From contig AP026167.1 in assembly GCA_030295235.1 (NCBI GenBank), positions 682,001 through 746,000 of the forward strand: a DNA stretch of 64,000 bases, in the 5' to 3' direction. The notes under the pieces are model-generated. The model saw nothing but the letters and a program-made list of their open reading frames with translations. It made no database searches and was not told the origin of the DNA. Shown here one piece after another: positions 1 through 64,000 of the stretch. The DNA is from Fistulifera solaris. Taxonomy: Eukaryota. The first letter of the stretch is position 1, and each line of letters opens with the position of its first letter. The translations under genes were made by a program, and so were the position numbers.

Positions 1-153
1 CGACGCATGTTGAAAGGAACGAGTGCAAGCAGCATGTAAATTCGTTCATCAATCATCTATGCCGCTTCTACAATTGCACCGAGATGGCATACGCCCATTA
101 TTGTAAAATAAGATTCCCAAAATCACGGACCGAATGAAAATCTTGCATCTAGC

Positions 154-1908
154 TTATTTTAGATCTACAGGTAAACCCATTTTATCCAGACGATCTTCCA
201 ATGCTGTCTTCTGCTTCAACCCGTATTTGCGTTCGTCCCCTGGAAGGACCTTGCCCAACGTGCTGCCTTCCGCCCGGGCTAAATCCTCCGCATCGAGACC
301 CTGCTTAATAATTTGCTTTTCTAGTGCAGCAATCGTACGCTTCAGCAATCGCTTTTCATTTCTCCTGTGCCGAATAGCCATTCTTTGATTGTATGACAGA
401 AGTCGGAACAGACTTTTGTCTTTGATCAAAGCATTGTCTTCCTCCTCCGTTTGCGGATACTTTTTGAGCTGTCTCGTCACAGCTTCGATGACCGATGTCA
501 GCACCGCTGCTTCGTTGCCGGGAGAAATAGTTCTTGAGTAATCAAATGCATTCAGCGGCTTGCCGCGAGTATCATCGGGTGTCATCTGCATCAGTCTCAG
601 ATATTCAAGCATTTCGGTCGGATAACGATCCGCGTAGCACGGAAAGTCTACAGTATTGGCCCGACCTACGGATTCCAGAAATTGCAACTTTTCTTCAGCC
701 AAAGGATCTACCGGAATGTTTTCATCGTTCAACTCTTTGATAAACGAGGTTGTTCGAGGTGCAATGGAAACGGTGACATCGACGGAATTGAATGGATTAC
801 GCTCGACGGCAAATCCATACAACAATAGCAGTTCAGCGTTGGACTTAGGACCGTAGGAAATATAAATCTGTTCCATTCTACGGTACCCCCGGTCCGCATA
901 CAAGATGACTTCTTCGTCGCCATTCTTAAATAGCCAATCTCCGCTTTGACGGGCGTCGATGTACGCTTGTGAAAAGGGAGAATGATTGATCAAGTCGGCA
1001 TAAGGAACCAACGCTAAGGTTTCTCCCTGACTCAAGTTCCGCAGACGAATGGCCCTCGAGAAGAGCATGGTAAAGGCCCACGTCCAGTTTTCCAAAGTAA
1101 AATGCTCTTTAGGAAATCTTTCCGGAAATTTAGCTACCAAGCCGTTGTCACCTCCCAATAAAGCGTCGTATTCTCGTTTCAATTTCATTTGCAGGCTCTT
1201 CGTAGCAGCAATCACGGGCGATCCTTCTAAGAAAGCCAAATCGTCCTCACTCCAAGTAAAGGTAGGTGATACTTCATTCACTGTGGGCAATACATCGAGA
1301 TACGGCTTCCAGTACGACTGGTCGGCCATGACAAACTTTTCGAAAATCAAATGACACGCAATCGCCAGATATTCATTGATTTCACTCGGCAGCGCATCCT
1401 TCCCGAGTGCTTTGCGGGCATTCGCTTTCGTCATGCACATTTTCATAGGAATTTTCAACAATTCATCACCGTCATTAATGTCACGACGCGCCAAGAGTCC
1501 TCGACCCGATGACTCGTTCGTGATTTCATCTTTCGTGTCGGTACTGATCGCCATGGGATGGGGCGCTTCTCCCCACGATGACTGCTCCGACAAATACACA
1601 TCGCCTTCTTTTGAGAGCCACTGAACAAGATTCGCATTCGCACTGAGTTTGACGTCTCCTTGGCTTCCACCTTTCATGAGTCCTTTCATTTTCATTTCTT
1701 TTTCAAATGTGTCGATCGCTTCAAAACCACCCGTGTTCTCTCGCAAAGCTTTCGCCCATTCACTTTCGGAACCATCTCCTCCGGCCATGCTTATGCAAGT
1801 CGTCTTTAGTGAACGAACGACGGGACGAGAAAAGGCATTAACGAACAAACATGTTGTTGTTGAGGAAATTACAAGACATGTTGTGAGAAATGGACTGGGA
1901 TTCTTCAT
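154..1908 (-). CDS. Plastid-targeted SET-domain lysine methyltransferase, Rubisco LSMT-like
   Basis: 584-aa ORF. SET motifs GRGLLARRDI, LVPYADLINH and QIYISYGPKSNAELLLLYGF, followed by an LSMT substrate-binding-type C-terminus. Signal peptide ends VNA-F. Confidence 0.9.
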   Translation of the reverse strand: MKNPSPFLTTCLVISSTTTCLFVNAFSRPVVRSLKTTCISMAGGDGSESEWAKALRENTGGFEAIDTFEKEMKMKGLMKGGSQGDVKLSANANLVQWLSKEGDVYLSEQSSWGEAPHPMAISTDTKDEITNESSGRGLLARRDINDGDELLKIPMKMCMTKANARKALGKDALPSEINEYLAIACHLIFEKFVMADQSYWKPYLDVLPTVNEVSPTFTWSEDDLAFLEGSPVIAATKSLQMKLKREYDALLGGDNGLVAKFPERFPKEHFTLENWTWAFTMLFSRAIRLRNLSQGETLALVPYADLINHSPFSQAYIDARQSGDWLFKNGDEEVILYADRGYRRMEQIYISYGPKSNAELLLLYGFAVERNPFNSVDVTVSIAPRTTSFIKELNDENIPVDPLAEEKLQFLESVGRANTVDFPCYADRYPTEMLEYLRLMQMTPDDTRGKPLNAFDYSRTISPGNEAAVLTSVIEAVTRQLKKYPQTEEEDNALIKDKSLFRLLSYNQRMAIRHRRNEKRLLKRTIAALEKQIIKQGLDAEDLARAEGSTLGKVLPGDERKYGLKQKTALEDRLDKMGLPVDLK

Positions 1909-2133
1909 CGCTGTTGGTTCTCCACAAATGTCAATCGTTTGCGGTTATTTTTCGGCGAAATGGGGGGTCAAAGGAGTGATACCTTCTGCTTGCTTTGTTC
2001 TCTTTTGCTACAGAGCCAGCAATGCCTATATTTGGAGGAGCAAAAATAGAAGAAGTTTGGCTGTTGTTGTTTTGTTGTTGTAGTTGAAGTGAAAAAGCGG
2101 CCAGCAGCGACGTCGCTCCGGGAATGCGATTAT

Positions 2134-2141
2134 TGACGTCA
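2134..2141. promoter_or_regulatory. TGACGTCA palindrome (CRE / bZIP-aureochrome-type site) in the divergent promoter between the LSMT-like gene and NOP53
   Basis: Perfect TGACGTCA, with a second palindrome AGCGACGTCGCT at 2106-2117, in a 385-bp head-to-head gap. Function is inferred only. Confidence 0.3.
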
Positions 2142-2293
2142 GCGTCAACTTCATTCTCCCCCCTCGCTTTAGCCTGGCCTGCGACCGTAGCCTCTTTCGG
2201 ACAACCACCGAAACGCTGACGGAAGACGGAACAGATTTTTTTTCTTTTCTTTCATTATTTGAACTGTTCTTCCATTCGCCACAACATAGCACA

Positions 2294-3454
2294 ATGGGTA
2301 AGAAATTACAAGGAGCAGCTCTACGAGCGAAAAAGCGCGCCCGTGAGGCCGTTGAGGCGATGCAGGAACGGCAAGCCGAGGCCGCGGAATCGTTAGCCCA
2401 TCAACCCGATGAAGCGTTGTTTGTTGTCGACAAGACCGGAAAAGAAACATTGAGTCAGCCCAAACGACAAAAGAAAGAGCTGTCAAAAACACAGAACAAG
2501 AAAAGCGACGAAGAGCAGGTGCAAAAATTGATCGAACGACACAACAACGACGCGGAAAAATTAGCGCAATTGGCCGCTCAAGGCAAATCCGATGCCTCTC
2601 AAAAGCGTCTGATTCGGCGATCACTCAAAGGATTAACCGAGGCAAAATTTGATCTATGGAATAGTAACGAAAGCGAGAAAGTCAATTCTAGGTCGAAAAG
2701 TAAAACGCCAATCAGTGGAGTAGCGGTGGACGTGGCCAAATCCGGGCAATCTTATTGCCCCGATCCTACGGCACATCGAAAAGTGGTGGAGAATGCAATT
2801 CACGTAGAAAAAGCACGCAATGCAGCGGTCCTATACCGAGATACGCCTCAAGAAGGCATGTCGGAAGAAACGAGGGCACTTTTGATTTATGATAGTGATA
2901 CGGATGAGGATGAGGAAGGAAATGATGGTAAAGGAACCCTGGCAGTCGGCAAGATTCCCAAACGCACCGACAAAAAGACACGAGCACAACGCAACAAAGA
3001 AAAGCGTCTTCGTCGCGAACATGCCGAATTGCAAAGTAGAAGAAAAGAAAAGAAGCTTTTGGGACAAGTGGGAGAAATTGGTCGTTATCGAAAAGAAATC
3101 AAGCAGCATGAGAAGCACCGACAGGAACTCAAAAGCAAGATTGAGCAAACAAAGGCTGCTGAAAAGCCCAAGGGCGCTGATTTACACGAAAAGTTGAGTC
3201 AAGAAGACCCTATTCGAGCACCCACACTTCCCGTGGCCTTGCCGTCCGAAGTCAGTGGTGGAGTGAGTCTCCGCGCGTTGAAACCGAAGGGCAACTTGGC
3301 CGCGGAACGGCAAGCCAGTCTCTATGATCGTAACCTGGTCCCGAAACCCACCAACAATACCGTACATTGTCGTGGCAAGAAACGAAAAAAGAGTTTGAAG
3401 GGCGCAAGAAACAAGGTGGGTGTGGATGGATATGTGATAGACATTAAAGGCTAA
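2294..3454 (+). CDS. NOP53: Ribosome biogenesis protein Nop53/GLTSCR2
   Basis: 386-aa basic ORF with LFVVDKTG, GQSYCPD...H, KKTRAQRNKEKR and SLRALKPKGNL...R motifs. Confidence 0.88.
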   Translation: MGKKLQGAALRAKKRAREAVEAMQERQAEAAESLAHQPDEALFVVDKTGKETLSQPKRQKKELSKTQNKKSDEEQVQKLIERHNNDAEKLAQLAAQGKSDASQKRLIRRSLKGLTEAKFDLWNSNESEKVNSRSKSKTPISGVAVDVAKSGQSYCPDPTAHRKVVENAIHVEKARNAAVLYRDTPQEGMSEETRALLIYDSDTDEDEEGNDGKGTLAVGKIPKRTDKKTRAQRNKEKRLRREHAELQSRRKEKKLLGQVGEIGRYRKEIKQHEKHRQELKSKIEQTKAAEKPKGADLHEKLSQEDPIRAPTLPVALPSEVSGGVSLRALKPKGNLAAERQASLYDRNLVPKPTNNTVHCRGKKRKKSLKGARNKVGVDGYVIDIKG

Positions 3455-3491
3455 GCATGAAGCAGTACAATCCACATATTTTTTCTTTTTA

Positions 3492-4232
3492 CTAGCTAGT
3501 TATATCTTGAGAGTTATTCTCTCCGGCAGCTTGTCTCACGATATCTTGTACTTGTAAAATGAAATCAATTTGGCTTTTAATACCGAGTTGATTACCCCAT
3601 ATCTGGAAGGCTAACAATTGTTTCCGCCGATCCTCGGACAATAACGGAGTCTCAAGAATTGCCAAGCGAAGAGCTGCTATCGCCAATACATCTGCCTCTT
3701 GCTGTAGAGCTTCGACCGAGAAGATTGTATCATTTAGCTTTCGAAACGCTCTCTGAGCCACTTCCCTACACTCTTTGCGGTCCTTTTCGTCGTTGTCGGC
3801 CGATAAACCAAGCAAAATCGCCACAATCGCTCGATGTGGACGCGATACGGTAATATCGAATTCCAACCAGCGCAAAACAATCTGTTCGGTTCGCACAAGT
3901 TTCTTCTTATCCTCCCAATAGGCATCGTCTAGATCCGGTAGTGGTCGTTGTTGCATCAAGTAGGCACAATTGATAAAATCACGGAGTCGACAGGGTTCTT
4001 CTTCCCGCTTGCAAGCTAGTAGCAAGCAGGAAGTTATGATCCAAGTGTCTATAATATTTTGATTCGTCTCTTGGGAAGCTATTTTGAAACGATGCAACAA
4101 CACAGATGCCGTAAACGTCGTTTCGACGGATAATTGTAAAATGCGAGAGGATTGTACCAGTTGATGCAGCAAAGGACGCAATTCTCGGTTGTGCTTTTCT
4201 TGCAGATCTTTGGTCAATCTCAGTTCTCCCAT
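3492..4232 (-). CDS. Cyclin L-like protein (cyclin N-terminal fold)
   Basis: Motifs TASVLLHRF, SCLLLACKREEEPCRLRDFIN and EQIVLRWLEFDITVSRPH. Start may instead be at 4265. Confidence 0.8.
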   Translation of the reverse strand: MGELRLTKDLQEKHNRELRPLLHQLVQSSRILQLSVETTFTASVLLHRFKIASQETNQNIIDTWIITSCLLLACKREEEPCRLRDFINCAYLMQQRPLPDLDDAYWEDKKKLVRTEQIVLRWLEFDITVSRPHRAIVAILLGLSADNDEKDRKECREVAQRAFRKLNDTIFSVEALQQEADVLAIAALRLAILETPLLSEDRRKQLLAFQIWGNQLGIKSQIDFILQVQDIVRQAAGENNSQDITS

Positions 4233-4370
4233 TGGAGATTGCAACGTTAAAGAATGTGAATGCATCGTCCAAAAGAGGCTGAAGCGATCTTTTTATATGG
4301 AATACCAAACCAGGTAGCAATAGAGAGGAAAATTGTGGCATGCGGAGCCGTTTTGCATAATTGCCTAAAC

Positions 4371-4492
4371 TCCAGAAATTCTGGTTCCGGTTGTTTCGTA
4401 TTACAGAAATTCTGTGTACATTCCAGAAATTCCGGAGACGGTGTAGTCCATCATTTCAACAAACAGAAATTCTGCGTACTTTCCAGAAATTC
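4371..4492. repeat. Cluster of five CAGAAATTC motifs, including a 30-bp imperfect direct repeat with 60-bp period
   Basis: ACAGAAATTCTGTGTACATTCCAGAAATTC (4403-4432) versus ACAGAAATTCTGCGTACTTTCCAGAAATTC (4463-4492). Confidence 0.7.
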
Positions 4493-4976
4493 GTGAGAAA
4501 TTACTGTTTCAAATATTACTCTAACCCAATGTGTAGGCGACCCTTTGCAAGACTGGAAGTCAGTCATGATTCACCATTCCTTTTTATTGCAATAATTCAC
4601 GGTGCTTGTTTCGCATCAACAATGGCCACTTTCTTCTCTGAGTTGGTGCATTTTTGCTGAGCTTTCTCTCTGTACACACCAACGTGTCGTTATTATGAAT
4701 TGTGAACGTCCAGATTGTTTGTTTTTGCCTGCGCAGGCGATAACCGTTAACCGATAACCTTATTGGGTATACCAGCTACTGAGCTAATACGTACTTTGAA
4801 ATGCTGCCTCTTTGCCTATCATTCCAAGTACCGGTACGGTACCTGGTACCTGGTACTGTACTATTACAAAGTATCTCTCCACTCGTCCTGGAGAAAACCA
4901 AGGTGAAGTGATGCGATTCAAAAACAATTGCGAAAGTGATACAATACTTATAACAACATCTTTAATTACGCAAAAA

Positions 4977-5998
4977 ATGGAAGGACCCGCATTTGAGGCA
5001 ACGCCTCCACACAAGAAATTGCGCGGCAGTAATGGAGCGATCGTCGTGCATACCGAAGCACCCGAAATCCGATCGTCCTCTTTACCGTCGTCAACTCTTC
5101 TTTTGACAGGACACACTGGATCGGTATACGCACTACAATATTCTCCCAACGGCCAAACACTCTGTTCGACATCGTTTGATATGAATTGCTTGTTGTGGAA
5201 TCACCAAAGCAACGAAGACATTCACGAAAGTTATCACAATTACAATGTCCTGTCGGGTCACAAGAACGCCGTTTTGGATTGTCACTGGTGCGATGACGAA
5301 ACGATTGTGACATGCAGTGCCGACAAAACGGTACAACTCTGGGACGCCAACACGGCCACGCGATTGCGCAAATGGCAGCAACACACCGGGATTGTCAATG
5401 CGTGTGACACGGCGTCGGAACAAACTGTCGTGTCGGCCAGTGACGATGGTCTCTGTTTGTGGTGGGATCGGCGACAAAAATCGGCCATTGGTGAATTAAT
5501 GTCGGACTATCCGGTCACGGCGGTCGCGGCGGATGCCTTGCACGTGTACGCGGCGGGGATGGAGAATATGATTTATTGTTGGGATTTACGACAACAAGCC
5601 AAAGTGTACGGAATGAAAGGTCACACGGATTTGATTACGTGTCTCGCACTTCATCCTGAAGGGACTCATCTACTGAGCAATAGTATGGATCATTCGTTGC
5701 GTTCGTGGGATATTCGACCCTTCGTCGCCGGCAAGAATCGGCATTGCAAAACATTTGTGGGTCACAAACACAATGCTGAGAAAGGTTTACTCAAATGCAG
5801 TTGGTCTCGTGATGGGAGTATGGTAACGGCTGGATCTGCCGACAAGATGGTACATATCTGGGATGAGTTCTCGACAGAAGAATTGTATCTTTGCCAGGTC
5901 ACAAAGGATGTGTCAATACCGTCGTCTTTCATCCTCATGAAAATGTGATTGCTTCGGGGGCCAGTGATAAGCAAATATTTGTAGGGGAGCTGTCGTAA
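4977..5998 (+). CDS. SNRNP40: U5 snRNP 40-kDa WD40 protein (one frameshift at ~5890)
   Basis: WD40 repeats with LSNSMD..LRSWDIRPF and HNAEKGLLKCSWS. The last repeat, LPGHKGCVNTVVFHPHENVIASGASDKQIFVGELS*, continues in a shifted frame after a T-run. Confidence 0.9.
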
Positions 5999-6264
5999 CG
6001 AGTGATAATTGTCTTGAACGTTGGACTGACTAGCTATCGAACATGTGATGAGAACAGAAAACGTCAATCGCCCTAGAGATATGGGTAGATTAGCATTTAG
6101 TGCGGCGTAACGGACGGTATCTAAAACAATCTCTCTTCTTTCCTTTCCCAAAAGAAAATTTATCAAACCATGAACCACAATTACGGCGGCCCAAGGTCGT
6201 CATTCCAAAGAACGTGAGAATGGCTGTGAAAGTAATTCTGTTACACTGCCCACCAGCTACTTAA

Positions 6265-6555
6265 TTATTTGCTGTTCTTGGTCGTTTCCTGGACTGGTTC
6301 AGGCTCCGGTTTCTTGTCATCTTTCGCTTCGCGTTCAAACTCAATCATCGACCAAACCCCCGTTCCTTTGAACTTGTCGGTCTTGCCCAAAGCGTACGAC
6401 GCCAAGTCGAATGTACTCTTGATAGATCAGTAAACGACCATGGTAGGAGCTGCTTCCAGTTGTGTTACAGTTGTGCGAGAAGAATAGGGTGATTGAGGGG
6501 TAAAAGCAGAAGCTGTTGACAAGACAAAGAGAATAGACGCAAGAGATGCTTTCAT
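6265..6555 (-). CDS. Small plastid-targeted protein (96 codons) containing an in-frame TGA at 6427-6429
   Basis: Presequence MKASLASILFVLSTASA-FTP. The frame continues after TGA as SIKSTFDLASYALGKTDKFKGTGVWSMIEFEREAKDDKKPEPEPVQETTKNSK*. Confidence 0.7.
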
Positions 6556-7093
6556 GTTTGTTATTTGCTGCGCTGGAGTTTTTTTTTTTAATGGGAGAGG
6601 AAAGGGAAAGCGCGGAATAATTGAGCGAAGAGAAAAAGGGGCAAATACCTGGTACTTGTAGTGCGAGTGCGCGGGGAAGCCTTGAACCTGTGTGTATTGC
6701 AAAATATCGTACCGGTATGTCGTTGGTCCACGTCACTCAACCGGACTATGGTTCGGGTGTACTTCAACACATAGGAACAATATTCCGTACGTCGTCCGAA
6801 AACGAGGTGACGCAATGCGCAATGTCGAACACGGATGTTGTTCTCGGACGTTGCCGAAAAAATGGCCAAGCAACGAACGAAGAAAACACAGAAGGAGGAG
6901 GCAAGTGTTGTCTTGTTGACAATCGAATGAAGGAGGAGAGCAGCAGCTACCAGGTAACCTTTGAATCGAGCCTCTTGTATTCGAGTGCAAAATCACTTTG
7001 AGGTTTCTGTTAGGCGCTACTTTGACGAGGCAAAGCAAAATCAACAATAAACGTTTGACCTTTCTCAGATTATACATTCTTTTTTACCACAAT

Positions 7094-9002
7094 ATGAAAA
7101 TTGTCACCATTCTCGTGAATGCGTTGCTCTTTCAATGCACCCAGTCCTTACAACTACCGATTCCTACAAGAGAAACGAGCACAACCAGTCGATATTCTGC
7201 TATATCATCGGATATTCCGTCATCGAATTCGGAAAGTGTCGAATTTCCTCCTCCTCTCAGCCCTGTCGAACGGTTGAAACGAGGTGCCACCTTCTGGTCC
7301 ACGGCGGTTCCGATCATCGCCAGTTATTATGGATTGATTAGTCGCATTAAATTGCAAGAACTCATTTTAGATAATCCCATGACACAAGAGGAAATCGAAA
7401 GTCTGTGGGATGCCCAACATCAAGATGGGGCCAAGAAACTGGCCGAAACAATTACACAATTGAAGGGATTTTACGTCAAGACAGCTCAGATTATTTCCAG
7501 TCGACAAGGTACGTCTTTATTTCGTCGGTCTCGTAGATTCGCTTCTGTTACTCAATAGGCACGATACTGCTGCAATCAGACCTCTTTCCCAAACAATACA
7601 CCGAAGCATTATCCGGTTTCACCGACAACTTGGATCCCATGCCGGCTAGCTTGGCCAAGGCTGTTATTGAATCCGAACTATTACATGCCGACGAAAAGTT
7701 TGAAGACATTTTTGTTGAATTCGACGAAACGCCACTAGGTTCGGCCAGTATCGCACAATGTCATAGAGCCGTCTTGACCGAAAAATACGGCGGCAAACAA
7801 GTGGCCGTCAAAATTCAACGACCATCGATTGAATCGAAACTGTTAGGGGACGTGGCCAACTTGGTAGCCATTACGAAAGCCTTTCGCGACAATCCAAATC
7901 TGCCACTCGATTATTACACCGTCTTTTCCGAATTGCAACGTCAGCTCGCGGACGAATTCGATTTTGTGGCCGAAGCCGTCGCGATGGATCGAATTTATTC
8001 GGCACTTTCTCGTGCACCGGATGGTTCTCCTCGGGAAATACCTCTCGTGTTGCCTCGTCCTGTGCGGGGGCTTATCAGTAAACGAGTTTTGGTCATGGAT
8101 TATTTGGATGGAGTTCCCTTGAGTCGTGCTAGAGAAGCCATGATTCAGAAAGGTATTGATCCAGAGTCTCCTCAAGCCAAGCTTTTTGGACGTAAATTGC
8201 TTTCTGCCTTGACCGAATCCTTCGGACGGAACATTCTCGAAACTGGATTCTTCCACGCCGAGTAAGTAGAGCTATAATGTGTATCAGGAACACTCTGGGC
8301 GGCATCTTCCCCTCACAATTTCACTTATCTTTCATTAGCCCACATCCTGGCAACATATTCGTTCTGAATGATGGACGTATAGGTCTAATAGATTTCGGGC
8401 AAGTTAAGCAAATCAATGGTAGAAATCGTGAGACGCTGTGCAAAGTAATGATTGCTCTTGCGGAGAGAGATGACAACGTTCAAAAAGACTTGGATCTTGT
8501 GGGCAAATTGGCGCTGGAGCTTGGGGTGGAACTGAATGAGAATGCAAAACCTGAAGCAGCAGCTGCCGTGGGGATTTGGCTGTTTGATGGCAGTGCGAAA
8601 ACACTTCCTGGTGGATATGACTTGGGTGAATTCGACCCAAACTCACCGGTCAAAGAATTGAAGTCATTCCCACAAGACTTGGTTCTTGTCGGAAGATCGT
8701 CAATTCTCATCAAAGGACTTTCCAGTCGATTAGGTATTCCGTGGAGTCTCGCGAAAGAATGGGCCCCCATTGCTAGGACTGTCCTCAACGGAGATGTAGC
8801 AGAAAAGTCGACATCGACAGAGTCAGGATCCGATAGCCGGGTACGCTTCAAGCATGTTGTAAAAGCTTTGAAACAGTGGAGCAAAGGTAGAGCCACGCGG
8901 CTGTTCCGCAAGCTTCCCCCCAAACTACAAACACGGGCTGCTTCCATCCTTTTGAAAATGGAAGAACGTAAGACTCGCCGAAATCTCCTGCTACGAAACT
9001 AA
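7094..9002 (+). CDS. ABC1/UbiB atypical kinase, 3 exons (introns 7509-7579 and 8262-8338)
   Basis: Motifs KGFYVKTAQIISSRQD, PLGSASIAQCH, VAVKIQRP, FFHADPHPGN and LIDFGQ. GT-AG introns restore the frame. Confidence 0.92.
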
Positions 9003-9434
9003 TTCCGGCACAAGCCATCTGCATACTAAACTACCTTCAAACAAGCGTTGACTTTTTGTGATATTGCTTTTAGTAACACTAGTTCCTATTACGTCCTTGG
9101 CCTTTGTTCATTATTTTATTTTATTACCATGTCATAGTCTTAGTCTCCAGTCTCCATCAGGTCTTATGACTAAACTTCCCCATTATTCATGACTCAAATA
9201 CAGTCGTGTTGAAAAACGACCAACACTTTGAGCATATACACGTAGTCAGGCTTAAATCTCGGTGACTTTGCCGAATAATCCCTGTACCGGTACATGGTAG
9301 ATTACTACTACAAATAATAATGTACTTTTTATGACCGCGATGAAGAAAACAAAACACAAAAATTGGCTCGAGATGTTCTTATTATTACATGATTGCTGTT
9401 GTTGTTATTATTCTCTCTGAGATTTCCCAATAGA

Positions 9435-10595
9435 ATGGTTCAATTGTATTCTTCGCTAGAGCAGGAGCAAGCCGGGTCTCGTAACAACAGCTCGGATGAT
9501 GATGAAATCGTTAGTAAATACTCGTGGGGACCAGGAGGATGGCTCCAGCTCTTTCTTTTCGAATTCAAAACATCGCGACGTGTTCGAGGATTCACTATAA
9601 GTGGCCTTTTGCTAGCACTGATTGTATTCATCTGGACTACACGAGAAATTGTAGAGGAAATCGAATATGAACTTCATATTTTCGAAAACAGAAACGAATT
9701 GAACGCAGCCGTCGACCAGTATCTGCTCAATGCTACGACCCTTCCTCCGATCCGTTACTGGAAAGTAGGAAAAGTAGAGGATTTTTCGTCGCTATTTGAA
9801 TCGGCTCAAGACTTCAATGAGGATATCAGTCAATGGGATACATCATCGGCGACATCGTTTCATTTCATGTTCCGAAACGCGCGTGTCTTCAACCAGAGTA
9901 TTGGAAGCTGGAACACCGAGCGAGTAGTCGACATGAGTGGCATGTTTCAAGGAACCGAGGCGTTCCATCAAGATTTGGGTCTGTGGCAAACAACGAGAGT
10001 TACAAATATGGCGCTCATGTTTGCTCGAACGGCACATTTCAACGGTGACATAAGTACATGGGACACTTCAAACGTGAAGAATATGGCCTCCATGTTTAGT
10101 CATGCTACCAAATTCAATGGAGACATTGGATCATGGCAGACGGGCCGTGTGACGGATATGTCGGCCATGTTTCTGGAGGCTGCCGTTTTTGATCGAAACA
10201 TTGGACGATGGAGTACTAGCTCGGTAGAAGACATGTCGGAAATGTTCGCCAACGCACGGTCGTTCAATCAAAATATCGGTTCATGGGATACATCCCGTGT
10301 GGAGAACTTCGATCTAATGTTTTTCGATGCCAAGTCATTCAATCAAGACATCTCTTCGTGGAATGTTCGGAGTGTGAACAGCAAGAACGGATACGGCTTT
10401 ATTAGTATGTTTGATGGTGCTACGCGATTTCGTCAGAATATGTGTCCTTGGAAAGATACTAGTTTTGCTGCCGCTACGGAATCATTGGAAGAAGAATGGC
10501 GCAAGCGCGCCACAGATGCGAATATGTTTACGAATACATCCTGTGCGTATCCGGATGATCCACCGACTAGCTTCTGTCGTAATTGTACGGAGTAA
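9435..10595 (+). CDS. Membrane-anchored DUF285/BspA-like repeat surface protein
   Basis: One TM segment, then ~25-aa repeats of the form FNxDIxxWxTSxVxxMxxMF. Confidence 0.88.
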   Translation: MVQLYSSLEQEQAGSRNNSSDDDEIVSKYSWGPGGWLQLFLFEFKTSRRVRGFTISGLLLALIVFIWTTREIVEEIEYELHIFENRNELNAAVDQYLLNATTLPPIRYWKVGKVEDFSSLFESAQDFNEDISQWDTSSATSFHFMFRNARVFNQSIGSWNTERVVDMSGMFQGTEAFHQDLGLWQTTRVTNMALMFARTAHFNGDISTWDTSNVKNMASMFSHATKFNGDIGSWQTGRVTDMSAMFLEAAVFDRNIGRWSTSSVEDMSEMFANARSFNQNIGSWDTSRVENFDLMFFDAKSFNQDISSWNVRSVNSKNGYGFISMFDGATRFRQNMCPWKDTSFAAATESLEEEWRKRATDANMFTNTSCAYPDDPPTSFCRNCTE

Positions 10596-10681
10596 AAAAT
10601 GGAGAGCAGAGGACAAACAGACAAATAGAAGGAAACTCATGAAAAAATACTAATAGGACATCATTGCCATGCTAAGAATTA

Positions 10682-13600
10682 CTATTCAAAGTCAAGGGGA
10701 GAGCGCTTATGACGTGTCGCGGTCTGCTTTTTCGCCTTTGGCATTGAAAGTTGCATCCTCAACGGTTTTCTTCCTTCCTTCTCGAGCTCCTCCAAAACAC
10801 ACGATTCTTTCAACTTCGACTCTTTCTCGTCGGTATCCTGGGAATCTTTTATTTGATCATCCGCAGCAGGTGGCACCTTTGTTGTGGCTACTTTGGCCAC
10901 CCAATCCAATGCTTGCTCACGTTGAGCCATTCTTGCAAAGACACTTCCACCAACTCTTCTCATCGTCGCTCTCATGTTTGTAAGTTCCTGAACTTGCTTT
11001 TCATAAATCGATTTTTGAAGCTTGATAACTTCGAAATAAGACTCCTCGTGCTGTCCATTCTCGTCCTCGTCGAAGTAAGGCATTTCGAAGTCCGTAGCTT
11101 CCCGGCGCTGTGTTGTCTTGCGGACGAGCCGGATTTTGGGGTCTTTATCAATTACTGGGGCCTGAGTGCTTCCTTCTTCTCGTTCCTTTTTCCAGCCAGC
11201 TCGAATCTTTTCTTCTTCTGCTCTCTCCGCGGCAGCAATCTCTCGCTCTGCATTTGAATGATCTATACGTTCTCGTTCTAGTCTATCGCTGACACTCAAC
11301 ATCATTTTATTTATTGCCATCTCCAGCTTCCTCGACATGAACACCGCTGATTCATATGCCCTTCCCGAGTCCGTGTCCGTACCCTTCCACCGAGAATTGT
11401 ATCTCAAAGCATTCGAAAAGATCAACCGCAAGTCCGCAATTACATCGCTGAATTTTGTGTAATGTCGTTTCTTAAGGTTACGATTGACAGCATCCCAGTC
11501 CATTGGTTTTGCAATGAAGGCTTTGTAATCTGGGGGATAAAACGTTTTGATGAAGTAACCCATTTGCTTTACATCGGACTGGTGACGGAGTGCTTTCAAC
11601 AATTTCTCACATTCCGCTTCTTGCCAGGTATAACGATCTCCTTCCAAACTTCGTTCGATGGGCTCTTTCATCAACAACTCTTCCATTTCTTGGCGAGCTT
11701 TTTTCCTGTTACCTTCGGTCAATTTCCAGCTGAAAGGTGGGAGACTATCAGCTGTCGGTTCGTCCACTAGTTCAGAGTTAGCGTCGACGTATTTTTGCAG
11801 CAGTTCTAACGACATCCAACGTGAATATCGCAGTAAGTGAACCGATGCATCATAATATGCACAAGACAGTGGGTCGCCTATGTCACGGCCATCTTTGTTG
11901 AATCGGATAGCATTTGAAAAACTAAAGCAACATCTTGAAGAAAGTCTTCTGGGGTGGCATACTTGTTGCCTGCCAGAAGCGTGCATTCTACCGTTGTCAA
12001 ATCCATTGGTTTGCGGATTTTCGTAGAGTAGCTTTCGCGCAGATCCGGGAAGAGAATTGGAACGGGGACATGGAAGATGAACTTTGGACGCGAAGCTGAG
12101 ATCCAGGGATGTTTCATTAATTCTTTTATGTATCGGGCACAGTCGCCTTCCCACGATTGTAAGCTGTTGAGCGACCGCCGTAGTGGGAATGCTTCTTTCA
12201 CCCTTGCAATAGCAATGTGCAAAGGCACGGGTTGATTTGGTTTTGTCGGGACAGCACTCGCCGAGCCCGCTTTTCTTTGGGGTAGTCCTGGAAGAGTTTT
12301 CGGAGATTTGCTCCTAACAACTTCTTGCGCAGTTGCAGCACCCGGTGCTGCAGAAATAGATATTCGCGGTGCCGTTTTACCTTTAGAAGCGCCAGCACTG
12401 CTCATCTTTATGTTTCGAGAGACTATATCTACCTTTTCGGAAGCTGCATTCAAAGTAGTAGGAGCAGGAGCTGCATTATAAGAAGGGTCTTCGAACGCTC
12501 GGACTTTGGAATAAAAAAGAGCGCGATACTTTTTAGGCCAAACTTTGCCATAGCAACCAAATGGTCACCAGCTCGTTGTGAATTATAGATCTCGCAGTTC
12601 CTAAACATCAGATTGACATCATAATCGAAATCCTCTAGTGTTTCGTAGACATCAGCGTTTGCTTTCTTTTCAATGGATTGCAAGTCTATGGGTTCCTCGA
12701 CAAAGTTCAAATAGTCAGGGAACACGGTTATTGAAACAGGCTTCTCAAAAGGACCCATCGCTGCTTCGGTGATCTTGGTTGCTTTATCAGTATAGTTGAT
12801 TGATCGTAGTTCTTGTAAAACGTCGATAAAAAGCGATGAAGGCGGCTTCGGTGTAGAAACGGGCATTGCTTCAAGCTGACGATCGTTGGTGCCCTTGGTC
12901 GACTTAGCGTAACGAGCGAGCTGATCCAGCTGGCGTGTCAAGCATTCATTGAGACGATTGGCTTGCTCGACAAAATGCGGCCATCCTCGCGATCGCTGTA
13001 GTACTTGTTACAGTTCGTAATCACTAGACGACAATCGGTAGCAAATTCTTCCACACTCTGGTAGCGCGCCTCAATCAAATTGGCAGTTATAGTTCCAAAG
13101 TCCATCGGCTTCCCAACCTTCTCCAAATAATCCGGCGGAAAGTTTCCACCGCAATAGTGCGACACGGGGTGTAAGAAGTACAAAACGGTCGGTTGTCCAT
13201 CGGTTGGGTTGGTCAAGTTGTACAAAGTATCCAGGATTTCAACGCACAATTTCCAGCAGAAGATCACGGGCGGATAAGCTCCTTCCGATGGCAGCCCTAA
13301 GAACAGCTTGAGCAGATACTCCACGCTTTCAAAGACCTCACAAGCGACAGGCCTCAAACTGTCTCTTATCGATGTGTTGAATATCAAGCAGTTGGCGAAT
13401 ATTCGTCGAAGATCCAAAACAAAGTCGGCTACCTTGGTATGCCTGCCATTCTCCAGTCGATTCTGTAAGGTTGTCAAGTCCATGGGATTTTTGATCTTGC
13501 TTTTGTAATCCGGCAAGATATTTCGATCCTGAACAGGCTGCAGGAACCAGTTAATGGTTTTCGTATGTCTCCGCCGCAATCCCAATAATATCTTGGAGCA

Positions 13601-14580
13601 TTGCTTCTTATCTTTTGCTGCGATACCTCCACCTGGGGTCACTTTTTTCGTCTTCTTTTGTTCTTGTCTTTGGGGACGTCCTTCCTAGTCTTTTGCTGTT
13701 GTTGCTGCTCTGCAACGCCTTTTGGAAGTTCTTTCCCTCTTGAATTTCCCGCTTTTGAGCTGACTTTGATTGTTTTTGTATTTGACTTCGAAACGTTGTC
13801 GGACGAGGGAGCTGGATCTGGTAGGGAAGCAGGGGCTGACGCTGGCTTTAAATTGATACGAAGCTTTGGTTGTGCTGTTTTAGCTTTCGCTGGTTCATCA
13901 GGTGGATCAGCTGTACCCGTGATGGATGGACTCGACGCTACTTTGAGTTTCAAAGATATTTTGGCCTTTTTCGCTGGAGGCGGACCCGAACTTGGGGAGA
14001 AAGATTGCTGTTCATCGGGCAGGGCTTCCGACGAAGGGGTCGGACGTTTCACCAACAGATTAATTTTGGGTTTCGACTGGCCACTGTTTTCTGATCTCGG
14101 CTGTTCTAGACTCTTTCTTTCCTTTCCAACAGCCTTTAGCATATCCTTTGCCATTTTGGCGATCCATTTTGTCGGTTTATCGCTGTGATATAGAACTGCA
14201 TTGTCAAACACTTTGTTCAAATCTTGCCAGAAAAACGAGGAGCTGTCATAATGCCCACTTTGTAATCGATTCGACAATGTCTGCAAATCCAACGGCTCTG
14301 GAATCAAATCCAGATATCCCGGAACTTGCGTTAAATCGAACGGCTGTAGGAACAAGTAGTTCTTTCCTTTGTATTTTTCCGACTGTAGATTGCGGAGCAC
14401 TCTCTCGGCAACCTCTCGCTCATTTCCACTCCACATAGTCCGGCGTCGTCCTCCCGCGTATATAGTCAGTCGACCGCTGTTTGTTGTCTTTGTTATGCGA
14501 AGCTCAAGTAATATTGCACCGTATAAATTACTATCCACTTCGAATGCATCGCCTGCAGCGACCGCGTTGACAGTTGACAT
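10682..14580 (-). CDS. Large multi-bromodomain protein (six bromodomains), split into 5 ORFs by apparent frameshifts at ~13655, ~12970, ~12520 and ~11920
   Basis: Six ZA-loop/N-anchor motif pairs: EPLDL..NAVLYH, NPMDL..NCLIFN, KPMDF..NCNKYY, EPIDL..NCEIYN, KPMDL..NAIRFN, KPMDW..NALRYN. The ORFs abut or overlap at A/T runs. Start may be 14436. Confidence 0.85.
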
Positions 14581-14939
14581 GCGATGAACTAATGAACGCG
14601 GTGCAGCACTTGCACTGTCTCTCTATGTGTCAGATTTTCATGACTCACCTCTCTAGATTTCAGTCCCGAAAATTTCCAATTCATCTATGAATGAATAATT
14701 CTGCCATAGATTCTACTCACTAATGATTTTCAACTTTGAATTGAAGTAAATCCTAATCCTAAACTAACACTCATTACGACTAAAATTCCCGATCGAACTC
14801 TACGCAAAGTCGGTCATCTTGATGATATCCCCAATAGTGAACGAATAAGACGAGAAAAAACACAAGACCCTTTCCATTACAAGTACCGGTACAAATTTTA
14901 CAACGTATAATGATCAAATAATCCTACAAAACGATTTGA

Positions 14940-15098
14940 ATGAGTTTGAAAGACGATGCCTCATGGGAGTAACACGTGAGCCTTTCCAGAGCGAAACGCT
15001 TCCCATTGAACTTCGACCATGGCTTTACCTCTCCGATGCGTTCACAATCTTGAAAGTCAAAAGTGTTCACGAACGAGGATTGACCTGGGTATCCGACA
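14940..15098 (+). pseudogene. Possible truncated fragment resembling the N-terminus of a dual-specificity phosphatase
   Basis: LPIELRPWLYLSDAF...ERGLTWV resembles the DSP P..I.P.LYL....GITHV motif. Similarity stops at a GGTACC tract and no CX5R motif is present. Confidence 0.35.
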
Positions 15099-15631
15099 TC
15101 CCGGTACCGGTACCGGTATCTTGGTATTTGCCAAGTGGACTGTGGATAAAAATGCACATCAAACTAGAAACCAGAAAGAATTTTGAGAACAACCAGTCTA
15201 TTATTCTTATACTTTTTGTAAAAAAATAGGACCCAGTCGCGAATCTTAGCCCAGGCGATAACAACCTGCGGTGCCTGCGGACCGTGGTTCGTTTTGTCCC
15301 GGATTCTCGATGCGACAAGGTACTATAGGATCATGATGTGCAACTCGTTGTTTTCCCAAAAGGACCGTTGCATAAGATCTGTTTCCACTTGTGTCGCAAT
15401 ACCAAGGAGTCGTCGTATTTCCCTTGTCTAACAACTGCCACTCAACCATAATGATAGCAAGCAAAGATCCCTTTTCTCGTCACTTCGACACGGTGCAAGG
15501 AGTCGACGGACATTGGAAATTACCTTTGTTCGAGATACATCCCATCATGCGAGCTCGCAGCTCTCCACATTTTCGCTTGCGGCACGAAATCCTTTCTTTT
15601 CGTCAGCCCGATGCAGTCAAACGTAGGATCG

Positions 15632-17155
15632 ATGTCAAACAAAAACGCTTCTTTTCGTATGCGTAATCTACGACTTAAAAGTGATCAATCGGATCCGGCA
15701 AGAAAGACAAATAATGAAGAACCACCCGCTATAGCTCCTGGATCGAAGCCTCACTCTGCCATCGCGGTTCAATTGGAAGAGCGACTGAAACGAGTAGTTA
15801 GCGATTTAAACCTGAGTGATCAGCTTTCGGTAATAGGGATTGCTGTCCTTACGGCTCTCATTTTGACGGCTCCTTATGTTATTCGGCAAATGAAGAAATC
15901 GGGCCGCGAAGATTATTCGGTCACATCGGAGGATCCGGTAGATGATTTGACCATGGTTGTGAGACGCGCTTGGGACGAGGAAGACGAGGATGAATCATCC
16001 CGCAAAAGCGCTGTCGAAATCATGCTCAAGGATATTTTGAAATCGCAAGGACTGCAGCAAGCAGCACAGGATTTTCTCATTCGGATTTTAGAGGCTCCCG
16101 AGTTCCAGGCGGCGCTGCAACGTTTGGTAAAAACGCTTTGGGCGGATTTAATATCGGATAAGGAAACTGTGGCACAAGTGATTCGATTGCTGCAAATAGC
16201 CATTCAAGATCCGGCTGTCAAGAAAGCGGCTCAACTTCTTGTGCTTCAACTTGTTCAAGATCAGCAAGTCAAAGAATCGCTCATTGAGCTAATCAAAAGT
16301 TTGGGTGCCGAAAAGGCTGTTCTGGATGCTACTCAGACTCTTTTAACAGAGGCTGCGCATAATGCCTTGAATGATGCTGAAATATTAGATCATTCGATGG
16401 AATTCGCGACGGACGTGGTGGGAGATGATGTCGTCCAGCGAACGGCCGGCGAGGCACTGCGCAAATCAGTGGGACACGCGTTTAGACCTGCATCCACGGT
16501 TCTGTTGACAGCGGCGGGTATCGGTTTGATGGTCTTTGGTGTAGCTACAATTGGCTATGCCAGATCGTCCGACCAAGAAATAGTTCTGTTGGAAACAGCT
16601 GCTAGATCACTTCAAAGCAATGCCTCATATGGGATCATGAGGATCGTCACTTGGCCCTTTCGTGCAGTGCAGGGCATCTGGACCGATGCAGAAATTGTGT
16701 TGTGGAAGCCTTTGTGTTGGCTTCAAGATAGTGCCGCACGAATTTCGGATCAAGCAATGTCGTTGGTTGCAGATTCGTTCGACTACGTGTTGAGTCTACC
16801 AAGTCGAGGAAGTGCAGCGGTGATGCACGCCTTGTCGCAAGCGGGACAGTCCACTGCTGATGGCGTTGTTGCCTTTGTTGATCGATTGGTTCACAAGATC
16901 GGCTCCTTGGCGTGTTCATACAAAAGTGAATTGATAGCAGCCATCACTCAGGTGTTAAGGGCAGCTGTTGATTTCGTATTGGAGTTCGCTCAATCCAATA
17001 GCCAGATCGCGATGGCATCAGCGACCTCTGTTTTCCACAAAGGGAAAACTTCTGTTCATGTTGCTGACAAGGCTATCATCGATTACTACAACAGGTTGCT
17101 CGAACTTTTGGAAACCCTTTTGGAGCAGCTGCGTTCATCCATACGAATTGAGTAG
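15632..17155 (+). CDS. Hypothetical helical membrane protein with two TM segments
   Basis: Long (~507-aa) ORF with hydrophobic segments VIGIAVLTALILTAPYVI and VLLTAAGIGLMVFGVATIG. Family not recognised. Confidence 0.75.
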   Translation: MSNKNASFRMRNLRLKSDQSDPARKTNNEEPPAIAPGSKPHSAIAVQLEERLKRVVSDLNLSDQLSVIGIAVLTALILTAPYVIRQMKKSGREDYSVTSEDPVDDLTMVVRRAWDEEDEDESSRKSAVEIMLKDILKSQGLQQAAQDFLIRILEAPEFQAALQRLVKTLWADLISDKETVAQVIRLLQIAIQDPAVKKAAQLLVLQLVQDQQVKESLIELIKSLGAEKAVLDATQTLLTEAAHNALNDAEILDHSMEFATDVVGDDVVQRTAGEALRKSVGHAFRPASTVLLTAAGIGLMVFGVATIGYARSSDQEIVLLETAARSLQSNASYGIMRIVTWPFRAVQGIWTDAEIVLWKPLCWLQDSAARISDQAMSLVADSFDYVLSLPSRGSAAVMHALSQAGQSTADGVVAFVDRLVHKIGSLACSYKSELIAAITQVLRAAVDFVLEFAQSNSQIAMASATSVFHKGKTSVHVADKAIIDYYNRLLELLETLLEQLRSSIRIE

Positions 17156-17215
17156 ATGTAACACTGATCATTATTTATAATACTACGCAGAATAAAATGT
17201 TTAGGATCCCGGAAA

Positions 17216-19789
17216 CTATTCGTCGCTGGTATCATCCTCAAAATCAGAAGATACATATTTCGCCTGAGTTTTGTCGAACTTCTTTATCTTGGCATTGACG
17301 ATGAAAGTCTGCAAAAGGAAGAAACCAGCGCCAGCCAATCCAAGAGATCGGAACAGACTCTTGCTAGCCAAACCGGCCACGTTTAAGCAAAGCGACGCAA
17401 GCAGCATGTTTTCTACAGCACCCTGTCTCAATCCCATTCGCTCAAGCGATTTTTCGTTTTCAAGCGATCTTACACGAATCTTCAGCGATCCAGTTTCGAT
17501 TGCGCGGACTGTTTCTTCGATGTAAGCGATTTTACGAGGTTGCATGATGGCAGTATTGATGTCGTCCTTGTTCAAACCCGTTGCTTTTTTGGAAAATGGA
17601 GAAATTCTTTTCTGATTCGGATGCATACCCTTTTTCAGCGTCAATGAATTTCTCAATGAATGGCTGGGCGAGCTTGCCCAGATCGAAGTCCGGGTCCAAC
17701 TCTTTGCCGATACCTTCTACGCACACGTAAGCTCTGAATACAAAAGTAAACGTGCTAGGAAAACGGAAGGAGTTGTTCTCTGTAAGTGTCTGGAGGTCAG
17801 TACCCAGAGTCTCTTTGATATTCTTTCCTTTGCTCTTTCCTAATTGAGCGTCCTTGAAGGATCGCATAAAATATCTCGAAAGCTTTTCCACCGCGAGACG
17901 ATCTGCTCCCTTAGACAACACGCCAGCTTGCTCTACCCCGTTGACTAGTTCTTTTGCGTTCCGGGCTAGTTGCAGGTCCGAAATCATCGGCCCGCCAGCA
18001 AACAATGCTTTGCAAAAAGTCTTCAACCCATTGCTGACGTTCGGCTTTAATTCATCCATTTGTCCGAAATCGTAAAAGACAAGGTTTCCTTGTTTGTCGA
18101 CACACAAATTTCCCCCTTTTAAGAAGTATCGAATTGTGAGATTAAACAATAGTAGCCAACTGCAAAGAGAAGAAAACCGAAAAGCTTTACGTACGAGTGG
18201 GGATCGCAATGGAAATAGGACGTTTCTATGACTTGTCTAAGGAACGAATCAGCCACTCTTTTCGCGAGAAGCTTGCGATCTAGTTCGTACTCCTCAATTG
18301 TTTTAATGTCCGTCAGCTTCATTGACTCTACGAACTCCATGACCAAAACCCGGGGTGTAGTGACCTCTCGATACACACGAGGTACTCGTACCCACTCAAT
18401 GTCCGCAAAGTCACGAGCAAAGCGCTCCGCGTTTTTGGCTTCGTTCAGATAGTCAATTTCGCGGTACAGCTGTCGCTCCGATTCGTCGTAAATACTCACC
18501 CAATCGCGGTCTGCACCATCCGACTTGGGGTCAAATTTCTCGAGAAGTACAGCCAGTTTACGAAGATTCTTCAGATCAATATCGAACAATTCTTTTAACC
18601 CAGCGCGCTGCACTTTGATGGCCACTTTGGTCCCTTTGTAAAACGCGGTATGAACCTGACCTAAGCTTGCAGCCTTAAGTGGTTCCGGTGAGAAGTCACG
18701 AAAGATTTCGTCGACTGGCCGCCCAAGTTCTTTCGATACAATCTCCTTCGCTCGTGCTCCACTGAATCCGGGAACCTCATCTGTCAAGGTTTTCAAAACA
18801 TCGGTATACGTTTTCGGAAGAACATCCGTGCGAGTCGAAGCAACTTGTCCCAGCTTGACAAAGGAAGGTCCCAATCTCAGTAAGTTGTCTCGAATAAACT
18901 CGGCTGCTTCTACTTGTGCTTTTGTAATTTCCTCTTCACTCGCTCCCTTCTTTCTCATTTTTCGGGGCTTCAGTACTCGAAACACAGCTTTGAGAGCAAA
19001 CTTCCAGACTTCGGCGTTTCGTTTAATGGAAGAAGAATTGGCGCGTTCTTCCCACCCTCTTTCTAAAAGTTCACCGTCAGTTAGACCACTCAAATCTTCC
19101 TCTTTTTCCCTCTTTAAAGATTTTCCGAACGCAGATCGAACGGCACCCATTACCGAAGAAATTTTCGACTTCCATGTACTACTTGTAATTGATTCAACGG
19201 CCGACATCTCGGCTTCGTCATCTTCCTCTTGTTCATCATCATCGAGAGAGCCACGACTGATCAGTTTCAACGTTTTTCCAATGGTTGCTTTCATGCGTAG
19301 CCGCAAACTCTGCTTGGACTCTTCATCGACACAGAGTTCATCCTTGGCTTCACCCGTAAGAGGATTGATTTCACATTCCTCATCGACCAATTCTTCGGCG
19401 ATTTTCTCCGCCTCTAGTTCTACTTCTTCCAATAATAGTATCTCGGCCACATCCTCGTTTTCTAACACTAGTGCAGCGGTTGCCGTGGCGTTTTCCAACA
19501 AGTCCGATACGGTTTCGTTTATGGGTTCCAGTTCCTTTGCGTCAATACTGACGGCTTCCACGACTGCCTTTGCCGTTTCTTCAATCGATTCGATAACGGC
19601 GGTCTGATTGCTCCCTGGCTCATCTTTCGTAGTCTTCTGTTCCACGATAGCTTCATCGAGGGTCGAAGCCATCAAGGCAAGCGTTGAAGGAAATTGTCCA
19701 TTCTTCGGTTGAAAGGTTCTGGGTACATGATGATGATTCGTAAAGGCAACTGCGGGCACAAACGTGCACAGCAAAACGGAAATCTTCAT
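17216..19789 (-). CDS. Plastid ABC1 kinase (ABC1K7/8-like); intron ~18116-18194, frameshift ~17590
   Basis: Presequence MKISVLLCTFVPAVA-F. Motifs LGPSFVKLGQ, PLKAASLGQVH, VAIKVQR, FHCDPH, GNL, FYDFGQM, FRFPSTFTFVFRA and LKIRVRSLE. Confidence 0.9.
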
Positions 19790-20104
19790 CTTTCTTGTTG
19801 CTTTCAATGACAAATAATGATGAAAACTCTCATGTATGTGCGTCAATGATGGCTTTTTGTTGTCCTCTTTTATGTTGCAGCGCATTTACCAGAGTTTAGC
19901 AACACGTACGCCATTTTCTTTAGTGCTACTACGACCCGTATCACGTTTGCACTCTACAGGTTTAAAGTAGGTTGGAGCACCCTATAATTTTCGGCGACTG
20001 CCTGGGAAATTTTTGTTGCAATGGAAAAATAGACACAACTTCCAAAAGTAAATGTCATCGATTTCTTTCCACATCATGACCGTTTACAGCCGACAATAGA
20101 CAAC

Positions 20105-20136
20105 AATCGAATCGAATCGAATCGAATCGAATCGAA
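20105..20136. repeat. (AATCG)6 microsatellite
   Basis: Six perfect copies just upstream of the 20170 ORF. Confidence 0.95.
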
Positions 20137-20169
20137 AATCTCCCATTGCACTTTCAAGTCGTTATATAG

Positions 20170-21402
20170 ATGGCCAAATCACCACCACCAAGTGCGCGGT
20201 CTTCCGGCTCCGACCCTCCGCCCTCGCAATTGGAGAAAATTCTGAGCATTCTCGAAGGCTGTGAAGAACCAAATATTGCAGCCTCACGAAAATACTTCAT
20301 GAAAGACTTAATGTCATATGTTCCAAGAGCCAGAGATGAACGAATGAAAGCGAACATTACGACGCGACTGGGTCCTTTAATTCGCTGTTACACGGCCCCC
20401 GAACGTGTCCTCTTTGGCAGCCGCGCGTGCTGGTTACGGAGTGCACCCTGCTTGATTTATTCGTTGACTCTGCTCTTTTATGCTCCGAAATATGGATTAT
20501 TGGTCGAATCGACATCATCCGATTTTTGTGACAACTTCTTGGCGGAACATCCCGGAGTACTGGAATTTTGTATCAAGGTTCTCTTTTGGCGGAGTCATGA
20601 TCCGGAAATATTTGTTGAACTGGAAGATTTACGACAACGGAACTTGATTTTCCCGGGCTATGTGTATGAACAAATGCAAGATAGTGCGGTACGGATTATA
20701 GGTAGGTATGTGAATGGCAGTGTGAGACAAGTCGAAGATATGGCGATTACCGATAAATCAGACGAAGATGCCCGAAAGACAATGGAGCAGTATAGTTTAG
20801 AAAGCCAGGAACGTGCCCTGTGGATTGCGAGTCTTCCCGTCACGCGCAATGTGGAAGGTGATATGAGCTTTGCTGCGAATGTACTGGATGTTATGCTTCA
20901 TTGCGTGCAAAATCCCGATTTAGCGCAATGTCTCAAGGGATTGTTCGTCATTACCCAGAGAATAACAGTTGCTGCCGATTCAATAGCACCACTCGGAATA
21001 AATGCAATGACCAAGCTGTGTGAACTCGCGAGCCGTGTGACCGGACAGATATCGGCGAAAACAGCCCTCGACTTGATTCTAGCTGGATTTAAGAACGGTA
21101 TCGACGACGACTTGTTATGTGAGGCAGTGGACGCAAATATTCTAGAAACGCTGTTATCGCTGATAGCAAAATTTACTTCAAACAACAACAATGAGGATCC
21201 TAGGCAACAGAGGCTAGCGAGGAAATGCTTTCAAACAACAGGCAATCTTATTCAAGTGCTCAGTGATGGATCCAAACTGGATAAAACTAGTGCCGCTCTT
21301 CGCGATCATGCCAGGCATGCTCGGAAACTGGCAGATTTGCTGGTCGATAAGGGATGTCAAGAAAGGCAGATTACGATGATTATTCAAATGCTGAAAGAGT
21401 GA
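20170..21402 (+). CDS. Hypothetical helical protein, possibly 3'-truncated by the adjacent duplication
   Basis: 410-aa ORF whose stop lies within 2 bp of the duplicated WDR24 fragment. Confidence 0.7.
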   Translation: MAKSPPPSARSSGSDPPPSQLEKILSILEGCEEPNIAASRKYFMKDLMSYVPRARDERMKANITTRLGPLIRCYTAPERVLFGSRACWLRSAPCLIYSLTLLFYAPKYGLLVESTSSDFCDNFLAEHPGVLEFCIKVLFWRSHDPEIFVELEDLRQRNLIFPGYVYEQMQDSAVRIIGRYVNGSVRQVEDMAITDKSDEDARKTMEQYSLESQERALWIASLPVTRNVEGDMSFAANVLDVMLHCVQNPDLAQCLKGLFVITQRITVAADSIAPLGINAMTKLCELASRVTGQISAKTALDLILAGFKNGIDDDLLCEAVDANILETLLSLIAKFTSNNNNEDPRQQRLARKCFQTTGNLIQVLSDGSKLDKTSAALRDHARHARKLADLLVDKGCQERQITMIIQMLKE

Positions 21403-21403
21403 A

Positions 21404-21780
21404 GACGCGTCGGATGCCAGTCGAGTCGATTGACAGCTCGAGCGTTTTGACTGGGAACAACTTCGGGGGTGCATTGGATCCACCCAAAAATTTATCCGCA
21501 TTCCAAACAGGTATCATTTTGACGACCTTGAGTCCCTTCGGATGTATCTGAACAATATGTATCATGGTATCGTATCTTTGCTCGCTAAAACCGCAAATTG
21601 TTGATCCGGTGACAAGGAAAGAGATGAGTAGGGGATGGGTAATTTGGAAAGAGAATAAACGACGGGGGATTTGATATTGTTTGCTTTGCGGGGTGTCCTT
21701 TTCGATGTCATGATGATGGGAATATCAATAATAAACGGTTGTTTTAATACTTTGCTTGCCTTGTGTATAAATTTGTTGAT
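21404..21780 (-). pseudogene. Inverted, internally deleted and frameshifted copy of the 5' end of the WDR24-like gene
   Basis: Reverse-complement match to ~34830-35091 and ~35351-35453, e.g. HIVQIHPKGLK and VWNADxxLGGSNAP. Confidence 0.9.
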
Positions 21781-22059
21781 TGTTAAAAAATCTAGCTACC
21801 CAACTACCAGGTAGACTATCGAAGCTCTCTATCCTCTATTCTACGAAAATTCGTGACGACGACTCCTCGTCTTTATCGGTACGGAAAATCTGTGCATACG
21901 ATGTGCGTTCCACCAAGAACGGAGAGGAGATACCATGCTTGCTTTATATAGTAGTGTAATGAAAGAATTAATGAATGATTGAATGAATAGCCAAGAGAGC
22001 CAAAAACAAAATACGGAGAAATGCGAGAGGTGCGCGGGGAATTTCTCCATAAGAATGTT

Positions 22060-22342
22060 GAACTGTGTTAATCTGGACCTGCTGTATTTTCACCTTCTCA
22101 GGAAATCTGGGCCAGTGGTATTTAGACTAACTGGTATGGTCCAGAAAATCTGGAACTGTAGTATTTTCAAACCACCAGAAAATCTGGGAGAGTGGTATTT
22201 ACACTGGTCCAGAAAATCTGGACCTGTTGTATTTTCAAACTACCAGAAAATCTGGGAGAGTGGTATTTACACTTCTTCAGAAACTCTGTAGCATTTCTAT
22301 TTTTACGTTTCCAGGAAATCTGGGAGGGTGGTATTTACACAA
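22060..22342 (-). repeat. Array of the ~68-69-bp CCAGATTTTCTGG repeat family, reverse orientation
   Basis: CCAGAAAATCTGG recurs every ~34 bp with two alternating spacer types. Confidence 0.88.
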
Positions 22343-22562
22343 GGTACCGGTACCGTTATCGTACAAGTACGTAGTACCCTGGTAAAATAATAAAGCGGAG
22401 TGCCCACGCGTAGCATCAAACAATAATAATCGTCAGAATCTAATCTTGACATTCGACTGAATTTTCCACTTTTCATTCACATATAATTCATTCATCAAAC
22501 AGAAATGCATACTTACTTATACGTAACTTAAAATTTGTAAACCGCTAACTAAATACCCCATT

Positions 22563-25500
22563 ATGTCGGAAGCTCGGAAAACAGATAGAGAAGAACAGAA
22601 CACTCCGCATCGGCTGACTTCTTTGCTTCCTTCCACCGGAGGAGGTCTCATACCAGGGACCGCCGCGACGTCCAATAATTCCGGAAAGTCGCTGCTGGGC
22701 TTGGATCAATTGGCGGCTGCCAAACGAGACGAAAAGAAAAGTAATGAGCGCAACTACCGGAGGCCAATGGATGAGACGCCATCGCATCCCGGTGGAGTGA
22801 ATCGCGCATTGCAAGCCATGAAACGACACGTTAAGAGACCGTTCGCAGGAGGCAACAATCGACAATATCAAAATTCAAATCGAGATTATGAACACCGTCA
22901 AAGAGAAAGAGATGATAGAGAATATGGCGAAGGAGGTGGACAGAGAAGTTACGATGATCGAGGAAGACAGAGAGATTTTAAGGATCGTGGAAGACGTGGT
23001 GATCATTACGACAGAAGGGACCGTCATCAGGAAAGTAATTTTCCAGAAAGATATCGTGAAGATGACAGGCGGTCTCGAAGTCGAGAGTTCGACCGGAATG
23101 ACAGAAGAAGAAACAATGACGAAATGCCCGCTCCGCCCAATCGTCCTTCAACTGTCACACCTTCTTCCTCAAATAACTCACGATCCACCTCAGCCCGCGG
23201 AAGAAATGAGCACAACAACTCCAGAGCGGATCGATCGTTTTCGGCAAGTACGCAAAGCCGCTACGGGTCTTCTGTGGATGCACCTACCCCAATGAGAATG
23301 CCCCCACCGGCGCGTACGCCATCGCATATACCGACGTCGTCTTGGGATGTCGAAACGCCCGCTCGAGCCAAAGCAAGTGACGACCCGGACAATGCTTTGA
23401 CATCTCCAGGTGATGAATCGTTTGAGCGTCAATTTTACTTGCAAGAAGATGAAGGTCATTATGTACAGGATGCGGATGAGGGTGACATGGGTCGCTTCTT
23501 ATTCAACAATCCCAAAATTGAAGCCCGTGAGAAAGAAATGGAACAAAAGAGGCAACAAAACGCTACGCTTAGAAGAAATCCCAGACGATCTGCTATGGAA
23601 GATGACCAGGAAGCATGGGAGAATAATCGACTGCTGTCATCTGGGGCTGCAGTTACAGGGGAAGTTTCTTTGGATATGACAATGGAAGAGGACACAAGAG
23701 TGACCTTGATAGTTCACCAAGTTAAACCCCCTTTTCTGGATGGACGCGTTAGTTTTTCAACGGTTCGCGAAGCTGTTCCCACGGTGAAGGATGCAAGCTC
23801 CGACTTTGCGAAGATGGCGAGAGAAGGATCTGAAACTTTACGATTCATTCGGGCCAGTAAAGATAAAAATGCCATGCGACAGAAATTTTGGGAGTTGGGT
23901 GGAACCAGAATGGGCGACGCTGTTGGAATAAAGGAAAGCGAGAAGCACAGAGACGAGCAAGAGGATGACAATGCAGCTGAAGAGAACGCCGATGGTGAGA
24001 TCAACTACAAGAAAAGTACTGGTTTCGCTGAGCACATGAAAAACAATAAAGATGGTCCTGTCTCCGATTTCGCTAAACAGAAATCGATTCGAGAACAGCG
24101 AGAGTTTTTACCCGTGTTTACAGTCCGCGAAGAACTGTTGAATGTGGTGCGGGAAAACAACGTTGTTGTTATTGTGGGAGAGACGGGATCTGGTAAAACG
24201 ACGCAGTTGACTCAATACTTAATGGAAGAAGGCTATTGCGAGTTGGGATTGGTAGGATGTACCCAACCAAGGAGGGTTGCAGCGATGAGCGTTGCTAAAC
24301 GTGTGAGCGAAGAAGTAGCCGCTTCAATCCAGGAGAAAGGGGGGACGCTGGACGAGAAAACAGATCTTGGAGGTATCGTCGGTTACTCGATCCGTTTCGA
24401 AGACTGCACCAGTGAGCACACGTTAATCAAGTATATGACGGATGGAGTTCTACTCCGAGAAGGTCTGAACGATCCTGACCTAAATAAGTACAGTGCGATA
24501 GTGTAAGTGAATCGCGCTTGTCATTGCTGACTTGTTGTCACATCGGTCTCACTTTTTTTTCGCTTAGGATGGACGAGGCTCATGAGCGTAGTTTGAACAC
24601 GGATGTTCTTTTCGGGATATTGAGAAAGGTCGTGGCCCGGAGGTCGGATTTGAAACTAATCGTTACCAGTGCAACATTGAGTGCCGACGTGTTTAGCGAT
24701 TTCTTTGGAGGAGTTCCGGTCTTCCGTATTCCAGGGCGAACATTTCCTGTTGAAACATTCTTTGCGAAATCTGTGCAAGAAGACTACGTCATGGCTGCAG
24801 TCAAACAAGCTATGCAGATTCATTGTAACAGTCCTCCCGGGGATATTCTTATCTTCATGACTGGCCAGGAAGATATTGAAGGAACTTGTCAGGTTCTAGC
24901 TGAGAAAATGGAGAAGCACGCAGCAGATTCATCACCCTTGCTCGTACTACCTATGTACAGCCAGCTTCCAGCTGATCTCCAAGCTAAAATATTTCAAGCA
25001 GCTCCAGAGGGTACCAGGAAGTGTATCGTGTCCACCAATGTCGCTGAAACGAGTCTAACGGTTGACGGCATTAAATATGTGATTGACGCCGGATATTTTA
25101 AGCTGAAAGTATACAACCCAAAAATTGGAATGGATGCCTTGCTGGTAACTCCCATCAGCAAAGCGAACGCAAAACAGAGACAAGGCCGCGCGGGAAGAAC
25201 GGGGAAAGGATTTTGCTTCCGACTTTACACTGAGATTCAGTTTCGAAATGAAATGATGGAAAATACTGTTCCCGAAATACAAAGGACCAATCTGAGCAAT
25301 GTCGTCTTGCTCCTCAAATCACTTGGCGTTAAAAACTTGCTCGACTTTGACTTCATGGACCCTCCTCCCCAAGATAATATAATGAATTCCATGTACCAGC
25401 TGTGGATTCTCGGAGCACTGGACAATACTGGTGACCTGACTGAAACTGGTCGAAGAATGGTTGAATTTCCCTTGGACCCGCCGTTGAGTAAAATGTTGCT

Positions 25501-26305
25501 CTATTCACATGACCATGGATCCTGCTCTGCCGAAACACTGGTGATTGTCAGCATGTTGTCCGTACCCAGTGTCTTTTTCCGGCCGAAAGATCGAGAGGAG
25601 GAAAGCGATGCTGCACGGGAGAAATTCTTTGTCCCTGAATCCGATCATCTTACGCTATTGAATGTGTATATGAGAGCCAAACAATACAAGTTTGATGCGG
25701 CTTGGTGCACACGTCACTTCATCCACTCGAAAGGGTTGCGGAAAGCACGCGAGGTCCATGCCCAGCTTGTCGATTTGATGAAGCAGCAAAAACTCGAGCC
25801 TAGATCATGCGGCAACTCTTGGGATGCCATTCGTAAGGCAATCTGTTCCGCATACTTTTACAATTCTTCCAAAATCAAGGGAATTGGCGACTATGTCAAC
25901 ATGCTGACGGGTATTCCAGCAGCTCTCCATCCAAGTTCATCCTTGTTTGGATTGGGTTTTACACCTGACTACGTCTGTTACCATGAGTTGATATCGACAA
26001 CGAAAGAGTATATGTCCTGTGTAACCGCTGTAGATGGTGAATGGCTAGCAGAAGTTGGACCAATGTTCTTTTCAGTCAAAGAATCGTACGATAGTATGCT
26101 GGCACGTCGTCAAAAACAAAGACAAAATCAATCTTCTATGGAGGAAGAACTGCGGAAGAAGCAAAAAGAGGAGGAAGCTAAAGAGGAAGAGATGCGTGCC
26201 AAACTGTCGTCTCTTCGTCGCAGCCAGGCCGTTGCGACACCAGGTCGCTCTGCGAATGCAACACCGCGATTCATACCGAAGAAACGAGGGCGACTTGGAC
26301 TCTAG
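22563..26305 (+). CDS. PRP16: Pre-mRNA splicing DEAH helicase Prp16/DHX38 (intron 24503-24567)
   Basis: Motifs [33 protein letters not shown] and QRQGRAGR, plus Prp16-specific KPPFLDGR and KFWELGGT. Confidence 0.95.
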
Positions 26306-26820
26306 TTGGTGGCAACTTACGAACGGAGTTAGCATGCAGATAGAACAACGAAGTCTAGAACGGATTACTGGCTGATCGCCGGATCGAACAGAGAACCGTG
26401 TATATGCTTTGGTTTTTACGACGTCACACTTTAGATAGGCAACAAAGTTGAAGCTGCAGCCAAGGGGAGTTCCCTAAGTTCGTAGTGTAATGGTCTAGAC
26501 GTTGTTTAAAAGCAAATTATCAACCTCATAGCTGTCGAGGACCGTCACAAAACTCTTGAAATGAAAACGCCGTTCTAGCCAAATTTTGGAAGCCCGGTAC
26601 TTAGTTGTACATTAATTCCTACAGTATCTTCGCTCTGACTATGCTGACACCTTCCGCATCGAACTGTCCATTTTCGTCACGTGCTGGAAGTTCTTTTCTT
26701 CTTCATTGTAATGGGAAAGGGGAAAGGTCTGAAAGATACTCTTTACATAGTGCAGGGCCCAGCAAAGGCGACGAAACTCATACGAAAAAACAAAAGGGAA
26801 CCTTGAAAGGACCATCAGTC

Positions 26821-27282
26821 ATGATTGCTTCGCGAGTTAATGCGAAGAGTCCCTTTGCCCTCGCACGATGGTTGAGTTCATCGTCAAAGAATTCCAACAA
26901 TACTCCGCCCGTATTGAATGTCCCGCCAGTTTACATTCATCCTCTTTCTCAGATTGTTTTGCTTTACTTTCAAAATGAATGCCACTCTTGGATTTGTGCA
27001 CACAACTTTGATCTCTCTCTAACCCTTCACCGAGATGGAACGTTTGTGCTACGAAGTGGAACGGCCGACGATGCTCCCCGGATTTGGACGTATTACGACC
27101 CAATGGACAAGAAGCACTGGCTTTCCTACAATAACAAGGACGACATTCAACATCGATTCCTTTTACAAGATAACTTAATGCCCGCTTGGCATGGGAATCG
27201 ACGCAAGAGCTTGGCGGAACGAGTTCAAGAATCGGTGGTCGCTTTGATGGAAAGTGCCGATCAAGACTTGCGAAAAGAGTGA
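26821..27282 (+). CDS. Hypothetical protein, possibly mitochondrion-targeted
   Basis: R/S-rich N-terminus (MIASRVNAKSPFALARWLSSS) followed by globular-looking sequence (YIHPLSQIVL, RFLLQDNL). Confidence 0.65.
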   Translation: MIASRVNAKSPFALARWLSSSSKNSNNTPPVLNVPPVYIHPLSQIVLLYFQNECHSWICAHNFDLSLTLHRDGTFVLRSGTADDAPRIWTYYDPMDKKHWLSYNNKDDIQHRFLLQDNLMPAWHGNRRKSLAERVQESVVALMESADQDLRKE

Positions 27283-27486
27283 TTGTCTGATGACATATTG
27301 TACTTCTGGATAAAATGTATCACTGAATCATTAAACATCCAATGAGAACTTAAATATAACACGAAGTAGTTAATTGTCTTCGAAGCGAAAACTCATAAAA
27401 TACTGAAATAAATGCCTTGTAGGTGGATAATACGATCTACCTGAATGATTGATTTCATAGACGAATGAAAAGATCAGTTTTCTACA

Positions 27487-28329
27487 CTAGTTTGAATAAG
27501 GCACAATATGACAGCCTAGCAAGCCACGACCAGCCCAAGGTCTTGGATTGAGATGAATCGTTACCACTTCGGTGGTATTCCGTCGGATGGTCAAGGGGAT
27601 TGAAGACATTTCAGCCGCCGCTTTCGGAAGAATTTCTCCCACCGATTTCAATGGATCACTACTTTCATCCAACGTTATATTCCCAAACCGCAGTATCAAA
27701 TCATTTTCGGCCAATCCTGCTTGGAAAGCCGGGGACTGGGGTTCGACCGCGTTGACACGAGCAAACGGCCGAGAAGGGATCTTTGGAAGAACGGATGGTT
27801 CGTTAGCAGGGGTAATACTGCTAGCTGGAACGACTCGATTGTCCGCTTCGACTTGTACCACGTTGTCGGCTAATAGCTTGTCAAACGAGCGATTTTCGCC
27901 ATTCGGGGCACCGGCCATACTTCCATCCCAATTCTTAACCACCCATTTCTTCGAAATCGGGTCATATTTGGGCAATGGTTTCGGCTGTAGTCGAGCTTCC
28001 AGTTCGGCTTTTTCTTCGAGGGCTTTGTTGGGGTTTTGGAGAGCAGCTAGTTGTTGTAACGTTCGTTCTATATTCTGCATAAGACCTTTGTGATCCGTCC
28101 GAATGACACTGAGTCGACCTCGTAAAACCCTGGCTCGATAAACATCAATATCGGCTCTCGGAAATCCTTCTGCATCGGTCAAAGGAGTATCAACGCCCAT
28201 CGGTTCACCGTTCGATCGATCAGTCAATTCCGATACGATAGCATCCGCTTCGAGCTCGAGTGATTGACGCTGTACATTGAGGCGCTGCAACGAATCTTTC
28301 ACTTGCTGAATGAGGTCCTGACTCGTCAT
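27487..28329 (-). CDS. PSMD9: 26S proteasome assembly chaperone PSMD9/Nas2
   Basis: Nas2 N-terminal motif PLTDAEGFPRADIDVY, PDZ region SPAFQAGL, and C-terminal PRPWAGRGLLGCHIVP. Confidence 0.92.
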   Translation of the reverse strand: MTSQDLIQQVKDSLQRLNVQRQSLELEADAIVSELTDRSNGEPMGVDTPLTDAEGFPRADIDVYRARVLRGRLSVIRTDHKGLMQNIERTLQQLAALQNPNKALEEKAELEARLQPKPLPKYDPISKKWVVKNWDGSMAGAPNGENRSFDKLLADNVVQVEADNRVVPASSITPANEPSVLPKIPSRPFARVNAVEPQSPAFQAGLAENDLILRFGNITLDESSDPLKSVGEILPKAAAEMSSIPLTIRRNTTEVVTIHLNPRPWAGRGLLGCHIVPYSN

Positions 28330-28462
28330 ACTTTCCGATAGGATATTTGCATAAATGATACTGGTAAAAGGAATGTCAAGAGAGGTTCTTGACATAACAC
28401 AGAAATAGGCAAAAATCAAACGAACTGCATCGAAACGTCCAGAAAACTGTGGCACACAAAAA

Positions 28463-28534
28463 TGGAGGATAGATGATTCGAACACCTGACCTATCGCATG
28501 CAAAGCGATCGCTCTGCCAACTGAGCTAAACCCC
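28463..28534 (-). tRNA. trnA: tRNA-Ala (UGC)
   Basis: GGGG..TAGCTCAGTTGGCAGAGC, anticodon arm ATCGC-TTTGCAT-GCGAT, T-arm AGGTG-TTCGAAT-CATCT, 3' CCTCCA with G3:U70. The acceptor stem appears one G short. Confidence 0.9.
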
Positions 28535-28805
28535 TAATTATCTTTATTAGTAAACTTTTATTTTACATACTGTTATTGTTATTATAATGATAAAAGAGTA
28601 AAAACAATGATCTACGGAGTAGCATTATAATCTTTCAACGGCCAAGCAAGGAGCTTTAAATAAACGAATGTTAACCGGGCCCTATAAGAGACCATCGGTA
28701 AAGTACCGGTACTGTACTTTTGAAGATATTATCTCAATCTACAAGAATGCGAAGTGAAGCTAAAAGCATATACGGACGAAAAACTATCAATTCATTTATG
28801 ACTAG

Positions 28806-29627
28806 CTAACGAATGAATTTGTCCAGGAAGCGCTTATGGAAATCGTTCCGTATGGTGTCGTTGATGAACCGCTTCTTCGGCTTAGGTTCGTCCTTTGCCT
28901 GATTACGAAAGACAACATCTGTCGAAGAATTGATGGTGGGTGTTAGGATGCATCATACACTTGCTAAAGAATCGAAATGGAACAAGTAGTCGGAAGAAGT
29001 AGGCGATTGATTCATACGTACCATCATTCCATTTCCTCTTGATTTGCTGTCCAAACGAATCATTCAAAAGCGGATTCCCGACTATAGCAGCCTCTTCTTG
29101 TCTTTCATGTTCTTGTGCCTCTAATTGTTCCTGTTCCTTCCTTTTCGCTTCTTCCCGTTCGGCCCGAATTTTCGCTAGTTCCGCTTGTAATGCCGCCTCA
29201 TCATCTTCGTCATCGTCACTGGAATCACTATCATCTAAATCCGAATCCTCCGCATCCAAATCACTCTCTCCTTCTCCTTCTCCATCATCTTCCACATCCG
29301 AGTCATCGTACTTGGCTTTCAGCGCCACCTCATCGACTTCGGCCGTTTGTTTCAATAAACGCTGCTGCGCTCGTTCTTCTACCGCCGGATCCAAAGGACG
29401 ACGACGAATCTTTTGCATCGCCGATGCTTCTACTTCTTCTAACGCCATCAATGACTTGCGGAGCGCCTCTTTTGTTCTAAATTGTTGTTCTTGCGGTATT
29501 TCAGGGTCGTATGGGCGGGGGCGGCGTAGACGGACCGACCCGCCGACGAGAGTCCTCCGGCGGACCAACCGCCATCTTCCGATCGACCAACGGCGGCTTT
29601 CCACGTGGGGCGGTGTGCTGTTGTCAT
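28806..29627 (-). CDS. CWC15: Spliceosomal protein Cwc15 (intron 28919-29021; frameshift ~29475)
   Basis: Motifs [18 protein letters not shown], an acidic tract, [26 protein letters not shown] and [15 protein letters not shown]. Confidence 0.93.
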
Positions 29628-29638
29628 TGTGGTTTTGA

Positions 29639-31564
<1,926 letters not shown>

Positions 31565-31714
31565 ATTTGCTGGAGCAAGTTACATGCTAAATTCGATAAT
31601 CCATTTTAGCGTGTATCCCAGGCCAGTGAGCCGCTTTGTCGACTGCAGCATTTTGAAGATAGTCATTTATTAAAGCTATCAAAACAATTATAACTGGTAC
31701 TGTTTAGGTTACAA

Positions 31715-33002
31715 TCAAATCATATTCGCGCTAGCATCGCTGGGTTCTCCGTCACTATCGTCTCCTCTTCCTTCTTTCCGACTGGCTTGAAGACGCCAAA
31801 CGGCTGCCAGTATACTCCCCAAACAAGAATGTGCCGTCGCCGACAGAGCTCCCGGCAAACTGGCCAATGGCGGAGCTCCAATCGAACGTGCTAGCACGAC
31901 AGCCAGTGCCGAGTTTTGCATGCCCACTTCGATTGATATGGTGCGCGAGCTCCGTTCGCTGCGCCCGAACACAACGCGTGGGATCCAGTAACCTCCAGCG
32001 AAACCGAGAGCGTGAAGTAATAGGACCGCGGGCAAGAGAGCACGGGGACCTGCTTCTCCCAACAACAAGGCCGCATTTTGAGCAACAACGCCACCGCAAA
32101 TCAGAGCCACCAGAAGGACGGAAGCAAAGGTGTAAAGCGGCTTAGGAACCGAGCAACACGCGGTAATTTGGCGTTGAGCACCATTCCTCCGAGCACGGGT
32201 ACTAAAACAACTCGCGCTGTTGCTTCACACAAAGCCATACCAGATACTTGTATATTGGCCCCCACCAAGAATTTGACCAAGAGTGGTGTCATGAATACGG
32301 CCATCATGGTGGAGATAGCCGTCAAAATGACAGAAAGAGCCACATCGGCCTGGGCAATGAGAGAGACTAGATTCGAAGCGGTGCCGCCGGGAGAAGCTCC
32401 CACCAAACACAATCCCAAAAAGAGAGCGGAACCGGTAGACGAGACCGCTGGTTGCAATAATAATTGACCTACAGTCCAAGCGGCCAAGGGCATGATAGCG
32501 AATTGACAAATCACACCGAGGGGTACGGACTTCCAATCGTCTGTCAACACTTTTTGAAAATCCTTTGTTTCCAAGGTGAGACCCGTTCCGCACATGACAC
32601 TGGCCAGCATGATCGAAATGATATTGCCTTGATTCACCCAAGTGAGTGTAGAAGGGCTTACTAGTGCAAGAATAGCCGCAGAAAGAACGAAGAGAGGAAA
32701 CAGTGATATGCATTGCGAAAGGATTCGATCTACACGGTTGTTATTAGATTGCGGATTATTGTCTGTTGCGTCCTTTCATGAGCTGCTTCGGATGCAGCAG
32801 CAAGTAATTTGACGGTCGGTGATTGTTCTCGATTAAGTTTCGATGAAGATTGCGTCGCATAGTTGAAAACAGAAGTTGCTCGAATGTTGATCGGCTTATG
32901 TCGGGATGGCTTAATTGAAAAGTATTTTGTCATCAACGCATCATTTGATGGCAAAAGGCACACCAGCCCGCAGACAAGCGCAGTTGGGAAGAACCTCAAC
33001 AT
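31715..33002 (-). CDS. Bile acid:Na+ symporter (BASS) family transporter, probably plastid-targeted (frameshifts ~32775 and ~32125)
   Basis: Motifs GVICQFAIMP, PGGTASNLV, ADVALSV and RTISIEVGMQNSALA, with an N-terminal signal peptide. Confidence 0.9.
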
Positions 33003-33254
33003 CTTCGAAAACGAATTAATGGATTGCAAGTCGTTTATAAATAAATAATAAAGAAGCGATGATGATCCACTTGATGTTGTCATCAAAATAACGAAGGAAT
33101 TGAGCACGGATTCGGTCCCTGGGAATGTTCATAGAACATTTGAGAGGTCAAAGTTATCGTTAAAGGCCCTGAAATATAAATCATGGAAAGGGGGGATCGG
33201 GGATCGTGAAATCGTTAAATTGTCCCATTTTTTGGGTACGTGTGAATATCACAC

Positions 33255-33837
33255 TCCCAGATTTCCTGGGAATGTAAAAGTTCAAAAAGTTCAGATTTTC
33301 TGGAAACGTGAAAATACCAGACCCCCAGATTTCTGGGAGTACGTAGTACTACGTATGAAGAAACAGCAGGTGCAGATTTTCTGGAAGAGTATCACTCTAG
33401 CTAAAGCTTACTCAGCACGGGGCCAGCTTGAACTATTTGTAAGAAAATGAAAATAGACAACGAGAAAATCAGTCCAAATGTCGAAATTGCATTCTAACTT
33501 TAGGAAATTAGAGAATGAAAAAGACTTTAGTTTGAGGTTTGTCATTTTTTATCACTAACTACTGGTAAATGTGGTGAATACCACGACTTGCTGGGAACGT
33601 AAAAATACAACTGGTCCAGATTTTCTGGAACAAAATTGGAAACATCGCAGGCCCAGATTATCTGGGAATGTGATAATACAACTGGTCCAGATTATCTGGA
33701 CCACATGTAAACTGTAAACACCACACGCCCCGATTTCCTGCGATAGTAGAAAAACAACAGGTCCAGATTTTCTGGTCCACGTGTAAACACCTCACGCCCA
33801 GATTTTCTGGGAACATGAAAATACAAATGGTCCAGAT
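33255..33837 (+). repeat. Diverged copies of the 69-bp CCAGATTTTCTGG repeat family (clusters 33255-33385 and 33590-33837)
   Basis: Repeated CCAGATTT(T/C)CTGG cores with GAACGTGAAAATACAACTGGT and ACCACGTGTAAACACC spacers. Confidence 0.85.
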
Positions 33838-33838
33838 A

Positions 33839-34234
33839 GCAACATGTCCAACTATTGCAGAACCTCCGACTATTGCAGAATGTCCGACTATTGCAACATG
33901 TCCAACTATTGCAGAACCTCCGACTATTGCAGAATGTCCGACTATTGCAACATGTCCGACTATTGCAACATGTCCCACTATTGCAACATGTCCGACTATT
34001 GCAACATGTCCAACTATTGCAACATGTCCGACTATGGCAACATGTCCGACTATGGCAACATGTCCGACTATGGCAACATGTCCGACTATGGCAACATGTC
34101 CGACTATGGCAACATGTCCGACTATGGCAACATGTCCAACTATGGCAACACGTCCAACTATGGCAACACGTCCAACTATTGCAACATGTCTGACTATGGC
34201 AACATGTCTGACTATTGCAACATGTCCGACTATT
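33839..34234. repeat. 18-bp minisatellite, 22 copies, consensus GCAACATGTCCGACTAT(T/G)
   Basis: Direct count. The first six units form a duplicated 54-bp higher-order trimer. Confidence 0.97.
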
Positions 34235-34242
34235 GCTAAACA

Positions 34243-34346
34243 GTGAGATGTGGGAAGTGGGAAGTGAGATTAGAGATGTGAGAAGTGAGAAGTGGGAAGT
34301 GAGATGTTAGAAGAGAGATGTCGGAATTGGGAAGTGGGAAGTGGGG
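34243..34346. repeat. Purine-rich heptamer tract, GTG(A/G)GA(A/T) repeats
   Basis: gtgagat gtgggaa gtgggaa gtgagat ... gtgagaa gtgagaa gtgggaa. Confidence 0.85.
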
Positions 34347-34700
34347 TGGTCCAGATTTCTGGACCACGTGTAAACACCAATGGCCCAGATTTTCTGGGAA
34401 CGTGAAAATACAACTGATCTAGATTTTCTGGACCACGTGTAAACACCAATGGCCCAGATTTTCTGGGAACGTGAAAATACAACTGATCTAGATTTTCTGG
34501 ACCACGTGTATACACCACTCACCCAGATTTCCTGGGAACTTGAAATTACAACTGGTCCAGATTTTCTGGACCACGTGTAAACACCACTCGCCCAGAGTTT
34601 CTGGGTACTTGACATCCACATTCTCGGTGTACTTGAAAAACCACATCCCCACATTTTCTGTGGACGTGAAAACCACAGGCCCACATTTCCCTAACAAAGA
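34347..34700 (+). repeat. Best-conserved array of the 69-bp dimeric repeat (~3.5 units, then decaying)
   Basis: Unit CCAGATTTTCTGG-ACCACGTGTAAACACCAATGGC-CCAGATTTTCTGG-GAACGTGAAAATACAACTGAT. Confidence 0.92.
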
Positions 34701-34894
34701 CACACACCACATGCAGTATCTGGTACACAGATTTTCCGTGCAGATATGAGATAAGACACGACACGAATTTTGGCAGAATACAAAGTAAAGGAGAGAAAGC
34801 TTCACCAGGAGAATTAAATTATGAAACAAGCAGCAAGTTTATACTCAAGGCGAGCAAAGTGTTAAAAAACTTTTACTATCGATTTTCCATCAGC

Positions 34895-37800
34895 ATGACA
34901 TCGAAAAGGACACCCCGCAAAGCAAAGAATGTCAAATGCCCCGTCGTTTCTTCGCTTCCGAAACTACCCATCCCCTATTCGTCTCTTTCTCTGTCACCGG
35001 ATCGACAATTCGCGGTATTAGCGAGCAAAGATACGCTGCATATCGTTCAGATACATCCGAAGGGACTCAAGGCCGTCAAAACGATACCTGTCGCACAACA
35101 GTTTGTGCGCAATACAAGCGTTACGGGAGATACGCGGTCATCCATGGGATCGATCTTTAGTCCGAATGAACCAACGGCACCGTCCGCTTCGACTCTGGTG
35201 AATGTGGTCATTACAGATGTCGCATGGAATCGTGGTTCGAAAGCCGAAGCCGAAATGGATGGAAGTCGGCATTCATCGTCGTCCACCAAAAGCATCAATA
35301 CATCGGATGGTTCCTTGATTGCGGCAGCTGGATCCAATGGTCTTATTGTCGTTTGGAATGCGGATAATTTGTTGGGTGGATCCAATGCACCCGAAGTTGT
35401 TCTCAGTCAACACGCTCGAGCCGTCAATCGACTCGACTGGCATCCGACGCGTCCTGGCTTGCTCCTTTCGGCCTCACAAGATGCCAAAGTACTCTTGTGG
35501 GAACGCATCAAGGCGGAAGGGGATTTGACCGAAGAAAAGAAATCGCAGAATCGATTCAATCGAATCTTTGGAGGCATGGCTGCACAGACGACGACACGGC
35601 GGTCCTTTACTTGGCACTGTCGTGCCACATTTGAACCCAAAAGTGAAGCCGTTCGTGACATCAAATGGAGTCCCTTTTTCCCCGATGGTACGTGCTCTTT
35701 ATACTAATATCATTCGCAGGCAGTCATTTCCGTTTCTAACGAGATCGACAGTATTTGCCTTGGTCACCAGCAGTGGGAGTTTGATTGCGTACAACATTCA
35801 TCTGTATCATAAAGCGATCGCTATTCTGACGGCACACGCTGGAGAAGCCACCACACTTGATTGGCATCCCAAGCAACGAGGAATTATAGCCACGGGTGGA
35901 GCTGGGGATCGCTGCGTCAAGGTTTGGAATTTACTGGAAAAGTTAACGATGGACAAAGATGATGCGTACATGTCCTACAATTTCAATACGGTCAACAGTC
36001 GAGCGGATTCTATCAATACGGACAGTTCGATGGACAATGATAGCAGGTACGGTGACCACGTTGCGGTAGTAAATTCGTTATGTAATTTTTCGATGTCTTT
36101 TCACTAACGATTCTCATTTCGTAACAGTCCAATGGTGACTTCGAGTCTTGGCTCACAAACAGGAATGATGTATGCATCCCGGTTGAGTCCATTGACGCCC
36201 TTCTCGACACGACTGCGAGGTAGTGCTCAGCAGGAACTGTATACACTTTCCATCGCGTCTTCAGTTACACGGGTGAAATGGCGACCCATGTCGACAGCAA
36301 TCGTCAAGAATCCGGAACCAATGGATTTGCACGAACCAATGTTAGCGGTGGCGACGTCGTCTATCAAGGGAGCTAGTGCTGGAGGAGCTGGACAAGTTTC
36401 GCTATGGTCCTGGAGTCGTCCATTCATGCCTGTATGTGTTTTGGAAGGGCACACGGAAGGAGCTGTCCCAGACTTTGAGTGGATAGATACACCTGCCTCG
36501 GAATCGATACAAAAGGATTTGTTCAGCGGGACGCTTTCCAAAGATGGAAGAGGAACATCAAACAACAAAAAAGGATCCCCCAACTGGAAAACTCCAATAC
36601 AAGGAGATCTGGCTCAGTTTGATCCGATGGAACAGGACAGCGATCATGGATTGAATTTCTGGCAACATATCTTGAGCGTGGGTAGGGATGGGCGGTGTCT
36701 CATTCAAAGTTTTGTTAAAGGTAAAACTTTCACCGCATTGCTTGCTTCCACTTGCTTTACTTTGACCTTATGATTCTTCTTCGCTAGGTGACAGACCCAT
36801 AGCACGAGTTCCGCCTTCTTGCTTCTCAATGGCAAACTTATCACCCTTCCAAGAGGGTTATGGATCTCTTCAGATATTCTCCATTTGTCAGCCAGTTCCA
36901 TCGGGACAAAAGGACGACTTCTTACTCACCGGCTTGCGCCGCGATGCTAAAACGGCGAAAGCTCCGGGCATATTTCGCGAAGATCCAATCACAGAAGAAG
37001 ATAAATTTAAGAGAAATTATTTGCTGGATACTTGGACCACTGGCAGTCATGTACCAACCAGCATGCCAGAGCTTCACTTTAATGTTATCGATCAGGGACA
37101 CTTGGAAGAATTCGAGGATGATTCGCATACTATCGAAGGTCGTGGTATTCGGATTGCCCCGGAAGTTGTCCACTTTTCGAGATTTGCAGATCGATACGAG
37201 TATTACCTCGGTGAGAAATACGAATCCCGAGTAGAGATATGTATGCACAATGCTCGGGTGGCACACTCCTTGCGATTCGGACAGTTAGCTGAAATGTGGA
37301 AGTTACTGGCCATTATGCTCGATAATGCTGGAACTGACGGATTAACAAAGGCAGGGCCTAATGTCGGAAATGTGATGGAGTTTATTATGCTTCCTACAAT
37401 CCGATCGATGTTGGTGGAACGAGCGGATGCTGGCGATCTGCAAACATGCGTCACGTTGTGCGAGGTCCTTCGAGTTGTAACTCAAGACGAGAAAGTGAAA
37501 ATACCTAACATTGACATTGAATTGATTCGGGAATGGTATTTAGCGTACATTGACATCCTCCGCGACATGTGTCTGTTCTCTCAGGCAAGTCATTTAATCA
37601 GAAACTGCCATGATCCGTTTATAAAGGCGCTGAACAAGCAGTCCACAACGTAAGTTCGATGCGCACCAATGCTTTGTCGTAGAGACTTGATGGAAAACTA
37701 ACTGTGTGATGCTCTCCGCAGAATTCATGAATGCTGTCCGAGCTGTGGAAAATTGCTTCTTTCGTCCGATGGTACGGATTCAATTGGGGACTCGAGCTCC

Positions 37801-38085
37801 GTGAGAAGGCAGTGCAAGAGCTGTCGCCGCCGAATAGGCTTTTGTTTTCTCTGCCACGAGCCAGTGAAAGGCATTTATGTGTGGTGCCCTGGTTGCGGTC
37901 ATGGTGGTCACCTCGAGCATGCCTTGGAGTGGTTCGGTGGCTCCAATGGTAATCCTGTTCGAGAAATGTGTCCGACCGGTTGCGGACACCGTTGCAACAT
38001 GTTGCAGCAGCTCAATGCGTTTCCTAGGACGGACTCCTTGCTACGCGAATCGACTGTTCAGAACGATATGATTGATCTAATATAA
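34895..38085 (+). CDS. WDR24: GATOR2/SEA subunit WDR24-like protein (introns 35688-35751, 36047-36127, 36721-36787, 37650-37721)
   Basis: WD40 motifs HARAVNRLDWHP, LLSASQD, SEAVRDIKWSP and RVKWRP; CMHNARVA and GDLQTCV; C-terminal CFLCHEPVKGIYVWCPGCGHGGH..CPTGCGH RING. Four GT-AG introns restore the frame. Confidence 0.92.
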
Positions 38086-38126
38086 GAACGAAATCCGATA
38101 CGGAGCACGAAAGCTGCGACTGCTCT

Positions 38127-38552
38127 CTAATGGTGTTTCATGTACTTTGGATCGTCTCTAGGTCGTTCGATAAAGAACGCCAAAGCCAGTATCAAGGCAA
38201 GTATGCCTCCCCAAACTTTTTGACTGATCAAGCCAGCAAAATGTAGCTGCATTTTAAAATGATAACCCTTTTCTTCATCTACCAACGTTGCGCTACTGAG
38301 TAGAACTGCGGATACTAAGCTGACGAGAAAGGATATAAAGGAAAGCGCAAGCCACTTGAGATTCTTGATTGACATGGCCGTACCCTGTTTCATCGAAAGT
38401 GTTGCTAGAGTAGACGAAAGTAATGCAGCCAGGTGGGCATTCCCCGCTACGAGGCAACAGCAATTGATCAGGAGAAGGACCTTTGTTGCATTTCTATGCT
38501 TACGATTCCAACCCGTCGAAGTTTCCGTGGCGGCGACATCCTGGACTAGCAT
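38127..38552 (-). CDS. Small multi-TM hypothetical protein
   Basis: 141-aa ORF with 3-4 hydrophobic segments, filling the gap between WDR24 and P5CS. 5' end uncertain. Confidence 0.5.
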   Translation of the reverse strand: MLVQDVAATETSTGWNRKHRNATKVLLLINCCCLVAGNAHLAALLSSTLATLSMKQGTAMSIKNLKWLALSFISFLVSLVSAVLLSSATLVDEEKGYHFKMQLHFAGLISQKVWGGILALILALAFFIERPRDDPKYMKHH

Positions 38553-38950
38553 GTTGTTGTCAAGCGATAATTAAGAAAAGTTTCCTTAATATTTCTGTTT
38601 GAATTCCGGGCAGTAAGTGGATCATTCGTTGTTTCTAAAAAGGAAAAAGGAAATAACCAAGTCGAAAGAAAACATTACCATGCAAGTCAGTCGTACATCG
38701 AACATCGAAGAACGGTCACCTCGAGTCGTGTTTGGGTTGAAACATGATATCGTACCGGTTGTTGATAGTACAATCTGGAACACCCACAAAAGAAGCGTCA
38801 AGCACCATTCATTTGTTAGCTCTATCTCTAATAACTGTCGCTTTCAGTGAGAATGACCTCATTTTCATGTCCCCTCGCAACAAACACCACATTCCTTTGA
38901 TTACATTGAAACATCATTTTGCGGAGTCTACTTTGCTTCATTGCCTAAAT

Positions 38951-41264
38951 ATGTCTACTACTGAGCCTCCTAGTCGTGCTGCTTTGCGCAGAGCTCGCCG
39001 CGTTTGTGTAAAGGCCGGCACTAGCGTTGTGGCGAACGAGAACGGCAGTCCCTCTTTGACTCGACTGGGTGCTATCGCCGAACAGATTGCAGAGCTGTGC
39101 AACGGGGGTGTAGAAGTTATCTTTGTTAGTTCCGGCGCTGTCGGTATGGGAAAGCGGCTTTTGCGCAAACAAAGCAACTTACTCATGTCCTTTCGCGATC
39201 TACAAGGCGAATCGACCTCGAACGAAAAGCTCTTGCGCACCAAGAGCTTCGAGTCGTTGCTGGCCGGTACCGTACGCCCCCACTCGTCGGCAGAAAAGAA
39301 AAAGTTTTACGATTCAGCTTGCGCATCGGCGGGTCAGTTTGAAATGATGAATCTGTACAGCAATCTTTTGCCCAGTGCGATGTGTCTCCTTCTCAGATTC
39401 TCGTCACGCAAACGGACTTTACAGATGAAAGACGTTTGCACAATCTCAAGTACGCTATCGATCGATTGCTTGGGCTAGGAATCGTCCCCATCATTAATGA
39501 AAACGATGCAGTGAGTGCCAATCTTGGATACGGGCCGGATGATGTCTTTTCGGATAATGACTCTCTAGCGGCACTTTGTGCACGCCATTTTGGTGCGGAA
39601 GTTCTGTTGTTATTGACCGATGTACCTGGTGTATACGACCGTCCTCCGTCGGACCCCTCTTCAAAGTTGTTGCCTTTCTACAAATCCGGAGAATCTTCTG
39701 TGGAAATTGGCGCCAAATCCGCACAAGGTCGAGGCGGTATGGCCTCTAAAATTGACGCGGCACTCTCGGCTGTGCAACCAGGATCCCCCTGCAGTGCTTG
39801 TGTGGTGGCGGCGGGCAGTGATCTTAACACCATTCGTGCCGTCTTGGGCCCGTCCGGAAGGCATAAGTCAAAGGGCACTCTGTTCTGTACGCCTGGTAGT
39901 GATTTGGAGCAACAAGCTCTTCTCGATTATGCTGCTAGCAATTCAGATGAAAACGTCTCGGACGAAGCTCGCCGGAAGGCTGTGGCAGCTCGAACTGAAG
40001 CCCGCAAGTTGTTGGCTATGCCGCATTCCGTGCGTCAAGATATACTCAAGGAAATGGCCAGTGCCCTGTTGGCTCGAAAATCGGAATTACTGGAAGCAAA
40101 TGCGAAGGATATGTCGGCGGCCGAGACAGAGGAGGTCGCTTCTACTTTGAAAAATCGACTTAAGTTGACTGAAGACAAATTAGCTACACTTGCAGCTGGA
40201 CTCGAACAACTGGCCGACATGGCTGATCCTCTCAACGTTGTCAAAAGCAAACGTGAGCTGGCAGATAATTTGGAGCTGTCGCTCGTAACCGTTCCAATCG
40301 GAGTCCTCATGATTATTTTCGAGTCTAGACCAGACTCCATGCCCCAGATCACTGCACTTGCCATTGCCAGTGGTAATGGCTTGTTACTCAAAGGCGGAAA
40401 AGAAGCTTTGTATTCAAACCAGGCAATTCACGAGGTTTTAGGAGATGCGATCGAAAAAGGAAGTGGCGGTAAGATCAAGCGGGACATAATTGCCCTAATT
40501 ACCAGTCGAGGACAGGTTGCGGACATGTTAGCCTTGGATGAAGTGATTGACCTTGTTATTCCTCGTGGAAGTAATGCTCTTGTATCTTACATTAAAGCAA
40601 ACACGCGAATTCCCGTGCTTGGTCACGCCGACGGAGTGTGCCATGTTTATGTCGACAGTTCTGCCTCTGCCGACAACGCCTCAAAGATTGCAGTAGATGC
40701 AAAGACTGACTATCCATCAGCCTGCAACGCGATGGAGACGTTGCTTCTTCACGAGGATTGCATTTCGAACGGCGTCGGTCCGACTGTACTCATGGCCTTG
40801 CGAGCAGCTGGTGTCAAGTGTCTTGGCGGTCCGAGGGCAATGAAGGTTGGACTTTGCGATACTGCAGCACTAGAACGAAAGTTTGAATACGGAGATTTAA
40901 CTTGTCAGGTAGAGGTTGTTTCAAGTCTTGACGAAGCAATTGATTGGATCCATGCCTACGGTAGCGGCCACACCGAGACAATTGTATGCAGCGAAGACAG
41001 TCCAGTTGGCGAAGAATTCATCAAACGAGTCGATGCGGCTTGTGTTTTCAAAAATGCGTCAACGCGATTCGCTGACGGGTACCGCTTTGGCCTCGGAGCA
41101 GAGGTTGGAATTGCGACCGGCAGAATTCATGCACGCGGTCCTGTTGGTGTGCAAGGGCTGCTAACCACAAAGTGGCAGCTGCGGTCCACAAAGGTATACA
41201 TTACGTGTCAGAATTTGGTGGTAATGATCCAAAGAAATCTTACACGCACAAGGAACTGATGTGA
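38951..41264 (+). CDS. P5CS: Bifunctional delta-1-pyrroline-5-carboxylate synthase (frameshifts ~39367 and ~41192)
   Basis: Glutamate kinase motifs VKAGTS, VSSGAV, PIINENDAV, DNDSLAA and GRGGMASK; reductase motifs IFESRPD, LKGGKEA, VIPRGS, SACNAMETLL and HARGPVG. Confidence 0.95.
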
Positions 41265-41390
41265 AGGTAGTTGCTGAATCTACGAAGACAAACTTCTATT
41301 AAAGTTGAAATTATTGAGTTTTGCAGTAGCTTAGATTTTATGCGGAGTAGTTGACGAGGATCCGTCAAATGGGTATGCTTAACAACTAAA

Positions 41391-44195
41391 CTACTGCTCC
41401 GATTTCATAACGTTCCGGCTGACGAATGCCCGTACAAAAGCACCCGTAAGTTTCGGTAACATAGCAACTCTTGCCTCTTCACCAACAAATGCACCGAAAT
41501 TCTCTATTGACAATTTCTTTCGCTTTGACGACCCATTTAGATCCGTTACTGTAAGCACGTTTGCCGGTCGTTTAGCGGGTTTAACGCCAACGAGATGCAG
41601 CCCAAGCGTGGGTACCATTTTTAATGGCGCTTTATCGGAAGACGGTGGTGTATATTTTATGTCCACACCTTCATTGTTGTCCATATTGATACAGGTTATT
41701 TCCCCGCTTTTAAACAGCGTGTACAAGACTGTTTTTGAAACATCTTCATCATCCCATCCATCTGAAAGCCGCTGACTAGCACCGCCCACGAGACCGACAA
41801 TCTCGTCATCGTACATCATATTGACTTGGTCTTCCAATTGAAGGCCTGTCTTCGAACCGAGAAGTACCACACGTGATTTGTTGTTCTTTGAGTCTGTCAA
41901 TATTACCGATACAAGGCCTGCAAGCGGAGTTATGCTCCGAATAGCCCAATCAACCGACGGCGCTCGCCACACCCAATCTTTTGTGGAAATCCCCTTGTTC
42001 GCGTAGGGCGACTGAAGAGCAATCGAGCACGACGATTGACTCAGAAACATACCTTCAAGTTCTCCTGACTGTACAAAATGAACTGTTTCAACAAATTCGT
42101 CGCCTTCACCGTGACAAAGGGACGTGAGTAGCGTCACATTATGACGGTCCCAAAGAGTCACGACATTACCAAAACCTATCGCTAAAATAGAAGAATCATT
42201 CGAAAATGACACTGCTGATGGACCCGACGAAGCGTTTGCGTAGCCAGATGGAAACTGAACTCGGTACATGCAGTTCCAATCATCACCTTCGTCTCTAGTG
42301 CTTCGTCTCCAAAGCCGAAATGCTTTTTCGTCGTTGCTTACTGTACACGCGTATTTTCCATCCGCGGAAAGAGCAGCGGAGGAAACCTTTGCTCGTGGAC
42401 CATGTGGCGAAGCCATAGCGGCACACGGTTCGAAAGCTAGGGAATTCTCGTTGAACTTCCAAAATCGTATCGTTGATACTGTTCCAATCATCGTGCCGTC
42501 GTCTAACTGTTCACTGACTCCAATGGCGCTGTTCTCTGTTGGAACTGTGTCAATCGTCAAAAGCCGCTTAGCAGTTGCATCCCATTCGGCATGAATGATA
42601 GTCGGCGCCGGCAATTGACTTTGACTGTATTTCATACGACTGACGCGATTGAAAGGGGCGACTTTTAAGGTTGCAATGACCTCCTGTTGTCTCACATCAT
42701 AAACTTGAATATTCCCTGCAGCTTTCGCGAGGCCAGCACATAATATTTTTGGATTCGAAAATCCCATAGAAGCGGGATCAAGAATCATTTTAGAACTGCC
42801 CGATAAAATGGTTCGCTCGTCTCCAGCTCCCAGTCCCTGGACTTTCCACTTCAAATGCTGGTTATGCGTCTCAAAGAGATGAAGGGAGTTGTCTGCGCAA
42901 TATACGAGCAGACTATCTGCTTCACCGCTCTGGTGCGAAGAAACCATGTGGACGATTCCGGCCAAGGCAATGCGTGGTAAGACTTCGGCGGGTTTGTCGG
43001 AACCGCGCGAGAGTTGCCATGTGACAATTACACTCTCTTCGGCCCCACTGTAGAGCATGGAATCGCCAGCAGACTTGGGTATACTATCAAAGACCAACGT
43101 AGACACAGGGTGGGCATGCCAATGAAACTTTCGAACTACAATGCCCTTGGATGGATGGCGTGGTTTATTATCGTTGATGAGACTTTCATTGGCAATCTGC
43201 GCTTCATAGCGAGCCATACAGTCGTTGTACTCTTCGACACGAGGAATCAAATCAACTAGAACCTGAATGGTTCCCCGCATGTGTCCACACGCAATGTCTC
43301 TTTTGTTCGGTGCTATTGCCAAAGCAGAGACTTTGTTACTGGAGCTAAAGTTCCAGACAAAAGGTGCGGCCAGGGTCGTTCCAGAATCTGTAGTTTTCTC
43401 CATGAAAAACAAAAGCGACGACGGAAAGCCAACCACGATGACAGAGCAGTAAGGACCATCAAGACTTGGACCTTTTCCATCCTTCTCATAGTTGCAAACA
43501 GACAAACCAAACGGATTTTCTGGATTTTCTTCCGAAAACTTGGATAGATTTGATTTCAAACAGACGATGCTCGAAGAATCCAGCTTCACCTTTTTATTTT
43601 TGCCTAGTTTCAACTGCAGCATGAACCGATAAGCGCTCGTTACGTCATTTCCTTTTGCAATGGCATAAACAGCCACGTGATTCCTGAGACAATAACCAAA
43701 CTGCATGTGATGAACCACACCCTCCTTCTTATTCAGGATAAAGACCTGCTGAGGTCGATAGCAGTCTCCCGGAATCCAATAGGGACCACAGTTCTGCATT
43801 TTTGCACCTTTGCTTTTGAAGACGTCAAGATCTAGAGTCCGGAGAGATCCATCGTTGCAAGCAAGCACAAGAATCTGGTGATCTTCCGCGCCTTCCGATG
43901 CCACCAGATCTGTTACAGTGACGGTTTGTTGGGTGGATCCAAGAGTGACGGCGGTGATTTCAACGGGTACATGTTCCGTATCCAAGGACGGTAGAATAGT
44001 CGCAATTCGTTTCCCTGTTTTGTAGGCCAGAACACTGATGAATCGAGGATTGGGAAGAAGAACAAAACGCTCCAATTTGCTTTCCTGAGGATCGGTAATC
44101 AAGGGAGCAAATGTGCGCCAGGCCTCGAGCGGACTTGACTCATCGATCTCGGTCTTTGTGCCCAATAGAGGGGCACCGACGAGTATTCTCTTCAT
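41391..44195 (-). CDS. WDR75: WD40 SSU-processome t-UTP protein WDR75/Utp17-like
   Basis: ~934-aa WD40 protein with FHWHAHPV, LYSGAEESVIVTWQL...LPR and IRFW motifs. Confidence 0.8.
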   Translation of the reverse strand: MKRILVGAPLLGTKTEIDESSPLEAWRTFAPLITDPQESKLERFVLLPNPRFISVLAYKTGKRIATILPSLDTEHVPVEITAVTLGSTQQTVTVTDLVASEGAEDHQILVLACNDGSLRTLDLDVFKSKGAKMQNCGPYWIPGDCYRPQQVFILNKKEGVVHHMQFGYCLRNHVAVYAIAKGNDVTSAYRFMLQLKLGKNKKVKLDSSSIVCLKSNLSKFSEENPENPFGLSVCNYEKDGKGPSLDGPYCSVIVVGFPSSLLFFMEKTTDSGTTLAAPFVWNFSSSNKVSALAIAPNKRDIACGHMRGTIQVLVDLIPRVEEYNDCMARYEAQIANESLINDNKPRHPSKGIVVRKFHWHAHPVSTLVFDSIPKSAGDSMLYSGAEESVIVTWQLSRGSDKPAEVLPRIALAGIVHMVSSHQSGEADSLLVYCADNSLHLFETHNQHLKWKVQGLGAGDERTILSGSSKMILDPASMGFSNPKILCAGLAKAAGNIQVYDVRQQEVIATLKVAPFNRVSRMKYSQSQLPAPTIIHAEWDATAKRLLTIDTVPTENSAIGVSEQLDDGTMIGTVSTIRFWKFNENSLAFEPCAAMASPHGPRAKVSSAALSADGKYACTVSNDEKAFRLWRRSTRDEGDDWNCMYRVQFPSGYANASSGPSAVSFSNDSSILAIGFGNVVTLWDRHNVTLLTSLCHGEGDEFVETVHFVQSGELEGMFLSQSSCSIALQSPYANKGISTKDWVWRAPSVDWAIRSITPLAGLVSVILTDSKNNKSRVVLLGSKTGLQLEDQVNMMYDDEIVGLVGGASQRLSDGWDDEDVSKTVLYTLFKSGEITCINMDNNEGVDIKYTPPSSDKAPLKMVPTLGLHLVGVKPAKRPANVLTVTDLNGSSKRKKLSIENFGAFVGEEARVAMLPKLTGAFVRAFVSRNVMKSEQ

Positions 44196-44792
44196 TTTCA
44201 CTTATTTCTGTTACAAGCAACTTATAAACACAGAAGGAACGAACGCGGCTTTTTTTCTTGTCAATTTTTTGATGGTAGCCAATGGCAAAGCGAGCGAAGG
44301 TCGGACGCGATCAAACCATTTCTCGTCTCCCGGGACTGAAAATCATTTAGTCGGAACCTTGTCAAGCCTACCCATTACGCCATAGTAAATGATCAGAAGT
44401 GTGTTCAACGAAGGTGATTGAGGTTGAAGTATTTTATTCCTAATAATCAACATCAACCAAAAGAATACCAATCTGACACGCTTTTACAGTTCTTAATCGG
44501 TCAACATCATTGGTACACAAGAGTACCGTACCGCTAGGTTATAGTATGCAAATCAATGCGGTCTTTTTCCAAAGTGAAAATCGGTTTAGTTGGGAAAAGT
44601 CTCTCCTACTGCTTGGCGATTACCAGGTACCAGGTAGGGTTATTGCATTGCGGCAAGAATCCAATCCATCATAATTATATCCCGTGAGAAATCAGCGTCC
44701 CTGGATATATATATTATTTCGATGTATATGTCAGCGGTGCGGTGACGATAAGCCGTGATAGTAACAACATAGTAGGCAGCAAATCATCTCCT

Positions 44793-46525
44793 TTATTCTT
44801 CGTGATTTCCATCAGCATTGTGATCCATCACGGAACCTTCCACAACACGAAATTCATGAAAAGTGGCACAGCCGCCTTTCTGGTCTTCGGGGCAGCAAGC
44901 AAAGACGCCGGCAGCAAACTTATCAGGGAAAACGCGCAAATGTGAAATGCGTATGAAATCGAACTTGACCCCCATTTTGGCCTCAACAACAAAACTTGTC
45001 CCGCGGCAGTGCACTCGCATTTCCACGTCTTGTACCAATATCGTGTCAGGCGTGAGATGCCGAAAACTTCCCCAGTATTGAGTCGACCAGTCACTAAATT
45101 CATTCGTAACGACGCACGAAAGACGCGGCGTCCCGTCCACAACTTCAATTCCTGTTTTGATCCAGTGTTCTGCATCACAGCGGATGAAAATACCAGCTTG
45201 ATCAAACTGAGCTGCCGCTACGAGATCAAATTTTACCTCGACCGTGTAATGCTGATCAGCATGTAAGTCCGCGTACTCCAACACAGCCCCATCGTCTTTG
45301 AGAAGCAATGGTTCGTAATATGTCTTTCTCCAGTAGTCTTTCTTGGCCGCGGGGTACACAATCAGTTTGTTGTCCTCCACTCGCCAAGATCCATCGCACC
45401 CTTCGCGACCCGTTGTAGGTGACCACGAATCGGGAGCACACCGCCAACGCAACTGCCCCAAGGGTCGATGGTTTGGATCATAGATATCTTGGAGCCCGGA
45501 AAAGACAATGATCGGATCGTTGGCTTCTTGCGGGGCAAAGGTAGATTGTATAATTTGTTCAAGTGACTTAAAAGGACGCGACGGTAAGATTTGCATGAGT
45601 TGCGCAGATTCCATGGAAATATCCAAGGGACTAGGAACTTCTTTTGCCTGTGGTTGACACTGCGCTTTAGAAGCGGGTTGCAGAGACTCGCTGGTATCGT
45701 AGCCATGATACGCAAAGACTGCTTGGGCCATCTCAATGCGGCTGTACGAATGCAGGCCACCCATATTGTAAACACCCACAGATTTGGTATCTCTGCAAGT
45801 AAAATGCAAAATGATCTGTACTGCATCTTGGACTGCCAATACATTCCGTCGTTCATCCGTCCAGTACGTTGTTTGTTGTGGCGGTGGCCGACTACTGACA
45901 AAGTGCAAAAGGTATCATGCGCTGGCACAAAAGGCGCCAGAGGTCCCAAGAGAATGCTACTCCTCAATACAATGCCTGATTGGGCGAAGTATTGCTGACA
46001 AGTATCTTCCAGGGCCCGCTTCGTAGCACCGTATACATTGACGGGTACGGTCGGACTTGTTTCCCGATACGGTGGATCGGTCCCCTCGTACACTTGATCC
46101 GTGGAAAGCGCCACAAGTCGTAACGATGGATTGTGCTGTTGCAAAGCTTGAAAGAATATAATGGGATTGTTGACTGCCATGGCGAGAGATGGATTCTCTT
46201 GGCACACTTTAGGAGAAGCCATGGCGGCTGTGTGAATACAAACATCCCAGCGCTGTGACGAAGAATTTAGAAACTGATACACGGCGGCTTTGTCTGTGAA
46301 GTCCAGTGCTTGACATTGTACCGAACAAACAGATGTATGAGAAGTTATGAAGGATTCTATGGCCTCCGACAAATCAGAAGAACGATAATATAAAGCCCCG
46401 ACAAAGATCGAGGCGTCTTCGTTCGCAATTGAGCCTTTCGTCAGCAGTGCATGAAGAATGTGTTGACCCAAATAACCGCTTGCCCCCGTCAGAAGAATAT
46501 TCAACGACTTTGACTGTAGCGACAT
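44793..46525 (-). CDS. RmlD/MAT2B-like extended SDR fused to a DUF1349 (Ree1-like) domain (frameshift ~45908)
   Basis: SDR motifs LLTGASGYLG, HTAAM, STDQVYEG, YGATK, DERRN..V.D and SPLDISM, then KKDYWRKTYY, FDQAG, HWIKTGIEVVDG and SCVVTNEFSDWS. Confidence 0.88.
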
Positions 46526-46654
46526 GGTTGATCGTATGTATAGTATATAATCAACAAGAAGGTAATGAGAATGCAAGCAATGTTGTCATAATCGCGTAGC
46601 GCGTAGCGAGGAAAAATGATCGAAAAGTCCAAAAAAAGGGTGTATGCCATACAT

Positions 46655-46790
46655 GACGTCCGCAGAAAGTCTGTGAATCTGGTATCTTCAAGTAGACAGA
46701 AAATCTGGGTATTCATTCGGTGTTTTGGTGTTTTCACTTGCGCGGAAAATCTGGGAGTGTGATGTTTTGACGTTCACAGAAAATCTGGGT
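46655..46790 (-). repeat. Degenerate copies of the CCAGATTTTCTGG family
   Basis: CAGAAAATCTGGG at ~46697 and ~46777, and GGAAAATCTGGGAG at ~46744. Confidence 0.65.
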
Positions 46791-47011
46791 TAAGGAAACG
46801 TTTCGACGGAAGGAAAACCCGGATATTTGTACCGATACTAAATACTCCGTAATTATTTATTCTCTTCGATCACCACGCCATTCATTATCACGCATCCAGC
46901 CGAATAAGTTAAAGCGAATATATTGACTCGCAACCCTTACGAGAGTCCTTCTTTATAGTAATTTAGACACCTTAGTCTTTGCTACCAACGTAAAAGGCAC
47001 CGAAATCAATC

Positions 47012-47473
47012 ATGAGATGCCCTATGGCGTTCTTGTTGGAAATGGCGCTGGCACTCCAACGCGAACGCACCACCTGGTACATTGATGGACACAATCTACT
47101 CGGTCACAAAGGAACACCGCGTACCGTAGATGCCTTAGTTCAAGCTCTCGAGCCGATTCAAGGTGTAGAAAAGATTGCGCTCATTTTGGATTCGAAATCA
47201 GAATCCGATCCGCTCATTCAGATACAACCGTGTGTCAACAACGGTTTACTCGAAACCGTCACCTTATCACGCGACATCTCAGCGGACGATTACATTCGCC
47301 AACAGATTCATGAAGCACTTCCTCATACGCGGATTCAAGTTGTTACGGCCGATCGTGATCTACGACGACAAGTTTTGCAAACAAAACCTGTAGTACGAGG
47401 TGTTGTTAATCCGGTAACCTTTTGGAGACGGTATTTACCTCGTCTTTGTGGATACAAAAAACCGAAACAATGA
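47012..47473 (+). CDS. NYN/YacP-like PIN-domain protein
   Basis: PIN-like acidic motifs WYIDGHNLL, ILDS, SADDYI and VVTADRDL. Confidence 0.82.
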   Translation: MRCPMAFLLEMALALQRERTTWYIDGHNLLGHKGTPRTVDALVQALEPIQGVEKIALILDSKSESDPLIQIQPCVNNGLLETVTLSRDISADDYIRQQIHEALPHTRIQVVTADRDLRRQVLQTKPVVRGVVNPVTFWRRYLPRLCGYKKPKQ

Positions 47474-48342
47474 TGACTATTCTAAATTGTGAACAAGATA
47501 TATTATTATGAATAGCAACTCATGATGTAACCACTCTACCAATGTTTCTGAAGTTTCGCCCTTATTTACCTTCTGAGGTGAAAATAAGTGATACAATAGC
47601 GTCAGGACGTACGAAAAGATGTAAATGACAGCTTTGCATGTCGCTGGAAAGGTTTTCAAGAAATATTGCGAGTGAAACACAAAAGCTATAGTAATAAAGA
47701 TCCATATCATGACTGAAATCCAGTCTTGGCGAAAAACGGACAACTCTTCGGGACCCTCTATAGTAAATACCCAAGGTGCAATCCAAAGATTTTCAACGGC
47801 AAACGCTCGATCTGTGCTTAGCAGAATGATAAACATTTGTATAAAGGAATTTATGTAGCGGGTACCAGGTAAGGTATACCATTTTGGACATGAAAAGCGC
47901 GAAGGCGAGCAATAACAAGATCTATCTCATGGCTGAAAATCCAGTCTTAGCGAAACACGTAGTACGAAAAACACGTTGGGTCTATACTACGTACTACGTA
48001 GATATAATTCCTGGAGACTGATTAGATGTCGTGCGCTCTCCCCAAGTACATAGAACGGTAGAGTCGAGATTTTAGTATCAAGTAAGTAGTCAGTCTTGTG
48101 CTCAGTTTCGTTTCCTTTTTAAGAACGCGTTCAACAGCAACGGCGAAAACATAAACATAGTAACACCCGTTTTCACATCAGCAGATCAGCTGTTGCATCA
48201 GCATGATCATACCAGCAATGGGATTGAAATACTCCGTTCTTTCTCCCTCCATACAAGTAGTTTGATTACGCTCATGGCTCTCTGAGCTTCCTTTGCTGAT
48301 ATTCGCATGCTTCATTTTTCAATCTAATTTCACAACTAGCAA

Positions 48343-49290
48343 ATGAATCAAGACGAGAATCCCTACGATGTGTTAGGCGTATCCGTCAACGCCACCGAAG
48401 CTGACATTAAATCAGCTTACCGCAAAGCGGCGCTGCGCTATCATCCAGACAAACAAACGAACGAGCAAGATCGACAAACTGCAACGGAAAAATTTGCAAA
48501 GTTATCGAATGCTTACGAAATACTCTCAAATCCAGAGCTGAAGCGACAATTCGACATTGAGCAGCAATACAGCCAATACGATCATCGCACTTTTCACGAA
48601 CCGTTTCGGCGAGGACATTTTCATGATCCGTTTCAGGTTTTCGAACAAGTCTTTCGCGAAGAATTTGGTCGATCTAGTCGTTCAACTCCTCGTGGATCTG
48701 GAATGAGAGATTCTTTCTTCTCTCCGGATCCGATGTTCACACGAGGTAGTTTGTTCGACGATCCTTTCTTTTCTTCACGAAGTCAATCACGAGGTGAACA
48801 ACGTGCTGGAGATTCCTCTTCGTTTTTCGATAATGATCCTTTCTTCAGCGCAAGCCCTTTTGCTGGATTTTTCGGAGGTCGAGATCCATTTTCAGAGATG
48901 CGTCGTATGCACGAATCATTTCACGATAGAACTATCGACCGCAATCAAGCCAACAACAGCAACCAACCCGATGGTTACATTACATCGACTTCCACTTTCA
49001 CCCGCATGATTAATGGGAAACAGCAAACAGTGACGGAACGGATTGTGCGGAAACGAGATGGCACGATTGTTGAGCATCACAAGGAGACGACGGGTGATGA
49101 CGATTTCCCAGGAACTGCCGCATTGCCTTTTTCTCACAATAGCAAGGACAAACAGCTAGAACAGCATCCATCGAACCAAAACAATGCGTCCGATTCCAAG
49201 CAGGAGTTGCAGCGACAAGTTACGAAGAATTCCTTGCAACGCCACTCATCGAAAACTCCCAGTGAAGGTCGTCGGGGCTGGTTCTGGTGA
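48343..49290 (+). CDS. DnaJ/Hsp40 protein (J-domain plus G/F-rich region, DNAJB6-like)
   Basis: Motifs PYDVLGV, AYRKAALRYHPDK and AYEILS, DPFF repeats, and an STSTFTRMING C-terminus. Confidence 0.92.
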   Translation: MNQDENPYDVLGVSVNATEADIKSAYRKAALRYHPDKQTNEQDRQTATEKFAKLSNAYEILSNPELKRQFDIEQQYSQYDHRTFHEPFRRGHFHDPFQVFEQVFREEFGRSSRSTPRGSGMRDSFFSPDPMFTRGSLFDDPFFSSRSQSRGEQRAGDSSSFFDNDPFFSASPFAGFFGGRDPFSEMRRMHESFHDRTIDRNQANNSNQPDGYITSTSTFTRMINGKQQTVTERIVRKRDGTIVEHHKETTGDDDFPGTAALPFSHNSKDKQLEQHPSNQNNASDSKQELQRQVTKNSLQRHSSKTPSEGRRGWFW

Positions 49291-49384
49291 ATGCATCATG
49301 AAGTAGGTCTTTGATTCACATTTAGGATTTAGATAATTGTATAGGAATGTAGATGATTAGCGTAATTCTTCCACGGTAGCTATG

Positions 49385-50332
49385 TTAGATTGTCACTTGG
49401 TCGCCTACAGCATGTGTGATTTTGGAAAGCTGCGACAACATGGCCGGCGGCCAAGCAATCGTCTCCGTCAAATATTGTTGGTCAACATATTTGAGTCGTT
49501 GTCGATCGGAGATTTCCAGAAACTTTTGTTGCGCTTCTACCATCTTTCCCGTACCCGCCAAGAAGACCGCCGACGCGGCTTTGACTTCGGGTGCATCCGG
49601 GAACCGATTCTCAATACGTTTCAGCAAATCATATCCTTGCTGCTTCTCATTTAATTGAAATTTGACCATCGCTGCCCGCAACCAATAAGGACTCACTTGA
49701 TTGCCCGTCATGCGAATGGCAACATCATAATTTCGATCCGCCTCTTCGTACAGACCATTGAGTTCACACGCCCGTGCTAGATTTTGCAATACGATATCAT
49801 CGGGACGACCCCGTAAGGTAGCCGCCAATCGCAGATCTGCCAAAGCCTCGGCCGGCCGATTGGTGTTGAGCCGAATGGTCCCTCGATTGAGATACAGGAC
49901 GTACTGATCATTGCAATTGACTTGGGTACACAAATCGATCGATTTTGTGTAAGACACTTCCGCCGCCGCCAAATTCCCAAACGCGGTTTGTGTATTGCCG
50001 AGCGAACTCCAACCGTAGACAAAGTTGGGCGCCATTTGTGTGACTTTTCCGTACAAACGTTGTGCGGCCATTAAATTGCCCTGCAATTCTAACGCACGGC
50101 CTTCCCCGAATATCTTTTTAGCATCGCCAGTGAGTTGTACAAGAATGTTGTTGTTTTCTTCGGCTTGCGCTAGTGGAGGTGCTGCAGTTGCGGGGATCAT
50201 CACCATCGCCGATGCGAGCATCTCTCTTCGCGACAACGCAGGTGATGGTGATGTGGGAAATTGCCATGCTCTAGCGGCGGCGAGCAAGATTGCTGTGATC
50301 AATATTGAACGTACAAAGATTTTATCTGTCAT
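49385..50332 (-). CDS. TPR protein, plastid (probably thylakoid lumen) targeted
   Basis: Signal peptide ending ARA-W, twin-Arg LSRREMLASA with hydrophobic stretch and AQA site, TPR helices, and a W.P.M C-terminal motif. Confidence 0.85.
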   Translation of the reverse strand: MTDKIFVRSILITAILLAAARAWQFPTSPSPALSRREMLASAMVMIPATAAPPLAQAEENNNILVQLTGDAKKIFGEGRALELQGNLMAAQRLYGKVTQMAPNFVYGWSSLGNTQTAFGNLAAAEVSYTKSIDLCTQVNCNDQYVLYLNRGTIRLNTNRPAEALADLRLAATLRGRPDDIVLQNLARACELNGLYEEADRNYDVAIRMTGNQVSPYWLRAAMVKFQLNEKQQGYDLLKRIENRFPDAPEVKAASAVFLAGTGKMVEAQQKFLEISDRQRLKYVDQQYLTETIAWPPAMLSQLSKITHAVGDQVTI

Positions 50333-50393
50333 CTTGAAAAAACTAGGTTACTTTGAAATTATCATTCTCTTTGGCTTTTTATAAAAAAAATGT

Positions 50394-50437
50394 TAGGTTA
50401 ATCATTCAAATAATGTAGGTTAATCATTCAAATAATG
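50394..50437. repeat. Perfect 22-bp tandem duplication
   Basis: TAGGTTAATCATTCAAATAATG x2. Confidence 0.9.
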
Positions 50438-51308
50438 CAGGGCGACGAGATCGATCGTCACCTCGATGCGTTGAGGTTTATGTGGAAGAGAACGGACGGA
50501 TGACGGACGAGCACTAACAATGTATGTTTTGTCTTCTACTTAGTCAGATCTAGGTATAGCAAAGAACGTTTTGTAAAGATCCCATAAAAATGATTGACGG
50601 GGGCTCTGATAGCTTCGACGTAGTAAGAGCTATATAGCAAGAACATTTCGCTCCAAGCCCTGCCCTACAGATGCTTTAACAAAGCCTTCCCACCGCACAC
50701 TATCTCTCTAGGCCTAATGCATAGTAAGATATCATATCAGATTAGCGTCTTCTAAGTATTGTCGACATAGAGGGATGATTTTCCTGGACGCTTCCATAAA
50801 ATATACCCCGAGTATCCGTTTTTGGGCATCAATGTTCAATGTTTACACGTATCCGCCATATCTCCTCGTCGAATGAGATGCATACGCAGACGCGCACACC
50901 CAGACAAACTACACATCGAAAGAGTGCGATTGAAATAACAAGACTGAACAGCATCGCACGTCACGACAATAACAATACCAGTAAACATCCATCGTCGTCG
51001 TATCACGTATCACCCATCATCCTCGTCGAGGCACAAAAGTGCCTCCAGTGGACTTGACATCCATTCTTTCCCCCTTGATAAGATAGATTGAATTTCAAAC
51101 GCCTATTTCGCTGGTGACATACGAGCAGGCCGGGCTCGCAGCTGCGTTCATCATTATTGAAAAATATCCAGAGGCGTATATCGTGACATTTATTCGTGGG
51201 TCGTGGGATCCCAACATTTGGAGAAAACCGTTGCTCGAGACAGAAATACTTAGATTGCTTTCTCTAAATGAATTTGAAATGATTTTGTGAACACAAACTG
51301 ATTTTTGA

Positions 51309-51929
51309 TTTTAGGATAGGAGAAGCATCGCTGAATTTTGCTTCTCTCTTTTTTCGCTGCGTTCTTCTTCTTCTCACATCTCCTCTCGAAGGCGACTGGG
51401 AGAGGTTTGATGTCCTCCCCGTATTCAGTTGTTGCCAAAGCTGTGGCCTGCGATCACAGCTTGGGACCGTATGGTTGAATACTTAGTGGGAGCGCATGAA
51501 GGGTTGTGGTGCGTATGTCCCGAGGAAGGAGGAGTCGTCTCGCGAAAGGGCAACCTCGTGTCGTCTCGACGATTCGCTTGCCTGCTTGCGAGGCTTCCTG
51601 CCTTACCGGAAAACACGCAGTTGGAGCATTGTGCTGGGAAAAGTTCTTCACCTGAGTTGTGGGATCCATGAGGCGTGCCGAAGAACTGCGTGCGCCGGTG
51701 ATTGGTGAAGCAATGGTAACGGTTGAGCGGGGTTTGGGGTTCACCCGCTGAGCAGCTTATGAAAGCCACATTCGCCTTTCCGCTCCCAACCGGATACATG
51801 GGCGTTTGTGATCGCTTGTCGACATCTGCTTAACGTCTTCGGAGCTCTTGCGGTGCTTATGAGTTATCCTAGAAATAGGTTAGCGGTTACGGGCACTAGC
51901 AAGGGTCCCCCATATGTCCCAGCACAATG
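51309..51929 (+). ncRNA. Candidate large structured non-coding RNA, unassigned family
   Basis: More than 10 mutually compatible helices with G-U pairs on the + strand, GCAA and UUCG loops, and a perfect 13-bp pairing 51627-51639/51917-51929. No credible ORF. Confidence 0.55.
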
Positions 51930-53235
51930 AAAATTTGACCACAGCGCCTACATGCTAACATTTGTTCATTTCTAAACCAAGTAAACTAAAATAATATATA
52001 AAATACAGCTGATGGATGCGCGTGGCGGGTACTGGCGACGGAGAAGCTCCTCCATCTGCTGCTGTATTCCGTGTGTTCAAACAGATTCATGTTTCATGGT
52101 CGTGAGGATTGTCATTTGCGCTAGTTTCTCTCCGCCTTTTTGTTGTGTTACGCTCTGGCGAATGCTATCAGTTGAACTGAAAAATTGCGAAACCAATCGA
52201 GCCACCAATCTCGGTGCAGTACTATGCTTTGTTGCAAGCTATTTGTTGCAAGCTATCCGTCGACACGGAGATTTTCAGAACTCGCTTTCGAATATTCCCG
52301 CTACAGCCAGTGTGTAGGAACTTCCACCTACGTCCAATTCATTCATTTCCCAGTACAAAATTTTCCATTTCCAACACGTTGAAACAGCGCATCGTAAGTC
52401 TAGTTGATTAAAATACCACAGATCCGCTTACATTGGCTGCAGTTGATAGTAGATCCTCGTTGCGCAAACATCCAACAGAATGCGGTATCGCCGCTGCTTT
52501 GACTAGCTATTGAGCAGATCGCAAGGAAAACTCTTCCTCATGACTTTTGTACATTGGCAACTCCATCGTTATTTGCCGGCTTCGCCTCAAATTCTTCCAA
52601 AGTAGCCTTTAGTTTGTTTGTCAAAGCACGAAAGAGGCGAGAGAAGGGCGTTCCGTCCTACCAACAACAAAGAGCTGAGGAAAAGCGCAAAAAGACGTTG
52701 CAATCAAAAGTCAAAGTAAAGCCTGCATTATGCCACCCAACTTGCTCCCAAGATTCCCCAACAGGGCCCGAAATGGACGGAAAACTCAGAAGCTCGATTC
52801 GGTTGCTTTGGGCTCTACTGTTCGAATGCAACTTTCCTCAAAACACGATGGATCGTCTCGAAACCAACCACATCATCTGGCCTCATCCTTTTAGGTAATG
52901 AAAAAGCGCCGTTACTCAAACCCTCTTTCTCTCAGAATCGTAGGCTGCATTCCAGTACGATTATGCGAGTTCAGTGCGGGTCGTCAGATATTCCGCGGCA
53001 TTTGATCCGTTCGTATCTCTTATCTTTCGTCAACAAATATTCAAGATGAAGCCACACCTCCTTACACCAATAAAATTTCGCCGAAATTAGCCATTAGTCT
53101 TGCACGACGATAGTGGCGATCCTCGAATGACTAAGGGCAACAATCCAGATGGGCTTTCATTGGATGATCTTCTTCGAAGTTGTGCGAACAAATTCCTTTG
53201 CATTATCCCATGACCGTAATTGGATACTCTCTGCA

Positions 53236-54327
53236 CTAAGCTGCCTCATCATTGTTCACGTCCTCAAAACGGTCATTGCCTATAATGAAATTCCACAGCA
53301 GATCACTAGCTCGAGGTACACGGAAAAAGCAGCGAACACTATGCAAAAGGACGAGTTTCAGCGAGGGAAGGGCGCTGATCAAAGCCTCGTCCAAGAATGA
53401 AAAATCTCGAATTTCGGAAAATTGCTCGGCTTTGAGCATGGAATCCAGCAGAAAAGGTTCTTCGCGCTCAATTTCCTCAAAAATTCGATTTAGCCGTAGA
53501 GACTGGTCGAGAACGTCAATATCACAGTCCAAAAGGAAGTCTTGTAAATCGGATCGTACTTCTAGGATTTGTTTCATATCGGCCTGCTCGAACGCGATAT
53601 CAATAGAGCGCGAAATAGCATTATGTGATGCAATGATACGCATCTTGATGATCGCAAGTGCGACGAATAGTGGCAGTTGTAGATTTCCCATATCGGCTGT
53701 GCTGTTTTCTTCAAATATATCAAAATAGCGACAATTAGGTTCGATCGGATAGGGACGACTCCGGCCATGTATCCCTTCCTCGAACCAGTATCGAATATAA
53801 GCGTAAGCTTCGTCATCTCGATTCAAATAGAGAAGAATGAATGGTATTCGAACACGAGCTTCGAGATTGTAACCAGCCCTTACTTTTATAACCTTTTCGC
53901 AGTGAAAGAGTGCAGCTTCCCAGACTTGTTTTATCTCACACTCATAGGCTGAATGCCAAAAGACGGTTGCCAGGGAAGTTAGATCACATAAGTATTCGCC
54001 CACTTCTGCAGACAAAATGTTATCGTTAGCTTCAAAATAACGCTGGACGACCGCACTGTCGTCCGACAAAACGTCCGAATCTTGAAGCGGGACGATTGAC
54101 TGTTCTACGCTGTACCATTCAGCCATCATTAGATTGCAGCGCTCGCGATGCCGTTTATCATGCTTCTTCTGACATTGGGTACTACAGTACCAAGCCATGT
54201 GGCAGCGTGAACACCGTATAAAGTCCGAGAAGACAATTCGATTTTCGTAGAAACGACAAGCAAAGCAGTAAGGCTCTTTCAAATTGGGGTCTCTTCCTTC
54301 ATAGTAAGGTGTTCTAATGAAATCCAT
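53236..54327 (-). CDS. MYND zinc-finger protein
   Basis: CFAC...CSRCHMAWYCSTQCQKKHDKRHRERC, followed by RVRIPFILLYLNRDDEAYAYIRYW. Confidence 0.88.
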   Translation of the reverse strand: MDFIRTPYYEGRDPNLKEPYCFACRFYENRIVFSDFIRCSRCHMAWYCSTQCQKKHDKRHRERCNLMMAEWYSVEQSIVPLQDSDVLSDDSAVVQRYFEANDNILSAEVGEYLCDLTSLATVFWHSAYECEIKQVWEAALFHCEKVIKVRAGYNLEARVRIPFILLYLNRDDEAYAYIRYWFEEGIHGRSRPYPIEPNCRYFDIFEENSTADMGNLQLPLFVALAIIKMRIIASHNAISRSIDIAFEQADMKQILEVRSDLQDFLLDCDIDVLDQSLRLNRIFEEIEREEPFLLDSMLKAEQFSEIRDFSFLDEALISALPSLKLVLLHSVRCFFRVPRASDLLWNFIIGNDRFEDVNNDEAA

Positions 54328-54769
54328 TTGTTCATCAGAACTGAATTTATCGCTTTTTTTAGTTAAAAAGAGCGAGATGAATGAATCCTCCTCTTGTTGT
54401 TCCCTTGATTTTTTCTTTTCATGTGTAAAACAAGATGGACAGAAGTTCCGTCAGTCTCGAAATGCTCCTCAATTTTTTGTTCACGAAATGACAAATCTGA
54501 CAGAAATCCCGTCTGCTACGATGCTTTTCAGAGATCATCTTCTGTTGTCTGTTGTATAGGCAAAGATAATTCAGACAGAATTTCCGTATTCTTAGAATGA
54601 TGCTTTGTTCATTCGCCGTATTGCAAACTCCAGCACCAAAGAAAACGATGTGGAATAAAACGTTAGGACTCTTTGCTGCATAACATGAATCTTCATAAGC
54701 ATTACCTCTTCATTTCATTCATCAATAAACGAGTATAACAAGGACCCTGAGAAAGACGCTGTCTCGACG

Positions 54770-56056
54770 ATGGATGAAGAGCAACAGCAAATAAGGGAGG
54801 AGGGAAACGAAGAAGCAACGCAGCACGAACATGCAACTCTGAACATTGCTGCTAGGGAATTAGAATCCATTCTTTTTCCGTTAGCTAACGCGGTAATGCC
54901 TACTTTGTGTCCGGAGCAAAACGAGGCTGCTACTTTTCAGCAAGAAAGAACCGACAATCACAAAGAAGATGTTCGTGAACGACGATGGAGGACTCGGTAC
55001 GAACAACTCGTGCAATACAAAACCCAACACGGACATTGCAATGTCACTGTCACTGACTTAGTTGACAGCAGAGCCTTTAGTGACTGGATTCGCGATCAAC
55101 GACGTCTGTGTCGACTCGGGAAACTAAAATCCGAGCGGAAGCAATTGTTGCATCAGATTGGGTTTGTGTGGAGCAATCCGGTTTGGATGGAAAAATACCA
55201 GGAGTTGTTGCAATTCAAAGAAAAGCACGGACATTGTAAAGTACCGACGAACTACAAAGAGAATCCGCGATTGTCGAGTTGGGTGCGGAATTTGCGCTGC
55301 GATCAGCTGCAAGGGAAAGTGCGGACAGATCGAAAGCAAATGTTGGATGAAATAGGCTTTGTTTGGCGTAAAACACCGGAAGATCGCGAGAAAGAAAAAG
55401 ACACAAAAACGACTACGAGAACTGATACGGCTAGTACCCGACTCGGAATTGAAAGAAGACGAACTGGCAATCAAACGATCCATGATCGAAAAGAAGAAGC
55501 CGAAAAGAAGAAACAAAAAGAAATCCGAGAACAGAAATTACAAGAGAGTGTCTTGCATCAAAAATGGCTCGAGCGCTATCAAGAACTCAAGGCTTTTCAT
55601 GAGAAGAATAGTCATTTTCATGTGACTTTGGCGAACGGAGGTCAACCTTTGGGAGATTGGATGCGCGATCAACGACGTCGTCACAAAGAAGGAAAATTGC
55701 CCGCGATTCGCAAGCAATTATTGGACGAAATCGGGTTTGCTTGGTCGTATTCCGTTTGGATGGATCATTACAACCAGCTTGTTAAATTCAAAAATGCTCA
55801 TGGACATTGTCGTCTTTCACCTTCTCACGAGAACCAAACCTTGAACGTTTGGGTGAAGAATCAACGACACGATGAAATAGCCGGTCGATTATCTAGTGCG
55901 GCCAGGTCCAGCCGTACAATGTCATCACGACGCAGACGCGTCAAGTGGACGATCCGTTGCGGAACAATAAAATATGAAGCAAGGAAGCAAGCAAGAAAGG
56001 AAAGGTTGTTCTGTATTACTGAGTATCATTTGTCATTAGAAGATTGTCTTGAATAA
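54770..56056 (+). CDS. Helicase-associated (HA) domain repeat protein; 4 HA repeats, the last truncated
   Basis: Repeats of W...Y.EL..FK..HGHC.V......L..WV..QR......L...RK..L..IGF.W. Confidence 0.88.
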   Translation: MDEEQQQIREEGNEEATQHEHATLNIAARELESILFPLANAVMPTLCPEQNEAATFQQERTDNHKEDVRERRWRTRYEQLVQYKTQHGHCNVTVTDLVDSRAFSDWIRDQRRLCRLGKLKSERKQLLHQIGFVWSNPVWMEKYQELLQFKEKHGHCKVPTNYKENPRLSSWVRNLRCDQLQGKVRTDRKQMLDEIGFVWRKTPEDREKEKDTKTTTRTDTASTRLGIERRRTGNQTIHDRKEEAEKKKQKEIREQKLQESVLHQKWLERYQELKAFHEKNSHFHVTLANGGQPLGDWMRDQRRRHKEGKLPAIRKQLLDEIGFAWSYSVWMDHYNQLVKFKNAHGHCRLSPSHENQTLNVWVKNQRHDEIAGRLSSAARSSRTMSSRRRRVKWTIRCGTIKYEARKQARKERLFCITEYHLSLEDCLE

Positions 56057-56077
56057 AATATGATATTACTTTTACGT

Positions 56078-56847
56078 TTACTTTCTTGGTATTTCGGAAG
56101 GAAACATCAAACTGGCCAAACCACTGGTCAAGGAACTAACCAATGTTGACGAAACGTAGGCTACGGTCGCTGCCGATTCCGGCAAAGCTGTCAAAGTAGT
56201 CGTATTCCTCAATCGATCCCACTGAATGAGTTGTTGCCGCAAAAGGCCCACGTTTCGTCGTCTTCGAAACGTGTCATAGTATCGTTACTGGACACTAGAT
56301 GCAATTCGGCAGCTACATAAATAGCTCCTAAACTGAATTGCTCCAGTGCATTCAAGGATGCCTTAGTATTCTCTTGACACAACGAGCACACCGTCTCTAC
56401 CATCGTTTGCAATTTCTCGGATGTCGTGACCACATATTCGGGTCGGGCACCGACCGCCATGGCTTCATGCCACCGATTCGCTTTTAAGAATTCGTGCTGC
56501 AACTTTAATCGAGTTGAAAACGCAAAATGTAGACGATCAACGAGAGACAACGTGCCCCATTCCTCGGCATAATTGTTGACTCGCTCCAAAAGTATTTGTC
56601 GCAATTGATCATTCCATTCATCCATACAAAAGGCAATGAGATCATATGGCGCTTGCACGAGACCGGTGGCGGCCACCGAAAGACGCGTATTCGAAGAAAC
56701 GGCGGCGGCGACGGCATCTTGCGTCCAACCATAAGCAGGGACGTGTGGCAAAGACGCGCGCAACAGCTGCACTTGCGGAGCAGACCAAGAGAAACAGCGG
56801 CGGCTGTTTCGCGACAGTACAGTACGAAGAACGAAAGAGCGATGCAT
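56078..56847 (-). CDS. COQ9: Ubiquinone biosynthesis protein COQ9-like (frameshift ~56243)
   Basis: Mitochondrial presequence, LRASLPHVPAYGWTQDAV, LGAIYVAAELHL and ETWAFL; the shifted frame continues to TAA at 56078. Confidence 0.8.
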
Positions 56848-57039
56848 GGTCGTGTGAAATAGTAAAAGGATGAAGGAAGAAGGGAGTTATTCGGGTGTGA
56901 GTTATAAGAATTACCAGTACGGAGTAATAGAGGCACCGGTGCGGTGAGCCCTGCTGCGTTACTGTACTGGTAACCGTGAGTGGGGCGAGAGCACTACGTC
57001 TGAGCGGTATCCAGTAATCAGTACTGTAGACCCAATGTG

Positions 57040-57471
57040 TTGCCCGTTTTTCGCTAAGACTGGATTTCAGTCATGAGTCATAAGAGATCTTGTTCGTACT
57101 GGCTTTCATTGTGTTTCGCCAACAACATTATTATTTCTTGAAAACCTTTCCCGTGACATGCACAGCTGTCCTTTATGTCTTTTCGTACGTCCTGACGCTA
57201 TTGTATCACTTATTTTCACCTCAAAGGGCAAATAAGGACGAAACTTCAGAAACATTGGTAGAGTGGTTACATCATGAGTTGCTATTCATAATAATCAATT
57301 TTTTTCACAGTTTAGAGTAGTCATTATTGTTTCCGTTTCTCGTATCCACAAAGGCGCGGTAAATACCGTCTCCAAAACGTTACCGGATTAACAACACCTC
57401 GTCCTACAGGTTTTGTTTGCAAAACTTGTCGTCGTAGATCACGATCAGCCGTAACAACTTGAATCCGCGTA
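57040..57471 (-). pseudogene. Inverted duplicate of 47326-47745 (3' end of the NYN gene plus downstream flank)
   Basis: Reverse-complement near-identity, including RIQVVTADRDLRRQVLQTKPV..RYLPRLCGY. Confidence 0.92.
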
Positions 57472-57728
57472 CCTGGTACCAGGTACTGTATGAGAAAAGT
57501 GCTTTAAGGAATTGTTGGCGAAAGGAACCATCCGCTCAGATATCGCGTTCGCGTGGATTGAAATGAATTCGGTCGATTTTTTAACATCCGGGACTGAAGA
57601 GCAATTGAGTCGTCGTCGGCAAAACGGTCGCTTACTTTTTGCGTGACTGTTAAACGTTTTGATGCATTGCAAAAGCGTTGGATTGCTAGTCTTTCCATTT
57701 TACAAAAGAATACAGCAATTGATAGATA

Positions 57729-58692
57729 ATGGAAGCATTCGAGTTAGTTGTGAGTTTTCTGGATCAGACATTTGTTTTACTCTATGTTGCTTTGATCGGC
57801 GCAACACTTCTTTCGGTGTTTTCGCCCTTTTCCGGCGACTCAGTCTGTACGGAAAAACGCGCTCTTCGTAGTGAATGCAAGTAAGGAGGAAAAGCAACAG
57901 TGTCTTCATCTAGAAGCTACTGGTACTGTTCTACTTTTCGCAAAGATCCGCTCGTTTGTACGCGAATGGGAACTACCTAAATCGTATTTTCTTCATTTTT
58001 ATATCATTGGTTTACTATCCCTGATGGTGTGTCTCTTCTGCTGCAGTTACCCCAAGTCTTCTTGTCAAATTCATTCGCAATCAACAATCACCAGTTCAAG
58101 GATTTTCCCTTCACTTTTGCTCCTCGCAATACATCTCTTGCGTCGGTTATATGAATGCATTTACGTACATAGATGGACCACGAGCAGCAAAATGCATATC
58201 ATGGGATATTGCGCCGGTGTAGCGCATTATATATGGTTACCCTTGGCGTTTGTGTCTGTGCCGTATGGAACGAAGGATGTAATGGACCACAACAATACTG
58301 TTCCTGTCGATGACGCGCGCTTTCTTCAAATGCTCGTATTTCTGTTGGGACTGTGGGCCCAGTATCAGCAACATCGACATCATCGTTTGTTGGCCAGCTT
58401 ACGCATCGATCCACAGACAAACAGCAGTCACAACAGCCCTAAGTATCGGATTCCCACGGGAGGATGGTTTCGCATGGTTTCGTGTCCGCACTATTTGGCG
58501 GAAATCATCTTATACGTGTGTTTTACAATTTTGATTCAGTTCGACCACCCGACGCCTCGCATGGGCCTCGTACTGCTATTTGTTGTTTTGAACTTGTCGG
58601 TGACAGCCATCCGAACCCATCGTTGGTATTACGAAAACATTCCCGGTTATATCCAATTGCAACGACGAGCTCTGATTCCTTTTGTTTTGTGA
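57729..58692 (+). CDS. Polyprenol reductase / steroid 5-alpha-reductase family (SRD5A3/DFG10-like); 5' end frameshifted
   Basis: Motifs YGKT, PKSYFLHFY, HLLRRLYEC, SKMH, QHRHHRLLASLR, IPTGGWF..VSCPHYLAEI, THRWY and RRALIPFVL. Confidence 0.88.
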
Positions 58693-58794
58693 GAGGTCCA
58701 TGCATGAGAGCGCCGACATTGAAATAAAAACGATAACAATATAAAAGATTAGGTAGAATGATAGCTCTAATTAGTAAGCGTTATGGGAAAGAAT

Positions 58795-61700
58795 TTATAC
58801 ACCCTCAATGCGGTCTTCCACTTCCGCATACAGCTCCTGAAGACGTTCAATATTCTCTTCCGAGGTCTCCCAGTAGCCACGGCCGTTGGCTTCCAAAAGG
58901 TGGTCACCATGTCACGGAAGGCGTTGGGGTTGGTGTCCAAAAGACGCTGTTGCATCTCACGATCTTCAATGAACACAGCATTGGCGTCCTCGAACACAAA
59001 GTTATCGACTTCACCGGCGGTGGCGGACCATCCCATGGTGTTGCGGAGACGCTTTTGGATTTCACGGACGCCCTCATATCCTGTGGAAAGCATACCCTCG
59101 TAAAATTTGGGGTTCAACAACTTGGTACGAGCATCCAATCGGACCGTCTCGGCCAAAGTGCGGACTTGGGCATTGGCAGTAGTGGTGTCGGCCATCAAAG
59201 CCATGGGCTTCTTCTTGTCATCACGCAGTCCCTGAACAACCTTGGTGGGATCCGAATCGTAGTAGTGAGACACATCCGTGATGGAAATTTCGGACGAGTC
59301 AAGGTTCTGGAATGTGCAGTCGACAGTCTTTAACGCGGTCTTGAACAACTCGGCCTGCTGTTCCATCATGCCGGGTTTGTCGGCGTTGAAAGCGAATCCC
59401 TTACGAGTCAAGAACTGTTCTTGCAATTGGTTCTCGCTTTCCCATCCGCCGTTCTCAATGGCAAGACCGACATTGGCACTATACGATCCGGCCGAGTTGG
59501 AGAAGACACGGCAGGCGGCGTCACGGAGAGAAACACCCAACTCCTTTGCCTGGTCCAAGGCGTGCTTGCGAACAAAGTTCATTTCAAGAGGCTCATCAGC
59601 CTCGGCGGCCATCTTGATACCACGGTCCATCAAGTTCATCTGGTTGATAAACAAGTCGCGGAAGACACCGGAGCAGGACACAACAACGTCGATACGAGGG
59701 CGACCGAGCTCTTCCAAAGGAATGAGCTCAACCTTGTTTACGCGTCCAAGGGAATCGGCAACCGGTCGTACACCAACAAGGGCAAGAACTTGAGCCAACG
59801 ATTCTCCGTAGGTCTTGATGTTGTCGGTACCCCAGAGAGTGAAAGCAATGCTTTCGGGGTAGTTTCCTCCGTTGTCTTGCTTGAGGCGTTCGAGCAACTT
59901 TCGCACCACATCTTCCGAGACATCAACAGCCGCCTTGGTCGGAATGGACGATGGGTCGAGTGCGTGCATGTTGCGGCCGGTGGGAAGCACATCGGGGTTG
60001 CGGATGGGGTCACCACCGGGAGCGGGCATGAGGAAGTCACCGTTGAGTAGCTCCATAATACCGCCGAGTTCGTTGTTGGCAACAATTTGCTTCAAGCAGA
60101 ACTCCAAGTATCCCATGAGGTTTTCCAATCGGCTCTCGTCGATTTGGGGGAAGCCGGCATTGATAATAGCCTGAGTGTAAGGCTTCTTGGCGCCCGTGAG
60201 CTTGCCGAAGAATCCACTAAGGTCATCGAACACAGACTTGACTTCCTTTACACGTCCGTTGGAATCGGTCGATTGCATGACCAAGGCTCGAACAGCGGCG
60301 CGACTGGCATCAACGATTTTGGCGTTCAACTCAACGTCATCCAAGACACCGTTGTTGTTTCCACGGTAAATGTCATTGATGTCACGTCCAATGGAGGCTG
60401 CGATGGCACGAGGCAAACTCTCGATCTTGTCTTCGGGGCGGTCCAACTGAGCAATATTGACCAAAGTGGCGATGGCTTCTTCTGCAGTAGGAGGAACACC
60501 CACAGTGTGCAAACCGCAAGGAAGGAGACGACTTTCAATCTGCATGATCTGAGAGTAGACAGCACCGACGAGCTTGTCACGGTTCTCGGGGGTATCCTTG
60601 GCGGAATCGTACGTTTCGAGGTTGGGAAGCTCAACGTCTTTATCCAAGTTGCAAGTGTATGCCGTCGAAAGAATCGAGTTGACAATGGCAGGTCCTCGGC
60701 CTTCGTTCTCACGCAAACCTTGGTACGAAGAGATCAACTCTTTCAACTCCTTGAGTCCCTTGTACAAACCAGCGTTCTCAGCAGGAGGCGTCAAGTACGA
60801 CACAGTGGCAGAGTAGGAGCGACGCTTGGCAATGGTGGCCTCCGAAGGGTTGTTAGCAGCATAGAGGTAGGCCGACGGCAAAGAACTGATCAAGCGGTCC
60901 GGGTAGCAAGTGCCGGACATACCAACCTGTTTTCCAGGCATGAACTCCAAACTACCGTGTGTTCCAAAGTGCAAGACAGCATCTGCTTTAAAGATCTTTT
61001 CCAAATACGTATAGTAAGCCGCAAAACCGTGGTGCGGACTCGCCGACTTGGCAAAGAGCAGACGCATGGGATCACCTTCGTAACCGAACGACGGCTGTAC
61101 ACCAATAAACACATTACCGAATTGCTTTCCGTAAACAACCAGGTTCTGTCCGTCCGAGTTCAAGTTTCCAGGTGCAGGTCCCCAGTTCTCTTCCAAGTCT
61201 TTGGCGTACGGTGTGAGCTCGTAGTATTCATCCGTGCTCATGCGATACGCCACGTTGAGTTCGGGCGACGAGATACGGGCCTCGGGATCGTTCAAAACAG
61301 CCTCCATGATTTGTTCCTTGGTATCGGGAGCATCACCAATGTCGTATCCCTGCTTCTTGAGTTCCGCCAGCACCGCCTTGATCGAGTCAAATACATCCAA
61401 GTAAGCGGCCGTTCCGACATTACCCTTATCGGGAGGGAACGAAAAGATGGTCACGGCGATCTTCTTTTCGGCCGCTGGCTTGATGCGTAGGTTGGCCCAC
61501 TTGAGCGCGCGGTCGGCCAACAGATTGACGCGGTCCGCGAGAGGAACACTACGACCCGTCGCACCCTCACGTCCCGCAAAGATGATGGGTTCAATGGCTC
61601 CATCGATTTCCGGCAACGAAACTTGGAGTGCCACTTGAATGGGGTGCAATCCTAATTCGGACGATTGCCATTCTTCAAACGACTGGAAGACGAGTGGAAC

Positions 61701-63276
61701 CGCACACATGTAAGGACGGTTGAGTCGCTTCAAGACCGCGGCCGCCTTTTTGTGATCTTGCGAGGCCGGTCCTCCGACCAAAGCAAAGCCCGTCAAGTTG
61801 ATGACCGTATCGACAATCGGCTTGCCACTGGCATCGTAAAAGTATTCTTCAACGGGACCGGAAAAGTCGAGCCCGCCCGAGTAAATTGCAACGACACGCG
61901 ATCCGCGGCTCTCCAATTCGGAAATGAGCGACACATAGTGTGTATCATCCTTGGTGTTAATGTGGGACTTTTGCAAGATGATACCAATGGTGGGTGCCGT
62001 CTTGGTATCAATGCCGGCATCGGGACAGAATTCGTTGTTGTACCATTCAAAGTATTTCTGATTGTTTTCAAAAACAATGCTCGGAGCGACGGGATGCCAA
62101 ATGGCCTTGTCGGGTAGCAATACAGGTTCCGCCGCGACGACTTTTTTCTTTTCCTTCCATACTGGCCTTGATGGGAGCGACATAATCTTGCCCGACCATG
62201 GTAAGAAGCGACTCCAAGTTCTCGGGTGAACCACCGAGCCAATACTGAAAGGACATCATAAAGGTACGGGCATCCGCGGCCTTGTCACTGGGCAAGAATT
62301 TGAGTACCTTGGGAAGAGTGCGCAACAACTTGAGCATACCTTCTTCAAAGGACGACCCATCTTCTTGTTTCTTTTTCTTCATGAAATCGGAAATGACACT
62401 CTTGGATTGTCCCAAGTTTTTCATGGTAAACGATCCGACCTTGTTGAGACGCATGACTTCGGGCATGGAGGGGGAAGATGAGGACTGCATCGAGCTGATC
62501 ACGTCGTGGCTGAACGACTTCGACGACTTTTTCGGCGAGTTCTTGCACGAAAATGAGCGACCCGATGAAGATATCGGCTTCATTGACATCTTTTTGAATT
62601 GCTCAAAGGCATCATTGTTGCGGAGTTCTTCTAACAAATAACCGACACATTCGACGGCCATGTTATCGGATCCGGCGTTGATGCGTTTGACTGCAGCCGT
62701 CATGGAAGACTGGTATTGACTTTCGAGAACGACGTAAACGACTTTCATGGTAGGTCTTCCACGAGGATCCTCGGGAATGACTCGCCGTTTGTCGGCGTTG
62801 TTGGCTGTAAAGGCTCCCGCCATGGGACCGGAGGTCGTCGTAGGGTCCGTCACGACCATTGGCAAAGCGGATTTCGATCGGAACGAGGCTTTGGAAAGTC
62901 CAGCAAAGGAGGTACCGGTACTGGTACTACTGGGTTGCCATCTGTAAGAAGCAAAAAGGAGAGAGGAATGAAAAGAATGAGAAGCAAGAAAGAAAGAAGG
63001 ATATGGAGCATAGAATATGAGAAGGAGAAAAAAAAGGAGAATCACCCAATGTTTGTGTGAACAGGATGCTTTCCTTCAAAACAAAAGGGATTGACTACAA
63101 TCTTTTTTGTGTCCACGAATGAACAATCCACCATTTCACGTTTCGTCGTCTTGCACATTCGTTCCAATCTCCTCCTCCTCCTCCGATGACAAAACAAAAG
63201 AAAAGAAAACAAAAACTTACGCTGTTGTGGCTCCCATGGCCAATAAGGCGATTGCGGCTGTTCGGAAATGAACCAT
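58795..63276 (-). CDS. CHLH: Magnesium chelatase subunit H (intron 62942-63220; frameshifts ~62595, ~62550, ~62475, ~62160, ~58895)
   Basis: Presequence [20 protein letters not shown]. Motifs [54 protein letters not shown] and [15 protein letters not shown]-terminus EDRIEGV* in the shifted frame. Confidence 0.96.
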
Positions 63277-64000
63277 CGTTTTACAACAATCCAACACGCT
63301 TCACTTCTATTCAATTATAAATAATGATACGTCTATATTGGTTTGGTTTAGTATTTGTATTAATGATTTCGTTGAAGGTCCTGTGCTTGAATTGAAGAAC
63401 AAAACTGCGTTGGTAGAAAACGACGACGACGACTGCCGAGGAAGATGAAGATAACAGATACTCCAATTATTATAACCTTTGCAAGGTTGTTGAAGTCCGA
63501 AGCTCCTCTTTAGGATACAACACTTGTAGAAGGACAGACGACGAAACGTGAAAAGAGAAAGAGTGACGTGTTGAAGTGCCCTTGTGTAAGGTGGGGGAGT
63601 TTTTGTGTACGTAGTATGTGTATCAGTGAAGAGTGTGGTCTGGTGTCGCATGCCCGAACTTACTACTACAACAACGAGTATTGGTACGACACCATTTAGG
63701 TTTTCATGCGACACATTGGCATCGGCTCACGTCTTCTCATCACGTTTCGCTCATTCCAAATTCCAACTCAGTGCCGACGAACAACATCCGTCGGTGGTCG
63801 GTTGGCGCCAAGGGGAGAAAAAATAAAATAATTAAGGCAAAGGTTATTGCACCCTCTTGCACCTCTTGCACTTGCGATCTGCGATCCTTTTTGCCATGTG
63901 TGCGAGAAACAAAAATAATGACGACGACAGCATGTCGTCATCACAGTCAACAAGTCACTGGTACCTGTTTCACAAGAAGAGCATCTATTATGACTCGAGT

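Follow-up and report, generated by a model that had tools for sequence, protein, structure and literature searches.

A multi-copy repeat with a transcribed, conserved core as a candidate structured non-coding RNA

The U1–U5 snRNAs and the U3 snoRNA are encoded by families of tens of dispersed copies, in which a near-identical transcribed core lies between drifting flanks and gives rise to an abundant structured non-coding RNA. The element described here, located in a window of 64,000 nt (the whole stretch of DNA that was analyzed), resembles these families in all of these respects. It also has a short conserved motif about 20 nt past its core, which may be similar to the snRNA 3′ box. However, the core of about 540 nt is two to three times longer, and no snRNA or snoRNA model of Rfam matches it even at E-values up to 10. 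By-eye likenesses to an Sm site, to C/D and H/ACA boxes and to a U1-like AUACUUA at 51478 were set aside, as none of them is kept or arranged as the respective family requires: the variants do not retain the Sm-like AAUUUGA that follows the core, and no C/D or H/ACA arrangement was recognized by eye.

A further related system is formed by non-autonomous retroelements, SINEs among them, that contain a conserved structured module, like the CORE-SINE type or the 3′ stem-loops shared by LINEs and SINEs. They are likewise multi-copy, non-coding and transcribed, with a conserved central or 3′ module, a variable remainder and a hairpin under selection, as seems to apply to the element. In contrast to them, the element lacks a tRNA, 5S or 7SL head as well as a proper tail of poly(A) or simple repeats, and its length of about 1 kb would be large among SINEs. 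Ty1/copia-type retrotransposons are the commonest repeats of diatoms, and their solo LTRs are comparable in size, copy number, an internal promoter with a transcribed part and the isolated position between genes. Unlike the U3-R-U5 pattern of a full element, the RNA-like depth here is, relative to the core, about 3% on its upstream side and about 0.1% on its downstream side; in addition, internal retroelement genes are missing nearby, and neither TG..CA ends nor a duplication were located from this single copy. Several long hairpins, GAAA/GCAA/UUCG-type loops and strong long-range pairing are shared with RNase P/MRP RNA, telomerase RNA and group I/II introns, but the element has no Rfam match to any of these and no telomere-template motif. 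Such RNAs are normally encoded by single-copy genes or lie inside genes. To our knowledge, almost no lineage-specific structured RNAs have been catalogued for diatoms and their relatives besides the universal ones.

The initial annotation had proposed an undescribed large ncRNA at 51309–51929 of the + strand. The structured non-coding RNA of this proposal was retained, but the stretch is not a lone gene: it belongs to a repeat of about 1 kb that occurs in tens of copies in the genome. Run X1, which is DNA-like (30 of 30 bins covered, with a depth of about 18 in most surrounding bins), has a summed contig depth of 301, 493, 478, 824 and 606 in five bins over 51010–52014, compared to about 18 around. 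Outside of these bins it amounts to 45 in 50809–51009, to 155–166 at 52026–52039 and to a mean of 56.6 over 52015–52215. The depth is a sum over all contigs that are at least 85% alike, so that it gives the copy number only roughly and measures expression poorly; an estimated 16–45 haploid-equivalent copies are present in the source genome. According to the X1 depth, the multi-copy unit extends on the + strand approximately from 51050 to 52070, and it starts left of 51087, because the loose contig ends found at 51087/88 are similar to the window also upstream of that point. Among 170 X1 contigs over the whole 6-kb stretch, which by depth lie mostly here, 57 are at least 99% alike, 38 are 95–99%, 41 are 90–95% and 34 are less than 90% alike. 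A second copy was not found by blastn of 51000–52100 against the 64-kb window, and the locus lies alone in an unusually long gene-free gap of 2.9 kb. For the neighbouring TPR protein, a comparison with the ESM Atlas brought up TPR clusters from both eukaryotic algae and cyanobacteria, among which a Bacillariophyta cluster had the most features in common (222). Two X1 joints (50948/51087 and 50954/54856, with sides of 40 and 24 nt) were also observed, which possibly represent second-haplotype or paralogous variants.

The upstream part of the unit (51088–51388, + strand) is multi-copy in DNA, more variable, RNA-poor and without a folding signal, with z-scores of +0.70 on the + and −1.07 on the − strand. 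Here the majority letter differs from the window at eight positions, and 2-nt insertions occur at 51215–51218 and at 51324; this part may serve as promoter or leader. The adjoining stretch from 51389 to 51932 (+ strand) forms a conserved core in the contigs of runs X1, X2, X5 and X6 and is the candidate functional RNA domain. It shows three majority differences from the window (51548, 51698 and 51820) with no indel listed inside, and single X1 contigs with a depth of 285–429 span it. Eight differences in 301 nt upstream versus three in 544 nt of the core (Fisher p = 0.02) mean that this copy is about 5 times nearer to the family majority in its core than upstream of it; second contigs of the neighbouring genes are 2–10% diverged. 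Differential constraint is read from this contrast, because a dead repeat copy should decay evenly. At 51932/33 the contigs of X1, X2 and X6 break or become unlike the window, and according to their loose ends the copies are still alignable at lower identity beyond this point. The motif CATGCTAACA (51950–51959, + strand) recurs in two downstream variants that have otherwise diverged, as judged by eye from loose ends of X1 and X6. Over the 30 nt that follow 51932, X6 is about 63% similar to the window, with the motif nearly intact (9 of 10 positions). The motif may serve in processing or termination.

A check for RNA had been suggested, and the stretch is indeed represented in the RNA-type libraries X2 and X6. 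X2 is regarded as transcriptome-type, because it covers gene bodies (DnaJ with depths of 100 and 64, TPR with 2–6, zf-MYND with about 2) and leaves the surrounding non-coding DNA almost bare; its assignment as RNA combines an automated guess with this coverage pattern, and its contigs carry neither strand nor ends. The X2 depth reaches 1294 over 51412–51612, followed by 457, by 253 (51814–52014) and by 1.09 over 52015–52215, with only 44–46 over the upstream part 51088–51388. Altogether, the summed depth of the element in RNA-type libraries is about 8–13 times that of the neighbouring DnaJ gene. X6, on record as a freshwater rRNA-depleted metatranscriptome, contributes five contigs over 51389–51932 that are 92–98% identical with 2–9 differences each, and one X5 contig spans 51586–51873 with 2 differences in 288 nt. 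X5 and X6 cover the core only, which may reflect low abundance of the organism, and gaps in the coverage of X2, X5 or X6 do not speak for a missing sequence. As X5 and X6 possibly stem from the same species, the conservation seen may be one within a species. An X2 contig reaches 51972 and continues with 37 nt resembling the next bases of the window; RNA-like contigs stop near the A/T-rich stretch at 51977–52010 (+ strand), a candidate region for the 3′-end of the primary transcript. In one X2 contig, the core is preceded from 51406 on by 255 nt or more that by eye differ from the window upstream, a hint that the core can occur in other surroundings, like a mobile module.

The absence of a credible ORF was borne out. 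The longest frames comprise 134 amino acids on the − strand and 86 and 73 amino acids on the + strand, all without Pfam match or protein relative, and none of 21 frames of the gap has a Pfam match above the cut-off. Relatives of these three frames were searched among 5.8 billion clustered proteins and 1.84 billion representatives (the 134-residue frame at near and shorter lengths, the 86-residue frame at near lengths, and the 73-residue frame against the 1.84 billion representatives), and none were found. A variant at 51799 in X6 deletes the only ATG of the 134-residue frame, and both majority differences in the 73-residue frame (51548 and 51698) are non-synonymous by reading. Thus, a protein-coding exon was rejected based on the missing relatives and domains, the lost ATG and the 2-nt indels between copies upstream.

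Likewise, the assignment to no known RNA family was upheld by Rfam 15, whose 4227 models (among them SRP, RNase P/MRP, snRNAs, U3, telomerase RNAs, ribozymes, group I/II introns and rRNA) gave no match to the element at the gathering threshold. The only Rfam match in the 64 kb is a tRNA at 28463–28535. At E-values up to 10, searches with 1701 and 581 bases yielded chance-level matches only, and the weak ones overlapping the element are Flavi_TBFV_SL6 with 14.8 bits (gathering threshold 38.3) and ceN23-1 with 15 bits (gathering threshold 40). The telomere repeat of diatoms is TTAGGG; as initially noted, a template for it is missing, since CCCTAA is absent from either strand of the element, and none of the nine sites on both strands of the 64-kb window lies between 40498 and 58437. 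A telomerase RNA was therefore rejected, with the limit that the telomere repeat of the host may differ from this motif, and the ribozyme- and IRES-type ideas found no support either. An organelle insert (NUMT/NUPT) was rejected based on the GC content of 0.52–0.57, the lack of an organellar gene or rRNA match and the many variant contexts, and an rDNA spacer fragment is unlikely given the heterogeneous flanks of the copies and the lack of an rRNA match.

Relatives at the nucleotide level were not obtained with exact words, which miss any sequence that differs inside the word. A 20-mer from the core had no match in metagenome contigs, and an 18-mer matched 14 loci there, which is about the number expected by chance; all of these are chance matches of 18–32 nt with dissimilar flanks. 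Two core words gave no match in viral contigs and one gave none in prokaryote genome contigs. No description of such an element was found by full-text searching of the literature, which is weak evidence of its absence from print.

All 15 motif pairs of the initial annotation were found in 51309–51929 on the + strand; the sole slip concerns CGCTCCCA, which is present but starts at 51781 instead of 51788. The block is also GC-richer than its surroundings, as described (0.52–0.57 across 51300–51900 vs. 0.41–0.47 in the flanks). Seven perfect Watson-Crick stems of at least 8 bp occur in the region, compared to 2.12 ± 1.51 in 300 dinucleotide shuffles. Seven or more such stems were reached by 2 of the 300 shuffles and a stem of at least 13 bp by one; locally, the number of stems is above chance.

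The whole region folds on the + strand with a minimum free energy of −236.2 kcal/mol. Its z-score against dinucleotide shuffles, a comparison that had been called for, is −3.70 with 20 and −2.55 with 100 shuffles (2 of 100 as good), which is better than most shuffles, but the − strand is similar with −2.66 and, with 100 shuffles, −2.30; these scores are modest and alike on both strands. When stability was regressed on GC content and compared to that of 159 further segments of 621 nt from the 64 kb, a single one beat the candidate on the + strand (residual z −3.1), whereas on the − strand 37 of the 159 were as stable or more and the candidate is unremarkable. Single domains differ in this respect. 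Hairpin domain 1 (51415–51492, + strand), consisting of the GTATTCAGTTGT/ATGGTTGAATAC stem around AAGCTGTG/CACAGCTT and present in the minimum-energy fold, has −27.8 kcal/mol and a z-score of −2.43 (2 of 200 shuffles as good) on the + strand and −3.00 (1 of 200) on the − strand, and is uninformative on strand because both score. Hairpin domain 2 (about 51520–51609, + strand), a long arm with the stems AGGAAG/CTTCCT and GAGTCGTC/GACGATTC, reaches −44.9 kcal/mol and −4.20 (0 of 200) versus −1.09 (28 of 200) on the − strand. The 3′ hairpin (about 51841–51909) scores −3.22 (2 of 200) versus −0.46 (56 of 200). For the latter two domains, taken here as 51520–51612 and 51838–51912, significant folding is restricted to the + strand.

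The perfect 13-bp complementarity between 51627–51639 and 51917–51929 (both + strand) is present in the sequence, with the 3′ arm at the extreme end of the highly conserved core. Its pair probabilities are 0.79–1.0 in the partition function of 51380–51960, no listed variant falls into the 5′ arm, and conservation falls just past the 3′ arm, at 51932/33, as seen from loose contig ends. The complementarity was confirmed, but not the pseudoknot that it had been taken for: in the minimum-energy fold the predicted pairing is nested, and a pseudoknotted alternative is about equal in energy. Taken by itself, a 13-bp repeat does not stand out in the whole window: by rough estimate, about 0.7 pairs with a spacing of up to 700 nt are expected in 64 kb, and two loci were found. 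The arms of the suggested closing helix (51309–51319/51864–51874) are complementary by eye over 11 bp including two G-U pairs. The helix itself is contradicted, because its 3′ arm overlaps the covariation-supported hairpin 51860–51889 and because the letter that most other copies have at 51314 disrupts the pairing. The motifs of two further 5′ hairpins (51320–51346 and 51376–51413) are present but lie outside or at the edge of the conserved, RNA-rich part, and the exact 5′ limit given for the structure was not confirmed.

The 3′ hairpin (51841–51909, + strand) comprises about 30 bp with a GAAA (GNRA) tetraloop at 51872–51875, and no other helix has covariation support. In the X6 relative, 6 of 6 differences over the 30-nt segment 51854–51883 keep the pairing. 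Two of the changes are double compensatory (51866/51881 from A-U to U-A and 51871/51876 from A-U to C-G); single changes lead from G-U to A-U at 51883 and from U-G to C-G at 51858. The latter two fit the + strand only. Random placement yields such pair-keeping with a probability of about 0.0003 (200,000 trials), a value derived from a single 30-nt stretch of one X6 contig (loose end after 51852) that was aligned by eye. Among the 15 variant positions listed from 51548 on, 8 keep the predicted pair, 5 are unpaired and 2 (51548 and 51817) break it; the majority C at 51548 costs one terminal G-U pair of the inner helix in hairpin domain 2.

The presence of tens of copies brings a transposon-derived origin into play. 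According to this main rival explanation, the repeat would be a non-autonomous retroelement, a solo LTR or a SINE-like element with a shared core, and its RNA structure would be selected for the life cycle of the element, e.g., for recognition by reverse transcriptase, packaging or export. It would fit a non-coding unit of about 1 kb with tens of copies of 85% to >99% identity, strong transcription and a solitary position in the 2.9-kb gap. The X1 depth, which climbs rightward from 301 to 824 like that of 5′-truncated retro-copies, the RNA-like contig that joins the core at 51406 to seemingly unrelated sequence (by eye) and the run of four to five adenines after the core (51930–51933) point in the same direction. 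Transposon RNAs also carry selected hairpins, like the 3′ stem-loops common to LINE/SINE partners, and the compensatory changes are therefore compatible with this origin. The run of adenines is the only trace of a retro-copy tail, and the sequence past it is still alignable between copies. However, none of the seven inverted pairs in 50800–52500 joins the left edge (about 51050–51100) to the right edge (about 52040–52070), and a MITE or DNA transposon was rejected for this reason together with edges that are non-complementary by eye. The same region contains no direct repeat longer than 15 nt, because of which the element is not a TRIM or LARD. A SINE with a Pol III head was discarded, as no tRNA-, 5S- or 7SL-derived head is present: there is no tRNA in 50300–53300, and Rfam searches gave no tRNA, 5S or SRP match to the element. 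The gap holds no remnant of a reverse transcriptase, integrase or transposase. Omega-RNAs of TnpB/Fanzor elements are structured RNAs at the right end of the transposon, beside or overlapping the TnpB/Fanzor gene; such a guide RNA was rejected for this copy, as the gap has no TnpB/Fanzor ORF or domain and the copies are alignable past the core end. Moreover, flanks past the seemingly sharp edges align between copies, unlike those of insertions, the 64 kb hold no second copy, and a core about 5 times closer to the majority than the upstream part is unexpected under neutral decay. A transposon-derived origin is considered possible, though somewhat less probable than a dispersed gene family.

An incidentally transcribed multi-copy repeat or duplicated DNA without functional RNA structure, whose stems result from G+U-rich composition and from the choice of the best stretch by the initial annotation, is an improbable explanation. 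The whole-region z-scores of about −2.2 to −2.6 (100 shuffles), alike on both strands, the 13-bp repeat that is insignificant at window scale, the roughly two 8-bp stems expected by chance, the two variants breaking predicted pairs and a covariation signal from a single short comparison would agree with it. Yet 7 stems against 2.1 expected (reached by 2 of 300 shuffles), domain z-scores of −4.2 and −3.2 on the + strand only, 6 of 6 pair-keeping differences with two double compensations (p about 0.0003) and a core more strongly conserved than its flanks argue against it. Highly improbable is a protein-coding or small-ORF transcript, in which a multi-copy gene would use the core either as a UTR module, with the hairpin as its regulatory element, or as mRNA for a short peptide. 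RNA-like contigs that seem to stop in the A/T-rich region near 52010, as polyadenylated Pol II transcripts do, + strand ATG frames of 22, 66 and 70 codons (by eye) and the contig in which 255 nt or more of different sequence lie upstream of the core would be in line with such a transcript; the missing Pfam matches, the lack of relatives for any frame among the 5.8 billion clustered proteins or 1.84 billion representatives and the two non-synonymous majority differences of the 73-residue frame speak against it.

The reading that is tentatively favoured, at somewhat less than even chance, is a dispersed multi-copy gene family encoding an abundant structured ncRNA of 0.5–0.6 kb on the + strand. 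The term undescribed structured RNA is fair, because the element is non-coding, belongs to no Rfam family, is found in RNA-type libraries, has two domains that fold significantly on the + strand only and shows compensatory changes in one hairpin. Transcription of the unit of about 1 kb from the + strand would yield the abundant non-coding RNA of about 0.5–0.6 kb, with a promoter probably within the more variable 300 nt upstream and with 3′-end formation in the 80 nt downstream, which contain the CATGCTAACA motif followed by the A/T-rich stretch. The functional RNA would correspond to the conserved core from about 51389 or 51406 to 51932. Its predicted fold consists of multi-domain long hairpins with GNRA/UUCG-type loops, which may be gathered by long-range pairing such as the 13-bp helix. 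By analogy, the core RNA could act in trans as scaffold of a ribonucleoprotein. That it represents an undescribed class of large (about 540 nt), abundant, multi-domain ncRNAs from a concertedly evolving gene family of a diatom-like alga, i.e., a new RNP scaffold or catalytic RNA held by the 13-bp helix with GNRA-capped arms, is a speculative and unlikely extension of the favoured reading.

If the element were an ordinary transposon fragment, it would show that a check of the copy number should precede the reading of stems by eye. If it does give rise to an abundant RNA of 0.5 kb from many copies whose structure is under selection, this RNA would be a new component of a cellular RNP or the functional RNA of an uncharacterised family of mobile elements; with either outcome, it would be a useful marker and tractable for structure probing and pull-downs.

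The candidate structured region at 51309-51929 on the + strand lies within a repeated element of ~1 kb (~51050-52070), in a 2.9-kb gap that lacks long ORFs. The surrounding window is eukaryotic DNA of high gene density, and the gap is flanked by a TPR gene (49388-50347, - strand) and a zf-MYND gene (53239-54450, - strand); a DnaJ gene, a gene with helicase-associated (HA) domain repeats and a CobN/Mg-chelatase gene are also located near it. The GC content is 0.52-0.57 in the block vs. 0.41-0.47 outside. The initial annotation had seen no credible ORF, which agrees with the longest frames (134 aa on the - strand, 86 and 73 aa on the + strand), none of which has relatives in large protein collections; 21 frames of the gap gave nothing above the Pfam cut-off. 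The absence of a known RNA family was likewise supported, as Rfam 15 yielded no match here at gathering thresholds and only chance-level matches at E up to 10. The sole Rfam match at the gathering threshold in the window is a tRNA gene at 28463-28535 (- strand, 54.7 bits). ARAGORN detected no tRNA in 50300-53300, and CCCTAA is absent from both strands of the element. No account of such an element was found in the literature searched, an absence which does not make it undescribed.

By k-mer search, six public sequencing runs were found to contain part of 50400-53200, and the contigs of four of them (X1, X2, X5, and X6) were aligned to 49000-55000. All evidence from these runs consists of contigs, which indicate presence, neither ends nor strand; depth, summed over contigs at least 85% alike, is a rough guide to copy number and a poor guide to expression. 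Run X1 looks like genomic DNA from the source organism or a close relative, because all 30 of 30 bins are covered, with a depth of ~18 in most of those beyond the element, and a 3265-nt contig is identical to 52000-55000. Its summed depth is 301, 493, 478, 824, and 606 across the five bins of 51010-52014 and 155-166 at 52026-52039. The 170 X1 contigs on the whole 6-kb stretch comprise 57 that are at least 99% alike, 38 at 95-99%, 41 at 90-95% and 34 below 90%. Given the depth over the element and the many variant contigs, the ~1-kb unit is therefore estimated at roughly 16-45 haploid equivalents. The 64-kb window contains no second copy, and searching metagenome, viral and prokaryote collections for other copies with exact words gave chance matches only. 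A 14-nt unit (TTTGTTGCAAGCTA) is perfectly duplicated in tandem at 52228-52255, in the gap 3′ of the element.

Second contigs of the neighboring genes, diverged by 2-10%, may belong to a second haplotype or to a paralogous locus. For the DnaJ 3′ end and part of the TPR gene (49020-49886), two versions occur at similar depth in both X1 and X2. One is identical to the window, and the other is ~10% divergent, with 32 differences plus 7 gap letters over 324 nt and 15 over 157 nt. The pattern suggests that both versions are expressed and that they belong to two diverged haplotypes, to subgenomes or to paralogous loci. A further X1 contig (depth 15.3, 24-nt side) links 50954 to 54856, omitting 3.9 kb including the element and the zf-MYND gene; possible reasons are a structural difference in the other haplotype and a false joint produced by a short stretch of common sequence.

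Run X2 shows a coverage that looks like a transcriptome pattern, its library type being itself a guess ("RNA?"): gene bodies are covered (DnaJ 100 + 64, TPR 2-6, zf-MYND about 2) and the surrounding non-coding DNA almost not at all. Over the element, its depth is 44-46 at 51010-51411, rises to 1294, 457, and 253 over 51412-52014 and falls to 1.09 past 52015. X6, on record an rRNA-depleted freshwater metatranscriptome, contributes five contigs in 51389-51932 with 2-9 differences each, and X5 (organism B) a single 288-nt contig at 51586-51873 with 2 differences; the remainder of the 6 kb is uncovered in both. Both runs may contain low amounts of the same species or of a closely related one, so no cross-species conservation is claimed.

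A conserved core at 51389-51932 differs from the copy majority at three places (51548, 51698, and 51820) and by no indel, whereas the 301 nt upstream carry eight majority differences plus 2-nt insertions (Fisher test, p = 0.02); these counts refer to the better-supported variants listed, 124 further ones being less supported. Contigs of three runs end or become unlike at 51932/33. Beyond this edge the variants are still alignable by eye (X6 ~63% over 30 nt) and the motif CATGCTAACA (51950-51959) is retained. Among the diverged second contigs of the neighboring genes, one appears to enter the element via a joint 50948/51087 (40-nt side); if it represents the sister locus, the insertion would be old, although its core matches the family majority at 99.4% identity.

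All 15 motif pairs of the initial annotation were found on the + strand of 51309-51929, with CGCTCCCA starting at 51781 instead of 51788, and the perfect 13-bp complementarity between 51627-51639 and 51917-51929 is present. Seven perfect stems of at least 8 bp were counted vs. 2.12 ± 1.51 in 300 dinucleotide shuffles, of which two reached seven and one had a 13-bp stem. Taken by itself, the 13-bp repeat does not stand out in the 64 kb, where two loci have perfect inverted repeats of 13 bp or more with arms no more than 700 nt apart, against a rough expectation of 0.7. The other locus is an 18-bp perfect inverted repeat (63134-63151/63536-63553, ~400 nt apart). Whole-region folding on the + strand gave z = -3.70 with 20 shuffles, which shrank to only -2.55 with 100, vs. 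-2.30 on the - strand. After regression on GC, the region has a residual z of -3.1 on the + strand, where only one of 159 other 621-nt windows of the 64 kb was more stable; on the - strand 37 of 159 were equally or more stable. The 621-nt windows with the stablest folds of the 64 kb, on both strands (GC-regressed z to -4.7), surround a ~34-nt palindromic motif (TACAACTGGTCCAGATT.TCTGGACCAC.TGTA) occurring at least three times (33606-33632, 33677-33710, 34546-34579), which looks like a DNA-level palindromic repeat or MITE-like element.

Domains were also folded separately on both strands with 200 shuffles each. Domain 51520-51612 reached z = -4.20 on the + strand (0/200 shuffles as good) vs. 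-1.09 on the - strand (28/200), and 51838-51912 reached -3.22 (2/200) vs. -0.46 (56/200). For 51415-51492 the values were -2.43 (2/200) and -3.00 (1/200), and upstream, in 51088-51399, no folding signal was detected.

The strongest evidence concerns the 3′ hairpin (51841-51909, GAAA loop at 51872-51875), which was compared with the loose end of an X6 contig past 51852, aligned by eye to 51854-51883, using the minimum-energy fold of the window sequence alone as reference. Six differences break none of the predicted pairs: 51866/51881 changes from A-U to U-A and 51871/51876 from A-U to C-G (CCUA-GAAA-UAGG to CCUC-GAAA-GAGG), both double compensations, while 51883 changes from G-U to A-U and 51858 from U-G to C-G. 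Six random substitutions in this segment left no pair broken with at least two compensations at a frequency of 0.0003 in 200,000 trials. The wobble-to-Watson-Crick changes at 51883 and 51858 are sensible only on the + strand. Outside the hairpin, variants at 51800 (G-U to A-U) and 51820 (G-C to G-U) maintain predicted pairs, those at 51548 and 51817 disrupt them, and those at 51698, 51799, 51812, 51813, and 51818 fall at predicted unpaired positions. This one short X6 comparison supports a single hairpin and does not extend to the full model.

Within the model of the initial annotation, the hairpins at 51421-51482, the arm with AGGAAG/CTTCCT and GAGTCGTC/GACGATTC, and the 13-bp pairing (pair probabilities 0.79-1.0) are supported or compatible. 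The hairpin at 51320-51346 is weakened, since only six of its eight base pairs are retained in another copy (read by eye from the X1 loose end at 51342). The proposed closing helix (51309-51319/51864-51874) does not hold: its 3′ arm falls in the hairpin that has covariation support, its 5′ arm in the part that varies between copies and is poor in RNA, and the majority C at 51314 (depth 105/124) destroys the pair G51314-C51869. The 13-bp pairing had been read as a long-range pseudoknot. Enforcing the long arm (51487/51781 etc.) with the 13-nt arms free gave -204.2 kcal/mol, and adding the 13-bp duplex (-22.5) about -226.7 kcal/mol before any pseudoknot penalty, vs. -230.6 kcal/mol for the nested optimum, in which the 13-bp helix replaces the long arm; none of the variants listed bears on this choice. 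A second, imperfect partner of the 5′ arm, TTTCCCAGTACAA (52346-52358), is complementary to 51629-51641 at 12 of 13 positions; it is located ~700 nt further downstream, beyond the multi-copy unit.

The main rival to a non-coding RNA gene family is derivation of the repeat from a transposon, with an RNA structure that would serve the element itself. This origin, possible though somewhat less likely than the gene family, would fit the copy number and the range of identities among copies, the location by itself in a long gap, the climb of X1 depth toward the right-hand side and an RNA-like contig in which the core is joined at 51406 to 255 nt or more of sequence that looked unrelated by eye. However, neither terminal repeats, a Pol III head nor nearby element genes were found, the flanks stay alignable between copies and divergence is uneven within the window copy. 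That a transcribed repeat carries such stems by chance is improbable, and a UTR or small-ORF transcript more improbable still.

The favored, still tentative interpretation is that the copies form a dispersed gene family whose product is an abundant structured ncRNA of the + strand. The multi-copy state, the presence in RNA-type libraries, the absence of a coding signal, folding specific to one strand in two domains and local covariation are the points shown directly. In such a family the core would be the functional RNA, possibly with a scaffold role, the variable upstream 300 nt would act as promoter region, and the downstream motif together with an A/T-rich stretch may provide the 3′-end signals.
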